Shown here: one piece after another, positions 1 through 64,000 of the stretch
Numbering within the stretch: position 1 is the first letter of the stretch
How the letters are laid out: each line of letters starts with the position of its first letter
Assembly (NCBI GenBank): GCA_045617785.1
Contig: JAZLJH010000024.1
Span: 10,936 to 74,935, forward strand
Source: Acutalibacteraceae bacterium
GTDB lineage: Bacteria; Bacillota; Clostridia; Oscillospirales; Acutalibacteraceae
DNA length: 64,000 bases
Reading direction: 5' to 3'
Translations under genes and position numbers: made by a program
The notes under the pieces: generated by a model
What the model saw: the letters and a program-made list of their open reading frames with translations, nothing else
Database searches by the model: none
What the model was told of the DNA's origin: nothing

Positions 1-2
1 CG

Positions 3-1067
3 GGATGTGAGTTTAATGTCAATTCACCCAAGCAGCTCGGTGAAATCCTCTTTTCCGAAAACGGTCTCGGTCTCAAACACGGCAAAAAGACAAAAACGGG
101 TTATTCCACCAATGCCGAAGTACTTGAAAAGCTGAAGGATGAGCATCCCGTAATATCGGAAATACTCGATTACCGCTTCCTCACAAAGCTCAATTCCACA
201 TATTGCGAGGGACTTTTGAAGGTTATAGACAGCGACGGCAGAATACACTCCACCCTTAACCAGACCGAAACGCGCACAGGCAGAATTTCGTCATCCGAGC
301 CGAATTTGCAGAATATACCCGTAAGAACGCCGCGCGGCAGGGAGATGCGCAAATTCTTCAACGCGCGCAAGGACTGCATGCTTGTGGATGCCGACTATTC
401 GCAGATAGAACTGCGCGTGCTTGCGGGGCTTGCAGGCGATGAAAATATGATTGCCGCTTTCAAAAACGGCGACGATATCCACGCCATTACCGCTTCGCAG
501 GTTTTCGGCATACCGCTTGAAGATATTACGCCCGAGGACAGACGCCGCGCCAAAGCGGTGAATTTCGGCATAGTTTACGGCATAGGCGCATTTTCGCTTT
601 CAAACGATGTGGGCTGCTCCAATGCCGAGGCGGACCGCTATATAAAAAGCTACCTTGCCAATTATTCCGGCGTTGCGGCGTACCTTGAAAATGCGAAAAA
701 ATCAGCCAAAGAAAAGGGCTATGCCGAAACATATTACGGCAGAAGACTGTATCTGCCCGAGCTAAATGATGCAAAGGCAAATATCCGTTCATTTGGCGAA
801 CGCGTGGCAATGAATATGCCCATTCAGGGCACGGCGGCGGATATAATAAAAATCGCCATGATACGCGTTTACGAGCGTCTTGCGGCGGAATACCCCGAAG
901 CGCATCTCATAATGCAGATACACGATGAGCTTATAATCGAAACGCCCGAAAAGGATGCCGAGGCGGTTGCCGCTCTGCTCGTGGAGACTATGGAAACCGC
1001 TTGCGATATCAATGTTCCGCTTACGGTCGAAGCGAAATGCGGCAAAACGTGGTACGAAACAAAATGA
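3..1067 (+). CDS. polA: DNA polymerase I, C-terminal polymerase domain (5' end truncated by window edge)
   Basis: The frame is open from the window edge to the TGA at 1065-1067. The translation contains NSPKQLGEILF, DYSQIELRVLA, KAVNFGIVYG and QIHDELI (family A polymerase motifs). The ORF track only shows it from the internal Met at 216. Confidence 0.93.
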   Translation, partial: GCEFNVNSPKQLGEILFSENGLGLKHGKKTKTGYSTNAEVLEKLKDEHPVISEILDYRFLTKLNSTYCEGLLKVIDSDGRIHSTLNQTETRTGRISSSEPNLQNIPVRTPRGREMRKFFNARKDCMLVDADYSQIELRVLAGLAGDENMIAAFKNGDDIHAITASQVFGIPLEDITPEDRRRAKAVNFGIVYGIGAFSLSNDVGCSNAEADRYIKSYLANYSGVAAYLENAKKSAKEKGYAETYYGRRLYLPELNDAKANIRSFGERVAMNMPIQGTAADIIKIAMIRVYERLAAEYPEAHLIMQIHDELIIETPEKDAEAVAALLVETMETACDINVPLTVEAKCGKTWYETK

Positions 1068-1516
1068 TAAATATAATAAAAATGACCGCTTCGCATTGCG
1101 GCGCGGCTGCGGAAATAGAGAAAGAGTGCTTCGCTGAGCCGTGGAGTGAAAATGCTCTGCGCGACGGCATCGCCCGTGCCGATGCACGCTACTTTGCCGC
1201 CGTTGCCGACAGCGGCGAAACAGTCGGCTATATAGGCTCGCACACCGTGCTCGGTGAGGTGAGCATCACGAATATTGCCGTAAAAAAAGAAATGCGCCGC
1301 AGGGGAGCGGCAAATGCTCTGCTCAATGCTCTGCTTGAAGCCTGCATAAAAGCAAACGATGAGTTTGTTACCCTCGAGGTGCGCGTTTCAAACGCGGCGG
1401 CAATAGCACTGTATGAAAAAAACGGCTTTCAAAAAGTCGGAACGCGAAAAAACTTTTACAGCTCGCCCCGCGAGGATGCGCTGTTATATACATATTTTAT
1501 CGGAGATAAGCTATGA
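1064..1516 (+). CDS. rimI: ribosomal-protein-alanine N-acetyltransferase (GNAT family)
   Basis: It has a GNAT core (VTLEVRVSNAAAIALYEKNGF). ATG 1064 overlaps the polA stop (ATGA), and the gene overlaps tsaD by 4 nt. The start could be 1064 or 1082. Confidence 0.8.
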   Translation: MINIIKMTASHCGAAAEIEKECFAEPWSENALRDGIARADARYFAAVADSGETVGYIGSHTVLGEVSITNIAVKKEMRRRGAANALLNALLEACIKANDEFVTLEVRVSNAAAIALYEKNGFQKVGTRKNFYSSPREDALLYTYFIGDKL

Positions 1517-2523
1517 AAATTCTCGGAATAGAAAGCTCCTGCGACGAAACCGCGGCGGCAGTTGTTGAGGACGGCAGAACCGTACTTTCAAATGTTGTTG
1601 CTTCGCAGGTGGAAGAACACAAAATTTACGGCGGCGTTGTGCCGGAAATCGCCTCGCGCCGTCATGTTGAGGCTATATGCGGTGTTGTTGACAAGGCGCT
1701 TGCCGATGCAAACTGCACACTGTCGGATATTGATGCCATAGCCGTAACCTTTGCACCCGGACTTATCGGCGCGCTGCTTGTGGGCGTAAACTACGCCAAA
1801 GGTCTTTCATATTCCACGGGAATACCGCTTGTTCCCGTGCACCATCTGCGCGGTCATATCGCCGCAAACTACGTTACCGATACCTCGCTCAAACCACCGT
1901 TTACGGCGCTTGTGGTGTCGGGCGGTCACAGTCATATAGTTGATGTCAAAAGCTATACCGATTTTGAGATAATCGGCAAAACGCGCGACGATGCCGCGGG
2001 CGAGGCTATGGATAAAGCCGCGCGCACCGTGGGGCTTCCGTACCCCGGCGGCGTTAATCTTGACAGAATTTCGGTAAACGGCGACCCGAATAAATATAAA
2101 TTCCCGAAGCCCAAGGTCACCGGCAGCGAATATGATTTCAGCTTTTCGGGGCTTAAAACCTTTGCCGTCAACCTTGTGCACAATGCCGAGCAGCGCGGTG
2201 AAACCGTAAAGCCCGAGGATTTAGGCGCATCGTACATAAAGGCGGTTACCGATTTACTCGTTTCGCACACCGTCAAAGCGGCTGTCGATACGGGCTCGTC
2301 AAAAATCGTGCTTGCGGGCGGTGTTTCGGCAAATTCCGTATTGCGCCGCGAAATGAAACGCGAGTGTGATAAGCGTGCCATATCGCTGTATATGCCCGAG
2401 CTTAAATATTGCGGTGACAATGCCGTGATGATTGCATCGCAGGGCTACTACGAATTTATAAGCGGCAATACTGCCGACCTGACACTCAATGCAGTTGCAA
2501 GTATGCCCATAACGCTTGAATGA
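1513..2523 (+). CDS. tsaD: tRNA N6-adenosine threonylcarbamoyltransferase
   Basis: MKILGIESSCDETAAAV at the N-terminus, VHHLRGHI metal site and GGVSAN motif identify the Kae1/TsaD family. Confidence 0.93.
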   Translation: MKILGIESSCDETAAAVVEDGRTVLSNVVASQVEEHKIYGGVVPEIASRRHVEAICGVVDKALADANCTLSDIDAIAVTFAPGLIGALLVGVNYAKGLSYSTGIPLVPVHHLRGHIAANYVTDTSLKPPFTALVVSGGHSHIVDVKSYTDFEIIGKTRDDAAGEAMDKAARTVGLPYPGGVNLDRISVNGDPNKYKFPKPKVTGSEYDFSFSGLKTFAVNLVHNAEQRGETVKPEDLGASYIKAVTDLLVSHTVKAAVDTGSSKIVLAGGVSANSVLRREMKRECDKRAISLYMPELKYCGDNAVMIASQGYYEFISGNTADLTLNAVASMPITLE

Positions 2524-2586
2524 AATGTATAATAACAGGGCTGCCGCAAAATGCGACAGCCCTTAATCATTATATATTGTTTCGTT

Positions 2587-4143
2587 TTATTTTTCAGCTT
2601 GCTCTGACGAGTGACGCTTTTCAACAAGCTCTGCAAGTATTCTCTTGTGCTCCGAGTTCGGCAGCGCATATTTCCAGGTGGGTATCGCCGAAAGAATCAT
2701 TCCAATCATCGGGGGAATAGCAACAAGGAAGAACATTGCCGAAGCGTACTGTGAAAAGTCAGCCGAGAAAGATTTTGTGCCTTCGGCGAGTGCCGAGTTA
2801 ACCGCGTTAACATTGTCGCCGCTGAATTTAACAACTGCGAAAACAACGCCCTGAATAATGGTTGCAATACCTGCGGAAAGTTTTGTAATAAAAGACTGAC
2901 CGCTGAAGAATACACCGTCGGGACGGTTGCCGTTATTATATTCCTCATAGTCAACACAGTCCGCTATCATAATGGACTGAAGAACATTCAACCCGCCCAT
3001 TGACCAGGATGCTGCAAAGAAAACCACACCGACAACAACGGTGATCGGAAGTGATGTTTTCATTGCTTCGCCGAATAAGAGGTAGCAAACATATACAAGT
3101 CCGAAAGGAAGCGCGCCAATTACGGAATAGAAGTTATAAAGAGATTTTTTCTCAAATTTTCTCGCAAGGTTGGGGGTAATTGCGGAAGCCGCAAGCATAC
3201 CGCCGAAAATGCCGATACCGAGAATGGCAACCTGAATAATAAGCGTAAAATTGAGTTTGTCATTTACAAACAGAGCCTTACCCGGATCGTTGTCAAAGTA
3301 ATAATACATGACAAGAGTAAGTGCAACTGTTGAAAGCAGCTGAATGGGACTTCTCAGAACGCCGGAAACAAGAAGCTGACGGAAAGGCTTGCAGTTCCAC
3401 ATCGTTTTGAAGTTGTCCTTCATTGATGCTTTTTCTTCCTTTTGCGCCTTAACCTTTTCTTTAACGGAGAATCCGGCAAACTGGAAAAGAATCGAAGCAA
3501 AAACAGTTACTATAACGGCAAGCAAAATGAAAGAATACTGAAGCTGCGTTGCATCATCTTCAACGCCTCTTGCCGCAAAAAACGGTTTGAATGAAGGTGC
3601 AAGGAACTGAACAAGCATACCGACAACACCTGCAGTAGCAACTATTCTTGCAAGTGCAAGTATGGATGAACGGTCTTTTTCATCTTCGGTCATAAGTGAT
3701 GTAACGCCCCAAAGCGGAATATCACCTGCTGTATAAGACATTCCCCACATAACATATGAAACGCCTGCCCATGCTATAATAACGACTTTTTTCCACGTTT
3801 CAAGACTTGCGCTGTACTGACCGTTAATAAAGCAGAGAATGGTAATGACCATTACAATAGCCGGAACAAAAAGAAGATATGGCTTGCATTTGCCCCATTT
3901 TGTATGGGTTTTGTCAACTATTGTACCCATCATCGGGTCATTTATTGCATCCCATACACGGGCAATGGCAACAATTGTCGAGTAAGCCATAGCGGGAAGG
4001 AAAATAACGCTTTGGAAATAATACATAAGACCGCTGCTTATGATGTTGTAAATCATATTCTGACCTGCAAGACCTACGAGGTAACCGGTAAGCTCTTTGC
4101 CGTTGTAGGTTTTAACATTCGGGTCAAGTTTTCTTTTACCCAT
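2587..4143 (-). CDS. glycoside-pentoside-hexuronide (GPH/MelB-type) cation symporter
   Basis: Polytopic hydrophobic protein with the GPH signature WDAINDPMMGTIVDKTHTKWGKCKP. The start is placed at ATG 4143 (MGKRKL), which follows an AGGGGTG RBS, rather than at ORF-track position 4185. Confidence 0.8.
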   Translation of the reverse strand: MGKRKLDPNVKTYNGKELTGYLVGLAGQNMIYNIISSGLMYYFQSVIFLPAMAYSTIVAIARVWDAINDPMMGTIVDKTHTKWGKCKPYLLFVPAIVMVITILCFINGQYSASLETWKKVVIIAWAGVSYVMWGMSYTAGDIPLWGVTSLMTEDEKDRSSILALARIVATAGVVGMLVQFLAPSFKPFFAARGVEDDATQLQYSFILLAVIVTVFASILFQFAGFSVKEKVKAQKEEKASMKDNFKTMWNCKPFRQLLVSGVLRSPIQLLSTVALTLVMYYYFDNDPGKALFVNDKLNFTLIIQVAILGIGIFGGMLAASAITPNLARKFEKKSLYNFYSVIGALPFGLVYVCYLLFGEAMKTSLPITVVVGVVFFAASWSMGGLNVLQSIMIADCVDYEEYNNGNRPDGVFFSGQSFITKLSAGIATIIQGVVFAVVKFSGDNVNAVNSALAEGTKSFSADFSQYASAMFFLVAIPPMIGMILSAIPTWKYALPNSEHKRILAELVEKRHSSEQAEK

Positions 4144-4237
4144 ATAAACACCCCTGTTCATATATTGATGTAATAATAGTATCACAAAAGGGGAGGAATG
4201 TCTACTGTATTTTATTTTTTTATTTTTTCAAAGCCTT

Positions 4238-4401
4238 GTATATCATCCGTTTCGCAAGAAACGGTATATCACCAACACGAAGTGTTGTATATCATCAAGC
4301 CGCAGGAAATACACGCTTGCGCGTGATGAGATACAAGGTCGGCAAAGCCGACCTTGATGATATACACGCCTTACGGCGTGATGATAAGAAAGCTGCGGCT
4401 T
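4238..4401. repeat. unclassified decamer/hairpin array (3 direct and 3 inverted GTATATCATC-type decamers separated by 5 distinct hairpins)
   Basis: Decamers lie at 4238, 4264 and 4287 (direct) and at 4325, 4356 and 4380 (inverted). Hairpins lie at 4247-4264, 4274-4286, 4312-4325, 4335-4355 and 4366-4379. A further pairing AAGCCGCAG (4297-4305) / CTGCGGCTT (4393-4401) is possible. Confidence 0.85.
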
Positions 4402-4405
4402 GGAT

Positions 4406-4440
4406 AAAAAAATTACGAAGCAAAAGCTTCGTAATTTTTT
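4406..4440. terminator. bidirectional rho-independent terminator-like hairpin
   Basis: AAAAAATTACGAAGC-AAAA-GCTTCGTAATTTTTT: a perfect stem flanked by an A-run and a T-run. Confidence 0.6.
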
Positions 4441-4460
4441 GGCGGAGAGCATGGGATTCG
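4440..4460 (-). pseudogene. 21-nt duplicate of the tRNA-Ser 3' end (T-arm 3' half, acceptor and CCA) with no matching 5' half
   Basis: TGGCGGAGAGCATGGGATTCG is identical to 4592-4612. No GGAGAGC partner or cloverleaf can be drawn from the adjacent sequence. Confidence 0.7.
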
Positions 4461-4555
4461 TCGCGCCTGCGGGCTTAGTCGGGCTCGGCTCTGACAGTCC
4501 ACCGGACTGTCATTCACTACCGAGCCTGTTCGAATCCCATGTTGTAGCTGATACC

Positions 4556-4590
4556 AAACAAAAAACCATCCGTAAAGGATGGTTTTTCGT
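4556..4590. terminator. bidirectional rho-independent terminator after tRNA-Ser
   Basis: AAAAACCATCC-GTAAA-GGATGGTTTTT with flanking A/T runs, immediately 3' of the tRNA CCA end on the minus strand. Confidence 0.65.
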
Positions 4591-4591
4591 T

Positions 4592-4683
4592 TGGCGGAGA
4601 GCATGGGATTCGAACCCACGAAACGCTTTTGACGTTTACACGATTTCCAATCGTGCTCCTTCGACCAGCTCGGACAACTCTCC
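4592..4683 (-). tRNA. tRNA-Ser (anticodon GGA), type II with long variable arm, CCA encoded
   Basis: The reverse complement reads GGAGAGTTGTCCGAGCTGGTCGAAGGAGCACGATTGGAAATCGTGTAAACGTCAAAAGCGTTTCGTGGGTTCGAATCCCATGCTCTCCGCCA. It has a 7-bp acceptor stem, the anticodon loop TTGGAAA and the T-loop TTCGAAT. Confidence 0.93.
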
Positions 4684-4736
4684 GTGTAGTCAAATAAATA
4701 CCGCGTATTTAATTGCTGCGCTCAACACGCTCAGTT

Positions 4737-4765
4737 ATTATATCTAATACTTGCCGAAAAATCAA
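4737..4765 (-). promoter_or_regulatory. sigma-A-like promoter for tRNA-Ser
   Basis: On the minus strand: TTGATT, 17 nt, TATAAT, about 50 nt upstream of the tRNA 5' end. Confidence 0.45.
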
Positions 4766-4804
4766 GTGTTATTTTAATTTTATTTTATAAAATCGCTTTT
4801 TGGT

Positions 4805-4833
4805 TTGACTTTGTTTTGAATCGGTGATAAAAT
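4805..4833 (+). promoter_or_regulatory. sigma-A-like promoter for rubrerythrin
   Basis: TTGACT, 17 nt, TAAAAT, with an extended -10 TG. Confidence 0.45.
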
Positions 4834-4883
4834 AAAAGAAAATCAAGCGCAGACAGCGCGTAAAATTTACGGAGGATAATACT

Positions 4884-5423
4884 ATGGCAAACAAATATGC
4901 AGGCACACAGACCGAAAAGAATCTTGAAGCGGCATTCGCAGGCGAATCTCAGGCAAGAAACAAATATACCTATTTCGCTTCCAAGGCTAAAAAGGAAGGC
5001 TTTGAGCAGATCGCCGAGATTTTCCTTAAAACCGCCGATAATGAAAAAGAACATGCAAAAATGTGGTTCAAAGAGCTTGAAGGCATAGGCGATACCGCCG
5101 ACAACCTCAAGGCTGCCGCCGACGGCGAAAACTTTGAATGGACCGATATGTACGAGGGCTTTGCAAAGACTGCCGAGGAAGAGGGCTTCAAGGCTCTTGC
5201 CGCAAAATTCCGTATGGTAGCCGCTATTGAAAAGACCCACGAAGAACGCTATCGCGCACTCCTCAATAATGTTGAGACCGCCGCCGTTTTCGAAAAGAGC
5301 GAGGTCAAGGTTTGGGAATGCCGCAACTGCGGTCATATCATCGTCGGCACAAAGGCTCCGCTTGCCTGCCCCGTATGCGCACATCCGCAGGCATATTTCG
5401 AGCTTCGCTCCGAAAATTATTGA
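4884..5423 (+). CDS. rbr: rubrerythrin
   Basis: It has a di-iron four-helix motif ([14 protein letters not shown], ExxH repeats) and a C-terminal rubredoxin-like CRNCG...CPVC. A GGAGG RBS precedes it. Confidence 0.92.
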
Positions 5424-5439
5424 TTTTTTTAATCTTTCA

Positions 5440-5472
5440 GCCGTTCTGTCTAAGGGCAGGGCGGCTTTTTTT
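5440..5472 (+). terminator. rho-independent terminator of rbr
   Basis: GCCGTTCTGTC-TAAG-GGCAGGGCGGC (G-U pairs allowed) followed by TTTTTTT. Confidence 0.65.
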
Positions 5473-5503
5473 ATTACATAATTATTACAATTCCGCTATT
5501 TAT

Positions 5504-5532
5504 TTGACAGTTTAAGAAATTTATAGTATTAT
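5504..5532 (+). promoter_or_regulatory. sigma-A-like promoter
   Basis: TTGACA, 17 nt, TATTAT, upstream of the kinase-like gene. Confidence 0.45.
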
Positions 5533-5587
5533 CTACAAGTATTATTGTGTGATATTGTGTACTTTCAAAGGAAAGCTTGTGTTACCC

Positions 5588-6250
5588 ATGTTTATTGATC
5601 TTGAAGGACTTGACGGATGCGGCAAGACTACGCAGACCGAACTTCTCTGCAAACGCTTTGAAGCCGACTGTATTCCGTACCGCCGCATTAAGCTCCCCGA
5701 TTATGACAGCGAGTCGAGCATTCTCGTAAGAAAATATCTTGCTGGTGATTTCGGCAAAAGCGCGGGCGATGTGAACGCCTATGCCGCTTCCGTGCTGTAT
5801 GCGGCTGACCGTTTCGCATCATATACCGAAAAGTGGAAAGGTGACTACCTCGGCGGCAGGTTGATTTTTGCCGACAGGTACACTCCCGCAAATGCGCTTT
5901 ACCAGATGACGAAGCTCCCGCACGGCGAGTGGGACGGCTTTATGGAATGGCTGTTCGATTTTGAGTATAATAAAATCGGCATTCCCGCTCCGGACAAGGT
6001 GATTTTCCTTGATATGCCGGTTGAGGTTTCGCAAAAGCTTATGACCGCCCGCTACAACGGCGACGAATCTAAAAAGGATGTTCACGAGGCGAATGTTGAA
6101 TTTCTCATAAAATGCCGCGAAGCAGCCCTTTACGCCGCCGGAAAATACGGCTGGTCGGTCGTGAAATGCTCCGAAAACGGCGAGCCGCTTCCCATTGGAG
6201 TAATAAACGATGAAATTTATACAATAGTAAAAAAGACATTGGGTGTTTGA
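5588..6250 (+). CDS. thymidylate kinase family protein (dTMP kinase-like)
   Basis: FIDLEGLDGCGKTTQ P-loop and DRY-like ADRYTPAN motif. The start is placed at ATG 5588. Confidence 0.7.
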   Translation: MFIDLEGLDGCGKTTQTELLCKRFEADCIPYRRIKLPDYDSESSILVRKYLAGDFGKSAGDVNAYAASVLYAADRFASYTEKWKGDYLGGRLIFADRYTPANALYQMTKLPHGEWDGFMEWLFDFEYNKIGIPAPDKVIFLDMPVEVSQKLMTARYNGDESKKDVHEANVEFLIKCREAALYAAGKYGWSVVKCSENGEPLPIGVINDEIYTIVKKTLGV

Positions 6251-6252
6251 TT

Positions 6253-6798
6253 ATGATTTACGTTTTTCTGGCAGACGGCTACGAGCCTGTTGAGGCAATA
6301 GCCCCCATAGATTTTTTCGGCAGAGCCGGTGTTGAATTCAAAACCGTTGCCGTAAACGGCAGGCAGGCAGTCAGCAAGCACGGTGTCGCCGTTACCGCCG
6401 ATATGAATATTGATGAATTACAGCTTGACGGAAGCCTTACGGGCGTTGTGCTGCCCGGCGGTATGCCCGGCACAAATAATCTTTACGCCTGCGAAAAAGT
6501 GTGCGAGGCGGTAAAATTTGCCAACGATAACGGCAAACTCGTGTGCGCAATCTGCGCAGCTCCCTATGTGCTCGGTGAGCTCGGCGTGCTTGCAGGCAAA
6601 AAAGCGACCTGCTACCCCGGTTTTGAAAATCATCTTAAAGGCGCCGTCGTTACCGATGCCGGTGTTGTTACAGACGGTAATGCCATTACCGCGCGCGGTG
6701 CGGGTGTTGCATGGCAGTTCGGTGCCGCAATAGCCGCTGCAGTCGTCGGCAAAGAAAAAGCCGATGAGGTTTTAAGTCAGATACAATGGATAAAATAA
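6253..6798 (+). CDS. DJ-1/PfpI family protein
   Basis: VFLADGYEPVEA at the N-terminus and a nucleophile elbow AICAAP. The start is ATG 6253 (TTG 6247 is also possible). Confidence 0.8.
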   Translation: MIYVFLADGYEPVEAIAPIDFFGRAGVEFKTVAVNGRQAVSKHGVAVTADMNIDELQLDGSLTGVVLPGGMPGTNNLYACEKVCEAVKFANDNGKLVCAICAAPYVLGELGVLAGKKATCYPGFENHLKGAVVTDAGVVTDGNAITARGAGVAWQFGAAIAAAVVGKEKADEVLSQIQWIK

Positions 6799-7382
6799 CG
6801 GATATAAGGCCGCTTAAAAATTCCCTGCGCCTCGAAAGCAGGGAACGCCGCCGTTCAATGGATGCCTTACTCAAAGCATCCTACGATAAAAAAATATGCA
6901 ATAAGCTGCTCAATTTGTGGGCGGTGCGCGAGACTTCAGCGGTGCTTACCTATGTTTCAACCGATATTGAAGTCGATACGCGGGCGTTCATCGAGGCTGT
7001 TCTGGCGCTGAATAAAACAGTTGCGGTGCCGCGCTGCGGCAATGCCCCCGGTGAAATGAGCTTTTATATAATTAAATCATTCAATGACCTTGAAAGCGGC
7101 GCGTTCGGCGTGCTTGAGCCCAAATGCGATTGTCCCGAGTTTACCGAAACGGAAAGCGGCGTGTGCATTGTGCCGGCATTTTCGTTCGATGAGGAGGGCT
7201 ACCGCCTCGGCTACGGCAAAGGTTATTATGACAGATTCCTTTCGCGCTACGGCGGCAAAAAAATAGGCATCTGCTATGACTGCGATGTCTGCGAAAAGCT
7301 GTACCACGGCAGGTTCGACAGAGCAGTTGATATGATTATTACGCCCAAACGGATTTTGACCACAGGCAACAAGGGCGAGTAA
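6786..7382 (+). CDS. 5-formyltetrahydrofolate cyclo-ligase
   Basis: GYRLGYGKGYYDRFL motif, and it overlaps the preceding gene. Confidence 0.85.
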   Translation: MDKITDIRPLKNSLRLESRERRRSMDALLKASYDKKICNKLLNLWAVRETSAVLTYVSTDIEVDTRAFIEAVLALNKTVAVPRCGNAPGEMSFYIIKSFNDLESGAFGVLEPKCDCPEFTETESGVCIVPAFSFDEEGYRLGYGKGYYDRFLSRYGGKKIGICYDCDVCEKLYHGRFDRAVDMIITPKRILTTGNKGE

Positions 7383-7399
7383 ATACAAGGAGATTCAAT

Positions 7400-8908
7400 A
7401 TGGATTACGACGAGCTGTTGAAAAATTTTGAAGATGACAGCGCACCGCGAAAAAAAACCGCGCAGAATGCCGATGAAAAGACATCGGCAAAGCAGGTGCA
7501 TCCGCAAAAAACGGAAACCGAGCTTGAACGCATTATACGCGAAAGGCAGAAGCGTGTGGAAAATTTCAAGGTCGATGTTCCCGGTTCGCAGGAAAAAGGA
7601 CCGTCGCACAACGGCGTTTACCTTTCGAATGCCCCGCGCGACATTGCCGACACTGCCGAAAAACGCTCTGCGCCGCGCACAAATGAAGCGCCGGCAGACG
7701 GTGAAAGCCGCACCGCGCAGAAAAGTAAGCTGAAGGTCACGGTGCCGCCCGCAACCGAAAAACAGAAAAAAGCCATCGAAGCAAGAAATAAAAAGAACGG
7801 CGGTCCCGCCAAGGCCGAAAAGCGCAAGGAGCAGTTGAGCCGTATTGCAATTATAGTTGCAATAATCGTGCTTACAAGCACGGTGCTCTGCATTTACGGC
7901 ATACGCTGTATAAACGATGTACTCGCCATAAAGACGCAGGACAAAGCTGTTGAGGTTACCGTTTCATCAAATATGAGCGACGGCGAGGTCATAAGCATAC
8001 TTAAAAAGAATGACCTTATCAACAATAAGCTGTTCTGCAAGCTGTTCATAAAATTCCTTGATAAAGGCGGCGAATATGTCAGCGGCGTTTATACCCTCAC
8101 ACCGAATATGGGTATTGAAAAGATGCTTTCCACAATGAAAGCCGACTACACGCTTTCCGAAACGGTTACACTCACATTCCCCGAGGGCTTCACGGTAGAC
8201 CAGATCGCTCAGAAGCTCGAAACAAACAAGGTCTGCAGCAGCGCAAGCTTCATCACTACCCTGCAGACGGTCGATTTTTCGGAGGAATATCCGTTTATAA
8301 ACAGTATCGCCAATTCCGATTTGCGCTTCCGCAAGCTTGAAGGGTATCTGTACCCCGATACCTACGAGTTCTATATAGGCGAAACCGCTTCAAGTGTTGC
8401 AAGAAAGTTCCTTGATAACTTCAAAAACAGGTGGACCGATGAGTACGCCGATATTGCCGCAGAACGCGGAATTTCGGTTGACGATGTTATGACGATGGCA
8501 TCAATACTTCAGAAGGAAGCCGCAACAGATGACCAAATGCCCGTAATCGCTTCCATCCTTTACAACCGTCTTGCAAAATCCGCCACATTCCCGTGGCTGC
8601 AGTGCGACTCCACCGAAACATACCTTAACGAAACGATCAAACCCACACTCACATCCTCTATGGAGGATACCGAAAAGTATCTTGCATTCCGCGATAATTA
8701 CGATACTTACAGTAAGGAGTGCGTCGGTCTTCCCATAGGTCCCATAGGCAACCCGGGCGATTCCGCCATCAACGCGGCGCTCAACCCGAAGGATACCGAT
8801 TATTACTATTTCAGGCACGACAATAAGGGCGGCGTATATTATGCCTCCACATTTGCCGAGCACGAACAGAACGGCATTACAGTTGAGGAAGTGAATGCAG
8901 AAGAATGA
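7400..8908 (+). CDS. mltG: endolytic murein transglycosylase MltG (YceG-like) with a long charged N-terminal region
   Basis: It has a single TM (IAIIVAIIVLTSTVL), LEGYLYPDTYEF and ASILQKEA motifs. Confidence 0.85.
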   Translation: MDYDELLKNFEDDSAPRKKTAQNADEKTSAKQVHPQKTETELERIIRERQKRVENFKVDVPGSQEKGPSHNGVYLSNAPRDIADTAEKRSAPRTNEAPADGESRTAQKSKLKVTVPPATEKQKKAIEARNKKNGGPAKAEKRKEQLSRIAIIVAIIVLTSTVLCIYGIRCINDVLAIKTQDKAVEVTVSSNMSDGEVISILKKNDLINNKLFCKLFIKFLDKGGEYVSGVYTLTPNMGIEKMLSTMKADYTLSETVTLTFPEGFTVDQIAQKLETNKVCSSASFITTLQTVDFSEEYPFINSIANSDLRFRKLEGYLYPDTYEFYIGETASSVARKFLDNFKNRWTDEYADIAAERGISVDDVMTMASILQKEAATDDQMPVIASILYNRLAKSATFPWLQCDSTETYLNETIKPTLTSSMEDTEKYLAFRDNYDTYSKECVGLPIGPIGNPGDSAINAALNPKDTDYYYFRHDNKGGVYYASTFAEHEQNGITVEEVNAEE

Positions 8909-9939
8909 AAAAAGCAATATCATTGATTTCGGCTCTTGTTATGCTCGTTTCGCTTTGCTCCTGCAGCATGAGCCACGTTAAAGAACAGACCGAAACCGTT
9001 ACCGCAATGAATACGGTAATGACTCTTACGGTTTATTCAAACAAAAATACCGATGAGGTCTTTGAGGAACTGAAAAAAGAAATCGATATTCTCGATACGC
9101 TTCTCACGGTCAATCCCGTTGCCAATAAGGGTGAAAACGGTGTTGACCCGAGTGATGTTGTTAGAATAAATACATCCGGTGAGCCTGTCGAGGTCAGCGA
9201 TTTCACGGTCGAGCTCATAGACAAGGCGCTCGAAGCGAATGAGCTTACCGACGGCGCGTTCGACATCACAATAAACCCCGTTATCGAAATGTGGGGCTTT
9301 AACGATGCCACATACGGTGTGCCCGGCAAAGCAGAGCGCGAAAACGCTTTGAAGCTTGTCGGTTCGGATAAAATCGCCGTCGACGGCAACACGGTCGGTG
9401 TGAGCGAGCTTTCAAGCATAAATCTCGGCGGTATTGCCAAAGGCGCTCTCGGTGATGACCTTAAACGCATTCTCGATAAACACGGTATGGCGGCGGTGCT
9501 TTCGCTCGGCGGCAATATTGTGCTCGTGGGCAATAACCCCGCGGCAGAAAAATGGTCTGTGGGTGTTAAGGCGCCCAATGAGGAAAAGGCGCTTATCTGC
9601 AAATTCCGCTGCGGCGGCGACCGTTCGGTCGTTACCTCCGGCGGCTATGAACGCTATTTTGAGTACAAGGGCAAAAGGTATCACCATATAATCGACCCCG
9701 CAACAGGTGCTCCTGCCGAAAGCGATCTGCAGAGCGTTACCGTTATCGGCAAAGACGGCGCTATGTGCGATGCGCTTTCAACCGCTCTGTTCGTAATGGG
9801 CAGTGAAAAAGCCGTTGAGTTCGCAAAGGAACACAACGACTTTGAGTACATATTCGTTACCGAAGATAAGATAATCGCAAGCGCAAGCATTCCGGAGCTT
9901 ACCGCGGAAATCAACACTTATACCGTTGAAACATTCTGA
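8905..9939 (+). CDS. apbE: FAD:protein FMN transferase (ApbE family lipoprotein)
   Basis: Signal peptide with lipobox (LVSLCSC), INLGGIAKG and HHIIDPATG motifs. Confidence 0.85.
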   Translation: MKKAISLISALVMLVSLCSCSMSHVKEQTETVTAMNTVMTLTVYSNKNTDEVFEELKKEIDILDTLLTVNPVANKGENGVDPSDVVRINTSGEPVEVSDFTVELIDKALEANELTDGAFDITINPVIEMWGFNDATYGVPGKAERENALKLVGSDKIAVDGNTVGVSELSSINLGGIAKGALGDDLKRILDKHGMAAVLSLGGNIVLVGNNPAAEKWSVGVKAPNEEKALICKFRCGGDRSVVTSGGYERYFEYKGKRYHHIIDPATGAPAESDLQSVTVIGKDGAMCDALSTALFVMGSEKAVEFAKEHNDFEYIFVTEDKIIASASIPELTAEINTYTVETF

Positions 9940-11045
9940 ATGAATTCCGCAATGACTGCATTTGAAACAAGCATTCCGCTTGTAGTGAGCGAAAGATGTT
10001 CGCCGTCAAAGCTTACAAGTCCCCGTTCGTTTAAGAGCGGGGCTTTTTTTATTATGTTTTCAACCGCGCTTTCACCGTAAATGTTTCGTGTTTCACTTAC
10101 GGTGAGCCCGCTTTTCAGCCTTAACCGCAGCATTATATATTCCTCGGCATCTCCGCCGCTGCAGTCGAAAACAGGCGGCTTACCGTCGATGAAATCAGCC
10201 GCGCTGCGCGCATAATAAAAGCGCTTGCCGTTTACGAATGAATGTGCCGCAGCACCTATGCCGAGGTAATCTTCAAGCAGCCAATACGCGCTGTTGTGGC
10301 GGCTTTCAAAGCCCTTGCGGGCAAAATTCGAGATTTCGTAATGCTCATATCCCGCATTTTTAAGGCGTTCGCAGCAGTGTTCATATAAATCGGCTGTCGC
10401 GTCGTCATCGGGAAACTCATATTTTTCGCGGTTTTTGTAAAACAGGGTGTTTTCTTCAAGTTTGAGAATATATGCGCTCACATGGGCGGCATTTTCACCG
10501 ATGACAAAATCAAGCGTTTCGTCAAGCGAAGCTTCGGTCTGCATCGGTATGCCGAGCATAACGTCAAGCGAAATGTTTTCGATACCGTTTTTTCGTAAAA
10601 TTTCCAGTACCTCGCTCACTCTGTCTCTGCCGGAAAGTCTGCCGAGCATACGGCGCTCGCCGTCGACGGCGGATTGCAGACCGAGCGAAACTCTGTTTAC
10701 GCCCGCTGCGGCAAGGTACGGTGCCGCTTTTTCAATATCGGATGCGGGGTTGCATTCAACCGTGATTTCACCGTCTGCGGGAATTTTGAATTTTTCCTTT
10801 GCCGCGGCAATTATTTTGTAAAGCGCTTCGCCGTCAAGCACCGACGGTGTGCCGCCGCCGAGGTATAATGTCTGCGCATTGAAATCACCGCTTAAAAACC
10901 GCAAGCTGCGGCGCAGAGTTTTTATTTCGTCAAGCACCGCTTCAACATAGCGGTCGGCTGTTTCTTTATCCGTGCGCAACGAATAAAAGTCGCAGTACGG
11001 GCATTTTGAAGCGCAGAACGGTATGTGAATGTATACACTGCTCAT
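9918..11045 (-). CDS. hemW: radical SAM heme chaperone HemW (oxygen-independent coproporphyrinogen oxidase-like)
   Basis: MSSVYIHIPFCASKCPYCDF (CxxxCxxC) and the HemN C-terminal region. The start is placed at ATG 11045. Confidence 0.88.
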   Translation of the reverse strand: MSSVYIHIPFCASKCPYCDFYSLRTDKETADRYVEAVLDEIKTLRRSLRFLSGDFNAQTLYLGGGTPSVLDGEALYKIIAAAKEKFKIPADGEITVECNPASDIEKAAPYLAAAGVNRVSLGLQSAVDGERRMLGRLSGRDRVSEVLEILRKNGIENISLDVMLGIPMQTEASLDETLDFVIGENAAHVSAYILKLEENTLFYKNREKYEFPDDDATADLYEHCCERLKNAGYEHYEISNFARKGFESRHNSAYWLLEDYLGIGAAAHSFVNGKRFYYARSAADFIDGKPPVFDCSGGDAEEYIMLRLRLKSGLTVSETRNIYGESAVENIIKKAPLLNERGLVSFDGEHLSLTTSGMLVSNAVIAEFIQNVSTV

Positions 11046-11069
11046 ATTATCACCGGTAAGATTATACAA

Positions 11070-11264
11070 TCATTTCCCGCCGTTTTCAATATTTTCTATT
11101 CGCTTCTTTATAAATCTGTTGCGGCAGCCGCCGTTTTCGCGGCATTTATAGCAGTGCAGGCATTTAAGCATTTTTTTGCCGTCGTGGAAAGCGGTTTCTT
11201 CAAGAATAATGTTTTTGCCGACAATGCCGCAATACTGCTCGAATGTGAATGAATGACTGTTCAA
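11070..11264 (-). CDS. small Cys-rich hypothetical protein (64 aa)
   Basis: TTG start 10 nt after a GAGGAGG RBS. It contains CLHCYKCRENGGC and ends directly upstream of hemW. Confidence 0.4.
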   Translation of the reverse strand: MNSHSFTFEQYCGIVGKNIILEETAFHDGKKMLKCLHCYKCRENGGCRNRFIKKRIENIENGGK

Positions 11265-11363
11265 GCTGTTTTATCCTCCTCTCAAATACCCTCTGATAAT
11301 AATATGCTCAATTATTTGCAATAATCATAAATTCGGCGCGTAATACATATTTTGTAAACGGTG

Positions 11364-11582
11364 ATGAATATGAAATACGGGTTGTTGAAAAAACACACAA
11401 CAGAGTATGACATTCTGTGCCGCGAGCTTGAAAAAATACAGTCGCAGCTTGATGAATGTTACGCCCTGTTTTCAATTCTTACAGACGGCGAGCTGATAGA
11501 TGCCGCCGTTTATAAGATGAAAAGCCTGGAAGCCGAATACGATTATGTTTACAAAAGGGTAAAGGAGTGCGGTAAAAAATGA
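11364..11582 (+). CDS. yaaL: YaaL-like small protein (DUF2508-like)
   Basis: About 72 aa, helical and charged, and immediately upstream of bofA as in B. subtilis yaaL-bofA. Confidence 0.55.
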   Translation: MNMKYGLLKKHTTEYDILCRELEKIQSQLDECYALFSILTDGELIDAAVYKMKSLEAEYDYVYKRVKECGKK

Positions 11583-11827
11583 ATGTTTATGTAACGGGTG
11601 CGGTGCTGTGTGCGGCGGCTTTGCTTATGTTCAAAAAAAGCGGATGCTTCTTCAAGTCGTTTATAACGAGTGCGCTCGGCGGAGTGGGCGCATTGTGTGC
11701 CGTGAGCGCGGTTTCGTATTTTGTGCCGCTTACCGTCGGTATGAATATCTTTACGCTTTTGTTTTCCGCAATGTTTTCCGTGCCGGGGGTAATAACGCTT
11801 CTGGTGCTCAAAAGTTTTTTGCTTTGA
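11579..11827 (+). CDS. bofA: pro-sigmaK processing inhibitor BofA
   Basis: 82-aa two-TM protein with a BofA-like C-terminal pattern (VGMNIFT...SVPGVITLLVLKSF). Confidence 0.75.
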   Translation: MNVYVTGAVLCAAALLMFKKSGCFFKSFITSALGGVGALCAVSAVSYFVPLTVGMNIFTLLFSAMFSVPGVITLLVLKSFLL

Positions 11828-11887
11828 CTTGCAATAGTTGTAAAGCTGTTGTATAATGTTCCCGTTTTTACGAAAGGGCGTTTTATA

Positions 11888-13111
11888 ATGGCGAGAAATT
11901 ACCCGAAAGTTTATATAACCGTCAAGGGCGAAAAGCATATTAAAGGCGGTCATCCGTGGGTGTTCGGCGAAGAGGTTACCGAGGTCTGCGGAGGTTATGA
12001 AAACGGCGATGTTGCGGATGTTTATTCGCAGAAAGGCCGCTGGCTCGGCGCGGGGTATATAAACGACAATTCAAAAATAAGGGTGCGCATTATTTCCCGC
12101 AACGCCAATGACAGATTCGACGAAGCATTTTACGAGCGCCGTCTGCGCTATGCCGTGGAATACCGCAAAACCGTTATGGGCTACACCGATTTCAAATGCT
12201 GCCGACTTATATTCGGCGAAGCGGATTGCTTTCCCGGGCTTACGGTCGACAGATTCGGTGAGATTCTTGTTGCGCAGGTTTTGTGCCTCGGCACGGAGCG
12301 CATAAAGCATTTTCTCATACCGAAGCTTGTTGAAATATTGCGCGAAAGCGGCGAAAAAATCACCGCCGTTTATGAGCGCAACGATGTTGCCATACGCGAG
12401 CGCGAGGGTATGGAACAGTATAAGGGCTTTTTTGCCGCGGAGGGCTTGCGCACCGATCTTGACGGATTTACGGAAATCGTTGAAAACGGCATAAAATACC
12501 GCGTCGATTACATAAACGGGCAGAAAACGGGCTATTTCCTTGACCAGAAATACAACCGTCTTGCAATAAGAAAAATCGCCGAGGGCAAAAAGGTGCTCGA
12601 CTGCTTTACCCACACGGGAGCATTTGCGCTTAACGCAGCGGCGGCAGGTGCCGCACTCGTTACGGCGGTGGATGTTTCGCAGGATGCGCTCGACAGTGCC
12701 GCATTTAATGCCGCGCTCAATAACTTCGGTAATGTCGAGTTCAGATGTGCCGATGTTTTTGATCTGCTTACCGATATGAAGGAAAACGGCAAATCAGATT
12801 ACGATTTTATAATCCTTGACCCGCCGGCGTTCACCAAGAGCAGCGCAACCGTCAATTCCGCATACAGAGGGTATAAGGAAATAAATCTTAAAGCGATGAA
12901 GCTGCTGCCGCGCGGCGGCTACCTTGCCACCTGCTCCTGCTCGCATTTTATGAAGGACGAGCTGTTCTGTGAAATGCTTTGCGAAGCGGCGGCGGATGCC
13001 GGAGTATCGTTACGGCAGATAGAGTGCCGCCGGCAGAGTGCGGACCACCCGATTCTGTGGAATGTGCCGGAAACGAATTACCTTAAATTTTATATTTTTC
13101 AGGTTGTGTAA
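11888..13111 (+). CDS. class I SAM-dependent rRNA methyltransferase (RlmI/RlmK-like, PUA plus MTase)
   Basis: GYFLDQKYNR and ILDPPAF motifs. The start is placed at ATG 11888. Confidence 0.85.
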   Translation: MARNYPKVYITVKGEKHIKGGHPWVFGEEVTEVCGGYENGDVADVYSQKGRWLGAGYINDNSKIRVRIISRNANDRFDEAFYERRLRYAVEYRKTVMGYTDFKCCRLIFGEADCFPGLTVDRFGEILVAQVLCLGTERIKHFLIPKLVEILRESGEKITAVYERNDVAIREREGMEQYKGFFAAEGLRTDLDGFTEIVENGIKYRVDYINGQKTGYFLDQKYNRLAIRKIAEGKKVLDCFTHTGAFALNAAAAGAALVTAVDVSQDALDSAAFNAALNNFGNVEFRCADVFDLLTDMKENGKSDYDFIILDPPAFTKSSATVNSAYRGYKEINLKAMKLLPRGGYLATCSCSHFMKDELFCEMLCEAAADAGVSLRQIECRRQSADHPILWNVPETNYLKFYIFQVV

Positions 13112-13116
13112 AAATT

Positions 13117-13692
13117 ATGAATATCATCGAAATTGTTTTGCTCGCGGTCAGTCTTTCAATGGATGCGTTCGCGGTCGCGCTCTGCAAGGGACTTGCCATG
13201 CAGAAGCTCAAAATCAAAAGCTGCATCATCGTGGGCGCGTGGTTCGGCACTTTTCAGGCGCTTATGCCGCTTGCGGGCTTTTTGCTCGGCAGCACCTTTG
13301 CCGATAAAATAACATCAATAGACCACTGGATAGCGTTCGTTCTGCTTGCTATTATCGGCGGCAATATGATTAAAGAGGCGTTCGATAAAAAAGAGGAGAA
13401 GGCAGACGATTCGCTCGGCGTGAAAAATATGCTCGTTATGGCTATTGCCACAAGCATAGATGCCCTTGCCGTGGGCGTTTCATTCGCATTTACCGAATTT
13501 AATCCGTCGTGGTATGTTTACATCGCATTTGCGCTTATCGGAATAATTACATTCACCATTTCCGCAGTCGGTGTCAAAATCGGCAATATATTCGGCACGC
13601 GCTACAAATCAAAGGCGGAGTTTGCAGGCGGGCTGATACTTATATGCCTCGGTCTTAAAATTCTGCTTGAGGGACTGGGCGTAATCAAATAA
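13117..13692 (+). CDS. mntP: manganese efflux pump MntP
   Basis: Six-TM protein with duplicated SMDAFAV / SIDALAVG motifs. Confidence 0.88.
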   Translation: MNIIEIVLLAVSLSMDAFAVALCKGLAMQKLKIKSCIIVGAWFGTFQALMPLAGFLLGSTFADKITSIDHWIAFVLLAIIGGNMIKEAFDKKEEKADDSLGVKNMLVMAIATSIDALAVGVSFAFTEFNPSWYVYIAFALIGIITFTISAVGVKIGNIFGTRYKSKAEFAGGLILICLGLKILLEGLGVIK

Positions 13693-13700
13693 AAACTTTT

Positions 13701-13731
13701 ATGTCGTTTCGCGCTTGCGGACGGCATTTTT
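13701..13731 (+). terminator. terminator-like hairpin after mntP
   Basis: ATGTCGT...ACGGCAT stem with an inner GC-rich pairing, followed by TTTTT. Confidence 0.45.
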
Positions 13732-13771
13732 CAGTGTAAAGTAAAAAACTTTTACAATTTGAAAAAAACTG

Positions 13772-13800
13772 TTGACAAGCCGCAGAGCCTCTGCTATAAT
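13772..13800 (+). promoter_or_regulatory. consensus sigma-A promoter of the ylxM-ffh operon
   Basis: TTGACA, 17 nt, TATAAT (perfect hexamers). Confidence 0.6.
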
Positions 13801-13870
13801 ACACGACTGTAAAGATTTCAGGCTTTACAGTTCTTCGAAAGGGGGAGGCATTACGGCAAAAAATCTTGAT

Positions 13871-14215
13871 GTGGTTGTGCTCGCCGATTATTACGGCGAA
13901 ATGCTCACCGAAAATCAGCGCAAGTTTCTTGAATATTACTATAACGATGACCTCTCGCTTTCCGAAATAGCACAGAATGAGGGCATAACAAGGCAGGGCG
14001 TGCGCGATGCAGTCAAGCGCGCCGAATCCCAGCTTTTCGATATGGAAAAAAAGCTCGGCTTCGCAGACCGTGCCCGCCGCGTGAACGAGGCACTTGCCAC
14101 GGTGCTCAAATGCGCCGATGAAATAAATACATATAATATGAACATTTCTCTTTCAAGGGAAATCAACGATGCGGTCGTTTCCATAAAATCCGCCATTGTT
14201 TCGCTTGATGAATAA
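13871..14215 (+). CDS. ylxM: YlxM/UPF0122 helix-turn-helix protein (SRP operon)
   Basis: DDLSLSEIAQNEGITRQGVRDAVKRAE HTH region, upstream of ffh. The start is uncertain: GTG 13871 is chosen, and the ORF-track start at 13772 is the promoter -35 box. Confidence 0.75.
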   Translation: MVVLADYYGEMLTENQRKFLEYYYNDDLSLSEIAQNEGITRQGVRDAVKRAESQLFDMEKKLGFADRARRVNEALATVLKCADEINTYNMNISLSREINDAVVSIKSAIVSLDE

Positions 14216-14235
14216 TAAATTGCAGGAGGTCGCAA

Positions 14236-15618
14236 ATGGCTTTTGAAGGTCTTTCCGACAAACTCGAATCCGCATTCAAAAAGTTAAAAAGCAAGGGCAG
14301 CCTTACCGAAGCCGATGTACGCGACGCTATGCGCGAGGTGCGCCTGGCACTTCTTGAAGCCGACGTAAACTACAAGGTGGCAAAGGACTTTACAAATACC
14401 GTTACCGAGCGTGCCATAGGCGCCAAGGTTATGGAAAGTCTTACCCCCGCGCAGATGGTTATAAAAATAGTCAATGAAGAGCTCACCGCACTTATGGGCG
14501 GCACACAGTCAAGGCTCGCTTCAGCCCCTCATCCGCCCACGGTCGTTATGATGTGCGGTCTGCAGGGCTCGGGTAAAACCACCCATTGTGCGAAAATCGC
14601 CTTAAAGCTTAAAGAGCAGGGGCACAGACCGCTGCTTGTCGCGTGCGATATTTACCGTCCCGCCGCCATTAAACAGCTGCAGGTCGTCGGTGAGCAGATA
14701 GATGTTCCCGTTTTTGAAATGGGTACCGAAAATCCCGTTAAAATCGCAACCGAGGCAATAAAGCTCGCAAAGGATAACGGCTACGATTACGTTTTCCTCG
14801 ATACTGCAGGCCGTCTGCATATTGACGAAACTCTTATGCAGGAGCTTAAAGATATAAAGGCAACTGTCAAGCCGCACGAAATACTTCTTGTTATCGACTC
14901 AATGCTCGGTCAGGATGCCGTCACGGTAGCCTCCGCATTCAACGAAGCGCTCGGCATTGACGGACTTGTGCTCACAAAGCTCGACGGTGACACCCGAGGC
15001 GGCGCGGCACTTTCGGCACGTGCGGTCACAGGCAAGCCCATAAAATTCATCGGTATCGGTGAAAAGCTCGGCGACCTTGATTATTTCCATCCGGAGCGTA
15101 TGGCAAGCCGTATTCTCGGTATGGGCGATGTGCTCTCACTCATCGAAAAGGCTGAAACGGCGCTCGATGAAAAGAAAGCCGAACAGCTTGAGAAGAAGCT
15201 CAGAGAAAACAAACTCGACCTTAACGATATGCTTATGCAGTTCGAGGAAATGAAGAAGATGGGTCCCATGAAGGACATTATCTCGCTCATTCCGGGGCTT
15301 AACAAAAAGGTCAAGGATACCGATGTTGACGATAAGCAGATCGACTATACTATGGCGATAATCCGTTCTATGACGATGAAAGAGCGGCAAAATCCCGATA
15401 TAATCAACCCCTCGCGCAAAAGGCGTATAGCCGCAGGCTGCGGTCTCGGTGTTGAGGATGTCAACCGGCTGCTCGGTCAGTACAGACAGATGCAGAAGCT
15501 CTACAAGCAGCTCAGCGGCAAATCATCCAAAAAGATGATGAAGCGTATGCAGCGTATGGGCGGCGGAATGCCCGGCATGGGCGGAATGCCCGGCGGTATG
15601 GGCGGTTTCCCGATGTAA
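14236..15618 (+). CDS. ffh: signal recognition particle protein Ffh
   Basis: GLQGSGKTT, DTAGR and TKLDGD GTPase motifs, plus a Met/Gly-rich M-domain tail. Confidence 0.95.
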   Translation: MAFEGLSDKLESAFKKLKSKGSLTEADVRDAMREVRLALLEADVNYKVAKDFTNTVTERAIGAKVMESLTPAQMVIKIVNEELTALMGGTQSRLASAPHPPTVVMMCGLQGSGKTTHCAKIALKLKEQGHRPLLVACDIYRPAAIKQLQVVGEQIDVPVFEMGTENPVKIATEAIKLAKDNGYDYVFLDTAGRLHIDETLMQELKDIKATVKPHEILLVIDSMLGQDAVTVASAFNEALGIDGLVLTKLDGDTRGGAALSARAVTGKPIKFIGIGEKLGDLDYFHPERMASRILGMGDVLSLIEKAETALDEKKAEQLEKKLRENKLDLNDMLMQFEEMKKMGPMKDIISLIPGLNKKVKDTDVDDKQIDYTMAIIRSMTMKERQNPDIINPSRKRRIAAGCGLGVEDVNRLLGQYRQMQKLYKQLSGKSSKKMMKRMQRMGGGMPGMGGMPGGMGGFPM

Positions 15619-15678
15619 TACAAGTCGCAAGACTGTATATAAATTTATTAAGTTATTATTTTTTGGAGGTAATTCAAA

Positions 15679-15924
15679 ATGGCAGTTAAAATTCGTCTTC
15701 GCCGTATGGGCGCAAAGAAAGCACCTTTCTATCGTGTAGTAGTAGCTGATTCACGCTATCCGCGTGACGGCCGCTTCATCGAAGAGTTAGGTTATTACAA
15801 CCCGCTTACCGATCCCGCAGAGGTTAAGCTTGATGCCGAAAAGGTAAGCAAGTGGCTTGAAAACGGCGCACAGCCCACAGATACTGTTCGCGCTCTTCTC
15901 AAAAAGCAGAATATCATTAAATAA
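15679..15924 (+). CDS. rpsP: 30S ribosomal protein S16
   Basis: [26 protein letters not shown]. Confidence 0.95.
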
Positions 15925-15939
15925 TCAAGGGTGGCAACA

Positions 15940-16173
15940 ATGAAAGAATTACTCGAAACAGTCGCCAAGGGTCTCGTTGAGGCTCCCGACGCAGTCGAGG
16001 TCACTGTTGATGAAGCTAATGAAGAAGGCGTAGTCGTTTATCATCTTCATGTCGGTCCGGACGATATGGGCAGAGTTATCGGCAAACAGGGCAGAATAGC
16101 CAAGGCTATCCGCACCGTTATGCGCGCTGCCGCAGTTCGCAACGATGTTAAGATTCAGGTGGATATCGACTGA
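15940..16173 (+). CDS. ylqC: KH-domain RNA-binding protein
   Basis: GRVIGKQGRIAKAIRTV KH motif, located between rpsP and rimM. ATG 15940 follows a GGGTGG RBS. Confidence 0.85.
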   Translation: MKELLETVAKGLVEAPDAVEVTVDEANEEGVVVYHLHVGPDDMGRVIGKQGRIAKAIRTVMRAAAVRNDVKIQVDID

Positions 16174-16227
16174 TTCAGCGTGTTTTACGCTTTGGGGAGC
16201 CATTACGGCTCCCCGTATGTTTTTATT

Positions 16228-16746
16228 ATGATTAAAGATTATCTTGAAATAGGGCAGGTAGTCAGCACACACGGCATAAAGGGCGAGGTGCGCCTTAACC
16301 CGTGGTGCGACGGTCCCGAATTTGTGAAAAAATTCAAAACTCTTTACGGCGATGAAAAGGGGAATACCTCTTACAAGGTCGTTTCGTGCCGCCCGCACGG
16401 GAATATAGCAATATTAAAGCTTGAGGGTGTCGACACCGTCGAGCAGGCGGAAGCTATGCGCTCAAAAACGCTTTATATGAAGCGCAGCGATGCGCATCTG
16501 CCGGCAGGCAAGTGGTTTATTGCCGAGCTCATTGACTGCGAATGTGTGGATGCCGATGATGAAAACAAGGTCTACGGCACAATTACCGATGTTGCTTCGG
16601 GCGCAGCAAACGATGTCTGGTATATCACAACGCCCGACGGCAAAGAGGTGCTTATACCCGCAATAAAAGATGTTGTGATACGCTGCGATGTGGAAAACGG
16701 TAAGGCATATATAAGACCGCTCAGGGGGCTTTTTGATGAGGATTGA
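16228..16746 (+). CDS. rimM: 16S rRNA processing protein RimM
   Basis: IGQVVSTHGIKGEVRL at the N-terminus and a PRC barrel. The start is placed at ATG 16228. Confidence 0.9.
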   Translation: MIKDYLEIGQVVSTHGIKGEVRLNPWCDGPEFVKKFKTLYGDEKGNTSYKVVSCRPHGNIAILKLEGVDTVEQAEAMRSKTLYMKRSDAHLPAGKWFIAELIDCECVDADDENKVYGTITDVASGAANDVWYITTPDGKEVLIPAIKDVVIRCDVENGKAYIRPLRGLFDED

Positions 16747-17479
16747 TATAATGACGCTTTTCCCGCAGATGTGCGAGGCGGTTATGAGCGAAAGCGTAAT
16801 CGGCAGAGCACGCGACACGGGCAAGGTTACAATTGAATTTCATCAGATACGCGACTTTGCAATAAACCGGCGCAACCAGGTGGATGATACGCCTTACGGC
16901 GGCGGCGCGGGTATGCTTATGATGGCGCAGCCGATTTATGACTGCTTCAATAAGGTCTGCGATGCTGCAGGAGCAAGACCGCACCTCATATATATGTCGC
17001 CCTGCGGCAAAACGCTTACGCAGGAGCGCGTCAAAGAGCTTTCCGAGCTTCCGAATGTTGCGATTCTCTGCGGCAGGTATGAGGGCGTTGACCAGCGCGT
17101 TATCGATGAAATAGTTGATGAGGAAATATCCATAGGCGATTATGTCGTAACGGGCGGCGAAATGCCCGCTATGATACTTGCCGATGCGATTTCGCGTATG
17201 CTGCCCGGTGTGCTTTCCGAACCGGAGGGCTTTATGGGCGAAAGCCACTATTCATCGCTGCTTGAATATCCGCAATACACAAAGCCGCCCGTGTGGCACG
17301 GTGTTGAGGTGCCGGAAGTGCTTACCTCCGGGCACCACGCCAATATACAGAAGTGGCAGCGCGAGCGCTCAATAGAACGCACGCTTGAACGCCGACCGGA
17401 GCTTCTTGAAAATGCAGAACTTTCCAAAAAGGAACGGCAGTTTCTTGAAGAATTGAAGCGCAGTAAAAGTGAAGAATGA
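16733..17479 (+). CDS. trmD: tRNA (guanine37-N1)-methyltransferase
   Basis: IDIMTLFPQM, CGRYEGVDQRV and GGEMPAM motifs. Confidence 0.95.
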   Translation: MMRIDIMTLFPQMCEAVMSESVIGRARDTGKVTIEFHQIRDFAINRRNQVDDTPYGGGAGMLMMAQPIYDCFNKVCDAAGARPHLIYMSPCGKTLTQERVKELSELPNVAILCGRYEGVDQRVIDEIVDEEISIGDYVVTGGEMPAMILADAISRMLPGVLSEPEGFMGESHYSSLLEYPQYTKPPVWHGVEVPEVLTSGHHANIQKWQRERSIERTLERRPELLENAELSKKERQFLEELKRSKSEE

Positions 17480-17612
17480 CAATTATTGTTAATGTTCTAT
17501 AATATATGGTAATTCACATTGTCATTTTGCACAAATAGGTCTTTGAAAAAAAGACGCGGTTTAGCACACCCTATGAATTATCGTTCACTCGAAAAAGGTT
17601 TACTTTAATTCG

Positions 17613-17640
17613 TTGACTAAATTTTCGTTTGTGCTATAAT
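17613..17640 (+). promoter_or_regulatory. sigma-A-like promoter for the HPr gene
   Basis: TTGACT, 16 nt, TATAAT with an extended -10 TG. Confidence 0.45.
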
Positions 17641-17711
17641 GTAACTGTGAGATGGGGCGACACCCCACCGTATAACAACATTATGTATATTGAGATTGTG
17701 GGTGCAATATT

Positions 17712-17975
17712 ATGTATGTTAAAGATGTAACTGTTCAGAATCAGGTCGGCCTTCACGCCCGTCCTGCAACCTTCTTCATCCAGAAAGCCAACGAATTCAA
17801 ATCTTCCATCTGGCTTGAGAAGGAAGAAAGACGCGTTAACGCCAAGAGCCTTCTCGGTGTTCTTTCGCTTGGCATCACCGGCGGCACCGATATTCGCATC
17901 ATCGCCGGCGGCGTTGATGAGGAGCAGGCTGTCAACGCTCTTGTGGCCCTTGTTGAAAGCGGCTTTGCAGAGTAA
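17712..17975 (+). CDS. ptsH: HPr family phosphocarrier protein
   Basis: GLHARPA (His15 site) and NAKSLLGVLSLG (Ser46 site). Confidence 0.88.
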   Translation: MYVKDVTVQNQVGLHARPATFFIQKANEFKSSIWLEKEERRVNAKSLLGVLSLGITGGTDIRIIAGGVDEEQAVNALVALVESGFAE

Positions 17976-18044
17976 TATACGGCAATCGTTCCTGAACGGT
18001 ACAAGCAAATAAATCTGTAACAGAGGTATGGATTCTGTTGGAAA

Positions 18045-19964
18045 ATGAGTTTTGTTTCCAAGGGTTTCCATACTTTTTTTACGAAAGGAGGCGGTTTTAC
18101 GGAGCAGAGATTAAGGCGGTTAAAGGATAAGGCAAATAAGCTGCCGCTTACACCCGGCGTATACATTATGCGCGATTCGGACAAAAACATAATATACATC
18201 GGCAAAGCCAAGGCTTTGAAAAACCGCGTCAGTCAGTATTTCGGCTCGCAGGAAAAGCATTTGCCCAAGGTGCGCAAAATGGTCGAAAATGTCGAGGATT
18301 TCGACTATATTCTAACCGACAGTGAGTTTGAAGCGCTTGTGCTTGAATGCAGCCTTATAAAGCAGAATATGCCCAAGTACAACATTCTTCTCAAGGATGA
18401 CAAGGGCTTCAGTTTTATAAAAATCACACGCGGCGAATACCGCAATATTTATGCCGTTTTTCAGAAGGATGACAGCGACTCCGATTTTCTCGGCCCTTAT
18501 ACCGCCGGCTACACTATGACACGCGCAGTCGATGAGGCAAAGCGCATTTATAAGCTTCCGACCTGCAATAAGGTTTTTCCGCGAGATATCGGTAAATCAC
18601 GCCCCTGCCTGAACTATCATCTCGGACTTTGCTCTGCGCCGTGCGGCAGAAAAATCAGCCGCGAGGATTACGAAAAAAGCGTTGACGATGCCCTGCGCTT
18701 TCTCAAAAAGGGGAGCAGGGAAACCGTTGAGGCTCTCACAGCCGAAATGGAAAAAGCGGCGGAATCGCTTGATTTTGAACGCGCCGCCAAGCTGCGCGAT
18801 ACCATAAGGAGCATTGAAAAATCGGGCAGCAGTCAAAAGGTCGTGGAATCTCCTTATAAGGAGCAGGATGTTTTTGCTTTGAGCGTGGCAGACGGCAAGG
18901 CGTGCTTCGCGGTGCTGCGCTTCAGGGACCATAAGCTCTGCGACAGCGAGCATTTCTTTGTGGATGAAACCGAAAACTGTACCGATATGCGCTCGTCGCT
19001 TTTGCTTTCGTATTATTCAATGGGGCGCGAAATACCGTCGCGCATTGAAATGGACAGTGAGCTTGCCGATGGCGATGTGATTGAAAAATGGCTTGCCGAA
19101 AAGCGCGGTAAGTCGGTCAGCATAGTCATTCCGCAAAAGGGCGCTCAGGCAAAGCTTGTGGATATGTGCCGCAGCAACGCCTCGCAGAAACTCTGCGAAA
19201 GGTATGTCGGCAGCGACAGAAGCCGCGATGCTCTTGAAGAACTCGCTTTTCTACTCGGGCTTCCCAAAGTCCCCGAATACATTGAGGCGTACGATATATC
19301 GCATACCTCCGGCAGCGATAATGTTGCCGGTATGGTCGTTTTTGAAAACGGCAGACCGCTTAAAGAAGCGTACCGCAGATTTTCCGTAAAAGGCTTTGCG
19401 GGGCAGGATGACTACCGTTCCATGGCGGAGGTGCTTTCGCGCAGGTTCGATGAATATGCCGATTGCCGCACAAAAGGCATTGAGGTCGGCTTCGGCAGAA
19501 TGCCCGACCTTATTCTGCTTGACGGCGGCGACGGGCAGGTGAATGCCGTTTTGCCGGTGCTTAAAGCAAGGGGCATAGAAGTTCCGCTTTTCGGTATGGT
19601 GAAAAACAGCAGCCATCGCACATCGGCGATTTCAACGGGCGGCGGAAGAATGGAGTTCACATCGAAACGCCGCGCTTTTGCGCTCGTTACCGCCATACAG
19701 GATGAAGTCCACCGCTATGCCGTTTCGTATCACCGCAAAAAGCATACGAAATCCGTGCTGAGCGATGAACTGAAAAGAATAAACGGCATAGGCGATAAAA
19801 AAGCGCGCGCACTGCTGCTTAATTTCAAAACCATCGAGGCGATTTCGAAAGCGGATAAAGATGCCTTGCTTTCGGTAAAGGGCATAACGGAAAAAGATGC
19901 CGCCGAAATCATAAAAGCCTTTTCGGATATATCAATAAAAGCCTTTTCGGATATATCAAAATAA
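18045..19964 (+). CDS. uvrC: excinuclease ABC subunit C
   Basis: GIY-YIG (PGVYIMRD...IIYIGKA), UVR domain, endonuclease V-like region and C-terminal HhH. Confidence 0.95.
   Translation: MSFVSKGFHTFFTKGGGFTEQRLRRLKDKANKLPLTPGVYIMRDSDKNIIYIGKAKALKNRVSQYFGSQEKHLPKVRKMVENVEDFDYILTDSEFEALVLECSLIKQNMPKYNILLKDDKGFSFIKITRGEYRNIYAVFQKDDSDSDFLGPYTAGYTMTRAVDEAKRIYKLPTCNKVFPRDIGKSRPCLNYHLGLCSAPCGRKISREDYEKSVDDALRFLKKGSRETVEALTAEMEKAAESLDFERAAKLRDTIRSIEKSGSSQKVVESPYKEQDVFALSVADGKACFAVLRFRDHKLCDSEHFFVDETENCTDMRSSLLLSYYSMGREIPSRIEMDSELADGDVIEKWLAEKRGKSVSIVIPQKGAQAKLVDMCRSNASQKLCERYVGSDRSRDALEELAFLLGLPKVPEYIEAYDISHTSGSDNVAGMVVFENGRPLKEAYRRFSVKGFAGQDDYRSMAEVLSRRFDEYADCRTKGIEVGFGRMPDLILLDGGDGQVNAVLPVLKARGIEVPLFGMVKNSSHRTSAISTGGGRMEFTSKRRAFALVTAIQDEVHRYAVSYHRKKHTKSVLSDELKRINGIGDKKARALLLNFKTIEAISKADKDALLSVKGITEKDAAEIIKAFSDISIKAFSDISK
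19911..19958 (+). repeat. perfect 24-bp tandem duplication at the uvrC 3' end
   Basis: ATAAAAGCCTTTTCGGATATATCA occurs twice (19911-19934 and 19935-19958). It encodes IKAFSDIS twice. Confidence 0.95.
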
Positions 19965-20020
19965 CTTGACAATACGCCGTTTTAATGCAATAATAATATA
20001 TTGGAAAAGAGGGATGAACA

Positions 20021-20566
20021 ATGCGCGTAATTACCGGCACCGCAAGGGGCAGAAAGCTCGTTACACTTGAGGGCGAAAGCGTAAGACCTACTACGGATAT
20101 GGTAAAAGAAGCCATGTTCAGCATAATTCAGTTCGAAATCGAGGGCAGAAAGGTCATAGACCTTTTTTCCGGCAGCGGTCAGCTCGGTATCGAGGCTTTA
20201 AGCCGCGGTGCCGCTTCGGCGGTTTTTGTGGATTCTTCACGCGATTCTCTGAATGTAACGGAAAAGAATCTTTCCGATACGGGCTTGCGCCATCTTTCAA
20301 AAACCGTGCTTTCCGACTCTCTTTCATACCTTGACAGAACTGCAGAGCGTTACGATATAGCTTTCCTTGACCCGCCTTATGCGGCAGGCCTTATGGAAAA
20401 AGCCGTTGAATACCTTGCGCCGCATATGAATGACGGCGGCATAATGGTGTGCGAAACCTCCGCTAAAGAGGTGCTGCCCGAGGTGCTTCCGGGCTTTACC
20501 TCCAAACGCTACAAATACGGCAAAATCGCCCTTACCGTTTACAGAAAGGATGCCCGAAATGTCTAA
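20021..20566 (+). CDS. rsmD: 16S rRNA (guanine966-N2)-methyltransferase
   Basis: MRVITGTARGRKL, DLFSGSGQLGIEALSRG and FLDPPY motifs. Confidence 0.88.
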   Translation: MRVITGTARGRKLVTLEGESVRPTTDMVKEAMFSIIQFEIEGRKVIDLFSGSGQLGIEALSRGAASAVFVDSSRDSLNVTEKNLSDTGLRHLSKTVLSDSLSYLDRTAERYDIAFLDPPYAAGLMEKAVEYLAPHMNDGGIMVCETSAKEVLPEVLPGFTSKRYKYGKIALTVYRKDARNV

Positions 20567-21050
20567 AACCGTTATATGCCCCGGCAGCTTTGATCCGCTT
20601 ACGATAGGGCATCTTGATATAATCAAAAGGTCATCACGGCTTTTTGACAATGTAATAGTGGTCGTAATGCGCAATTACAACAAAAATGTAGGCAGCTTTA
20701 CCACAGAGGAGCGCATTGATTTTATTAAGCGCTGCACGGCTGATCTGCCGAATGTTACGGTCGACAGTTATGCGGGGCTGCTCGCCGATTACGCGCGCGA
20801 AAAGAATGCCTGCGCGGTCGTAAAGGGCTTGCGCGCCGTCTCCGATTACGATGACGAATTCCGTCAGGCGCTTACGAATCAACGCCTTAATGAGAATATG
20901 GAAACCGTGTTTATGGTCGCCAATTCCGAGCATATGTTTTTAAGCTCCAGCGTAGTCAAAGAGGTGTGCGGTCTCGGCGGTGATATTTCGGGCTTTGTTC
21001 CGCCCGAGATATGCGACGATATAGTTAAACGTCTCAGCAGAAAACGCTGA
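20559..21050 (+). CDS. coaD: phosphopantetheine adenylyltransferase
   Basis: CPGSFDPLTIGHLDII motif. The start is ATG 20559 (20550 is also possible). Confidence 0.92.
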   Translation: MSKTVICPGSFDPLTIGHLDIIKRSSRLFDNVIVVVMRNYNKNVGSFTTEERIDFIKRCTADLPNVTVDSYAGLLADYAREKNACAVVKGLRAVSDYDDEFRQALTNQRLNENMETVFMVANSEHMFLSSSVVKEVCGLGGDISGFVPPEICDDIVKRLSRKR

Positions 21051-21083
21051 GTGTAATACAGCAAAGAGAAAGGTTTGAGTATT

Positions 21084-21632
21084 ATGAGTATCGATACAAT
21101 ACTTAACGACATTGACCAGATAGTCGAAGAATCGAAATCCGTTCCGTTTTCATCAAAGCGTATGATCGACGCCGATGAAATCTGCCAGCTCGTTGAAGAT
21201 ATCCGTCTTAATATGCCCGAAGAAATCAATCAGGCTAAGAAAATTGCTCAGGAAAGACGCGATATTCTCAACGAGGCTCAGTCAAGTGCCGAGGATATTA
21301 TCGCCAAAGCACGCGAAAGAGCCGACCTTATGATCGAGGAGCATCAGATCACCAAGGAAGCAAGGGAAAATGCTCTCGGCATTATTCAGCAGGCCAAGGA
21401 CGAAGCCGATGCGCTTCTCTCCAAGGCGAGAACCGATGCCCGCAATATGACCGACAAGGCAGAGGCATGGTCTAACGATATCCGCAGAAATGCAAGCAAC
21501 TATGTTGAAAATATAATCAGAGATACCGACGAAACTCTCACCAAGAGTGTTAACGATGTTAGAAAGCTTCGTCAGAGCGTTAAGGATGCGCTTCATGCAG
21601 GCGTTACTCCCAAGCCCGAATTTGATGACTGA
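21084..21632 (+). CDS. coiled-coil protein of unknown function
   Basis: Charged heptad-rich sequence (AKKIAQERRDILNEAQSSAEDIIAKARERA) resembling ATP-synthase-b/DivIVA-type helices. No specific family recognised. Confidence 0.55.
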   Translation: MSIDTILNDIDQIVEESKSVPFSSKRMIDADEICQLVEDIRLNMPEEINQAKKIAQERRDILNEAQSSAEDIIAKARERADLMIEEHQITKEARENALGIIQQAKDEADALLSKARTDARNMTDKAEAWSNDIRRNASNYVENIIRDTDETLTKSVNDVRKLRQSVKDALHAGVTPKPEFDD

Positions 21633-21660
21633 TAACCGATTCGTTTTTCGGAGAAATTAA

Positions 21661-23499
21661 ATGGAAAAAGAAAAACTCTGTTTGCGCTGTATGCGTAAAA
21701 TAGGCGACAACAACGTTTGCCCCTATTGCCGCAACGAGCAGAGCGAGCCGCAGACCGCGCCGTACCTTCCGCTGAAAACAATGGTGGGCGGCAAATACCT
21801 TGTCGGCAAGCTTGTCTCCTCCGACGGTGAAGGCAATACCTATTACGCATTTGATTCCGAGCGCAGAACTCCCGTTACACTTCGCGAGTTTTTTCCCAAG
21901 GGGCTTGTTTCCCGCGGGGAGGATAACTATTGCCTTGTGAACGTCGGCAAGGCAACCGATTTCATAAATACAAAAGCGGAATTCGGCAAGCTCTGGAAGG
22001 CGCTTTCCGCGCTTTCGGGGCATAATTCGCTCTGCCCGGTTTATGATATTATCGAGGATCTGGGTACAATGTTCGCCGTTACCGAATATCTCGGTGAGGG
22101 CAGGACACTGCGCGAATTTCTGCTTGAAAAAACGCAGGGCTGTATTACCTGGAACGAAGCCGAGCTTCTGTTTATGCCCGTGCTTACCGCACTTGAGGAA
22201 ATGCACGCCGCAGGTGTAGTCCACGGCGGTATTTCACCCACAACGCTTGTGCTTGACAAAAACGGCAAGCTTAAAATCACCGGCTGCCGCATAGGCGAAA
22301 TCAGGCACGAGCGCGGCATACTTGAAAAGGATATTACCGACGGTTACGCGGCGGTGGAGCAGTACGGCTTCAGCGAGGGTCTCGGCGAATACAGCGATGT
22401 TTACGCGGTTGCCGCCACGCTTTACCGTGCGCTTATAGGCAGCATACCCATGAGCGCTGCCTCACGCCTTACAAACGATAAGCTTATGATACCCGGCAAA
22501 TTTGCCGAGCAGCTTCCGGCGTATGTTATAAATGCGCTTGTGAACGCTTTGCAGATACTTCCCGGCGACAGAACGCAGACTATGGAAATGTTCCACGCCG
22601 AAATTTCCGCTTCACCCGCGGCAGCGGCGGCGTCTGTCGAAATCTCGCGTGAGAGTGCGCCTGCGCCCGAAAAGCCCGTTCCCGTCAAAATCGAGGATGA
22701 AGAGCCCGGAAAGCCCGATGAGCCGGATGAGGCTTCCGCCGATGAATACAAGAGCGACAGCCGCAAAATCAAGGGCAGCACAATAGCGGCATTCGTTATA
22801 AGTGCGGTGCTTTGCCTTGCCATTATAGGAGCGGTGGTGTTTTTGCTTAACGGCGGCGGCAGCGGCGATAATGAAACGACTGCGCCGAGTGCGCTCGAAA
22901 TACCCACCGAGGAGGATACCGGTATTCCCGACGATGTGAATGTCGAAAGAATATCCGTTCCGAATTTTTACGGCAAGGTGTTTGATGAGGTCAAAGCCGA
23001 CGAAGCGTACAAGTTCACGCTTTCATTCAAGGCGCAGTATGTTGACAGTGAAGAACCGCGCGGCACAATAATTTCGCAGGATGTTGCCGAGGGTACTTCC
23101 GTTTCGTCATATAATCCGCGAACGATCACCGTAAAAGTCAGCGACGGTCTTGAGGTGCCCGAAAGAATCAACGGTATGACCGTTGACGATGCACGCGATG
23201 TACTCGAAAGGGCGGGCTTCAAAAATGTAAGCACATCGGCAGGTAAAGTTGCCGATACCGAAAGCGACTCCGACAAGGTGTATGACGTCGTTATCTTCGA
23301 TAAGGAAGCCGACGATTGGGCGGAGCTTCCCGATGACAGACGCGTTTCGGCAACCGACGAGCTTGTGCTCTATTACCACGGCGAGTATGTGGAGCCCACC
23401 GAGGAGCCTGCCGAGGAAACGACAGAAGCCGGTGAAACCGACGAGCCTGTTGAGGATGAACAGCCCGTTGACGGTGCCGAAGAAGAAAATCAGGAATAA
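21661..23499 (+). CDS. membrane protein: N-terminal zinc ribbon, degenerate Ser/Thr kinase-like domain, TM, 2 PASTA-like repeats, acidic tail
   Basis: CLRC...CPYC at the N-terminus. The kinase fold is retained (SDVYAVAATLY, PGDRTQT) but catalytic motifs are altered (VTLR for VAxK, HGGISPTT for HRDxKxxN, TGC for DFG). It has a TM (AAFVISAVLCLAIIGAVVFLL) and a PASTA-like VPNFYGK...GTIISQDVAEGTSV. Confidence 0.8.
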   Translation: MEKEKLCLRCMRKIGDNNVCPYCRNEQSEPQTAPYLPLKTMVGGKYLVGKLVSSDGEGNTYYAFDSERRTPVTLREFFPKGLVSRGEDNYCLVNVGKATDFINTKAEFGKLWKALSALSGHNSLCPVYDIIEDLGTMFAVTEYLGEGRTLREFLLEKTQGCITWNEAELLFMPVLTALEEMHAAGVVHGGISPTTLVLDKNGKLKITGCRIGEIRHERGILEKDITDGYAAVEQYGFSEGLGEYSDVYAVAATLYRALIGSIPMSAASRLTNDKLMIPGKFAEQLPAYVINALVNALQILPGDRTQTMEMFHAEISASPAAAAASVEISRESAPAPEKPVPVKIEDEEPGKPDEPDEASADEYKSDSRKIKGSTIAAFVISAVLCLAIIGAVVFLLNGGGSGDNETTAPSALEIPTEEDTGIPDDVNVERISVPNFYGKVFDEVKADEAYKFTLSFKAQYVDSEEPRGTIISQDVAEGTSVSSYNPRTITVKVSDGLEVPERINGMTVDDARDVLERAGFKNVSTSAGKVADTESDSDKVYDVVIFDKEADDWAELPDDRRVSATDELVLYYHGEYVEPTEEPAEETTEAGETDEPVEDEQPVDGAEEENQE

Positions 23500-23512
23500 A
23501 TCAAAAAAACAC

Positions 23513-23541
23513 TTGACAAAGCGGGGAGTACCTGCTATTAT
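23513..23541 (+). promoter_or_regulatory. sigma-A promoter of the infC-rpmI-rplT operon
   Basis: TTGACA, 17 nt, TATTAT. Confidence 0.55.
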
Positions 23542-23670
23542 ATCTACGCAATAAAGCAGAACATACCGTTCTCACCAAACGAGCACATTGTTTGGTCAAT
23601 AGTTTTGAACACACTTCTGTGTCGTATTTTCAAGGCTCGAACGGTATTCTGTTCGAGCTTTAATTTATTT
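23542..23670 (+). ncRNA. probable L20-type ribosomal protein leader with attenuator hairpin
   Basis: It occupies the position upstream of infC. The terminator stem is GCTCGAAC (23635-23642) / GTTCGAGC (23651-23658) with a T-rich tail. An upstream segment CAGAACATACCGTTC is complementary to the terminator 5' arm and loop, giving an alternative pairing. Assigned by position and architecture, not by covariance model. Confidence 0.5.
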
Positions 23671-23686
23671 CCGGAGGTGCTTAAAT

Positions 23687-24202
23687 ATCAGCAAGGAATG
23701 GCAAATCAACGAAGAAATCAGAGATAAAGAAGTCAGAGTTATTTCCGCCACCGGCGAGCAGATCGGCGTAATGCCGTCAAAAGATGCTCTTGCTTTAGCG
23801 GAAAAAGCAAATCTTGATCTCGTCAAGATTTCTCCGAATGCAAATCCGCCGGTCTGCAAGGTTATGGATTACGGTAAATTCCGTTTCGAGCAGGCCAAAC
23901 GCGAGAAGGAAGCAAAGAAGAATCAGAAAATCGTTGAAATCAAGGAAATACGCTTATCCCTGAACATCGACACCGGCGATTTCAATACCAAAGCCAACCA
24001 CGCCAACCGCTTTTTAAGCGACGGCAACAAGGTTAAGGTGTCTATTCGTTTCAGAGGCAGAGAAATGGCACATACCGATAACGGTCTTGTTACCATGCAG
24101 CGTTTTGCCGAAGCTTGTTCAGAGCTCGGCACAATCGAAAAACCTGCAAAGCTCGAGGGGCGTTCCATGCTTATGTTCCTTGTTCCGAAAGCATCCAAGT
24201 GA
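23687..24202 (+). CDS. infC: translation initiation factor IF-3 (non-canonical ATC start)
   Basis: The in-frame translation ISKEWQINEEIRDKEVRVISATGEQIGV matches the IF-3 N-terminus upstream of the first ATG (23771). A GGAGGTG RBS lies 7 nt before ATC 23687. Confidence 0.88.
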   Translation: MSKEWQINEEIRDKEVRVISATGEQIGVMPSKDALALAEKANLDLVKISPNANPPVCKVMDYGKFRFEQAKREKEAKKNQKIVEIKEIRLSLNIDTGDFNTKANHANRFLSDGNKVKVSIRFRGREMAHTDNGLVTMQRFAEACSELGTIEKPAKLEGRSMLMFLVPKASK

Positions 24203-24223
24203 TAATTTAAGGAGGATATTATT

Positions 24224-24421
24224 ATGCCTAAGATCAAAACTCATTCCGGCGCTAAGAAGCGTTTCAAAATGTCCAAAAACGGCAAGCCCATGCGCGGCCA
24301 TGCTTACAAGTCACACATCCTTACCAAAAAGACCACCAAGCGTAAAAGAGGTCTCCGCAAGGTCAACGTCGCTGACGTTACCAATCAGAAGCAGATCAAA
24401 CGTCTCATTCCTTACAAATAA
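24224..24421 (+). CDS. rpmI: 50S ribosomal protein L35
   Basis: [15 protein letters not shown]. Confidence 0.95.
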
Positions 24422-24447
24422 TTAACGGTAAACGGAGGTAACTTACA

Positions 24448-24801
24448 ATGGCTCGTATTAAAGGCGCGATCATGACTCGCAAAAGAAGAAATAAAGTTCT
24501 CAGACTCGCTAAAGGCTACTACGGCTCAAAGAGCAAGCTTTTCAAGACCGCCAAGCAGGCAGTTATGAAGAGCGGCAACTATGCTTACATCGGCCGTAAA
24601 CAGAAAAAGAGAGATTTCCGCCGTCTCTGGATCACCAGAATTTCGGCAGCCTGCAAGCTCAACGGCATCAACTATTCACAGTTCATCAACGGTCTTAAAA
24701 AAGCCGGCATCGAACTCAACAGAAAGATGCTCTCCGAAATCGCTATTGCAGATCCCGAAGGCTTTGCAGCTCTCGTAGAGAAGGCTAAAGCAGCTCTTTA
24801 A
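24448..24801 (+). CDS. rplT: 50S ribosomal protein L20
   Basis: [26 protein letters not shown]. Confidence 0.95.
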
Positions 24802-24813
24802 TTCAGAATTTTA

Positions 24814-24850
24814 ACGCCCGGTCATTTTTGATCGGGCGTAAAGTGTTTTA
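24814..24850 (+). terminator. weak terminator-like hairpin after rplT
   Basis: ACGCCCG-12 nt-CGGGCGT followed by a T-containing tail. The large loop and poor T-run make it weak. Confidence 0.35.
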
Positions 24851-24902
24851 ATGGCGGTCAATATTATCGGCTGTTGTATTGAACTGCCGCGGAGTTGATT
24901 TT

Positions 24903-25688
24903 ATGGAGTATATTACAAGCAAGGCAAATGAACGGGTTAAGCACGCCGTGAAACTGCGCGATTCGTCATCTGCCCGCAAAAGTGAAGAACTCTTTTTTAT
25001 TGAGGGGGCACGGCTTTGTGCCGATGCCGCACTTACGGGGGTTAAGGTGAAGGAGCTTTTCGTTACCGAAGCCGCCGCCCGAAAGTACAAAGAGTTTGTT
25101 GCCGCAATCGAAAAAGCGGCTGAACGCATATTTACCGTGTCCGACGAAGTGGCGGAAAAACTCTCCGACACAAAAAACGGGCAGGGTGTTTTCTGCGTGT
25201 GTAAAATGCTTGACAAAATTGCAAATATAGGTAAAATAAAATATACAGGAAAATATGCAGCATTGGATAATGTTTCCAACCCCGCAAACTTCGGCGCAAT
25301 CGTTCGCACCGCTGAAGCGGTGGGGCTTGACGGCGTTATAGTAAGCGGAGGGTGCGATATTTACAACCCCAAGGCTCAGCGCGCGTCAATGGGCTCGCTT
25401 TTCCGCCTGAATGTCGTTGAGACCGATGATCTCGCTTCGTTCATGGCAGAGCTTCGCTCAAACGGTATGAAGGTTTACGCCTCCGTGCCGGACAGCGGCG
25501 CTCCCAAAATTACTGAAACGGATATGTCCGACGGCGTCGTTTGCATTATCGGCAACGAGGGTAACGGCATTTCCGCAGGCGTGGCGGCATCGGCAGATTC
25601 CCCCGTTACCATCCCCATGGGCGGCAGGGCGGAATCACTCAATGCAGCCGCCGCGGCATCGATTATTATTTGGGAAATGATGAGATGA
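24903..25688 (+). CDS. TrmH/SpoU family RNA 2'-O-methyltransferase
   Basis: NPANFGAIVRTAEA, IGNEGNGIS and SLNAAAAASIIIWE motifs. The start is ATG 24903. Confidence 0.85.
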   Translation: MEYITSKANERVKHAVKLRDSSSARKSEELFFIEGARLCADAALTGVKVKELFVTEAAARKYKEFVAAIEKAAERIFTVSDEVAEKLSDTKNGQGVFCVCKMLDKIANIGKIKYTGKYAALDNVSNPANFGAIVRTAEAVGLDGVIVSGGCDIYNPKAQRASMGSLFRLNVVETDDLASFMAELRSNGMKVYASVPDSGAPKITETDMSDGVVCIIGNEGNGISAGVAASADSPVTIPMGGRAESLNAAAAASIIIWEMMR

Positions 25689-26929
25689 GTATTTGCCCCG
25701 CGGAATATTGGATATGGCTGCAGACCGCACTCGGCGCAGGTGCGCGTGTGGATGAACTGCTTGCCTATTTCGGCGATGCAGAAAAGCTTTATAATGCAGG
25801 TTCTTCGGAATGGCGGCTTTCAGGTCTGCTTACTGCCCGCAAAATAGAGGCGCTTAAAAGCACAAGCCCGTCGCAGACGGCGGCTGTGTTTAATGAATGC
25901 CGCAAAAAAGGTTACACTATCATCACACCCGGCAGCGAGTATTACCCCGAAAGGCTTCGCACACTTGCCGATATGCCTTTGGTGCTTTACGCGGCGGGCG
26001 ATGCTTCGGTGCTTAAAGATACGCTTTCCATAGGCATTGTGGGCACGCGTATTGCAAGTACCTACGGCATAGAAACGGCGCAGAGACTTTCATACGCTCT
26101 CGCAAAATGCGGCGTTACCGTTATAAGCGGCGGCGCTCTCGGCATCGACAGTGAAGCGCACGCAGGTGCAATGCTTGCAGACGGCAGAACGGCGGCGGTA
26201 CTCGGCTGCGGGCTGTCCGTCGATTATCTTAAAGAAAATGCGGCGTTAAGGCGAGCCATTACCCGTCACGGCGCAGTCGTTTCCGAATATCAGCCGTTTA
26301 CCGGCGCAACGCGCACCACATTCCCCATACGCAACCGCCTTATTTCCGGTATGACTTTGGGTACCGTGGTAGTCGAAGCGGGCGTAAAAAGCGGCTCGCT
26401 TATTACCGCAGACCGTGCTCTTGAGCAGGGCAGGGATGTTTTCGCGGTGCCCGGCGATATAGTCAGGTCATCGTTCGGCGGTACAAATCACCTTATAAAG
26501 AACGGCGCAAAGCCCGTATTCGGCGTTGAGGATATTCTCAGCGAATACGAATACCGTTACGCCGACCTTATTGATTTTGAAAAAATCAGACCTTTAACCG
26601 ATGTGCCGTATACCGATTACCGTCATTACGGTAAAAAAACGGCAAAAATCAAAGCCGAAAAAACCGCGGAAAAAGCAACACAAAGCGCGCAGGGTGAATC
26701 TGCCGCCGTTTCTTGTGCAAAGCAGCCGCCCGTAAGGCGCGAGCTCGGCGGTGAGGTTTCGGACGAAGCGCTGCAGGTCTATGCGGTGCTCGGTGCAGAG
26801 CCCACACATATCGACGATATTGTCAGAAAAACCGCACTCAAAATGAATGTTGTGCTGCGCTCGCTTACCGAGCTTGAAATCGCAGGCGCAGTCGAAATGA
26901 TAAGCGGTAAAAATTATGTAATCTGCTGA
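25685..26929 (+). CDS. dprA: DNA processing protein DprA
   Basis: GIVGTR..., ISGGALGIDSEAH and FPIRNRLISG motifs. ATG 25685 overlaps the upstream stop. Confidence 0.9.
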   Translation: MSICPAEYWIWLQTALGAGARVDELLAYFGDAEKLYNAGSSEWRLSGLLTARKIEALKSTSPSQTAAVFNECRKKGYTIITPGSEYYPERLRTLADMPLVLYAAGDASVLKDTLSIGIVGTRIASTYGIETAQRLSYALAKCGVTVISGGALGIDSEAHAGAMLADGRTAAVLGCGLSVDYLKENAALRRAITRHGAVVSEYQPFTGATRTTFPIRNRLISGMTLGTVVVEAGVKSGSLITADRALEQGRDVFAVPGDIVRSSFGGTNHLIKNGAKPVFGVEDILSEYEYRYADLIDFEKIRPLTDVPYTDYRHYGKKTAKIKAEKTAEKATQSAQGESAAVSCAKQPPVRRELGGEVSDEALQVYAVLGAEPTHIDDIVRKTALKMNVVLRSLTELEIAGAVEMISGKNYVIC

Positions 26930-26971
26930 GGGAGCGATCCCGAAGAATTGATAGATGAAAGGATGAAGCCA

Positions 26972-29086
26972 ATGTCAAAGCTTGTTATAGTTGAGTCCCC
27001 CGCAAAAGCAAAGACGATAAAAAAATATCTCGGCAAGGACTATGAGGTTACTGCCTCAATGGGCCACATCAGAGATTTGCCGGCGGCAAAGCTCAGCGTT
27101 GATGTAAAAAATGATTTTGCTCCGAAATATTCAATAATAAAAGGCAAGGAAAAGCTTGTTAAAGAGCTTAAAGAAAAAGTCGAAAAAAGCGATTTCGTTT
27201 ATCTCGCAACCGACCCGGACCGCGAGGGTGAAGCCATTTCGTGGCATCTTTCAACAGTTCTCGGTCTTGACCTTAACGAGAAAAACAGAGTTAAGTTCAA
27301 CGAAATCAATGAAACAAGCGTTAAACGCGGCATAGCCAACCCCGAGGTAGTCGATATGGGGCTTGTAGATGCGCAGCAGGCACGCCGTATTCTTGACAGA
27401 CTTGTCGGTTACAGACTCAGCCCCTTCATTTCGCAGAAAATCAGGCGCGGACTTTCTGCAGGCAGAGTGCAGAGCGTTGCCGTTCGCCTTATAGTTGACC
27501 GCGATGAAGAAATCGCCGAATTTGTGCCCGAGGAGTATTGGAGCATAGATGCCAAATTCTCGAGCGGCAGAAAGACTTTCTCCGCCTTACTTACCGAGGA
27601 TGAAAACGGCAAGGTCAAAATTGAAAACAAAGAACAGTGCGACGGTTATATGAAACGCCTTGACGGTGCCGATTATGTTGCCTCAAGTGTTAAGAAAGGC
27701 ACACGCAAAAAGCAGCCCGCACCGCCGTTCATAACCTCATCAATGCAGCAGGAGGCTTCAAGAAAGCTCAACTTCCAGGCGCAGAAGACCATGAAGCTCG
27801 CTCAGGAGCTTTACGAAGGCGTTGAGGTCGCGGGCTTCGGCTCCACCGGTCTTATCACCTATATGAGAACCGACTCTCTGAGAATTTCAGAGGAAGCCAG
27901 AGCCGCCGCAAATTCATTCATCGAAGCTGAATACGGCGCAAAGTACCTCCCCGAAAAGCCGCGTTATTTCAAAACAAGAGCAGGTGCGCAGGATGGCCAC
28001 GAGGCTATAAGACCTACCAATGTTGCCATTACTCCCGCCAAGGCAAAATCAAGCCTTACCGCCGACCAGTATAAGCTTTACAGCCTTATCTGGTGCAGGT
28101 ATGTTGCAAGCCTTATGGCAGCCTGTGTTCAGGATACAGTCAAAGCCGAAATCAAGGCAACACGCCCGGGCGAAAGCGGCTTCTGCATTTTCTCGGCAAG
28201 CGGCTATTCCGTCAAATTCGACGGCTTCACCGCTCTTTATGAGGAATCCACCGATGAAGAAAAAGCTGAAAACACCGTTCCCGAAATCAAAGAGGGCGAT
28301 GCGGTCAAGCTTAAAGAGCTTAAAGATAATCAACACTTCACTCAGCCGCCGTCACACTTCACCGAGGCTTCGCTCATTAAAACTCTTGAAGAGACGGGTG
28401 TCGGCAGACCGAGTACCTATGCTTCGATAGTCAGCACCATTATCAAGCGCGAATATGTAAAGCGCGAGGGCAAGCTTCTAAAAGCCACCGAGCTCGGCTG
28501 TGCTACCACAAGCCTGCTTAAAGAGCGCTTCCAGAAGATAGTCAACACCAAGTTCACCGCGTCTATGGAAACCAAACTTGATGAAATCGACGAGGGCACC
28601 TGCAATTATGTTGAGATGTTGCGCGAGTTTTACGATGAGCTTGAAAACACAATTTCAAAGGCAAAATCCGAGATGCAGGGGCAGAAGATACAGCTTGCCG
28701 AGGATGTTACCGATATCAAGTGCGATAAATGCGGCAGAAATATGGTCATTAAAACCGGTCGTTTCGGCAAATTCCTGGCATGCCCCGGTTATCCCGAGTG
28801 CAAATCGACAAAGCCCCTTGTTGAAGAAACAAATGCGACCTGCCCCGTTTGCGGCGGTAAGGTCATAGGTAAAAAATCAAAGCGCGGCTTCCAGTTCTAC
28901 GGCTGCAGCAATTATCCCGAATGCAATTTTATGACATGGGATAAGCCTACCGGCGAAAACTGCCCCAAGTGCGGCAAATCGCTCTTTAAGGGCAAGGGTG
29001 GTATGATAACCTGCTCCAATACCGAATGCGGTTATTCGTTCAAAGCACCGCGCAAAAATGCAAAAAAATCACGTGAAGAAGAATGA
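26972..29086 (+). CDS. topA: DNA topoisomerase I
   Basis: LVIVESPAKAKTI Toprim domain, ITYMRTDS active-site Tyr region, and three C-terminal CxxC...CxxC zinc ribbons. Confidence 0.95.
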   Translation: MSKLVIVESPAKAKTIKKYLGKDYEVTASMGHIRDLPAAKLSVDVKNDFAPKYSIIKGKEKLVKELKEKVEKSDFVYLATDPDREGEAISWHLSTVLGLDLNEKNRVKFNEINETSVKRGIANPEVVDMGLVDAQQARRILDRLVGYRLSPFISQKIRRGLSAGRVQSVAVRLIVDRDEEIAEFVPEEYWSIDAKFSSGRKTFSALLTEDENGKVKIENKEQCDGYMKRLDGADYVASSVKKGTRKKQPAPPFITSSMQQEASRKLNFQAQKTMKLAQELYEGVEVAGFGSTGLITYMRTDSLRISEEARAAANSFIEAEYGAKYLPEKPRYFKTRAGAQDGHEAIRPTNVAITPAKAKSSLTADQYKLYSLIWCRYVASLMAACVQDTVKAEIKATRPGESGFCIFSASGYSVKFDGFTALYEESTDEEKAENTVPEIKEGDAVKLKELKDNQHFTQPPSHFTEASLIKTLEETGVGRPSTYASIVSTIIKREYVKREGKLLKATELGCATTSLLKERFQKIVNTKFTASMETKLDEIDEGTCNYVEMLREFYDELENTISKAKSEMQGQKIQLAEDVTDIKCDKCGRNMVIKTGRFGKFLACPGYPECKSTKPLVEETNATCPVCGGKVIGKKSKRGFQFYGCSNYPECNFMTWDKPTGENCPKCGKSLFKGKGGMITCSNTECGYSFKAPRKNAKKSREEE

Positions 29087-30399
29087 GTACCGATATTAAA
29101 TGCGCCACCGTAATAGGCGGCGGTCTTGCGGGTGTCGAGGCGGCACATCAGCTTTCAAAGCGCGGCGTAAAGGTTACGCTTTACGAAATGAAGCCGCAGC
29201 GCTTTTCGCCCGCACACAAAACCGATAAGCTCGCGGAGCTTGTCTGCTCAAATTCACTTAAAGCGGAACGGCTCGCATCGGCGGCAGGGCTTCTTAAAGC
29301 CGAAATGCGTATGTTCGATTCCGTTTGTCTTAAAGCGGCGGATATGTCAAAAGTGCCGGCAGGCGGCGCTCTTGCCGTTGATCGCGACAAATTTTCGGCA
29401 TTTATCACCGAAGCGATCGAAGGTGATGAAAATATCACGATCGTTCGCGAAGAGGTTACGAAAATTCCCGAAAGCGGCACCGTGATAATCGCGGCAGGTC
29501 CGTTGATGTCCGATGCGCTTTCAGCAGAGGTTGCAGAGCTTTGCGGAAAAGGCTTCCTCGCGTTTTACGATGCGGCGGCGCCCATAGTTACTGCCGAAAG
29601 CATTGATATGAGCGAGGCATTTACACAGTCGCGTTATGACAGGGGCGGCGAGGATGATTACATAAACTGCCCGCTCAACAAGGAACAGTATGAGGAATTT
29701 TACGAAGCGCTTATAAATGCCGAAAGTGCCGAGCTGCACAGCTTCGATAAAAAGAAGGATGTTTATGAGGGCTGTATGCCCATTGAGGTGCTCGCCTCGC
29801 GCGGACGCGATGCCATGCGTTACGGTCCGTTAAAGCCCGTGGGGCTTACAAATCCCAACACGGGTCACAGACCGTGGGCGAACCTTCAGCTTCGCAAGGA
29901 AAATAAAGACGGCACAATGTATAACCTCGTCGGTTTTCAGACCAACCTGAAATTTGCCGAGCAGAAGCGCGTTTTCTCAATGTTCCCCGCACTTAAAAAT
30001 GCCGAATTTGTGCGTTACGGCGTAATGCACCGCAACACGTTTCTCAATTCACCGGGCTTGCTTTCGAGTGATTTCAGTATGAAAAAAGAGCCGCGCATTT
30101 ATTTTGCCGGGCAGATAACCGGCGTTGAGGGCTATATGGAGTCCGCTTCCTCCGGCATACTTGCGGGGTATAACGCCGCAAGGCGCCTTTTCGGTGAGGA
30201 GCCGATAGAGCTCCCCAAAATAACAATGCTCGGCGCACTGTCGCAGTATGTTGCCGATGAAACCGTAAAGAATTTTCAGCCTATGGGTGCGGCGTTCGGT
30301 ATAATTGATCCGCTTGATGAGAAAATAAGAGATAAAAGCGAAAGATATGAAAGGCTCGCTTTAAGGAGCCTTGAATATCTCAAAAGCATTTCACTGTAA
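29083..30399 (+). CDS. trmFO: methylenetetrahydrofolate--tRNA-(uracil54-C5)-methyltransferase
   Basis: VIGGGLAGVEAA FAD motif and FAGQITGVEGYMES. It follows topA as in Bacillus. Confidence 0.93.
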   Translation: MSTDIKCATVIGGGLAGVEAAHQLSKRGVKVTLYEMKPQRFSPAHKTDKLAELVCSNSLKAERLASAAGLLKAEMRMFDSVCLKAADMSKVPAGGALAVDRDKFSAFITEAIEGDENITIVREEVTKIPESGTVIIAAGPLMSDALSAEVAELCGKGFLAFYDAAAPIVTAESIDMSEAFTQSRYDRGGEDDYINCPLNKEQYEEFYEALINAESAELHSFDKKKDVYEGCMPIEVLASRGRDAMRYGPLKPVGLTNPNTGHRPWANLQLRKENKDGTMYNLVGFQTNLKFAEQKRVFSMFPALKNAEFVRYGVMHRNTFLNSPGLLSSDFSMKKEPRIYFAGQITGVEGYMESASSGILAGYNAARRLFGEEPIELPKITMLGALSQYVADETVKNFQPMGAAFGIIDPLDEKIRDKSERYERLALRSLEYLKSISL

Positions 30400-30411
30400 A
30401 GGGTGTAAAAG

Positions 30412-31092
30412 ATGGAACTCGCAGATTTTGAAGCGAAAATAAACTACACATTCAAAAATAAGCAGCTGCTTCAGACGGCACTCACGCATTCGTCATACGC
30501 CAATGAAAACAGATTGCCTTATGATAACGAGCGCCTTGAATTTCTGGGCGATTCCGTACTCGGCTTCGTTACCGCCGAATATCTTTACAGCGAATATAAA
30601 ACGCGCCCCGAGGGCGAGCTCACGAAATTAAGGTCTGCAGTTGTCTGCGAAAAATCACTTTTCCGCTTTGCCGAAAAAATATCGCTCGGCGATTTCATAC
30701 TTATGGGCAAGGGCGAGGAGCACACCGGCGGCAGAAACAGACCTTCGGTCGTTTCCGATGCGTTTGAAGCCGTTATTGCCGCGATTTATCTCGACGGCGG
30801 CATCGAATGTGCCGCACCGTATATACTCGGCTTTATAAAAGAAGCCGTAAAACGCGAAGCGAGCTTCAAGGATAATAAATCGCTTCTGCAGGAGGAAATA
30901 CAGAAAATCAAGGGCAACACCCTCACTTACGAAGAGGTCGGCGAAAAAGGTCCCGATCACGATAAGGTCTTTATTTTCAATGTACTTTTGAACGGTAAAA
31001 TAATCGGCAGCGGCAAGGGCAAAAGCAAAAAGGAAGCCGAGCAGGCAGCGGCAGGCGCGGCGCTTTTGAATTTACAAAATGAAGCACGCTAA
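30412..31092 (+). CDS. rnc: ribonuclease III
   Basis: NERLEFLGDSVL signature and a C-terminal dsRBD (GKGKSKKEAEQAAA). Confidence 0.93.
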   Translation: MELADFEAKINYTFKNKQLLQTALTHSSYANENRLPYDNERLEFLGDSVLGFVTAEYLYSEYKTRPEGELTKLRSAVVCEKSLFRFAEKISLGDFILMGKGEEHTGGRNRPSVVSDAFEAVIAAIYLDGGIECAAPYILGFIKEAVKREASFKDNKSLLQEEIQKIKGNTLTYEEVGEKGPDHDKVFIFNVLLNGKIIGSGKGKSKKEAEQAAAGAALLNLQNEAR

Positions 31093-32104
31093 TATATCGC
31101 TTTTCGTGCCGCACGCGGGCTGCCCGCATCAGTGCTCGTTCTGCAATCAGAAGACTATATCGGGCTCGGTGGTTCCGCTCACCGCGGAGCAGACCGTAAA
31201 AACTCTTGCCGAAGCCGCAAATGCCGGCTTGGAGCCGCGAAATACCGAAATTGCTTTTTTCGGCGGCAGCTTTACCGCCATTGAGCGCGACTATATGGTA
31301 AGCCTGCTTGAAGCGGCGTATCCGTTTGTCGAAAACGGTACATTCTGCGGCATAAGGGTTTCCACGCGTCCCGATGCCGTAAGTGCGGAAATTCTTGAAA
31401 TACTTAAAAAATACGGCGTGACCTCGGTCGAACTCGGTGCGCAGAGTACCGATGATGCCGTGCTCAATATGAATAACCGCGGTCATTCGCGAGCCGATAT
31501 TTTTAATGCCGCAGAACTTATAAAACAAGCGGGTATTTCGCTCGGCTTGCAGATGATGACGGGACTGTATGGCGACACGCCCGAAAAATGTGTAAAAACC
31601 GCCGGGGATATTATTCGGATGCGCCCCGATACCGTTCGCATTTACCCCACAATAACGCTTGAAGGCACATATCTCGCCGAGCTTTACAGGGCGGGTACAT
31701 ATAATCCGCAGACACTTGATGAAGCCGTCGAGCTCTGTGCGGTGCTCCTTAAAATGTTTCACGATGAAGACATAACCGTTATCCGCCTCGGTCTTCATTC
31801 GGGCGGCAATGTCGATGACGGTTATGTCGCAGGTCCGTACCATCCCGCATTCGGCGAGTTGTGCGACTCAAAAATATATCTTGAAGAAGCAAAAAAGCTT
31901 CTTGTTGAAAAATACGGTGAACGGCATACCGATGTGTGCTCGCTTTCAAAAACGCCCGCTCCCGTTATTTATGTGAATGACCGTGAAATTTCAAAAATGA
32001 TCGGGCAGAAGCGTTCAAACCTCACCGCGCTTATGCGTATGGGGTACGATGTTACCGTAAAGGGTAACAAAAATCTTTCAAAATACGAAATCAATTTGGC
32101 GTAA
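31079..32104 (+). CDS. radical SAM protein (ELP3/YhcC-like)
   Basis: HAGCPHQCSFCNQ CxxxCxxC cluster motif, located between rnc and smc. Confidence 0.8.
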   Translation: MKHANISLFVPHAGCPHQCSFCNQKTISGSVVPLTAEQTVKTLAEAANAGLEPRNTEIAFFGGSFTAIERDYMVSLLEAAYPFVENGTFCGIRVSTRPDAVSAEILEILKKYGVTSVELGAQSTDDAVLNMNNRGHSRADIFNAAELIKQAGISLGLQMMTGLYGDTPEKCVKTAGDIIRMRPDTVRIYPTITLEGTYLAELYRAGTYNPQTLDEAVELCAVLLKMFHDEDITVIRLGLHSGGNVDDGYVAGPYHPAFGELCDSKIYLEEAKKLLVEKYGERHTDVCSLSKTPAPVIYVNDREISKMIGQKRSNLTALMRMGYDVTVKGNKNLSKYEINLA

Positions 32105-32128
32105 CACGCCTGAAACGGAGAAATCTCA

Positions 32129-35100
32129 ATGTATCTTAAAGCAATAGAAATGCAGGGCTTCAAATCCTTTCCGGATAAGACCGTTCTGAATTTCGGTAAG
32201 GGCATAACTGCGGTAGTCGGCCCCAACGGCAGCGGCAAAAGTAATCTTTCCGATGCCATGCGCTGGGTGCTCGGCGAGCAGTCTACCAAAAATCTGCGCG
32301 GCTCGAAAATGGAGGATGTCATTTTCAGCGGTACGGATCAGCGCCGTGCGGTCGGCTTTGCCGAGGTTACCTTAAAGCTCGATAATTCCGACGGAGCCCT
32401 CAACAACCCCGAAAAGAATGTCAGCGTAACAAGGCGATATTTCCGTTCGGGCGAAAGTGAATATAAAATAAATAACGAGCCTGCAAGGCTTAAAGATATA
32501 CACGAGCTGTTTATGGATACCGGCCTCGGCAGAGACGGCTATTCAATGGTCAGTCAGGGCAAAATCGAAACGCTTATTTCCGGCAAATCCGATGACAGAC
32601 GCGATATGCTCGAAGAAGCCGCAGGCATTTCGCATTACAGATACCGCCGCACCGAGGCTACCCGCAGGCTCGACCAGGCGGAAGAAAATCTTTTAAGATT
32701 GCGCGATATTCTTACCGAGCTTGAATCCCGCGTGGGACCTTTGAAAGTCCAAAGCGAAAAAGCGCAGAAATTTCTTGAATATGCAGGCGAGAAAAAGGAA
32801 CTCGAAATCGGACTTTGGCTCCACACCATTGAAAAAACAAAAGAAAATCTCCGCGACCACGAAAAGAAACTCACCATAGCCGAAGCACAGTATGCCGAGG
32901 TTTGCAAAACTCTTGAAGAAATTACCGCAAAAATCGAAGCTTCATTTGAAGATGGTCAGAAAATAAATGTCAGTATTGATGAAATACGCCGCGCCTGCGC
33001 ACAACTCGACGAACAGGCATCGGCTCTTGACGGCAGAATAGCCGTTGAAGAAAATACCATACTTCACAACAACACCACCATAGAGCGCATCGAGCGCGAA
33101 AAAACCGAGGAAAACGACAGCGATTCCGAGGTCTTTGCGCAAATTGAAGCGGCACGCGCCGCCATAGAAAAGCTTACTGCCGAAATCGGGACGAAAAAGG
33201 CGGAGCTTGAAGCGTTTTCCGGCGAGCTTGATGTACTTACCGATGAAACGGGCAAAAGCGCACAGAAAAGCCTTGAGCTTTCCGAAAAAATCTCGGCTGT
33301 ATCGCTGCAGATAGCAGATAACCGCGTTACCGTTTCCACTGCGGACAGCTCCGTTGAGGAAATCAACAACCGCATAAAAGCGATAGATGAAACAACCGCC
33401 AACCGTGCACCGATTCTTGAAGCACTAAAAGCCGAAAAGGCGGCGGCACAAGCGGAGCTTGCGGCTGTTTCCGAACGCGCCGCAGAGCTTAACAACTCGC
33501 TTGCGGGTATTGAGCTGCTTGCCAAAAAACGCCTTGAAAAGCTCGAAGAACTCAAAAAAGAGCAAACAGACCTTACAAACAGTCTAAATGCAAAGCAGTC
33601 GCGTATGCAGGTGCTTTCCGACCTTGAAAAGAATATGGAGGGCTATCAGGGCAGTGTTAAGGCGGTTATGCGCGAGGTACGCCACGGCACGCTCAAAGGC
33701 ATACACGCCCCTGTTTCGCAGATAATCAATGTTAAGGAAAAATACGCCCTTGCCGTTGAAACGGCGCTCGGCGCACAGATTCAGAACATTATCACCGATA
33801 CCGAAAACGATGCTAAAAAGGCGATAGGCTTCCTTAAAGAAAGCAACGCCGGCAGAGCCACGTTCCTGCCGCTTACCTCAATCAAAGGTAAGCTGCTCGA
33901 CGAAAAGAATCTTGATGATTGCTACGGCTACATAAACCTTGCAAGCGAGCTTGTGGAATATGACCGTAAGTATAAGGATATTATCGAATCCCTGCTTGGC
34001 AGAACGGTCGTTGCCGAAGATCTTGATGCTGCAATAGCCATAGCAAAAAAGTATACATACCGTTTCAAGATAGTTACGCTTGACGGTCAGGTAGTAAACG
34101 CCGGCGGCTCCATGACGGGCGGCGCCAAGCTCCATAACGCCGGTATTCTCAGCCGCGGCAACGAGCTTGAAAAGCTGAAAGCCGAGTGCGATTCCCTTAC
34201 CGAAAAGCTCAAACTTAAATCAAACGATGTGCTTCTTCAGCAGGAAAACTGCTCCGGCGTAAATGCCGAGCTCGAAGGCTGTAAGGCGGAAATCGCCTCA
34301 CTCGGCGAAGATAAAATACGTGCCGAAGGTGTGCTCGCTCTTAAAGAAGGGCAGTACAACACTATTGCTGCCGCTCAGACGGAAACCGACAGCGAGCGCG
34401 CTTCGCTTGTTGAAAGAATTGCCCAAATCAAAGACGGCGCCGCATCCGCGCAAACTCTGCTTGCAGAACTGCAAAAAACACTTGAAGAATACGAGAGTGA
34501 AGCCGCATTTTTAACGGGTGACCGCGAAACACTCACCGCAAAGCGCGAGGAGCTTACCGCAAAGGCTGCCGAAATCAACCTTGTTATTGCCACCGCACGC
34601 AAGGAGATCGAGGATAAGCAGGAAGAAACCGCACGCCTTGAAAGCAGAAGCACAAGCCATAAGGATAAGCTTACCCAGCTTGACGGCGAAATTGCCGAAA
34701 TAAAAGCGCGCAATGAAGAAATTGCAAAAACCGTTGAAATACTCAAATCCGAAGCGGAGCAGTTGAGAAAAAGCAACGATGAATCCCGCGTGAAAATCGA
34801 AGCACTTACCGCGCAGCGCGAACAGCTTGACCGCGAAAGCACCGAGCTGCGTGCCGCAGAGCGCGAAAAGACCGAGGAACGCGAAAAAATCGGCGGCGAA
34901 AAGGCAAGACTTACCGAACGCCGCGACAATATGGAAAAAGAGTTTGAAACCATTTCAAACAAGCTTTACGATGAATATGAGCTTACACGCCGCGAGGCAG
35001 AGGAGCTCAATATCGTAATCGAGGATGTTTCGGCGGCTTCAAAACGCCTGAATGAACTCAAAGGCAAAATAAGAGCGCTCGGCAATGTAAATGTCAGCGC

Positions 35101-35698
35101 AATCGAGGAGTATAAAGAGGTTTCCGAGCGTTACAGCTTTATGCACGCGCAGGTCAGCGATGTTGAAAAATCAAAAGCCGAGCTCATTAAGCTCATAAAT
35201 GAGCTTACCGGCAAAATGGGCGTTCAGTTCAAAGAACAGTTTGACAAAATCAACCTGAACTTCGGTCAGACCTTCGCCGAGCTTTTCGGCGGCGGCAAAG
35301 CCTCGCTCGTTCTTACCGATGAAAGCGATGTGCTCGAATGTGAAATCGATATAAAGGTTCAGCCTCCGGGCAAAAATGTTCAGAACATTTCACTGCTTTC
35401 GGGCGGCGAAAAGGGACTTTCTGCGATTGCACTTCTGTTCTCAATACTCAAAGTCAATCCCTGCCCGTTCTGCATCTTCGACGAGGTCGAAGCGGCTCTT
35501 GACGATGTCAATGTTGCCAGGTACGCGAGTTATGTTCGCAGCATTACCGACAATACCCAGTTCATCCTCATCACTCACCGCCGCGGCACCATGGAAGAAG
35601 CCGATATGCTTTACGGCGTTACCATGCAGGAAAAAGGCGTGTCCAAGCTTCTTGAGTTAAAGACCGCCGAAATGGCGAGCAAATTCGATTTGAACTGA
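32129..35698 (+). CDS. smc: chromosome partition protein Smc
   Basis: GPNGSGKSN Walker A, long coiled coils, hinge, LSGGEK signature and FCIFDEVEAALD Walker B. Confidence 0.95.
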   Translation: MYLKAIEMQGFKSFPDKTVLNFGKGITAVVGPNGSGKSNLSDAMRWVLGEQSTKNLRGSKMEDVIFSGTDQRRAVGFAEVTLKLDNSDGALNNPEKNVSVTRRYFRSGESEYKINNEPARLKDIHELFMDTGLGRDGYSMVSQGKIETLISGKSDDRRDMLEEAAGISHYRYRRTEATRRLDQAEENLLRLRDILTELESRVGPLKVQSEKAQKFLEYAGEKKELEIGLWLHTIEKTKENLRDHEKKLTIAEAQYAEVCKTLEEITAKIEASFEDGQKINVSIDEIRRACAQLDEQASALDGRIAVEENTILHNNTTIERIEREKTEENDSDSEVFAQIEAARAAIEKLTAEIGTKKAELEAFSGELDVLTDETGKSAQKSLELSEKISAVSLQIADNRVTVSTADSSVEEINNRIKAIDETTANRAPILEALKAEKAAAQAELAAVSERAAELNNSLAGIELLAKKRLEKLEELKKEQTDLTNSLNAKQSRMQVLSDLEKNMEGYQGSVKAVMREVRHGTLKGIHAPVSQIINVKEKYALAVETALGAQIQNIITDTENDAKKAIGFLKESNAGRATFLPLTSIKGKLLDEKNLDDCYGYINLASELVEYDRKYKDIIESLLGRTVVAEDLDAAIAIAKKYTYRFKIVTLDGQVVNAGGSMTGGAKLHNAGILSRGNELEKLKAECDSLTEKLKLKSNDVLLQQENCSGVNAELEGCKAEIASLGEDKIRAEGVLALKEGQYNTIAAAQTETDSERASLVERIAQIKDGAASAQTLLAELQKTLEEYESEAAFLTGDRETLTAKREELTAKAAEINLVIATARKEIEDKQEETARLESRSTSHKDKLTQLDGEIAEIKARNEEIAKTVEILKSEAEQLRKSNDESRVKIEALTAQREQLDRESTELRAAEREKTEEREKIGGEKARLTERRDNMEKEFETISNKLYDEYELTRREAEELNIVIEDVSAASKRLNELKGKIRALGNVNVSAIEEYKEVSERYSFMHAQVSDVEKSKAELIKLINELTGKMGVQFKEQFDKINLNFGQTFAELFGGGKASLVLTDESDVLECEIDIKVQPPGKNVQNISLLSGGEKGLSAIALLFSILKVNPCPFCIFDEVEAALDDVNVARYASYVRSITDNTQFILITHRRGTMEEADMLYGVTMQEKGVSKLLELKTAEMASKFDLN

Positions 35699-35726
35699 TC
35701 TTGCACGCATCTTGCGGTTTTGTTCG
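35698..35726 (+). repeat. 29-bp direct repeat, copy 1 (starts at the last base of the smc stop codon)
   Basis: ATCTTGCACGCATCTTGCGGTTTTGTTCG, identical to 35809-35837. Confidence 0.95.
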
Positions 35727-35808
35727 CCGAACTCGCGTACCCTTGTACGCGTCGGGCTCACAATTCCCGCAATCTGCGCACAATCTCAGTTCAAATGGCG
35801 TGACTTAA

Positions 35809-35837
35809 ATCTTGCACGCATCTTGCGGTTTTGTTCG
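35809..35837 (+). repeat. 29-bp direct repeat, copy 2
   Basis: Identical to 35698-35726. It lies 30 nt upstream of the ftsY TTG start. Confidence 0.95.
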
Positions 35838-35867
35838 ACCATATATACATAAAAAGGAGTTATTATC

Positions 35868-37325
35868 TTGGGTGTATTCAAAAAAATAAACTTCGGACTT
35901 CGTAAAACCAGAAACAATATGTCCGGCGCTATCGACAATGTGCTTGACAGCTACACCTCCATTGACGAGGAGCTTTTCGACGAACTTGAAGAAGCTCTCG
36001 TGATGGGCGATGTGGGCGTTACCACAGCCGCCGAAATCACCACGCGCCTCAATGACCGCGTGCGCAAAAAAGGTCTTAAAGATCCCGCGCAGGTCAAAAG
36101 CGAAATTAAGGAAATAGTTGCCGAAATGCTTGAGGGCGGCGAGGATATGGGACTTATCACCATTCCGTCGGTCATTCTCGTTATCGGTGTAAACGGCGTG
36201 GGCAAAACCACCACCATCGGCAAAATGGCTGCTATGTATAAGGCAGAGGGCAAAAAGGTAGTGCTTGCCGCCGCCGATACATTCCGTGCCGCCGCAATCG
36301 ACCAGCTTGATGTCTGGGCTGAACGCGCCGGTGTTGATATTATAAAGCATAAAGAGGGCGCAGACCCTGCGGCAGTTATATTCGATACCATTTCAGCCGC
36401 AAAGGCTCGCGGCACCGATATAATAATCTGTGACACCGCCGGCAGACTTCACAACAAGAAAAATCTTATGGAGGAGCTTGCCAAGATTTACCGCGTAATA
36501 GACCGCGAACTGCCTTATTCCGACCGTGAGGTGCTTTTGGTGCTTGATGCCACCACGGGGCAGAATGCCGTTAACCAGGCACGCGAATTTGCAAAAATTG
36601 CCGAAATTACAGGTATTATTCTTACCAAACTTGACGGTACCGCTCGCGGCGGTGTTGTGCTTTCGATTAAAAACGACCTCAAAGTGCCCGTTAAATTCGT
36701 GGGTGTTGGCGAGGGCATAGACGATTTGCAGCCGTTCAACCCCAAGGCATTTGCCGAGGGACTTTTCGAGGCTCTGCCCGAGGACTACGAGGAAGACGAA
36801 ATCGACCTTTCAAAAATCCGTGAGGATATCCCCGTTACCGATGATGCCGCCGATGATGAAAAGGCGGAACTTGCCAAAGCCGTAGGCGAGCTGTTTGAAG
36901 CCATGGGCGAAATCGCCGCAGACGAACAGACTGAAACCGCAGAGGCTGCCGCAGAAGCGATTGTCGAATCAGAGGTGGCAGAGATGATTTATGAAACTGC
37001 CGAATCCGAAGATGCGGAAGAAATCGAACCCGAAGCGGAAACGGAAGAAATCGCAGAACCCGAAGCAGTTGAAGAAGCACTGCCCGATTATTCGGCTCCG
37101 ATTGAAACCGCAGAGCCCGAAACGGTTGAAGAAATTTCCGAGCCCGTAATCGAAACCGCCGAGGGCGAAGCCGAAAGCACCGTTGATACAACCGAGCCCG
37201 AAATCGTTTCAGAGGTTGAAAAAGAGCCCGAAGCACCTGCCGCATCCGCAGTTGCTGCCGAGCCTGCAAAAGAAAAAGAGGAGCCCAAGAAGAAAAAGGG
37301 CTTCTTCGGGAGGTTCTTCAGATAA
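35868..37325 (+). CDS. ftsY: signal recognition particle receptor FtsY with a C-terminal acidic extension
   Basis: TTG start after an AAAAGGAG RBS. The NG domain has [15 protein letters not shown] and TKLDGT. It is followed by about 180 acidic residues ending [12 protein letters not shown]. Confidence 0.92.
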
Positions 37326-37930
37326 TGAGCGACAAGGTTTTTCTTATAGCCACCCACAATATGAAAAAGCGCGAGGAGCTTTACAGAATACTTTCGCCTT
37401 TGGGTATTGATGTTAAAACCGCCGAGCAGGCGGGCGTTACAATCACCGATGTTGAGGAAACGGGCGAGACCTTTTACGAAAATGCCTACCTCAAAGCCAA
37501 AAGCGGCTGCGATGAAAGCGGTATGATTTGCGTAGCCGATGATTCCGGACTTTGCGTGGATTATCTCGCATTTGCTCCCGGTGTGTATTCCGCCCGCTTT
37601 GCAGGCGGCCACGGCGATGACGAGAAAAATATGCAGAAGCTTCTGAAGCTTATGAGCGATGTTCCCGTTGAGGAACGCAAGGCACGCTATGTCAGCGTTG
37701 TTTGCTGCGTTTTTCCGAATGGCGACATTATTTCCGCCCGCGGCGAATGCGAGGGTTACATAGGCTTTGAAAAGCGCGGTGACGGAGGCTTCGGCTATGA
37801 CCCGATTTTTATGGTCGGCGACAAAAGTATGGCGGAGCTCACCTCTGTCGAAAAGGATGGAATCAGCCACCGTGGTAATGCTCTGCGCCTGCTTTGTGAA
37901 AAACTGCGCGAATATTATTCCTCAAAATAA
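37325..37930 (+). CDS. rdgB: non-canonical purine NTP pyrophosphatase (RdgB/HAM1 family)
   Basis: ATHNMKKREE, ADDSGLCVD and GGFGYDPIF motifs. Confidence 0.9.
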   Translation: MSDKVFLIATHNMKKREELYRILSPLGIDVKTAEQAGVTITDVEETGETFYENAYLKAKSGCDESGMICVADDSGLCVDYLAFAPGVYSARFAGGHGDDEKNMQKLLKLMSDVPVEERKARYVSVVCCVFPNGDIISARGECEGYIGFEKRGDGGFGYDPIFMVGDKSMAELTSVEKDGISHRGNALRLLCEKLREYYSSK

Positions 37931-38397
37931 ACGGTTATTACCGTTCCCGCATCAAGCGAATCCACATTTATACCGACGCCATCTGCGTCGGTTATTTTTG
38001 TCTGCGGATGCGGTGCGGCGGCGTACTCGAATATGCCGCCAATGTCGAGCAGCGCAATCTTTTCATCATCGTTCACAAAAGCGTAAATGCAGTTTTCGCA
38101 GAACCCGACAGTTGTTTCGCTTTTCTGCGCCCCGTCAGGCAAAACTATATCCATAGCGGTAAGTCTGTTCTTTTTATCCTTTGCAAACCGTATCATTATA
38201 TCGTGCCCGTCAATGTTAAAATACTTTGTGTATTTATCGTTTTCGGCAATAAAACCGTCTGCGTTTACGGCGTATTCTTCACTGCGGATTTTCGTTCGCA
38301 CACAAAAAGAATTAAGGTCATTTCCGTACTTTTGAACTGAACATCCGCCAAATATCAATAATAGAAAAATAACAACGGCAATTCGCGCTTTTTTCAT
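37915..38397 (-). CDS. lipoprotein of unknown function
   Basis: MKKARIAVVIFLLLIFGGC signal peptide with lipobox. The start is placed at ATG 38397. Confidence 0.6.
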   Translation of the reverse strand: MKKARIAVVIFLLLIFGGCSVQKYGNDLNSFCVRTKIRSEEYAVNADGFIAENDKYTKYFNIDGHDIMIRFAKDKKNRLTAMDIVLPDGAQKSETTVGFCENCIYAFVNDDEKIALLDIGGIFEYAAAPHPQTKITDADGVGINVDSLDAGTVITVYFEE

Positions 38398-38523
38398 CTT
38401 TTTCACCCTCAAAATTAACATTTATGTAACAAATTTACATACACATATTGTATAATAATCTTTATGTTGTTATAGTATATCTTGTTGCAGATAATTATAT
38501 ATATGAAATCGGATTGATGATTT

Positions 38524-41079
38524 ATGAAAAATAATTTCAAAAAAATACTTTGTATTTTATGTGCGTGCGCCGTTCTGTTTTCCGCGTTTTCAACGGTCGT
38601 GCTTGCGGCATACCCGTCGGGCATTACTGCCGAAAACTGTGCCGCGGCGTTAACGGGGACCGATGCTCTTGTAAATAACGCCGTACCCGCGCTTACGGGG
38701 CAGACACTCGAACAACTCTTAAAGGGTATGCTTTATAACAGCGATACACTTTCATCGCTTCTTAAAGGCTTCTATGCGAGTATGCAGCAGAGTTCATCCG
38801 AAATAGGCCTGCTCGGCATTGATACCTCTGTCGGCGCGGTTGCCGCAGGGCTTACCGCATACCCCGAGGTTTATGCGGCTCTCTCCGATGCTTCGGATTG
38901 GAACGGTGTTGACCTTAACGGCGTCGATTGGGGCGTTACCGACCGTGAAAGCTTTGCCGATGCGCTCGGCTGCTCACTTTCACCGCTGAACAATATTCTT
39001 TATATGCTCCTTTGCGGCGGCGATTTCAAGCTTGCCTCGTTCATTACGATAAAGGGTAATGCGAACGGCTACGAAAAGGGGATAGTCCCCATACTCAAAG
39101 CCGCAGGCTGCGAGAATTTTATGTCGCAGAGCGAGTTCACTGCCGCAGCCGATGAAAACAAAAATTCAATGGTTACAAATATCCTGCTTCCCGTGCTTGC
39201 AAAGCTTGAAAACTCACTCGATACACCTGCTGCCGAGCTTACCGCAATGCTTACAAACCTTGCATATTTCAACGAGTGCGGCGGCTTCAAAAGCAGTATG
39301 CAGGCGCTTCTTTCGCCCGTGCTTGACAATCCGCTTGTTGAAATAGCGGTTTTTCTCAAAATACTTAATCTTGATGAAACCTTTGACCTTAACAGTATGG
39401 TCAATAATATAATTTCGCAGGCCCCTGCGGATTCGGGTATTACCGTTCCCGAGGTCGATTTACACGCGCTTGCCGCCTGCGGTACGGTCAGCGGCACTAC
39501 CTTTACTGCGGATTTACCTGCCGCATATTGCGAAATTCTGCGCTGGCTTGCCCAAACACTTAAGCTCAACGGCGAAAAGCTTCCCGCAGTTCTTGCGCAG
39601 AACGGTGAAGTCGCACTTCCCGCGGGTATGCTCAACTCGTTCCTTGCAAAGGATACCGACGAGCTCACCGCAGCGCTTATCCGTCTGTTTGACCCTGCCG
39701 ATTTGCCGGCACCCGCGGCTATGGTTTACCCCGCGCACACTCCGCTTACGGTAACATACACGCCCAACCTCACAAAAGAAAATTATGATAAGGTGCTCGA
39801 TGAAATCGACGGCATTCTCGACCAGCTTGTTAAAGACAGCTTCGGTTACAGTTCGGTTTACTCATTCCTTGCGTGTTCCGTTTACACAAACGAAAATGTA
39901 AACAGCCTGCTCACCGGGCTTTACGGCGAGCTTGAAAAGCAGGGCTTGGCGGATACCTTAAAGCTTCTCGGTATGGATATAACCCCCGCAGGTGTTGCCG
40001 CAAAGCTCACCGAGGGCGGTTACTCCGATGCTCGCAGCGCTCTCAAAAAAGCCGAAAAATGGTCTTCCGTAAAACTCGGCGGCGTTTCGTGGAATTTCTA
40101 TGACGGCTCACGCGTCGGTTTTGAAAATGCTCTTACCGCGGCGCTTCGCCCGTTGTTCCCTGCATTGAGACTTGTGCTTTCGGGTGAAGACCTTGTTATT
40201 CTCGGCGGTATAAAGCTCAAGGGCGGTGACGGCTACAATACCGCAATAATCCCCGTGCTTGAAGCACTCGGCTGCGACGCCGACAGTATCCCCGATTACA
40301 AGCAGTACCGCAAGTATTACGATACCGACGGCGTTGTAAAAGAAATTTTAGAGCCCGTCTTCGATTTGCTTGACGATGTGTTTGACCGCCCCGTATATAC
40401 GCTTACGGGCATCCTGCCGAACATAATGTATTTTCTCAACAGCGGCTCGCTTGAAAAGTGCCTTGAAAATCTCATGCTGCCGCTTACGGCGCTTGCCGAA
40501 ACATTTTCGGTCGATATGGGCGCTCTCGGCAATGCTGCTTCACTTACCGAAAAGCTTGATGTTTCCGCGCTCACCGAGTCGCTCACAAAGGATCTCGGTA
40601 TAAAGCTCGCAAAGTTCGATATAAACACGCTTTCGGGTTACGGTATTGCAACCAAACTCAAAAGCAAAACCGTGCTTGACGGTAAGAATACCGAGCGCAC
40701 CTATATTGAAGCTGATAAGACCGCAGTGCTTATGGTGCTTCTGCGCTTCCTTGCCGAAACGCTGCAGACCCCCGGCAATGAAAATCTGCTTGCGGGCTCA
40801 ATGGGCGGCGACGGTGCCATGGCACAGTATTCCGGCTCGATATTCAAGGAGCTTGAGGGTATGTCTCCCGACGAGCTCATTGAATGGCTATACAATCTGC
40901 TTTTTAAGGAACGCGCAAAGGTAGTTATAGAAGAAGGCGATGATTACACACCGCATATAATCTTCCAAAAGCAGGAAAAAGATTACACGGTTGTTAAGGT
41001 TGTGGGCGGCGTTGCCGCATTCGAGCTTGTGCTCGGCATAATTCTTTATCTTAACCGCAAAAAAATGTTCTACGCATAA
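38524..41079 (+). CDS. 851-aa secreted, C-terminally membrane-anchored protein with two homologous ~250-aa modules; function unknown
   Basis: N-terminal signal peptide (ILCILCACAVLFSAFSTVVLA) and C-terminal TM (VVGGVAAFELVLGIILYL). The internal repeat aligns LLGIDTSVGAVAAGLT...GVDW...IKGNANGYEKGIVPILKAAGC with LLGMDITPAGVAAKLT...GVSW...LKGGDGYNTAIIPVLEALGC. Confidence 0.7.
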   Translation: MKNNFKKILCILCACAVLFSAFSTVVLAAYPSGITAENCAAALTGTDALVNNAVPALTGQTLEQLLKGMLYNSDTLSSLLKGFYASMQQSSSEIGLLGIDTSVGAVAAGLTAYPEVYAALSDASDWNGVDLNGVDWGVTDRESFADALGCSLSPLNNILYMLLCGGDFKLASFITIKGNANGYEKGIVPILKAAGCENFMSQSEFTAAADENKNSMVTNILLPVLAKLENSLDTPAAELTAMLTNLAYFNECGGFKSSMQALLSPVLDNPLVEIAVFLKILNLDETFDLNSMVNNIISQAPADSGITVPEVDLHALAACGTVSGTTFTADLPAAYCEILRWLAQTLKLNGEKLPAVLAQNGEVALPAGMLNSFLAKDTDELTAALIRLFDPADLPAPAAMVYPAHTPLTVTYTPNLTKENYDKVLDEIDGILDQLVKDSFGYSSVYSFLACSVYTNENVNSLLTGLYGELEKQGLADTLKLLGMDITPAGVAAKLTEGGYSDARSALKKAEKWSSVKLGGVSWNFYDGSRVGFENALTAALRPLFPALRLVLSGEDLVILGGIKLKGGDGYNTAIIPVLEALGCDADSIPDYKQYRKYYDTDGVVKEILEPVFDLLDDVFDRPVYTLTGILPNIMYFLNSGSLEKCLENLMLPLTALAETFSVDMGALGNAASLTEKLDVSALTESLTKDLGIKLAKFDINTLSGYGIATKLKSKTVLDGKNTERTYIEADKTAVLMVLLRFLAETLQTPGNENLLAGSMGGDGAMAQYSGSIFKELEGMSPDELIEWLYNLLFKERAKVVIEEGDDYTPHIIFQKQEKDYTVVKVVGGVAAFELVLGIILYLNRKKMFYA

Positions 41080-41091
41080 GAGGTGTTTGCC

Positions 41092-43851
41092 ATGTTGATT
41101 TTGAAAAATATAGTTAAAGATTATCAGACGGGCGATACCGCCGTCAGAGCACTTAAAGGCATAAATATAAATTTCCGTGAAAATGAGTTTGTTGCCATAC
41201 TCGGTCCGTCGGGCTGCGGCAAAACAACAATGCTCAACATCATCGGCGGTCTTGACCGCTACACAAGCGGCGACCTTTGCATAAACGGAAAGTCCACCAG
41301 GCACTTTACCGATGATGATTGGGATACTTACAGAAACCACTCCATAGGCTTCATTTTCCAGAGTTATAACCTTATTCCTCACCAGACGGTGCTTTCAAAT
41401 GTCGAGCTTGCGCTCACGCTTTCCGGCGTTTCCAAAAAAGAACGCCGTCAGCGCGCAATAGAAGCACTCAAAAAGGTGGGGCTTGAAAATCAGATTCACA
41501 AAAAGCCCAATCAGATGTCCGGCGGTCAGATGCAGCGCGTCGCCATTGCCCGCGCACTTATAAATGACCCCGATATTCTGCTTGCCGATGAGCCCACCGG
41601 CGCACTCGACAGTGAAACAAGCGTGCAGATCATGGAGCTTCTCAAGGAAATTTCCAAGGATAAGCTCATAATTATGGTTACGCACAACCCCGACCTTGCC
41701 TACGATTATTCAAACCGCATAATCAAATGCCTTGACGGTGAGGTCATTGACGACTCCAACCCCTTTGAACCGAACGAAGCCGATGCCGAAAACGAGCTGC
41801 GCAGGGCAGAGGAAGTCAAGCAAAAGGGCAAAAAGTCAATGTCCTTTACCTCGGCACTCGCATTGAGCGTAAATAACCTGCGCACCAAAAAGGCGAGAAC
41901 GTTCCTTACCGCCTTTGCGGGCAGTATAGGCATAATAGGCATAGCGCTCGTGCTTGCACTTTCAAACGGCATACAGGTCTATATAGACCGTATTCAGGAG
42001 GATATGCTGCTTTCGTTCCCCGTAACTGTTGAAAAGCAGACTATGGATATTGAAAGTATGATGAGCTCGTTCACGGGCATAGGCACCGAGGCTATGGAGG
42101 GTACCCACGGCGAAAGCGAGGAGGGCAAGGTCTATGTAAACCAGTCCTTTATGAAGATGGTAAATGCCTTTATTTCGGAAGCGACCTCCAACAACCTTGA
42201 CAAATTCAGAAACTATATTGAAGATAATAAGGAAGAATTTGACGACTGCTGCAACGATGTTCAGTATAAATACGGCACGCCGCTCAATATCTACCGTGCC
42301 GATACCGAAAACGGACTTATAAAGGTCAACCCCAGCACCATGATGGATAATATGCCTATGGATGAAAGTATGGGTTCCATGGCATCGTCAATGGAGGGTA
42401 TGGCGCAGACTTACAGCGTGTGGACCGAGCTCATAGGCGATAAGCGCCTTATGGATGCGCAGTACGATGTTATTGCGGGCAGAATGCCGGAAAAGTATAA
42501 CGAAGTAGTACTCATTGTTGACGGTAACGATGAAATAAACGAGCTTGTAGTTTATGCCCTTGGTCTTAAAGACCAGAAAAAGTTCGCACAGAATATGATG
42601 CAGGCACTCATAAACGGCGAGGAAATGCAGAGCGAGGATAATATTGAGTATACTTACGACGACATTCTCAATATGAAATTCAAGCTTGTGTTAAGTGCCG
42701 ATTATTTCAAAAAGGACAGTAAAACAGGTCTTTGGATAGATAACAGCGACAACGACTACTATGTAAAAGACCTTGTCGAAAATAAATCGACCGAAATAAA
42801 CATTGTAGGTATTCTTCGCCCCGATAAAGACAATACCCTTTCCGTAGGCACGGGCGGCATCGGCTATATGACCGAGCTTGTGGATTTCGCCGTAACCGAA
42901 AACGCCAAGCGCGACATAGTCAAGCAGCAGCTTGCCGACACTACCACCGATGTTATTACAGGACTTAAATTTTCAAATCTCACGGTCAATGATTTCGACC
43001 TTGCCGATGTTGATTTAAGCCTTATTGATTTCAAATATCTTGATTACACGCCGTTCCTTTCAATGGCGGGCGATATGGATATGGCTGAAGTCAACATAAT
43101 GGATATGGGCTCTATGTTCGGCTTTGACGATATGACGGACCTGCAGAAAAAACTTATGGAGGGCTTTTTGACCGATGAACAGGTGGTTGCCATAAAGCAG
43201 GCGTATGTTGATTCTCTGCAGGCAAAGTGCTCGCTTAACGGCACACTCTCGGCAATCGGTTATTCCACATTTGAAAGCCCCTCGGTTATATGCTTCTACC
43301 CCCGCAGCTTTGAGGATAAGGCAAAGCTCAACGAGCTTATAAGCTACTACAACGAAAAGGTTACTGCCGACGGACATCCCGAATGCAGTATTCAGAGTAC
43401 CGACTATATCGGCATACTTATGGGCAGCATTACGTCCATAATCAATATAGTAACCTATGTTCTTGTTGCATTCGTAGCGATTTCGCTTGTTGTTTCGTCG
43501 ATTATGATAGGCATTATCACCTACATTTCCGTGCTTGAAAGAACAAAGGAAATCGGCATACTGCGCTCCATCGGCGCATCCAAGCGCGATATCGCCCGTG
43601 TCTTCAACGCCGAAACAACGGTTATCGGACTCGGCGCAGGTGTAATAGGCATACTGTCTACGCTTCTTCTTGAAATACCCATTAACCTTATTTTGCGCTA
43701 TGTGGCAAAAATACCCGCGCAGGCGCAGCTTCCCGCACTCGGCGGCGTGATACTTGTAATAATAAGCGTCGGTCTTACGCTTGTGGCAGGTCTTATCCCG
43801 TCAAGAATTGCGGCAAAAAAAGATCCCGTGGAAGCACTGCGTACAGAATAA
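41092..43851 (+). CDS. fused ABC transporter ATP-binding/permease protein (MacB/FtsX type) with a very large extracytoplasmic domain
   Basis: GPSGCGKTT, LSGGQMQRVAIARAL and ILLADEPTGALD motifs. One TM follows, then about 500 aa of extracytoplasmic sequence, then a C-terminal FtsX-type 3-TM bundle (ERTKEIGILRSIGA). ATG 41092 lies 12 nt after the upstream stop. Confidence 0.88.
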   Translation: MLILKNIVKDYQTGDTAVRALKGININFRENEFVAILGPSGCGKTTMLNIIGGLDRYTSGDLCINGKSTRHFTDDDWDTYRNHSIGFIFQSYNLIPHQTVLSNVELALTLSGVSKKERRQRAIEALKKVGLENQIHKKPNQMSGGQMQRVAIARALINDPDILLADEPTGALDSETSVQIMELLKEISKDKLIIMVTHNPDLAYDYSNRIIKCLDGEVIDDSNPFEPNEADAENELRRAEEVKQKGKKSMSFTSALALSVNNLRTKKARTFLTAFAGSIGIIGIALVLALSNGIQVYIDRIQEDMLLSFPVTVEKQTMDIESMMSSFTGIGTEAMEGTHGESEEGKVYVNQSFMKMVNAFISEATSNNLDKFRNYIEDNKEEFDDCCNDVQYKYGTPLNIYRADTENGLIKVNPSTMMDNMPMDESMGSMASSMEGMAQTYSVWTELIGDKRLMDAQYDVIAGRMPEKYNEVVLIVDGNDEINELVVYALGLKDQKKFAQNMMQALINGEEMQSEDNIEYTYDDILNMKFKLVLSADYFKKDSKTGLWIDNSDNDYYVKDLVENKSTEINIVGILRPDKDNTLSVGTGGIGYMTELVDFAVTENAKRDIVKQQLADTTTDVITGLKFSNLTVNDFDLADVDLSLIDFKYLDYTPFLSMAGDMDMAEVNIMDMGSMFGFDDMTDLQKKLMEGFLTDEQVVAIKQAYVDSLQAKCSLNGTLSAIGYSTFESPSVICFYPRSFEDKAKLNELISYYNEKVTADGHPECSIQSTDYIGILMGSITSIINIVTYVLVAFVAISLVVSSIMIGIITYISVLERTKEIGILRSIGASKRDIARVFNAETTVIGLGAGVIGILSTLLLEIPINLILRYVAKIPAQAQLPALGGVILVIISVGLTLVAGLIPSRIAAKKDPVEALRTE

Positions 43852-43855
43852 TCTT

Positions 43856-43897
43856 AAATGGACTGCGAAAAACTTTGGCTTTTCGCAGTCCATTTTT
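43856..43897 (+). terminator. rho-independent terminator
   Basis: AAATGGACTGCGAAAA-loop-TTTTCGCAGTCCATTT followed by TT. Confidence 0.7.
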
Positions 43898-43909
43898 AAC
43901 AATATTTCA

Positions 43910-43938
43910 TTGCAAAAATGAATTTTGTGTGTTAGAAT
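43910..43938 (+). promoter_or_regulatory. sigma-A-like promoter of the sugar cluster
   Basis: TTGCAA, 17 nt, TAGAAT with an upstream TG. Confidence 0.45.
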
Positions 43939-43968
43939 AATGTGAATACATATTGAGGAAGTGTTTAT

Positions 43969-45237
43969 GTGTCTGACAGAGTATTAAAGGTAGGCTTTAT
44001 CGGTGTCAGCGGCAGGGGCTCGGGTATGCTCGATTTGCTTCTGCAGGTCGACAATGTCGAGGTTCCCGCAGTGTGCGACCTTGTGCCCGAAAGAGCCGAA
44101 AGAGGTATAGAAATAGTCGAAAAGCGCAATAACGGCGCTTATCCCGTTCATGCCTATATCGATTATAAAGAGCTTCTTGCAAACGAAAAGCTCGATGCGG
44201 TTATGATATGCACCACATGGATAACCCACGCACGCATAGCGGTCGATGCTATGAAAGCAGGCTGCCATGTTGCATTTGAGGTCGGCGGCGCCGCTTCAAT
44301 AGAAGAATGCTGGCAGCTTGTAAGAACAAGCGAGGAAACCGGCAAAATCTGTATGCTTCTTGAAAATTGCTGCTATTGCCGTAACGAAATGGCGGTATTC
44401 AATATGGTCAAGCAGGGTATTTTCGGCGAGCTCGTTCACATGGAGGGCGGCTATCGCCACGATCTGCGTGATGAAATAGTTTTGGGCAGAGAGAATATCC
44501 ACGGCAGACTTTTCAATTTCCAGCACCGTAACGGCGAGCTTTACCCCACACATCAGCTCGGTCCGATTTCCAAAGCACTCGGCATAAACCGCGGCAACCG
44601 CTTTGTTGCCGTTAATTCCGTAGCAAGCAAGGCACGCGGACTTAATGAGTGGATAAAGAAAAACCGCGGTGAGGATTACGACCTTTACGGTTACGACTTC
44701 AACTGCGGCGATGTGGTTACCACCATTATTAAATGCGCCAATGGCGAAACAATAAAGCTCACACACGACTGCTGCTGCCCCAGACCTTATTCAAGGGATT
44801 ATGTGGTTGAAGGCACAAAGGGCATCTATACTGAGCCCGATGACGGTCAGGGTAAGATTTACATTGACGGACTTTCGGAAAAGCAGCACGAGTGGGACAA
44901 GTTCGATACCTGGCGTGAAAAGTACGAGCATCCGCTCTGGAAGCTCTACGAAGCGGGCGGCATTAAAGCGGGTCACGGCGGTATGGACTACCTCGTTATT
45001 TCCGCATTTATTGATGCGGTGTTTGCAGGCGGTCCCTCGCCCATAGATGTTTACGATACTGCCGCGTGGATGGCAATTACCTGCCTTTCGGAGCAGTCGG
45101 TTGCAATGGGCGGCGCACCCGTTCCCGTACCCGATTTTACAAACGGCAGATGGATAGACCGCGAGCCTTACAGACGCGGTATGTATTGCCTTGAGGAAGT
45201 TTGCGAAGATTATTTTGAGAATGCGGAGATTAAATAA
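43969..45237 (+). CDS. Gfo/Idh/MocA family NAD-dependent enzyme (GH109-like)
   Basis: GTG start after a GAGGAAG RBS. It has a KVGFIGVSGRGSG Rossmann motif and EGGYRHDLRDE, and its C-terminal region resembles NAD-dependent glycosidases. No signal peptide. Confidence 0.75.
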   Translation: MSDRVLKVGFIGVSGRGSGMLDLLLQVDNVEVPAVCDLVPERAERGIEIVEKRNNGAYPVHAYIDYKELLANEKLDAVMICTTWITHARIAVDAMKAGCHVAFEVGGAASIEECWQLVRTSEETGKICMLLENCCYCRNEMAVFNMVKQGIFGELVHMEGGYRHDLRDEIVLGRENIHGRLFNFQHRNGELYPTHQLGPISKALGINRGNRFVAVNSVASKARGLNEWIKKNRGEDYDLYGYDFNCGDVVTTIIKCANGETIKLTHDCCCPRPYSRDYVVEGTKGIYTEPDDGQGKIYIDGLSEKQHEWDKFDTWREKYEHPLWKLYEAGGIKAGHGGMDYLVISAFIDAVFAGGPSPIDVYDTAAWMAITCLSEQSVAMGGAPVPVPDFTNGRWIDREPYRRGMYCLEEVCEDYFENAEIK

Positions 45238-46170
45238 ATGAAATATTATATCGGTGTTGACGGCGGCGGCACAAAAACCGCTTACGCCGTATTTGATGAA
45301 AATAAAAATGTAGTTGCCACTTATGAAGGCCCCGCCTCCAACCACGAAAATATGGAAGGCTCTTTCCCGGAAGCCGCAAAAATAATAGCGCACGGCGTTT
45401 TCGCAGTGCTTGCCGAAGCGGGCAAAACTCTCGGCGATGTCGGCGGCATCCTTATGGGTCTTGCCGGTATCGACCACCCCTATCAGCACGATGCCATGGT
45501 GGAGGAGCTTAAAAAGCACGGCATAAACGATTGCAGAATTTATAACGACGGCTTTATAGTGATCAAAGCGGGCGTGGGTGCAGGCGCAGGCATCGGCTAC
45601 AACTGCGGTACAGGCACCTGCTGCAACTCAATAGACGATAACGGCAATATGCTGCAGGTCGGCGGTTTCGGTGAGCTTTCGGGTGACGAGGGCAACGGCC
45701 ACTGGGTAGCCCAGCAGTCATTCAGAATAGCTTACGATGAGCTTTGCCTCGGCAAAGAGCATTCCGCGGTTACCGATTTTATTGCACGGAAAAGCGGTAT
45801 CGACAGCCGCGAAAAACTGCTTGATGCAATCGCAAAGCTCGAAAGCGAAGAGGCGGAAACATACATAAGAATGCTCATCGTTTCATTCTTCGAGGCGGCG
45901 AACAAAGGCGACAATGCCGCTATGAAGGTCATTGAAGAAATGGCACAGCGCGGTGCGGACTATATATGCGCACACATAATCAAAGCCGAATTTAAGGGCG
46001 ATGTTGTAAATGTCGTTCTTTCCGGCTCCATTCACACAAAGCTTCCGTCGGATGTTTACATAAACAGAATGAAACAGCTTGTCTCTGAAAGAACGGGCAG
46101 AAGCTTCAATTTTATAAAACTCAACTGCGCACCCGTAACTGGCTGCATAAACTGGCTTCTTGAAGATTGA
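45238..46170 (+). CDS. BadF/BadG/BcrA/BcrD-type ATPase (N-acetylglucosamine kinase-like sugar kinase)
   Basis: YIGVDGGGTKT phosphate-1 motif and the ASKHA fold pattern. The start abuts the upstream stop. Confidence 0.8.
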   Translation: MKYYIGVDGGGTKTAYAVFDENKNVVATYEGPASNHENMEGSFPEAAKIIAHGVFAVLAEAGKTLGDVGGILMGLAGIDHPYQHDAMVEELKKHGINDCRIYNDGFIVIKAGVGAGAGIGYNCGTGTCCNSIDDNGNMLQVGGFGELSGDEGNGHWVAQQSFRIAYDELCLGKEHSAVTDFIARKSGIDSREKLLDAIAKLESEEAETYIRMLIVSFFEAANKGDNAAMKVIEEMAQRGADYICAHIIKAEFKGDVVNVVLSGSIHTKLPSDVYINRMKQLVSERTGRSFNFIKLNCAPVTGCINWLLED

Positions 46171-46194
46171 ATTTTTTGAAAGGACTTGATATAT

Positions 46195-47478
46195 ATGAAA
46201 GAAATCAATGTTACCGTAATCGGCTCCGGCAGTACCTATTGCCCCGAACTTATCGACGGTTTTATTAAGGCAAGCGACTCGCTCAAGCTTAAAAGAGTTG
46301 CTTTTATGGATATTGATGAGCGCAAGCGCACCATCGTGGGCGGGCTTTGTGTCCGCATGCTCAAAAAGGCGAATATCGACTGCGAAATCGTTATGACCGA
46401 TGACCTCGATTACGCTCTGCAGGGCGCCGACTTCGTTGTTACGCAGATTCGTGTCGGCAAGCTTCCCTGCCGCCATATCGACGAAACCATCCCGCTCAAG
46501 CACGACCTCATCGGGCAGGAAACCACCGGTATCGGCGGCTTCTTCAAGGCTCTGCGCACCATTCCCGTTATGGCGAATATCGCTTCAAGAATCGAAGCGA
46601 TCTGCCCGAACGCGTGGCTCATCAACTTCACCAATCCCTCGGGCATCATTTCCGAGTTCCTTATCAACCACACCAATGTCAAGAGCATCGGTCTTTGCAA
46701 TGTTCCCATCAATATGATTGACGATGTCAAGACCGCCGTCGGTCAGGATGCCGATATCACCTACCTCGGACTTAACCACCTCAGTTGGATAACCTCCGTC
46801 AAGGTCAACGGCGAGGAGCTTTTCGGCAAGCTCTTTGATGACGGCTTCGCACCCTCTGTTATGGCAAATATTGAGGATGACGGATTTGATATCGAATGCC
46901 TCAATGCCTGCAAGGGCTTCCCGTCATCATATTTACAGTATTATTACAACCGCGCAACCAAACTCGCTCACCTCAAAGCAGGCGTTAAGAGCCGCGCTCA
47001 GGTTTGTATGGAAATCGAAGAGCAGCTTCTTGAAATGTATAAGGATGAATCCATCGTTACAAAGCCGGCACTTCTTGACAAGCGCGGCGGTCACAAATAT
47101 TCGCTTGCAGCGGTTTCGCTTATAGACTCCATCGCAAACGACAAGCAGGATGTTCACGTTGTCAACATCAGAAACGACGGTACTCTTGACTTTATGGATG
47201 ACGACGATATCGTAGAAATTCCCGCACGCGTAGGTAAGGACGGTGCAAAGCCCCTGCCTATCGACAAGGTCAACAACCGCCATATCATCAGCCTTATGCG
47301 TACCGTTAAATCTTATGAGAAATATACTGTTGAAGCCGGTATGAAGGGCTCCGATGAGGATGCTCTCAACGCCCTTATGCTTCATCCGCTTTGCGGCGAC
47401 TTCGCACAGGCAAAGGCTTGCTACGAGGAAATGAAGCTTGCTCACAAGCAATATCTGCCGCAGTTTTTCAAAGACTGA
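46195..47478 (+). CDS. glycoside hydrolase family 4 (6-phospho-glucosidase-like, NAD/Mn dependent)
   Basis: VTVIGSGSTYCPELIDGF, GLCNVP and GLNHLSW motifs. Confidence 0.88.
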   Translation: MKEINVTVIGSGSTYCPELIDGFIKASDSLKLKRVAFMDIDERKRTIVGGLCVRMLKKANIDCEIVMTDDLDYALQGADFVVTQIRVGKLPCRHIDETIPLKHDLIGQETTGIGGFFKALRTIPVMANIASRIEAICPNAWLINFTNPSGIISEFLINHTNVKSIGLCNVPINMIDDVKTAVGQDADITYLGLNHLSWITSVKVNGEELFGKLFDDGFAPSVMANIEDDGFDIECLNACKGFPSSYLQYYYNRATKLAHLKAGVKSRAQVCMEIEEQLLEMYKDESIVTKPALLDKRGGHKYSLAAVSLIDSIANDKQDVHVVNIRNDGTLDFMDDDDIVEIPARVGKDGAKPLPIDKVNNRHIISLMRTVKSYEKYTVEAGMKGSDEDALNALMLHPLCGDFAQAKACYEEMKLAHKQYLPQFFKD

Positions 47479-47515
47479 TTGATTTTGCGAACTATATCTG
47501 AAAGGAGTGCCCGAA

Positions 47516-48274
47516 TTGTCGAAGAAAAAGAATAAATCTGCCGATATTTCCGCAGATGCGGTGCAGGACACGGAACTTGAGGAAAACGGAAAAAAGAAAA
47601 GTAATGTTGCCGATGCGGCGTTCAAAAAAAAGGTAACTATTTTCAATGCCTGCCTGCTTCTTGTATTTGCGCTCGGCGTATGCGGTGTTATTTTCTTTGC
47701 GTGGTACAACAATAACAAGGAAAACGGAGACTATAACAAACGCCAGAAAGCGTTTGAAATCGAAAGTAAGGTTGTTTTGGAGCAGCTCGAAAAAATCGAA
47801 GCTGACGGTGGCTCGCACGAGGATAAACGTGCAGTGAAAATCGAACTGACCGATGAAAACTTTTATAATTGGATCGCGCTGCTTGACTCAACTTACAATA
47901 AACAGTCCGATGAAGAAGGTTATGCCGCTTACGGCGGTGCCGAAATACACCTGCAGGGTATGTTTTTAACGCGCGAATACCCCGGCAACAGAATTGTGTA
48001 TTGGGTTTACCGCAACAACGGCAGCGGAGCACAGAACGACCACAGCTACCGCACTCAGCAAAAGGATGCTTCCGGTGAAGTATCTGCCGAAGATATTGCA
48101 AAGATGATACCCATCGAGGTGATTCTGCGTGACGGGCAGGAGGTACCGGAAAACGGCACATGGGTAGATGTTACGGGCGTTGTCGGTCCCGATACATTCA
48201 AAAACCTTTCGGCTGCACGCGATGCCGTGATTACCGTTATGGAAACACCCGGCAAGGCAAATGTTGAGCCCTGA
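47516..48274 (+). CDS. single-pass membrane protein, unknown function
   Basis: TTG 47516 lies 8 nt after AAAGGAG. It has a charged N-terminus, one TM (IFNACLLLVFALGVCGVIFFAWY) and a ~180-aa extracytoplasmic domain. Confidence 0.55.
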   Translation: MSKKKNKSADISADAVQDTELEENGKKKSNVADAAFKKKVTIFNACLLLVFALGVCGVIFFAWYNNNKENGDYNKRQKAFEIESKVVLEQLEKIEADGGSHEDKRAVKIELTDENFYNWIALLDSTYNKQSDEEGYAAYGGAEIHLQGMFLTREYPGNRIVYWVYRNNGSGAQNDHSYRTQQKDASGEVSAEDIAKMIPIEVILRDGQEVPENGTWVDVTGVVGPDTFKNLSAARDAVITVMETPGKANVEP

Positions 48275-48285
48275 TTGATAAAAAA

Positions 48286-48322
48286 GAGGATGTGAAAGCG
48301 TGAGTTTTCACATCCCTTTTTT
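48286..48322 (+). terminator. rho-independent terminator
   Basis: GAGGATGTGAAA-loop-TTTCACATCCC followed by TTTTTTG. Confidence 0.7.
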
Positions 48323-48387
48323 GTATCTTGACGGAAAAATACCGTTATTTTTGTGCAGTATTTTGCGTCGTTTGATAATAAAAATAT

Positions 48388-48416
48388 TTGACTTGTTTAA
48401 GGATTTTGTGTAGAAT
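48388..48416 (+). promoter_or_regulatory. sigma-A promoter (extended -10)
   Basis: TTGACT, 17 nt, TAGAAT preceded by TGTG. Confidence 0.55.
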
Positions 48417-48440
48417 ATACTTATACTATTATAAGGAGGT

Positions 48441-49346
48441 ATGTTTTTGGCTAACTGTCCTAAATGCGGTGAGCATCTTAAACTCACCGACTGGAAGCAG
48501 AAATGCCCCCACTGCGGTACCAATATCGTTATTTACGACCTGCAGGAAAGGCTGATGCAGGATGCCGATAAGGCAGAGGTCCAGTATTACCATTTCCAAA
48601 AAAAGATTGACAGATTAAAGGCTTCGTTCGTTGGTACAAAGCTTTCAATCGTCAGAATCGTCACATCAATAATTCCGCTGCTCGGTTTATTGGTGTCGTG
48701 CTTCAAGATCAATATCGGTGATGTACTTAAAACCGACTTTTCCATTATTGCAATCGTCAACCTTGTCAATGATCTCGGTGACGAAACCGTTGATGCACTT
48801 ATGAAGGTGCTCGGGCTTGATAACGGTATTGATATAGGCAAGCTTCTCGGTATGGAAGGAGTGCTTCCGCTCGTGGTAGCGGCACTCGGGCTTGTTCTTT
48901 CCATAGTTATGCTGCTCGTTCACCTCATACTGCTTATACTTGCCTGCTCGCCCAAGGCGAAGGTAAGGGGCATAATAATCAACGGCATTATGCTGCTTGA
49001 CACGGCAGTGTTCGTAGGTGCTCTTTTCTTCCTGCCGAAGTCCGGCATTATCTCCGGCTCGATCGGCATAGGTGCTTTCCTGTACCTTGCACTTATGATT
49101 GCAAACTCGGTAATCGACTTTATCGTACTTAAAAAGGGTACACCCGTTCATCACAAGCAGTGCTACTGCGGCGGTATTCCCATTGAAGAATACTTCGCAA
49201 TGCTTGACAACGGTGCTACTCACGATGAAATAAGAGCCGAACAGTATAAGAGACTTGCCGAAGAACAGGCAAAGAAAGAGGCTGAAATAGCAGCGAAAGA
49301 GGCTGAAAAAGCCGCTAAAGAAGGGGAGGTGACCTCTAATGGCTAA
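48441..49346 (+). CDS. zinc-ribbon multi-pass membrane protein, unknown function
   Basis: AAGGAGG RBS. It has CPKCGEHL...CPHCGTN at the N-terminus, about 5 predicted TM segments and a Lys/Glu/Ala-rich tail. It overlaps the downstream transporter by 8 nt. Confidence 0.65.
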   Translation: MFLANCPKCGEHLKLTDWKQKCPHCGTNIVIYDLQERLMQDADKAEVQYYHFQKKIDRLKASFVGTKLSIVRIVTSIIPLLGLLVSCFKINIGDVLKTDFSIIAIVNLVNDLGDETVDALMKVLGLDNGIDIGKLLGMEGVLPLVVAALGLVLSIVMLLVHLILLILACSPKAKVRGIIINGIMLLDTAVFVGALFFLPKSGIISGSIGIGAFLYLALMIANSVIDFIVLKKGTPVHHKQCYCGGIPIEEYFAMLDNGATHDEIRAEQYKRLAEEQAKKEAEIAAKEAEKAAKEGEVTSNG

Positions 49347-50859
49347 TGATGTTCAGGATAACGGCGTACGCGAGTACGAGCGCGAGGAGGTCCCCCAGCT
49401 TAACCAAGCCTATATGAACAGACTTTTCTGTTCCACAAAAGAGCGTATCGGCTACATACTTGTTACCGTTTTCGGTGCTATCGGCTTAGGTAAATACGAT
49501 ATCGGCTCCGATATCTGGCTTTACAAAATTTTCGGTATTGAACCCGAAGGACTTGCAAAGGCACAGATCGGTCTCGGTATTTACGATATAATAAATGACC
49601 CGATTTCCGCCGCAATAGTTGATAATATGCGTACCCGTTGGGGCAAGTTCAAGCCGTTCCAGTATCTTTCACTTTTACCCGGTATAGCAATGGGCTTGTT
49701 CGGAATACTTATGCCCATCATCGCTCAGAATGCGGGTCTTGATACCGGCAAAAAGCTTATAATGTATATGGTTTACCTGTATGGTAACGAAACAATAGGT
49801 GCTTTCTTCAGCCCGGGCTCAGGTTACATTAACAATGTTTTTACCCCCAACCCCAATGAAAGAACCTCAATGCTCGTTTCCGCAAAGTTCGTGGGAATGC
49901 TCTTCGAAAAGCTCCCCGCGCAGGTTATGGGTATTCTGTATGACCTTATCGGCAACGGCATTATTAAATCTTCACTTACCAAAACCTTTGTTTCCGCAAG
50001 GTCGGTCGTTTGGGTTCTGGCAATGCTTCCCACAATTTATTGGTACTTTGTAAGTAAAGAGCGTGTTCCGCAGTCAGAAACACCGCCCAACCCCATTAAA
50101 GGTATTCTTTCCGTCTTTAAGAACAGACCGCTTCTTATCTACACCCTCAGCGGACTTATTGACGGCATCAACATCGGCTCGGGCGAAGACCTTTACTACA
50201 ACGATGTTCTTAAATTCAATATGCTGCCCACCATCGGCGGTATTCCCGGTTCACCGGTTTCATACGCTTCCTATGCATTCGTTCCCAAGTTCAGAAAGAG
50301 ATTTTCTACTAAGACTCTCTGGTTCCTGAACAGCGGTTCCATAATCTTCTCCGAAGGCTTCTTCTTCCTTGTAGGTCTTATAGGCGGTAAGAAAAAAGGT
50401 CTTTATCTCAAGAAGATTCCCATGACCATCGCTTTCGGTATCGGTAATATAGTTGAAATGATATTCTATGCTACCAAGGGCATTATCGGCAACGAAATCA
50501 ACTACGAAGTGCTTGACTACTGCGAGTGGAAAAACGGCTTCCGTGTTGAAGCTACCATAACTCTTATTACAGGTTATTTCAATAAGATCAAAGATATCAT
50601 CCTCAGAGTTATCAATGCAAAGCTTCTGCAGACATGGGCAGGCTACCAGATAGGCGAAACAACAGTACAGACCGCCGAAACAAAGTGGCGTCTGTTCCTC
50701 ATCGCTTTCGGTCCACACCTTATCTTCGACCTCATTTCACTCATCCCCATGATATTCTACAATATCGACAAGGATACGCGTGAAAAGATGTACCTTGACC
50801 TTGAAGTTTCCCGTGCAAAGGAAGCGGCAAGAGTTAAGAACGAAGCAGACAATAAGTAA
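49339..50859 (+). CDS. GPH/MFS family glycoside symporter
   Basis: YDIINDPISAAIVDNMRTRWGKFKP GPH signature, polytopic. Confidence 0.8.
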   Translation: MANDVQDNGVREYEREEVPQLNQAYMNRLFCSTKERIGYILVTVFGAIGLGKYDIGSDIWLYKIFGIEPEGLAKAQIGLGIYDIINDPISAAIVDNMRTRWGKFKPFQYLSLLPGIAMGLFGILMPIIAQNAGLDTGKKLIMYMVYLYGNETIGAFFSPGSGYINNVFTPNPNERTSMLVSAKFVGMLFEKLPAQVMGILYDLIGNGIIKSSLTKTFVSARSVVWVLAMLPTIYWYFVSKERVPQSETPPNPIKGILSVFKNRPLLIYTLSGLIDGINIGSGEDLYYNDVLKFNMLPTIGGIPGSPVSYASYAFVPKFRKRFSTKTLWFLNSGSIIFSEGFFFLVGLIGGKKKGLYLKKIPMTIAFGIGNIVEMIFYATKGIIGNEINYEVLDYCEWKNGFRVEATITLITGYFNKIKDIILRVINAKLLQTWAGYQIGETTVQTAETKWRLFLIAFGPHLIFDLISLIPMIFYNIDKDTREKMYLDLEVSRAKEAARVKNEADNK

Positions 50860-50870
50860 TTATCATATTA

Positions 50871-50900
50871 AAAAAGGTTCCTTGCAAAAGGAACCTTTTT
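50871..50900. terminator. bidirectional rho-independent terminator between convergent genes
   Basis: AAAAAGGTTCC-loop-GGAACCTTTTT. Confidence 0.7.
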
Positions 50901-50916
50901 GTTAATGAATAATGAA

Positions 50917-52263
50917 TCAGCTGTTTTTCGCCACGCCACGCTTTAAAACGAAATAACAGATGCATAGTGCAATAAATGTAGTAACCCAGCTTATCGGGTA
51001 ACTCAGATACAAGCAGTTAAGCGTGGGATTAAGCTTGAACACTGTGTAAATCCACACAATTCTTATGCCGCAGGCACCGAGTAATGTAATTATCATCGGC
51101 TGAATTGATTTGCCCATACCGCGTATCTGACCGCCGGAAACATCCATAAGCGAGCAGGTGAAGTATGTTGCCGCCATTATGCGCAGGCGTTCAATTCCTG
51201 CCGCTACAACCTCTTTGTCGTTAGTAAATATACCTATTATCTGCTCTGCAAATACAAGCTCCAAAGCACCGAGTAATACGCCTATTCCGAGCGCAAGTCC
51301 CAAGCACCTGAAATATATTTTATTGAGGTTTTCGGGCTTTTTTGCGCCCGTGTTCTGCGAAGTGAATGTCATAGCCGTCTGCGCTATGGCATTTGTGCAG
51401 GTGTAAATAAATCCGTCGGCATTCTGTGCGGCGGTGTTGCCCGCCATTGTAATCGAGCCGAATGAATTTATCGTCGACTGTATCAGAACATTTGAAAATG
51501 AAAACAAGCTGCCCTGTATTCCCGCAGGAACGCCTATTTTTGCAATAAATGCAAGTTCCTCTTTGTAAATGTGTGTCTTTTTCGGGTAATAGCGGCAGGC
51601 ATCCTCAAGCTTTACAAGCCTTATTACAATAAGAATTGCCGATATTATCTGCGAGGTTATTGTCGCTATGGCAACGCCCGCCACATCAAGCTTGAACACG
51701 ATTACCGAAATAAGGTTGAGTATAACGTTTACCATTCCCGAAAATGCAAGAATGTATAGCGGACGCTTCGTATCGCCGTTCGCTCTTACTATGGCGGCGC
51801 CGAAATTGTAAACGAGTGAGGCAGGCGCGCCTAAAAAGTAAATTTTAAGGTACAGCGTAGCAAGCGGCAAAACATCGGGCGGTGAGCCCATAAGCTTCAG
51901 AAATGTGCCGGAGAAGAAGAACCCGATAAAGCACACGGAGAATCCGCTTATTATGCCGAGAGCCATGGATGTGTGCACGCATTTTGAAACGCGCTCGTTA
52001 TCCCTTGCGCCTATGTGGTGGGCGGTTACAACGCCTGCGCCCGTTGCAAAACCTATAAAAAGGTTGATTATAAGGTTTACAAGCGAGCCGGTGGAGCCTA
52101 CCGCCGCAAGCGATGCACTGCCCGAAAACTTGCCTATTACCATTGAATCAGCCGCGTTGTAAACAAGCTGCAAAACACCCGTCAGCATCAGCGGAAAGGC
52201 GAATGCAAGCATCTTTTTCAAAAACGGCCCCGTGGTCATATCCACGGCTTTGTTTTTACTCAT
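50917..52263 (-). CDS. MATE family efflux transporter
   Basis: 12-TM pattern with the typical N-terminus (FAFPLMLTGVLQLVYNAADSMVIG). ATG 52263 follows a GAGGAG RBS, 10 nt after the upstream stop. Confidence 0.88.
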   Translation of the reverse strand: MSKNKAVDMTTGPFLKKMLAFAFPLMLTGVLQLVYNAADSMVIGKFSGSASLAAVGSTGSLVNLIINLFIGFATGAGVVTAHHIGARDNERVSKCVHTSMALGIISGFSVCFIGFFFSGTFLKLMGSPPDVLPLATLYLKIYFLGAPASLVYNFGAAIVRANGDTKRPLYILAFSGMVNVILNLISVIVFKLDVAGVAIATITSQIISAILIVIRLVKLEDACRYYPKKTHIYKEELAFIAKIGVPAGIQGSLFSFSNVLIQSTINSFGSITMAGNTAAQNADGFIYTCTNAIAQTAMTFTSQNTGAKKPENLNKIYFRCLGLALGIGVLLGALELVFAEQIIGIFTNDKEVVAAGIERLRIMAATYFTCSLMDVSGGQIRGMGKSIQPMIITLLGACGIRIVWIYTVFKLNPTLNCLYLSYPISWVTTFIALCICYFVLKRGVAKNS

Positions 52264-52273
52264 AATACTCCTC

Positions 52274-53422
52274 TTACTTTTTGCCGAAAAGCTTCTTTGC
52301 GGCAATGCCGAGACCTGCGGCAGCCGCCGCGCCTGCCGCGGCATAGGATGCTATGTGCATATTTATGCTCTGTCTGTCTGTAATGCGCTTTTCAATGGGG
52401 CCGAGGCAGTGGCATTCAAGACCGAGTTCTTTGAAGTGATGCACCTTTGATTGTACCTCGCGTGGATTTTCTTCATTAACGGTGGTAATTCTCACAAGGC
52501 AGCGGCAGCCGTCGGTATATGCCCTGAAGCCGCTTGTTTTGTTCTGCCCGAGCATAATACCGTTCACATATCCGGTAAAATCGTTTATATGGTCGTGGCC
52601 GAAGAATGCCGCAACCACATCGCCGGTTTTCTTCCAGCTGTCAAACTGACCGCAGTTTATGCACGGTGTGCACGGACCTTCGCCAAGGTATCCGTCAACG
52701 CCGTCTTTTAGAACATAGTATTTATCATCAAATTTTGCATGACCTTTAACCGCAACGGGGCGTTCCGCGGGTTTTGCCTCGCGCAGCAGCTCATATTCTT
52801 CGTAAACCGGAATGTGCTGAAATACTATTGAGGGGAGCTGCCTGCCGCCGTGCGCGGCACGGATTTCGGCTTCTTTTTTTTCATACCATTCTATCTGGTC
52901 GCGGTGCACCCAGTCATAAACGGAAATGCTTTTGTCATCGCAAAGGTTGTTTGAGTCAAAAAACCACAGGTTGAGCACATCCTCCGTGCCGTCGCTGCTT
53001 TTCACCAAAAGGTTGGTGTTGAAGTTGCCGCGCGGCGCAGTTTCATCGTTTCTGCCTATGCAGGTAGGGAACTGCTCATACGCCTTTACTATTTCATTTT
53101 CAATACCGGTATCGTGCTCGTGATTGCCGAGCACATAGCAGAACGGTATGCCGGACTCAATAACAGGCTTAAGTATTCTGTCGAGCGCCTGCTTATACAG
53201 CTCGGTGGTTCTGTTGTCTCTTATATCGCAGCATGTGTCGCCCATAAGCACGATAAGGTCGGGCTTGAAAGCGAGAATACCCATTTTTACAAGGTTATGC
53301 ATATCCTCGGTGCGCTTGCGGCTGTTGTAGTCGTCGATTTCCGCCGGCTCGTGCAGGTCGCCGAGCGACATAATGGTAAATTTACCGTTGTTGAATTTTA
53401 ACTGTTCCATATTATACCTCAC
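52274..53422 (-). CDS. calcineurin-like metallophosphoesterase with a C-terminal hydrophobic tail
   Basis: GDLH, GDT, GNHEHD and GHDH motifs. The C-terminus is IASYAAAGAAAAAGLGIAAKKLF. Confidence 0.85.
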   Translation of the reverse strand: MRYNMEQLKFNNGKFTIMSLGDLHEPAEIDDYNSRKRTEDMHNLVKMGILAFKPDLIVLMGDTCCDIRDNRTTELYKQALDRILKPVIESGIPFCYVLGNHEHDTGIENEIVKAYEQFPTCIGRNDETAPRGNFNTNLLVKSSDGTEDVLNLWFFDSNNLCDDKSISVYDWVHRDQIEWYEKKEAEIRAAHGGRQLPSIVFQHIPVYEEYELLREAKPAERPVAVKGHAKFDDKYYVLKDGVDGYLGEGPCTPCINCGQFDSWKKTGDVVAAFFGHDHINDFTGYVNGIMLGQNKTSGFRAYTDGCRCLVRITTVNEENPREVQSKVHHFKELGLECHCLGPIEKRITDRQSINMHIASYAAAGAAAAAGLGIAAKKLFGKK

Positions 53423-53423
53423 T

Positions 53424-53454
53424 CAAAAAACAAAGCCGTCCGAACGGACGGCTT
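53424..53454 (-). terminator. rho-independent terminator (minus strand)
   Basis: AAGCCGTC-loop-GACGGCTT with a T-run on the minus strand (A-run 53425-53432 on plus). Confidence 0.6.
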
Positions 53455-53467
53455 CTGTCAGCAAAAA

Positions 53468-53896
53468 TTATTCAGCAGCTTCCTCTGCGGCGGGAGCTTC
53501 TTCTGCGACGGGAGCTTCCTCAGCGGCGGCATCGCCGTTCTGCGCGTTGTAAGCTTCAACAAGCTGGTTGATGTATTTGATTTTGGTGTAGCTGCAAACC
53601 GGGAAGAAGAAAAATCTCCAGATAAGGGCATAAGCACCGCCGTGCTTGAATTCAAGACCGAATTCGGGAGCTTTCTGGAACATTCTTTCAACCATCTGGA
53701 AGTTCCATACAAAGCTGTAGATTGAAAGCGAAACGCAGTCAAGCAGAGCAACAAGAAGGTAGTTTGCGCTGTCGTAGTCATCGCCGTCGCATATTTTGTT
53801 GAGATCCTTGGTCCATTTGTACCAGAACACAATGCCGTAAATACCGAGAGTGATGATTTCAAGGATGAGGTAACGCCAATAATTTCTTTTTTTCAT
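53468..53896 (-). CDS. small membrane protein (DUF4234-like) with an Ala/Glu-rich tail
   Basis: MKKRNYWRYLILEIITLGIYGIVFWY pattern and the C-terminal repeat AEEAPVAEEAPAAEEAAE. The start is placed at ATG 53896. Confidence 0.6.
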   Translation of the reverse strand: MKKRNYWRYLILEIITLGIYGIVFWYKWTKDLNKICDGDDYDSANYLLVALLDCVSLSIYSFVWNFQMVERMFQKAPEFGLEFKHGGAYALIWRFFFFPVCSYTKIKYINQLVEAYNAQNGDAAAEEAPVAEEAPAAEEAAE

Positions 53897-53959
53897 AGGA
53901 AAGCCTCCATTAGAAGATTTTTGCGATAGCAACAGTTACCGCCTTGTATAACCACTTAA

Positions 53960-53988
53960 ATAATACTATAAATGCTGCCGAATGTCAA
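53960..53988 (-). promoter_or_regulatory. sigma-A promoter (minus strand)
   Basis: On the minus strand: TTGACA, 17 nt, TATTAT. Confidence 0.45.
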
Positions 53989-53996
53989 CAATTTTA

Positions 53997-55220
53997 TCAA
54001 TAGAGAGAAAGTTCTTCCTTTTTCTGTTCCGCTTTGTAAAGTTCAAGGCGATTATGTATTTTTTCAGCAGGGCTGAGCAGCTTGCTTATGGAGCAATCGT
54101 GGTTGAGAGTGTCTATAATAAGCGAGCAGTATTTGCTCATGTCGACCTCGAAATACCACTCTCTTTTAAGCAGTTCGGGAGTTCTGTAAACAAGGTTGGT
54201 GGTGAATACGCCGGTAATGATGCCGTCTTCATAAGCCTTGTCAAAATTCTCAAGTCCGTTGCAGAAAAGCCCGAAAGCCGAGCACATGAAAATTCTGTTC
54301 GCTTTAAGCTCTTTGAGCTTTGTAGCGACCTCGATCATTGAGTCGCCGGAGGAGATCATATCGTCTATGATTATGCAATCTCTGCCCTCAACATTGTCGC
54401 CGAGAAATTCGTGGGCAAGTATCGGGTTTCTGCCGTTAACTACTCTTGCATAGTCGCGGCGCTTGTAGAACATACCCAGGTCAACGCCGAGCACCGATGA
54501 ATAGTAAATGCAGCGGCCCATACCGCCCTCATCGGGGGAGATTACCATAAGGTGTTCCTTGTCGATTTTAAGGTCCTTAAAGTTCTTTGTAAGAGCTTTT
54601 ATCATCTGGTAAGTGGGGTGAACATTTTCAAAGCCGTTAAGGGGGATGGCGTTCTGCACTCTGTCATCGTGCGCGTCGAATGTAATGACGTTTTCAACAC
54701 CCATATTGGTGCATATTTCCTGCAAAGCGATTGCGCAGTCGAGCGACTCGCGGCGCGAACGCTTGTGCTGTCTGCCCTCATAGAGCATGGGCATAATAAC
54801 ATTTATGCGCCTTGCCTTACCCTCTATTGCGGAGATGGCTCTTTTAAGGTTTGCAAAGTGGTCATCGGGTGAGTAGGGATACTCGCTGCCGTACATTTTG
54901 TAAGTAACGCCGTGGTTGAAGCAGTCAACGATTATGTAAATATCGTAGCCTCTTATTGTGTCGCGAATTACGCATTTACCTTCACCTGAACCGAATCGTG
55001 TGAAATCGGTGTCGATGATGTAGGTGCTGCGCTGGTAGCCGTAGAAAGCGATTGTTGATTTATGCTCGCTCTCTCTTTCATCGCGCCAGGAAGTGATATA
55101 ATCGTCGATTTTTTTTGCAAGCTCCTCGCAACCGGGAAGAGCGATTATCCCCAAAGGACCAACGGGGATAGTGTTGGGAATACCGAAAGCATCTGCCACG
55201 ACACAAACCTCCAAAACCAT
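53997..55220 (-). CDS. prs: ribose-phosphate diphosphokinase (long form)
   Basis: DAHDDRVQN-type region and the PRPP loop IIIDDMISSGDS. Confidence 0.88.
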   Translation of the reverse strand: MVLEVCVVADAFGIPNTIPVGPLGIIALPGCEELAKKIDDYITSWRDERESEHKSTIAFYGYQRSTYIIDTDFTRFGSGEGKCVIRDTIRGYDIYIIVDCFNHGVTYKMYGSEYPYSPDDHFANLKRAISAIEGKARRINVIMPMLYEGRQHKRSRRESLDCAIALQEICTNMGVENVITFDAHDDRVQNAIPLNGFENVHPTYQMIKALTKNFKDLKIDKEHLMVISPDEGGMGRCIYYSSVLGVDLGMFYKRRDYARVVNGRNPILAHEFLGDNVEGRDCIIIDDMISSGDSMIEVATKLKELKANRIFMCSAFGLFCNGLENFDKAYEDGIITGVFTTNLVYRTPELLKREWYFEVDMSKYCSLIIDTLNHDCSISKLLSPAEKIHNRLELYKAEQKKEELSLY

Positions 55221-55397
55221 ATAAATTTTTTATAAGAACTATAATAATATTTTACACCATTTGAAAATGTTTTCAAGGGTAATCGGCAAAATCGCAAGTG
55301 AAAAAAAGCCGTCGAATAATGCGGTTTTTTTGTGTATTCTCACAAAAACGAAAATCGGCAAAAACGGCAGAGAAAAATGCCGGTTTTACCGATGCTT

Positions 55398-55619
55398 TTA
55401 CAGGGAAAAATCTTCTTTTGTGAATTCGCCGTCAAACGAAGTTTTTGCGACTTTGGGCTGGCGTTTCAGCGGGTCATATCTGAATTTTTTACACTTGGAG
55501 TACGGCTGCATAACGCCGCCCGCTTTTTTGCACAGGACCGTGCCGTTTGCGGCGGCTGTACCGTGCTCGCATATACTGCACTGCGGCTCAATATCTTTTT
55601 TGAAAAGCGAATGTGCCAT
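55398..55619 (-). CDS. small Cys-containing hypothetical protein (73 aa)
   Basis: CSICEHG...C...C pattern, located 37 nt downstream of ylbJ on the same strand. Confidence 0.45.
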   Translation of the reverse strand: MAHSLFKKDIEPQCSICEHGTAAANGTVLCKKAGGVMQPYSKCKKFRYDPLKRQPKVAKTSFDGEFTKEDFSL

Positions 55620-55656
55620 ATACTTTTACTCCCGCGTAAATATCATTATATGTATT

Positions 55657-56715
55657 TTAGCATACTTTTCTGCGATTATCAACCTCCAAAATCAAAGCCG
55701 CACACATCAGCAGCAAAAATGCCGCAACCGGCGCGGTGTGCGATATGCCGATATTCGTATTTCCCACGCTTATCTGCGCCGATGCGCTAACCGCTTCGGG
55801 AAAAATCCGCATCAGCACCGTTGTGTAAAATGCGCAGAGCGATGCATTTATGAGCCGTGCACTCAATATTCGCTTCAGTTCCACTGAGCAGCGGTCGGTG
55901 TAAACGGTTATCTGGCAAATCACGGCGAATCCGCCAAAGCCGAGCATTGCACCTGTAAATTGCAGCGGAACGCGTGCGCAGGCATAGCGGCAGCCCGTTG
56001 TTACCTCGCATACGGCGCGCACGAAGGTCAGCGTGTTTTCGTCAAGTGCGGCAAGCTCTGCAAGGCGCGAAAGTGCGGAAAATACGAGTATCCAGCCGGA
56101 AATGCCGAGCATTGCCTCGGCAGAGGTCGCCACCGCGTGCGAAAACGCGTTTTTTCTGGCGGTAAAGCCGCTTTCGGAACTGAGCCTTTTTCCGTCATCA
56201 AGAAAGCGGCAGAAAAAGCCCGCGGTCAAGGCTGAAAGCACAACCGAACCGTAGAGCAATAATCCCTTTTTTATGCTGCCTAAGCATATCACTCCCACGG
56301 CGGAAACCGTGAAAGCCGGGCTTGCGTTTATACAGTAGAACATAAGCCGTTCGGCTTCGTTCCTTGTTATTTCACCGCCCTCATATAATTCCGCCACCGT
56401 TTTCGCACCTACCGGATAGCCGCCTATAAGCCCCATTATCACGGCAAGTGCGGCTTCGGGCGAAACGCGCAGTATTTTTGTTGTAAGCGGCTTCATAATG
56501 CGGCAAAGCGGCTGCGCAGCGCCGCTTGCAAAAACATAGGATGCCAGCACCATAAACGGAAATACTGCGGGTATCACATCGGATGCAAGCAGTGAAAGAC
56601 CGTTTCTTATGCCGTCCGCCGCTTCTTTCGGGTACATAATGAGAAGCGCGGCGGTAATTGCGCAGATAATGAGCTTCGGCAGTCTGCGCAAGGTATCCGT
56701 GCAGAATTTTTTCAC
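55657..56715 (-). CDS. ylbJ: sporulation integral membrane protein YlbJ-like (nucleoside-recognition domain)
   Basis: GTG start after a GGGGTGA RBS. It is polytopic, and its context is divergent from yqfC-yqfD. Confidence 0.65.
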   Translation of the reverse strand: MKKFCTDTLRRLPKLIICAITAALLIMYPKEAADGIRNGLSLLASDVIPAVFPFMVLASYVFASGAAQPLCRIMKPLTTKILRVSPEAALAVIMGLIGGYPVGAKTVAELYEGGEITRNEAERLMFYCINASPAFTVSAVGVICLGSIKKGLLLYGSVVLSALTAGFFCRFLDDGKRLSSESGFTARKNAFSHAVATSAEAMLGISGWILVFSALSRLAELAALDENTLTFVRAVCEVTTGCRYACARVPLQFTGAMLGFGGFAVICQITVYTDRCSVELKRILSARLINASLCAFYTTVLMRIFPEAVSASAQISVGNTNIGISHTAPVAAFLLLMCAALILEVDNRRKVC

Positions 56716-56783
56716 AATAAATCACCCCACGCATATATTTTATGAGCGAACGGCATAGGAATATAACAGCGAGGTGAGTACCC

Positions 56784-57062
56784 ATAAAAAAGAATTTCAT
56801 AAAAAATATTTCGGGCGATATTGCGGAGCCTGCCGTAGAAATGTACGGCAACAAACGGATAATTATTTCGGATTGCAAAAGTGTTGACGATTACACGGGC
56901 GAGTATATAGTGCTTGAGCTTGACGGGTGTTTTTTGCGCGTGTCGGGCGAAGACCTTGTGCTTGAATCTTATGTTTTCGGTCAGGCGGATATCAGCGGCG
57001 TAATAGTGAGCGTCGAGTTTACGACTGCCGGAACAGGCGGAAAGCAGGGTGAAAAAGAGTGA
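56784..57062 (+). CDS. yqfC: sporulation protein YqfC (YabP/YqfC family), probable non-canonical ATA start
   Basis: The family-like sequence continues in frame upstream of the first ATG (56841): KKNFIKNISGDIAEPAVEMYGNKRIII. GAGGTGA lies 6 nt before ATA 56784, and there is no ATG/GTG/TTG between the in-frame stop (56775) and 56841. Confidence 0.65.
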   Translation: MKKNFIKNISGDIAEPAVEMYGNKRIIISDCKSVDDYTGEYIVLELDGCFLRVSGEDLVLESYVFGQADISGVIVSVEFTTAGTGGKQGEKE

Positions 57063-58234
57063 TAATAGAACTGCTGCGAGCTGTTAAAGGCTACATAACT
57101 TTCGAAGCATCGGGCGGATTTCCCGAAAGATTTTTGAATTTGTGCCGTATGAGAGGCATTGTCTTATGGAATGTTAAAAACGACGGTGTAAAGGTATCGG
57201 CTTTTACAAATACAGAGGATCTTCCGAAGCTCAATGAGCCTGCCGAACGGTCGGGAATGAAGCTGATAATCATAAAAGAATGTGGCTTAAAGCATTTTAT
57301 AAAGTGCCATAAACGGCGGTGTGGCTTGGCTTTCGGGGCTTTGGCTGCAGCGGCGTGTGTTGCGCTGCTTTCTACTATGGTGTGGCAGATAGATGTTATT
57401 GCAGAAGACGGTGTAAATGTTGAGGACTTTACAGAATCACTTGCCGAACTCGGCGTTTACCGCGGTGCTTTCAAGTCGAAAATAGATATTCTTGAGGTGC
57501 AGAGGGCGCTTGTCGAAAAATATCCGCAGCTTGTGTGGGTATCGCTTAATATTTTCGGAGGCAGAGCGGAGGTCGAAATGTCCGTTGCGGTTCCCGTGCC
57601 GGAAATAGTCGATACCGAAACGCCCGCAAATGTTGTAGCCGCAAAGGCAGGCACAATAACGCTTGTGGGGCTGCGCGCGGGAACATTGCTTGTTAAAGAG
57701 GGGATGTTTGTTCCCGAAGGTGAATTGCTCATTTCCTGCGTTGCCGAAAGCGTGCAGCACGGCGAGCATCTGTGCCGTGCAGACGGCTTCGTGAATGCCC
57801 GTACCGAAACGGTATTTTCAAAAACCGCAATGCTTTCTCTCAAGCGCGATGTTGTGAGCGAGTGCAAAAGCAGATACGGACTTTATTTTTTCGGCATAAG
57901 GCTCACGCCGTTTTTTTATACGGATGAAAAATACGCTTCCGAATATACACATCTTGCAGACGGCAAAAAAGCCTTGCTGCCGTTCGGAACGGTGTTCAAT
58001 AATTCTCTCGTCTGTGAAAAATCTTCGGTGGAGCTTTCCGTCGAAGCGGCTTTGTGCGGCGCGCTTTGCGACTGTGTTTATGAAAAACGCGCAGCTATGA
58101 ACGAAGCCTCGGTCGATACCTGCACCTGCAAAATCACGGGCGATGATGAAGGCGTAACCGTTGTGCTCAGGGTGCAGGCGGTTGAAAATATAGCCCGTCT
58201 TGTTCCGGTTGAGGTTTCGCCGGATGACAATTAA
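57059..58234 (+). CDS. yqfD: sporulation protein YqfD
   Basis: GYITFEASGGFPERFLNLCRMRGIVLWNV at the N-terminus and a central TM. It overlaps yqfC by 4 nt. Confidence 0.8.
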   Translation: MIIELLRAVKGYITFEASGGFPERFLNLCRMRGIVLWNVKNDGVKVSAFTNTEDLPKLNEPAERSGMKLIIIKECGLKHFIKCHKRRCGLAFGALAAAACVALLSTMVWQIDVIAEDGVNVEDFTESLAELGVYRGAFKSKIDILEVQRALVEKYPQLVWVSLNIFGGRAEVEMSVAVPVPEIVDTETPANVVAAKAGTITLVGLRAGTLLVKEGMFVPEGELLISCVAESVQHGEHLCRADGFVNARTETVFSKTAMLSLKRDVVSECKSRYGLYFFGIRLTPFFYTDEKYASEYTHLADGKKALLPFGTVFNNSLVCEKSSVELSVEAALCGALCDCVYEKRAAMNEASVDTCTCKITGDDEGVTVVLRVQAVENIARLVPVEVSPDDN

Positions 58235-58368
58235 ATTCAGAAAGCAAAATTTCCCTCTTACAGTAGACATTTACAAAATATGTGATATACTTATATTTGT
58301 AAAAATATAGGCGTGAACGCCGCAAAAAGAGGGTAATCAACGCGGAACAGTTAATAAATGTTGACAGA

Positions 58369-59334
58369 ATGGAGCAGGCTGTAAGCCTTTTCGGCAGTTT
58401 TGATGAAAATATCAGGCTTATAGAAAAATCCTTTGATGTTTCGGTGGTGAGCCGCGGGGCGGATATAAAAGTCAGCGGTGACCCGGAAAACGTTTCAAAG
58501 GCGGTAAAAGCCGTAAACGGTCTTCTTATGCTTATAAACAGAGGCGAGTCGCTCAACGAGCAGAATGTCAGATATGTCATTTCGCTCGTTGATGACGGCA
58601 ATGAGGACAAGCTCGCCAATATGAGCGCCGATTGTGTGTGCATAACAAGCAAGGGCAAGCCCGTTAAGCCGAAAACGCTCGGTCAGAAAAAATATGTTGA
58701 GTCAATAAAAAACAACACAATAGTCATCGGCGTAGGTCCTGCGGGAACGGGCAAAACCTACCTTGCCGTTGCCATGGCGGTAAATGCATTCAGGGCAAAA
58801 GAGGTCAACCGCATAATTCTTACGCGCCCTGCGGTAGAAGCGGGCGAAAAGCTCGGCTTTCTGCCCGGCGATCTGCAGAGCAAGGTCGACCCGTATTTAA
58901 GACCGCTTTACGATGCGCTTTTCGATATGCTCGGTGCCGAAAATTTCAACAAATACCTCGAACGCGGCAATATCGAGGTGGCTCCGCTTGCATATATGCG
59001 CGGCAGAACGCTTGACGACAGCTTCATAATTCTCGACGAGGCGCAGAACACCACACCCGAGCAGATGAAAATGTTCCTTACCCGTATGGGCTTCAACTCA
59101 AAGGTCGTGGTTACGGGTGATGTTACGCAAATCGACTTGCCGGACGGCAAACGCTCCGGTCTTGTTGAGGTAACGAAAATACTCAAAAATATGGAACAAA
59201 TCGACATTGTGCGCTTTACCGGGCAGGATGTTGTAAGACATAAGCTTGTGCAGGATATTATCCGTGCTTACGAAAAATATGAGGAGGCAAAATCTAAAAA
59301 TGAAAGAGAAAATAAAGGTCATAATCGCAAATGA
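58369..59334 (+). CDS. phoH: PhoH family ATPase
   Basis: GPAGTGKTYLAVA Walker A, ILDEAQN and VVTGDVTQIDL motifs. Confidence 0.92.
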   Translation: MEQAVSLFGSFDENIRLIEKSFDVSVVSRGADIKVSGDPENVSKAVKAVNGLLMLINRGESLNEQNVRYVISLVDDGNEDKLANMSADCVCITSKGKPVKPKTLGQKKYVESIKNNTIVIGVGPAGTGKTYLAVAMAVNAFRAKEVNRIILTRPAVEAGEKLGFLPGDLQSKVDPYLRPLYDALFDMLGAENFNKYLERGNIEVAPLAYMRGRTLDDSFIILDEAQNTTPEQMKMFLTRMGFNSKVVVTGDVTQIDLPDGKRSGLVEVTKILKNMEQIDIVRFTGQDVVRHKLVQDIIRAYEKYEEAKSKNERENKGHNRK

Positions 59335-59812
59335 ACAGAAAGCGGCAAAAATTCCGACGGGCGTAAGGCTGCTTGTAAGGCGCTGCTGCAACGCGGTGCT
59401 TACCTTTGAGGGCTTTACAGAGCCTGCGGAAATAAGCGTTACATTTGTGGATGACGAACGCATACACGAGCTCAACCGCGAATACCGCAATATTGACAGA
59501 AGCACGGATGTGCTTTCGTTCCCGCTCGGTGAAAACGGAGTTTACGATAAAGATCTTGAAACCGGCGCCTGCCTTCTGGGCGATATAGTTATATCGGTTG
59601 AAACCGCAATACGCCAGGCGGATGAATACGGCCATTCGCTTCAGCGTGAAATCGGCTTTCTGACGGTTCATTCAATGCTTCACCTGCTCGGCTACGACCA
59701 TGTTGACGGCGGCATTGAAGCCGTGCGTATGCGCGAAAAGGAGGAGCATGTGCTCACCGAGCTCGGTCTCAAGCGCAATGAATCCTACTATATGGAAACC
59801 GGGGAGGAATAA
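59300..59812 (+). CDS. ybeY: rRNA maturation endoribonuclease YbeY
   Basis: HSMLHLLGYDH zinc motif. ATG 59300 (MKEKIKVII) overlaps the end of phoH. Confidence 0.9.
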   Translation: MKEKIKVIIANEQKAAKIPTGVRLLVRRCCNAVLTFEGFTEPAEISVTFVDDERIHELNREYRNIDRSTDVLSFPLGENGVYDKDLETGACLLGDIVISVETAIRQADEYGHSLQREIGFLTVHSMLHLLGYDHVDGGIEAVRMREKEEHVLTELGLKRNESYYMETGEE

Positions 59813-59817
59813 TCCTT

Positions 59818-60300
59818 ATGAATGATTACAAGGCACTTTTCCGCAGCTTTGTGTATGCGGCAAAGGGCTTCATGTGGATGATAGGGCACGAGCGCAATTT
59901 CAGAATACATCTGACCTGTATGGCGTATATGTTCTATTATCTGCTTCGTTATGATTTCTTTACTGTTACACGCACACAGTATGCAATACTGCTGCTTGCC
60001 TGCGGGCTTGTAATAGGCGGCGAGCTTATAAACACGGGTATCGAAAAATCCGATGATGCCGTTACCGGGGAAAAACGCAGGGTAATAGAGATTTCAAAGG
60101 ATACCGCTGCGGGTGCGGTGCTTGTATTTGCAATCTTCTCGGTGCTTGCGGGCGTTGCGATTCTCTGGCAGCCCGAGGCATTTAAGCTTTTGTTTGCGCA
60201 TTACGCGGAGCAACCCTTGTATATTCTGTGGTTTGCGCTGAGTGTAATAGCGGCAACCGTATTCATATTCAAATTTGATTTCGGCAAAAAGGAAAAATAA
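59818..60300 (+). CDS. dgkA: diacylglycerol/undecaprenol kinase (DgkA family)
   Basis: Three-TM small kinase with the GELINTGIE motif. Confidence 0.85.
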   Translation: MNDYKALFRSFVYAAKGFMWMIGHERNFRIHLTCMAYMFYYLLRYDFFTVTRTQYAILLLACGLVIGGELINTGIEKSDDAVTGEKRRVIEISKDTAAGAVLVFAIFSVLAGVAILWQPEAFKLLFAHYAEQPLYILWFALSVIAATVFIFKFDFGKKEK

Positions 60301-60302
60301 TT

Positions 60303-61196
60303 ATGGCAGAAAGAAAAACAGCATTTATAGCAATAGTCGGTAAACCCAATGTCGGCAAATCCTCAATACTTAATAAACTTCTCGGTCAGAAAGTGGCAAT
60401 AGTTTCCGCAAGACCGCAGACCACCCGCACAAAAATAATGGGCGTGCTCACCGAGGGCGATATTCAGCTTGTTTTCACCGATACACCCGGCTTTCACAAG
60501 CCGCGTACCAAGCTCGGCGAAAAGATGATTCAGGCTGTTGACGATACAATAGGCGGCGTGGATTCCTGCCTTTTCGTCACCGAAAGCCGCGGCGAAATAA
60601 AAGCCGATGAGCTTGAATTGCTCAAAAAGCTCAAAGCCGAAAAAGTGCCGGTGGTGCTCGCAATAAATAAAATCGACACCATTGCCGATAAGCACGAGCT
60701 TATGGGCAGAATACTTGAATTTACAAAGCTTCTTGATTTTGATGCAGTCGTACCCGTAAGCGCACTTGACGGCGACGGAATAGACGAATTGAAGCAGGAA
60801 CTGAATAAACTGGCTGTGGAGTCGGAATTCTTCTTTCCCGAGGATACTCTCACCGACCAGCCCGAGCGCGTGCTCGTATCGGAGATAATACGCGAAAAGC
60901 TGCTTTACAGGCTTAACGATGAAATTCCTCACGGCATCGCCGTTTCGGTGGAGCTTATGCGTATGCGCGAAACAGACGATATACTTGATATCGAAGCCAC
61001 GATATACTGCGAAAGAGAAAGCCATAAGGGGATTATCATCGGCAAGGGCGGCGAGATGCTCAAAGCCGTTTCCACAAGCGCACGCAAGGACCTTGAACGC
61101 TTCTTTGACTGCCGCGTAAACCTTAAATGCTGGGTAAAGGTAAAAGAAGATTGGCGCAATCGCGAGGGACTTATTCACAATTTCGGGCTTGACTGA
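60303..61196 (+). CDS. era: GTPase Era
   Basis: GKPNVGKSS, DTPG and NKID motifs, and a C-terminal KH domain. Confidence 0.95.
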   Translation: MAERKTAFIAIVGKPNVGKSSILNKLLGQKVAIVSARPQTTRTKIMGVLTEGDIQLVFTDTPGFHKPRTKLGEKMIQAVDDTIGGVDSCLFVTESRGEIKADELELLKKLKAEKVPVVLAINKIDTIADKHELMGRILEFTKLLDFDAVVPVSALDGDGIDELKQELNKLAVESEFFFPEDTLTDQPERVLVSEIIREKLLYRLNDEIPHGIAVSVELMRMRETDDILDIEATIYCERESHKGIIIGKGGEMLKAVSTSARKDLERFFDCRVNLKCWVKVKEDWRNREGLIHNFGLD

Positions 61197-61252
61197 TAAT
61201 TGAAAGAAATCTGCACAAACTGTTATTGAAAACATAACGGGGAGTGCTTTTT

Positions 61253-61414
61253 GTGAACGAACTTGAACTCTGGAATAAATTCAAAGAAAACGGCAGGGTG
61301 GACGATTACCTTGCGTATCGCGCCAAGGTGCGCGAAAATATGCAGGCGGAGATGAACACGGGTGGAAAAGCTGACCGATTCGGGTCTTGTGATAAAAGAA
61401 CAGAATATCGGTGA
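61253..61414 (+). CDS. yqzL: YqzL-like small protein (53 aa; below the ORF-track length cutoff)
   Basis: GTG 61253 lies 8 nt after GGGGAG. VNELELWNKFKENGRVDDYLAYRAKV fits the W-x2-F-x3-G-x2-D-x-YL-x-Y pattern, and the gene sits between era and recO as in B. subtilis. Confidence 0.55.
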   Translation: MNELELWNKFKENGRVDDYLAYRAKVRENMQAEMNTGGKADRFGSCDKRTEYR

Positions 61415-62105
61415 AGCGGACAGGCTCATTACGGTGCTTACACAGCATCACGGGCTTGTGCGGGCATTTTCGCGCGGGGCAAAGAATGCCAAAAGCAAAA
61501 AACTCAGCTCGACCGCGCTGCTTGCGTTTTCCGATTTTACATTCTCCAAAACACGCGAAACCTATTCGGTCGAGGATGCGCAGATCAAAGAGGTCTTTTT
61601 TGAACTGCGCTCCGATATTGCAAAAACCGCGCTTGCACAGTATTTTTGCGAGCTTGCAAACGATTTCTGTGATGAGGGCTATGAAACCGAGGAGATTTTG
61701 CGCCTTTTTCTGAATGCACTGTATTTTCTTAAAAGCGGAAAGCGCGAAACCGCGTTTGTAAAGGCGGTCACGGAAATGCGGCTTATGTGCCTGAGCGGCT
61801 ATATGCCTTCGCTGGTCGGGTGCGACACCTGCGGCGAATACGAAACGCCCGTAATGTTTTTTTCGTTTGATGAGGGTAAGCTCTACTGCGAAAACTGCCG
61901 CCCCGCCATTGCCTGTACCGAGTTGACTTCATCGGTGGTCAAGGCTATGCGCTATGTTGCGCTTTCGGATTTTAATAAGATTTTTTCATTTGAATTAAAG
62001 GACAAAGCCCTTGAACAGTTCGGTAAACTGACCGAGGGCTATTTATTAAATAAAACACAACACAAATTCAAAACCCTTGATTTTTTCAAGGTCATAAACG
62101 ATTGA
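61362..62105 (+). CDS. recO: DNA repair protein RecO
   Basis: GTG start. GLVIKEQNIGEADRLITVLT OB-fold N-terminus and a C-terminal CDTCG...CENC zinc motif. Confidence 0.9.
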   Translation: MEKLTDSGLVIKEQNIGEADRLITVLTQHHGLVRAFSRGAKNAKSKKLSSTALLAFSDFTFSKTRETYSVEDAQIKEVFFELRSDIAKTALAQYFCELANDFCDEGYETEEILRLFLNALYFLKSGKRETAFVKAVTEMRLMCLSGYMPSLVGCDTCGEYETPVMFFSFDEGKLYCENCRPAIACTELTSSVVKAMRYVALSDFNKIFSFELKDKALEQFGKLTEGYLLNKTQHKFKTLDFFKVIND

Positions 62106-62115
62106 GGTACATATT

Positions 62116-64000
62116 ATGAACAGACATCTCAATGCGCTTGAACTCCCAAAGGTGCTTGAAATGGCGGCAAAACGCGCCTGCAATGACGATGCGCGTGAAA
62201 TCCTTACGGCGCTGCTGCCCACACCGAACCCCGAGCTTGCCGAAAAAAGTCTCGGTATGACGGAGGATGCATATATATTGCTTGCAAAGCACGGCGGACC
62301 CGCGTTCGGCGGACTCTGCAACGTAAGCAATTCGCTTGCAAGGGCATCGGCGGGCGGTATGCTCACTATGAAAGAGCTGCTCGATATAGGCTCCACGGTG
62401 CGTGCCGTGCGCGGCATAAGGGAGTGGCGCGACAACAGCGGCAAGGATGAACTCGGAATAGACCTTTATTTCGATTCGCTTATGCCGAATAAGTTTCTTG
62501 AAGATAAGATTTTCGGCGCAATTCTCACCGAGGATGAAATGAGCGACAGCGCTTCGCCCGAGCTTGCGAACATCCGCAGGCAGATTAAAAATAAAGAAAA
62601 TTCCATACGCGACAGACTTGAAAAAATTCTGCGCTCACCGCTTATGAAAAATGCCTTGCAGGATGCCATAATCACCCAGCGCAACGGCAGATATGTCGTG
62701 CCTGTGAAAAGCGAGCATCGCAGCGAGGTCGCGGGGATGGTGCACGATACATCATCAACGGGCGCAACCGTGTTTATTGAGCCTGCCGGCGTGGTGGAAG
62801 CGAATAATGATATCCGCATACTGCGCGGCAAGGAAACGCAGGAAATAGAGCGTATTCTATATGAGCTTTCCGGTACGGCGGGCAGTTTTCAGAACGATAT
62901 AAAGGCAAGCTACGAGTGCGCCGTTGAAATAAATGCCATATTCTGCAAGGCGCACCTTGCTTACGATATGAACGCCACCGTGCCCGTAATAAACAGCAGG
63001 GGAGTTACCGAACTCAAAAAAGCCCGCCACCCGCTTATAGATAAAAATAAGGTCGTGGCAACGGATATTCGCCTCGGTTCCGATTTCGATACGCTTGTTA
63101 TTACGGGACCGAACACGGGCGGCAAGACCGTTGCGGTAAAAACGGTAGGTCTGCTTTCTGCCATGGCGGCGTGCGGACTTATGATACCCGCGCAGGACGG
63201 CAGTACCGTTTCCGTTTACGATGATATTCTTGTGGATATAGGTGATGAGCAGTCCATAGAACAGTCACTTTCAACATTTTCATCGCATATGGTAAATATC
63301 GTCAGCATTATGGAAAAGGCTGATGAAAAATCGCTTGTGCTTATTGATGAACTCGGCGCGGGCACAGACCCCGTAGAGGGCGCGGCGCTTGCCATGGCGA
63401 TTCTCGAGCAGCTTCACCGTCAGGGCGCAAAAATTGCCGCCACCACGCATTATGCCGAGCTTAAAGCCTATGCTTTGCAGACAAACCGCGTTGAAAACGC
63501 ATCGTGCGAATTTGATGTAAACAGCCTGCGCCCCACATACAGACTGCTTATCGGTATTCCGGGGCGTTCAAATGCCTTTGCAATATCCGAAAGGCTCGGT
63601 ATGCAAAAAAGCGTTATCGACCGCGCAGGCGAGCTTGTTTCATCGGAAAATGTGCGTTTCGAGGATGTTGTGGATATGCTTGAAAAAAGCAGACTCGAAA
63701 TGGAAAGCGAAAAGAACAGAGCTTCCGAAATCAAGGAGCTTGCCGAAGCGGAACGCACAAAAGCGGCGGCGGCTCTCGAGGATGCCGAAAAACGCCGCGA
63801 TAAAGAAATTGAGAACGCACGCGGTGAGGCTCTGCGCATAGTCGAGCAGGCAAAGCGCGAGGCAAATGCCCTGCTTGCCGAGGTCGAAAAGCTGAAAAAA
63901 GAAGCGAAGCAGACAAAGGATGCCGCCGACCTCGCGCGCAAGGCGAAAAGTGCCGTAAATGCCCGCCTTAATGCCATAAACGATGCGGTGAACCCCGTGC
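62116..64000 (+). CDS. mutS2: endonuclease MutS2 (3' end truncated by window edge; absent from the ORF track)
   Basis: The frame is open from ATG 62116 to the window end. MNRHLNALELPKVLE at the N-terminus, Walker A ITGPNTGGKTV (~63100) and LIDELGAGTDP. Confidence 0.9.
   Translation, partial: MNRHLNALELPKVLEMAAKRACNDDAREILTALLPTPNPELAEKSLGMTEDAYILLAKHGGPAFGGLCNVSNSLARASAGGMLTMKELLDIGSTVRAVRGIREWRDNSGKDELGIDLYFDSLMPNKFLEDKIFGAILTEDEMSDSASPELANIRRQIKNKENSIRDRLEKILRSPLMKNALQDAIITQRNGRYVVPVKSEHRSEVAGMVHDTSSTGATVFIEPAGVVEANNDIRILRGKETQEIERILYELSGTAGSFQNDIKASYECAVEINAIFCKAHLAYDMNATVPVINSRGVTELKKARHPLIDKNKVVATDIRLGSDFDTLVITGPNTGGKTVAVKTVGLLSAMAACGLMIPAQDGSTVSVYDDILVDIGDEQSIEQSLSTFSSHMVNIVSIMEKADEKSLVLIDELGAGTDPVEGAALAMAILEQLHRQGAKIAATTHYAELKAYALQTNRVENASCEFDVNSLRPTYRLLIGIPGRSNAFAISERLGMQKSVIDRAGELVSSENVRFEDVVDMLEKSRLEMESEKNRASEIKELAEAERTKAAAALEDAEKRRDKEIENARGEALRIVEQAKREANALLAEVEKLKKEAKQTKDAADLARKAKSAVNARLNAINDAVNPV

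Follow-up and report, generated by a model that had tools for sequence, protein, structure and literature searches.

A widespread tRNA- and tmRNA-linked module carrying conserved decamers and covarying hairpins

A mirror-symmetric array of decamers and hairpins, located near one end of the window (the whole 64-kb stretch of DNA that was analysed), is one slightly eroded copy of a widespread module. This module is a discrete unit linked to tRNA and tmRNA genes, and it carries its own terminator and an outward promoter. Within it, the hairpins covary, a long-range pairing covaries, and the decamers between the hairpins are conserved and unpaired; in a subset of loci, the unit also bears signatures of insertion. 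We propose, with a probability of roughly 40%, that the array forms the cis-acting head of an integrative cassette that is non-autonomous and targets tRNA genes; extruded hairpins would display the decamers for recognition by a protein, and the enzyme would be encoded elsewhere. Protein-binding sites, for example recombinase arm-type sites, were among several possibilities raised in an earlier sequence-only reading of this DNA, and they are the one that we now rank first. Small non-autonomous elements stacked at tRNA genes are an already-known kind; the decamer-hairpin array, however, had no counterpart in Rfam, in the literature searched, or in the families tested, and the module is undescribed.

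The array and its surroundings in the window

Direct reading of the plus strand placed the decamer GTATATCATC at 4238-4247 and 4287-4296 and its variant GTATATCACC at 4264-4273; these three forward decamers (starts 4238, 4264, and 4287) share the form GTATATCA(T/C)C. Reverse-complement decamers follow at 4325-4334 (GATGAGATAC) and 4356-4365 (GATGATATAC). The sequence-only reading had counted a sixth decamer at 4380-4388, and one is present there (GATGATAAG), but it is a degenerate 9-mer with two departures from the motif. The other decamers, and five perfect hairpins that are each flush with the neighbouring decamers (4247-4264, 4274-4286, 4312-4325, 4335-4355, and 4366-4379), lie exactly where that reading had put them. 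Nor is the cluster a product of chance: ten matches to the decamer with at most one mismatch were found in the window, five of them within 4238-4365, while 2.44 were expected for the whole 64 kb and none of 100 shuffles reached ten. Similarly, when both strands were folded, as had been suggested, the array scored z = -6.7 and -7.6 against shuffles, none of which (0 of 200) folded as well. It is the only array in the window.

Viewed on the minus strand, the array begins with a segment, S1 (AAGCCGCAG, 4393-4401), which was delimited by direct reading and by comparison with relatives; in the latter, S1 is the 5' arm and loop of a hairpin, CCAAGCC-GCA-GGCTTGG, whose 3' arm is S2. Next comes the tRNA-proximal half (4325-4388), in which the decamers at 4380-4388 (the degenerate copy), 4356-4365, and 4325-4334 (GTATCTCATC) read as GTATATCATC on this strand and are separated by the hairpins at 4366-4379 and 4335-4355. 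A central hairpin, CACGC-GCAA-GCGTG (4312-4325), is followed by the remnant of a GTAT-type decamer plus spacer (4306-4311) and by S3 (CTGCGGCTT, 4297-4305), an inverted repeat complementary to S1. The promoter-proximal half (4238-4296) has decamers reading GATGATATAC on the minus strand at 4287-4296, 4264-4273 (GGTGATATAC), and 4238-4247, with hairpins at 4274-4286 and 4247-4264 between them. The symmetry of the array reaches outward to a truncated terminal hairpin at 4229-4237 (AAGGCTTTG). Relatives carry AAGGC-TTC-GCCTT-GATT at this position, bearing a -35 box, and because the hairpin that holds this box is truncated here, the canonical promoter of the module is missing. The window copy is thus partly eroded, having lost the S2 arm, half of the terminal hairpin (its 3' arm), and the canonical promoter.

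The sequence-only reading described the context of the array correctly, as lying between the start of a transporter gene and a terminator plus tRNA-Ser fragment. The whole module is downstream of, and on the same (minus) strand as, a tRNA-Ser(GGA) gene at 4592-4683 (ARAGORN; Rfam tRNA, 46.7 bits). A bidirectional intrinsic terminator with 15-bp arms, an A-run, and a T-run (4407-4440), recognized as an inverted repeat and conserved in position among relatives, opens the module directly after the CCA. This element combines a GC-rich hairpin with a T-run, as an intrinsic terminator should, whereas each of the inter-decamer hairpins is followed by GTATATCATC or GATGATATAC instead.

A second small element entered later between the array and the tRNA. 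This minus-strand insertion of about 130 nt (4461-4591), identified by repeat analysis and here called E-type, brings a terminator hairpin of its own (4554-4594) and also holds the tRNA T-arm in inverted copy (4528-4541) and a GACAGTCC-GGT-GGACTGTC hairpin; it pushed the array module away from tRNA-Ser. The 3' end of tRNA-Ser, from the T-loop through the CCA and a further AA, recurs on the minus strand at 4438-4460; this displaced copy is a perfect 23-nt direct repeat of 4590-4612 and marks the original junction between tRNA and module. Only these two copies occur in the window, with no third copy of the tRNA-Ser 3' end, and the repeat flanks the E-type insertion and not the array. The same architecture recurs in 17 other loci among the matches listed; in all 18 loci, counting the window, a second tRNA copy sits between the tRNA and the array, where a different small element of 100-250 nt has inserted later. 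Apart from the module, the window is core chromosome.

On its other side, the module is followed on the minus strand by a promoter-like site (TAGACA, 17 nt, TG-n-TACTAT; 4176-4204) and then, in what we term the cargo position, by a GPH/MFS_2 transporter gene (2587-4143). A cis-regulatory leader of this gene was considered and ruled out. Because the order is array, promoter-like site (4204-4176), gene, the array is upstream of the transporter promoter and not in the leader; and because homologues of the transporter in other species (83-91% identity) occur in unrelated contexts, with no decamers, the array is not a conserved leader of such genes. In addition, relatives of the array precede unrelated genes. 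At locus L005, from a strain whose transporter is 99% identical, the same modules are present but rearranged, and the stems of their hairpins are different wholesale; we count this strain-level rearrangement among the signs of insertion.

A module behind tRNA and tmRNA genes

A lack of homologous arrangements in related genomes was to have pointed to a chance cluster of palindromes. Instead, a pattern scan (two decamers plus an AAGG flank) of a species-representative genome collection returned related arrays in at least 118 genome stretches. Among the matches listed, the assemblies are nearly all Oscillospiraceae, Acutalibacteraceae, Faecousia, or Ruminococcus, from gut and rumen. In viral contigs, a looser two-decamer pattern yielded one true relative (L071, from IMG/VR), the rest being mostly tandem coding repeats; GenBank phages and plasmids contained no array, and the terminator hairpin alone was matched, by chance, in Acinetobacter. 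Simple motif searches sufficed to separate members of the family cleanly.

The layout of the module, in the direction of the tRNA (strand M, the minus strand of the window), is as follows: (i) the CCA of a tRNA or tmRNA, an A-run, the terminator, a T-run, ATCC, and the S1/S2 hairpin; (ii) units of GTATATCATC plus a hairpin, usually three, then the central hairpin and S3; and (iii) units of GATGATATAC plus a hairpin, again usually three, then the terminal hairpin AAGGC-TTC-GCCTT and GATT. Beyond GATT lie a strong outward sigma-70 promoter and variable small genes. The decamers are at least 90% conserved, and 67 of the 104 parsed arrays have the 3+3 form; the number of units per array ranges from two to nine, the two types of decamer often differ in number, and hairpin types shuffle between positions. 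Some arrays have small secondary insertions inside their decamers. Two other identities were also rejected. A CRISPR array, with repeats of 23-50 nt in a single orientation and unique, non-palindromic spacers of similar length, does not fit a repeat of 10 nt that occurs in two orientations and whose "spacers" are hairpins from a shared repertoire. Coding function was discarded as well, since the long ORFs that run across the arrays are explained by a scarcity of stop codons in them, and the hairpin lengths vary out of frame.

The link to tRNA genes is close and directional. In 69 loci among the matches listed, a same-strand tRNA (of 15 identities) or tmRNA (four loci) ends about 200 nt before the end of the array, a distance that brings the CCA up against the terminator of the module, and no opposite-strand tRNA was found within this distance among the array loci listed. 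Where no tRNA is adjacent, the same place is mostly taken by a 3' fragment of a tRNA that still ends with the CCA. At the opposite end, an outward promoter (TTGAYN-17-TATAAT) was found in 66 of 116 loci, again among the matches listed, and a TGn extension accompanies it in 49 of these; in the opposite orientation it appears as AATCAA, 17 nt, and ATTATA, which is TTGATT-17-TATAAT pointing away from the array. The cargo genes served by this promoter are diverse, mostly small, and unrelated to one another. A 114-aa PF05635 four-helix-bundle protein is encoded at a fixed distance in about 20 of the loci listed, and other cargo includes DUF2695 proteins, a WapI-like immunity protein, XRE regulators, and transporters; clustering of the genes beside arrays revealed no conserved neighbour. 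Literature searches with the decamer strings returned only unrelated papers, and those on PF05635 and on cis-mobilizable elements returned no description of the array.

The distance between array and promoter is fixed, and the last hairpin overlaps the -35 box. This arrangement, together with the 3+3 direct and inverted 10-bp sites of 67 of the 104 arrays and with a conservation of the decamers that is one of sequence and not of pairs, raises the idea that the decamers are double-stranded operator or activator sites, iteron or ParR/omega-like, for a factor controlling the outward promoter, the palindromes being incidental. We consider this quite unlikely. The decamers are spaced 19-31 bp apart with no helical periodicity, and 388 of the 402 inter-decamer spacers in 104 arrays are hairpins, with 205 distinct sequences and compensatory changes, which is not expected of incidental spacers. 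Further, the idea leaves the covariation of S1 with S3 (discussed later) unexplained; no common regulatory logic is evident, because the cargo genes are mutually unrelated; and the window copy retains its array although the canonical promoter has been lost.

Signs of insertion point to the cassette-head reading. The module sits at a tRNA or tmRNA 3' end in most loci, and among the sequences examined (8-kb stretches), flanking repeats are confined to L190, L171, L173, L169, and L154. In the first three of these (at tRNA-Ser, tmRNA, and tRNA-Glu, respectively), a terminator-array unit lies between direct repeats that copy the final 17-26 nt of the tRNA, and in L190 and L171 the apparent native tRNA terminator follows the second copy of the repeat. 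In L169 and L154, one cargo gene is enclosed within the tRNA-3'-end repeats, and L154 has two successive modules with 44 nt of tRNA-Arg 3' sequence between them. Tandem arrays with a cassette between them were found in six loci among the matches listed. At the right end, a conserved 60-nt motif that consists of two 25-nt direct repeats and ends in CTCTTTCGCA was found behind the cargo in at least 14 loci; in four loci the terminator of a second module comes immediately after it. The window has no such motif. Near-identical modules are found behind tRNA-Ser in one genome and behind tmRNA in another. An invertible segment bounded by S1 and S3 was also considered, and was ruled out when no array in the flipped state was seen.

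Taken as an integrative cassette of Oscillospirales, the element would enter immediately after the CCA at the 3' end of a tRNA or tmRNA gene, where its terminator would re-terminate the tRNA and, together with the promoter, insulate and express the cargo. The decamers would be sequence-specific sites for a trans-encoded protein, most likely the integrating and excising recombinase or an accessory protein, with a role analogous to that of the arm-type sites of attP. One of the two main weaknesses of this proposal is that no integrase or transposase family, as judged by Pfam, recurs among the 150 ORFs within 5 kb downstream of arrays at about 70 loci; the tyrosine-recombinase box-II motif was found in one plausible case over all loci, and not at all in the window. 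It also counts against the proposal that most loci have no downstream att-like repeat in the 8-kb stretches, and, as the other main weakness, the use of one decamer for insertions behind 15 tRNAs is hard to reconcile with the tRNA specificity of classical integrases.

Pairing within the array

The sequence-only reading had held that the hairpins are fixed in structure and free in sequence, and comparison of 60 aligned arrays, the sample for the structure tests, bore this out. Each of the 16 stem pairs tested showed compensatory changes, and 91-99% of cells were paired; the covariation score was 0.241, compared with 0.092 in shuffles, and none of 500 shuffles reached the observed value. The same reading had noted a 9-bp complement between 4297-4305 and 4393-4401 as a competing, alternative fold. 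This complement exists, and extends to 10 bp (4296-4305 with 4393-4402), but it is no mere competitor: the two segments are S3 and S1, and in relatives S1 and S3 change together, giving at least seven matched sequence classes, and this covariation takes in the loop of the S1/S2 hairpin. The longest S1:S3 complement averages 8.98, in comparison with 5.74 for shuffled partners (maximum 6.67 in 1000).

The decamers behave differently. It had been suggested that they pair with one another to form a rod of three helices of about 10 bp, joined by two four-way junctions, either in RNA or as a branched cruciform. Thermodynamics favours the rod when the plus strand is folded, and the rod is also the RNAalifold consensus, because the two sets of decamers are complementary by sequence. 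The comparison of relatives nevertheless makes it scarcely credible. Of its 27 pairs, 14 are invariant, nine show one-sided changes only, and one shows two-sided changes, with counts (UA 28, UG 17, CA 6, CG 5) that equal those of independence. The innermost helix, examined at the position that varies most, would be Watson-Crick in no more than 31 of 67 arrays (odds ratio, 0.53). Where decamers vary, in other words, they change independently of each other; the frequent inequality in number between the two types of decamer also tells against the rod, which is topologically incompatible with the covarying S1:S3 helix.

Could the array instead act as RNA? Transcription from either side, whether by read-through of the terminator (from the tRNA) or antisense (from the cargo), would yield repeats of the form [hairpin-GUAUAUCAUC], which might insulate in both directions or terminate transcription as a backup, provide sites for processing, or engage an RNA-binding protein as its platform or sponge; a narrower version of the idea would make a small structured RNA of the tRNA-proximal half, with S1:S3 as the closing helix. 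The compensatory changes in every tested hairpin pair (0.241 versus 0.092) and the covariation of S1 and S3, loop nucleotides included, agree with this, as do the fold z-scores of -6.7 and -7.6, the tRNA-sense strand folding slightly better in 64 of 104 arrays. Two strand-specific signals are also in its favour. On strand M, G.T exceeds A.C in the tRNA-proximal half (34 versus 7, or 21 versus 7 among distinct hairpins), as expected of G.U pairs in a tRNA-sense transcript, and the loops of this first half are G-first (GAA, GTA, GCAA, and similar). In each half, the G-first loops (GNA, GNNA) are on the strand that would be the nascent RNA of a polymerase entering that half. We accept that the excess of G.T and the S1:S3 covariation would also suit an RNA, and these points tell against the cassette-head reading.

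We nonetheless regard an RNA function as possible but improbable. On its face, the array is not an RNA gene: no promoter feeds it, its neighbours being a strong bidirectional terminator on one side and, on the other, a promoter directed outward, and it matches no Rfam family. With Rfam 15 in E-value mode, only the tRNA passed in the interval 3900-4900 of the window, and the best score on the array itself was to MicA (20.3 bits, E = 2.1; gathering score, 41); seven canonical relatives likewise gave no match on their arrays, in agreement with the sequence-only reading, which had recognized no known family. The hairpins are not followed by U-tracts, and termination would not need near-invariant decamers. 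The promoter-proximal half has no wobble bias (12 versus 12). Finally, the loops of this second half are T-first on M (TTC, TGC, TAC) and hence G-first on the other strand, and GNA triloops closed by C-G therefore lie on opposite strands in the two halves. Such a strand-swapped bias goes beyond any single RNA. Because the strand that reads GTATATCATC bears the GNA loops in each half, the array has a true dyad symmetry, and this is the symmetry expected of a DNA site.

For the array as a DNA site at the head of a cassette, the spacing of the decamers is informative. In B-DNA form, sites 19-31 bp apart and out of phase would face all directions, whereas extrusion of the hairpins would space them evenly; the combination of unphased spacing with a flush hairpin in every spacer thus fits a working form that is folded rather than B-DNA. 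We infer that the palindromes may extrude as hairpins in unwound or single-stranded DNA, and the decamers would then be held in a constant geometry whatever the length of the spacers, because these are extruded.

Comparison with known systems and implications

The attP and attL sites of tyrosine-integrase elements offer the closest comparison. Like the module, such elements enter tRNA and tmRNA genes at their 3' ends, lie between direct repeats spanning T-loop to CCA (as does the module in several loci), stack at a single tRNA by tandem accretion, as in CIME-like elements, and supply a new terminator to the tRNA. The arms of their sites, like the array, hold multiple 10-bp direct and inverted repeats within about 220 bp of the junction, and CIME-like non-autonomous elements are, like the module, small and have no internal recombinase. 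The module differs in that (i) its one conserved repeat serves at least 15 tRNA identities, (ii) its repeats are all on one side of the junction, (iii) its spacers are covarying hairpins, and (iv) no integrase was found beside the arrays in the ORFs scanned. We know of no covarying hairpins in attP arms.

There are also parallels with the attC sites of integrons, in which structure is conserved while the sequence of the stem is free, short conserved motifs are combined with signs of strand specificity, and the site bounds small, variable, stackable cassettes that often hold a single gene. These parallels admit a variant in which the arrays are the folded-DNA recombination sites of a new, integron-like cassette system of Firmicutes, anchored where the CCA of any tRNA or tmRNA gene meets the terminator. 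An enzyme supplied in trans would read the single-stranded decamers, which extruded hairpins on either side would expose, and would capture, stack, and express small accessory genes, for example those for immunity-like and four-helix-bundle proteins. To our knowledge, integrons have not been described in Firmicutes. We think this variant unlikely. As an attC site proper, the array was rejected: attC is one imperfect hairpin with R''-L''/L'-R' boxes, and it closes a promoterless cassette at its 3' end, beside intI, whereas the arrays consist of many hairpins joined by 10-nt linkers, at the 5' end of a cassette with its own promoter. Unlike integrons, the arrays are anchored at tRNA genes, and no IntI accompanies them, as no recombinase family recurs among the 150 neighbouring ORFs and the window has no box-II motif, although such a gene may lie elsewhere in the genome.

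A third resemblance is to REP/BIME and BOX-type repeats, which also form intergenic clusters of motif-plus-hairpin units in alternating orientation and variable number. The variation from two to nine units, the shuffling of hairpin types between positions, and the small insertions inside decamers would be in keeping with a selfish palindromic repeat of REP/BIME or MITE type, whose hairpins are substrates of a RAYT-like or other single-strand transposase. To this we give little credence. The window, at 64 kb, has a single array, and the arrays appear to be few in number, strictly linked to tRNA, and always behind a tRNA or tmRNA gene in one orientation, whereas REPs are dispersed in hundreds of copies. 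REPs conserve the palindrome, an imperfect one with a GTAG-type foot; here the linkers are conserved and the palindromes are free, with 205 distinct sequences among 388, and we therefore rejected a conventional REP/BIME identity. In addition, no HUH transposase or RAYT-like family recurs among the 150 neighbouring ORFs, and the module has a functional-looking terminator and promoter.

The folded array is also reminiscent of the 3' overhangs of Streptomyces telomeres and the terminal repeats of parvoviruses, in which serial GC-rich hairpins with C-G-closed GNA loops are recognized in folded single-stranded DNA. Those, however, are ends of linear replicons, whereas the array is internal to the chromosome and has conserved single-stranded linkers between its hairpins.

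If the array is a recombination site, it would represent generic targeting of the 3' end of any tRNA or tmRNA, and a means of cassette capture in a major bacterial order of the gut and rumen in which integrons are not known. If it is instead an RNA or a transcription insulator, it would add a new structured element that is abundant and has an uncommon symmetry between its two strands. In both cases, the module flags accessory-gene loci that are hypervariable, in hundreds of uncultured species, and provides an easily searched signature both for such loci and for the protein that reads the decamers.

Genes and motifs behind the module promoter

The genes carried downstream of the module promoter vary among loci, and the most frequent first gene, found at approximately 20 of them, encodes a 114-115 aa PF05635 protein (23S rRNA intervening-sequence / four-helix-bundle, Avd-like). 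This gene starts at a constant distance from the array, 56-60 nt after it (e.g., in the genome stretches L175, L191, L141, L149, L155, and L156), with unrelated small genes beyond it; the PF05635 protein could be either ancestral cargo or a partner protein. In one sub-lineage, the DUF3800-XI RNA motif (RF02975) was found just downstream of the module promoter (L100, 3870-3917; 54.4 bits relative to a gathering score of 37.8), and it is probably also present in the relatives L102, L109, and L186.

The 3' end of the cargo is marked by a conserved pyrimidine-rich motif of ~60 nt, consisting of two direct repeats of roughly 25 nt each (...TACGCACCTTTTCGCTTTTCTTACC...TACGCTACTTTTAGTCGCTCTTTCGCA), beyond which lies either a terminator or the next module. 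This motif was located 375-1079 nt after the array in L089, L107, L116, L122, L127, L131, L134, L157, L160, L161, L165, L169, L178, and L184, and just before an array's terminator in L104, L122, L131, and L177; it is absent from the window. It may constitute the right end of the cassette or, alternatively, a secondary attachment site.

Small insertions at tRNA 3' ends

A second family of small insertions (~100-250 nt) separates a tRNA from a displaced duplicate of that tRNA's 3' end, both in the window (4461-4591, minus strand) and in L071, L081, L097, L106, L117, L124, L130, L135, L138, L145, L153, L160, L165, L167, L173, and L185. Every one of these insertions contains a terminator, the stem of which incorporates the CCA. 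The T-arm of the respective tRNA is also present as an inverted copy in several of them, among these the window insertion (CATGGGATTCGAAC), and a ACAGTCCGGNGGACTGT hairpin is common to four loci (the window, L135, L153, and L167). The palindromic T-loop TTCGAA may serve as the crossover point.

Amplification, interruption, and rearrangement of arrays

Long composite hairpins containing GTATAT/ATATAC-like segments (e.g., GAATGTATAACTCGCC-TGT-GGCGAGATATACATTC) occupy some inter-decamer positions within the arrays of L104, L114, L135, L148, L150, L163, L170, L180, and L182, and look like nested or duplicated units. The arrays of L087, L088, and L106 are enlarged to 6-9 or more units in one of the decamer orientations, and include multiple copies of the terminal AAGGC-TTC-GCCTT hairpin; therefore, array units can amplify in tandem. 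Further, two different genomes each have a decamer (the first decamer in L174, and the first GATGATATAC-type decamer in L177) interrupted by an identical 39-nt insert, TAAGGAGCGAAGCGACGGAATAGCGAGCCTGCGAGCGTC, which is reverse-complemented in one genome relative to the other. This pattern points to a tiny mobile element that would target the decamer.

Rearrangement was also evident between two strains: although their transporters are 99% identical, the arrays of L005 (1-300) and the window (4226-4410) differ. L005 lacks S3, the segment between the two array halves, together with the promoter-proximal half, apparently through deletion between GCTTGATGA-type direct repeats, and carries an additional half-array that follows a different terminator and is located ~110 nt upstream. 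Between these strains, rearrangement of the array locus is outpacing divergence of the flanking transporter gene.
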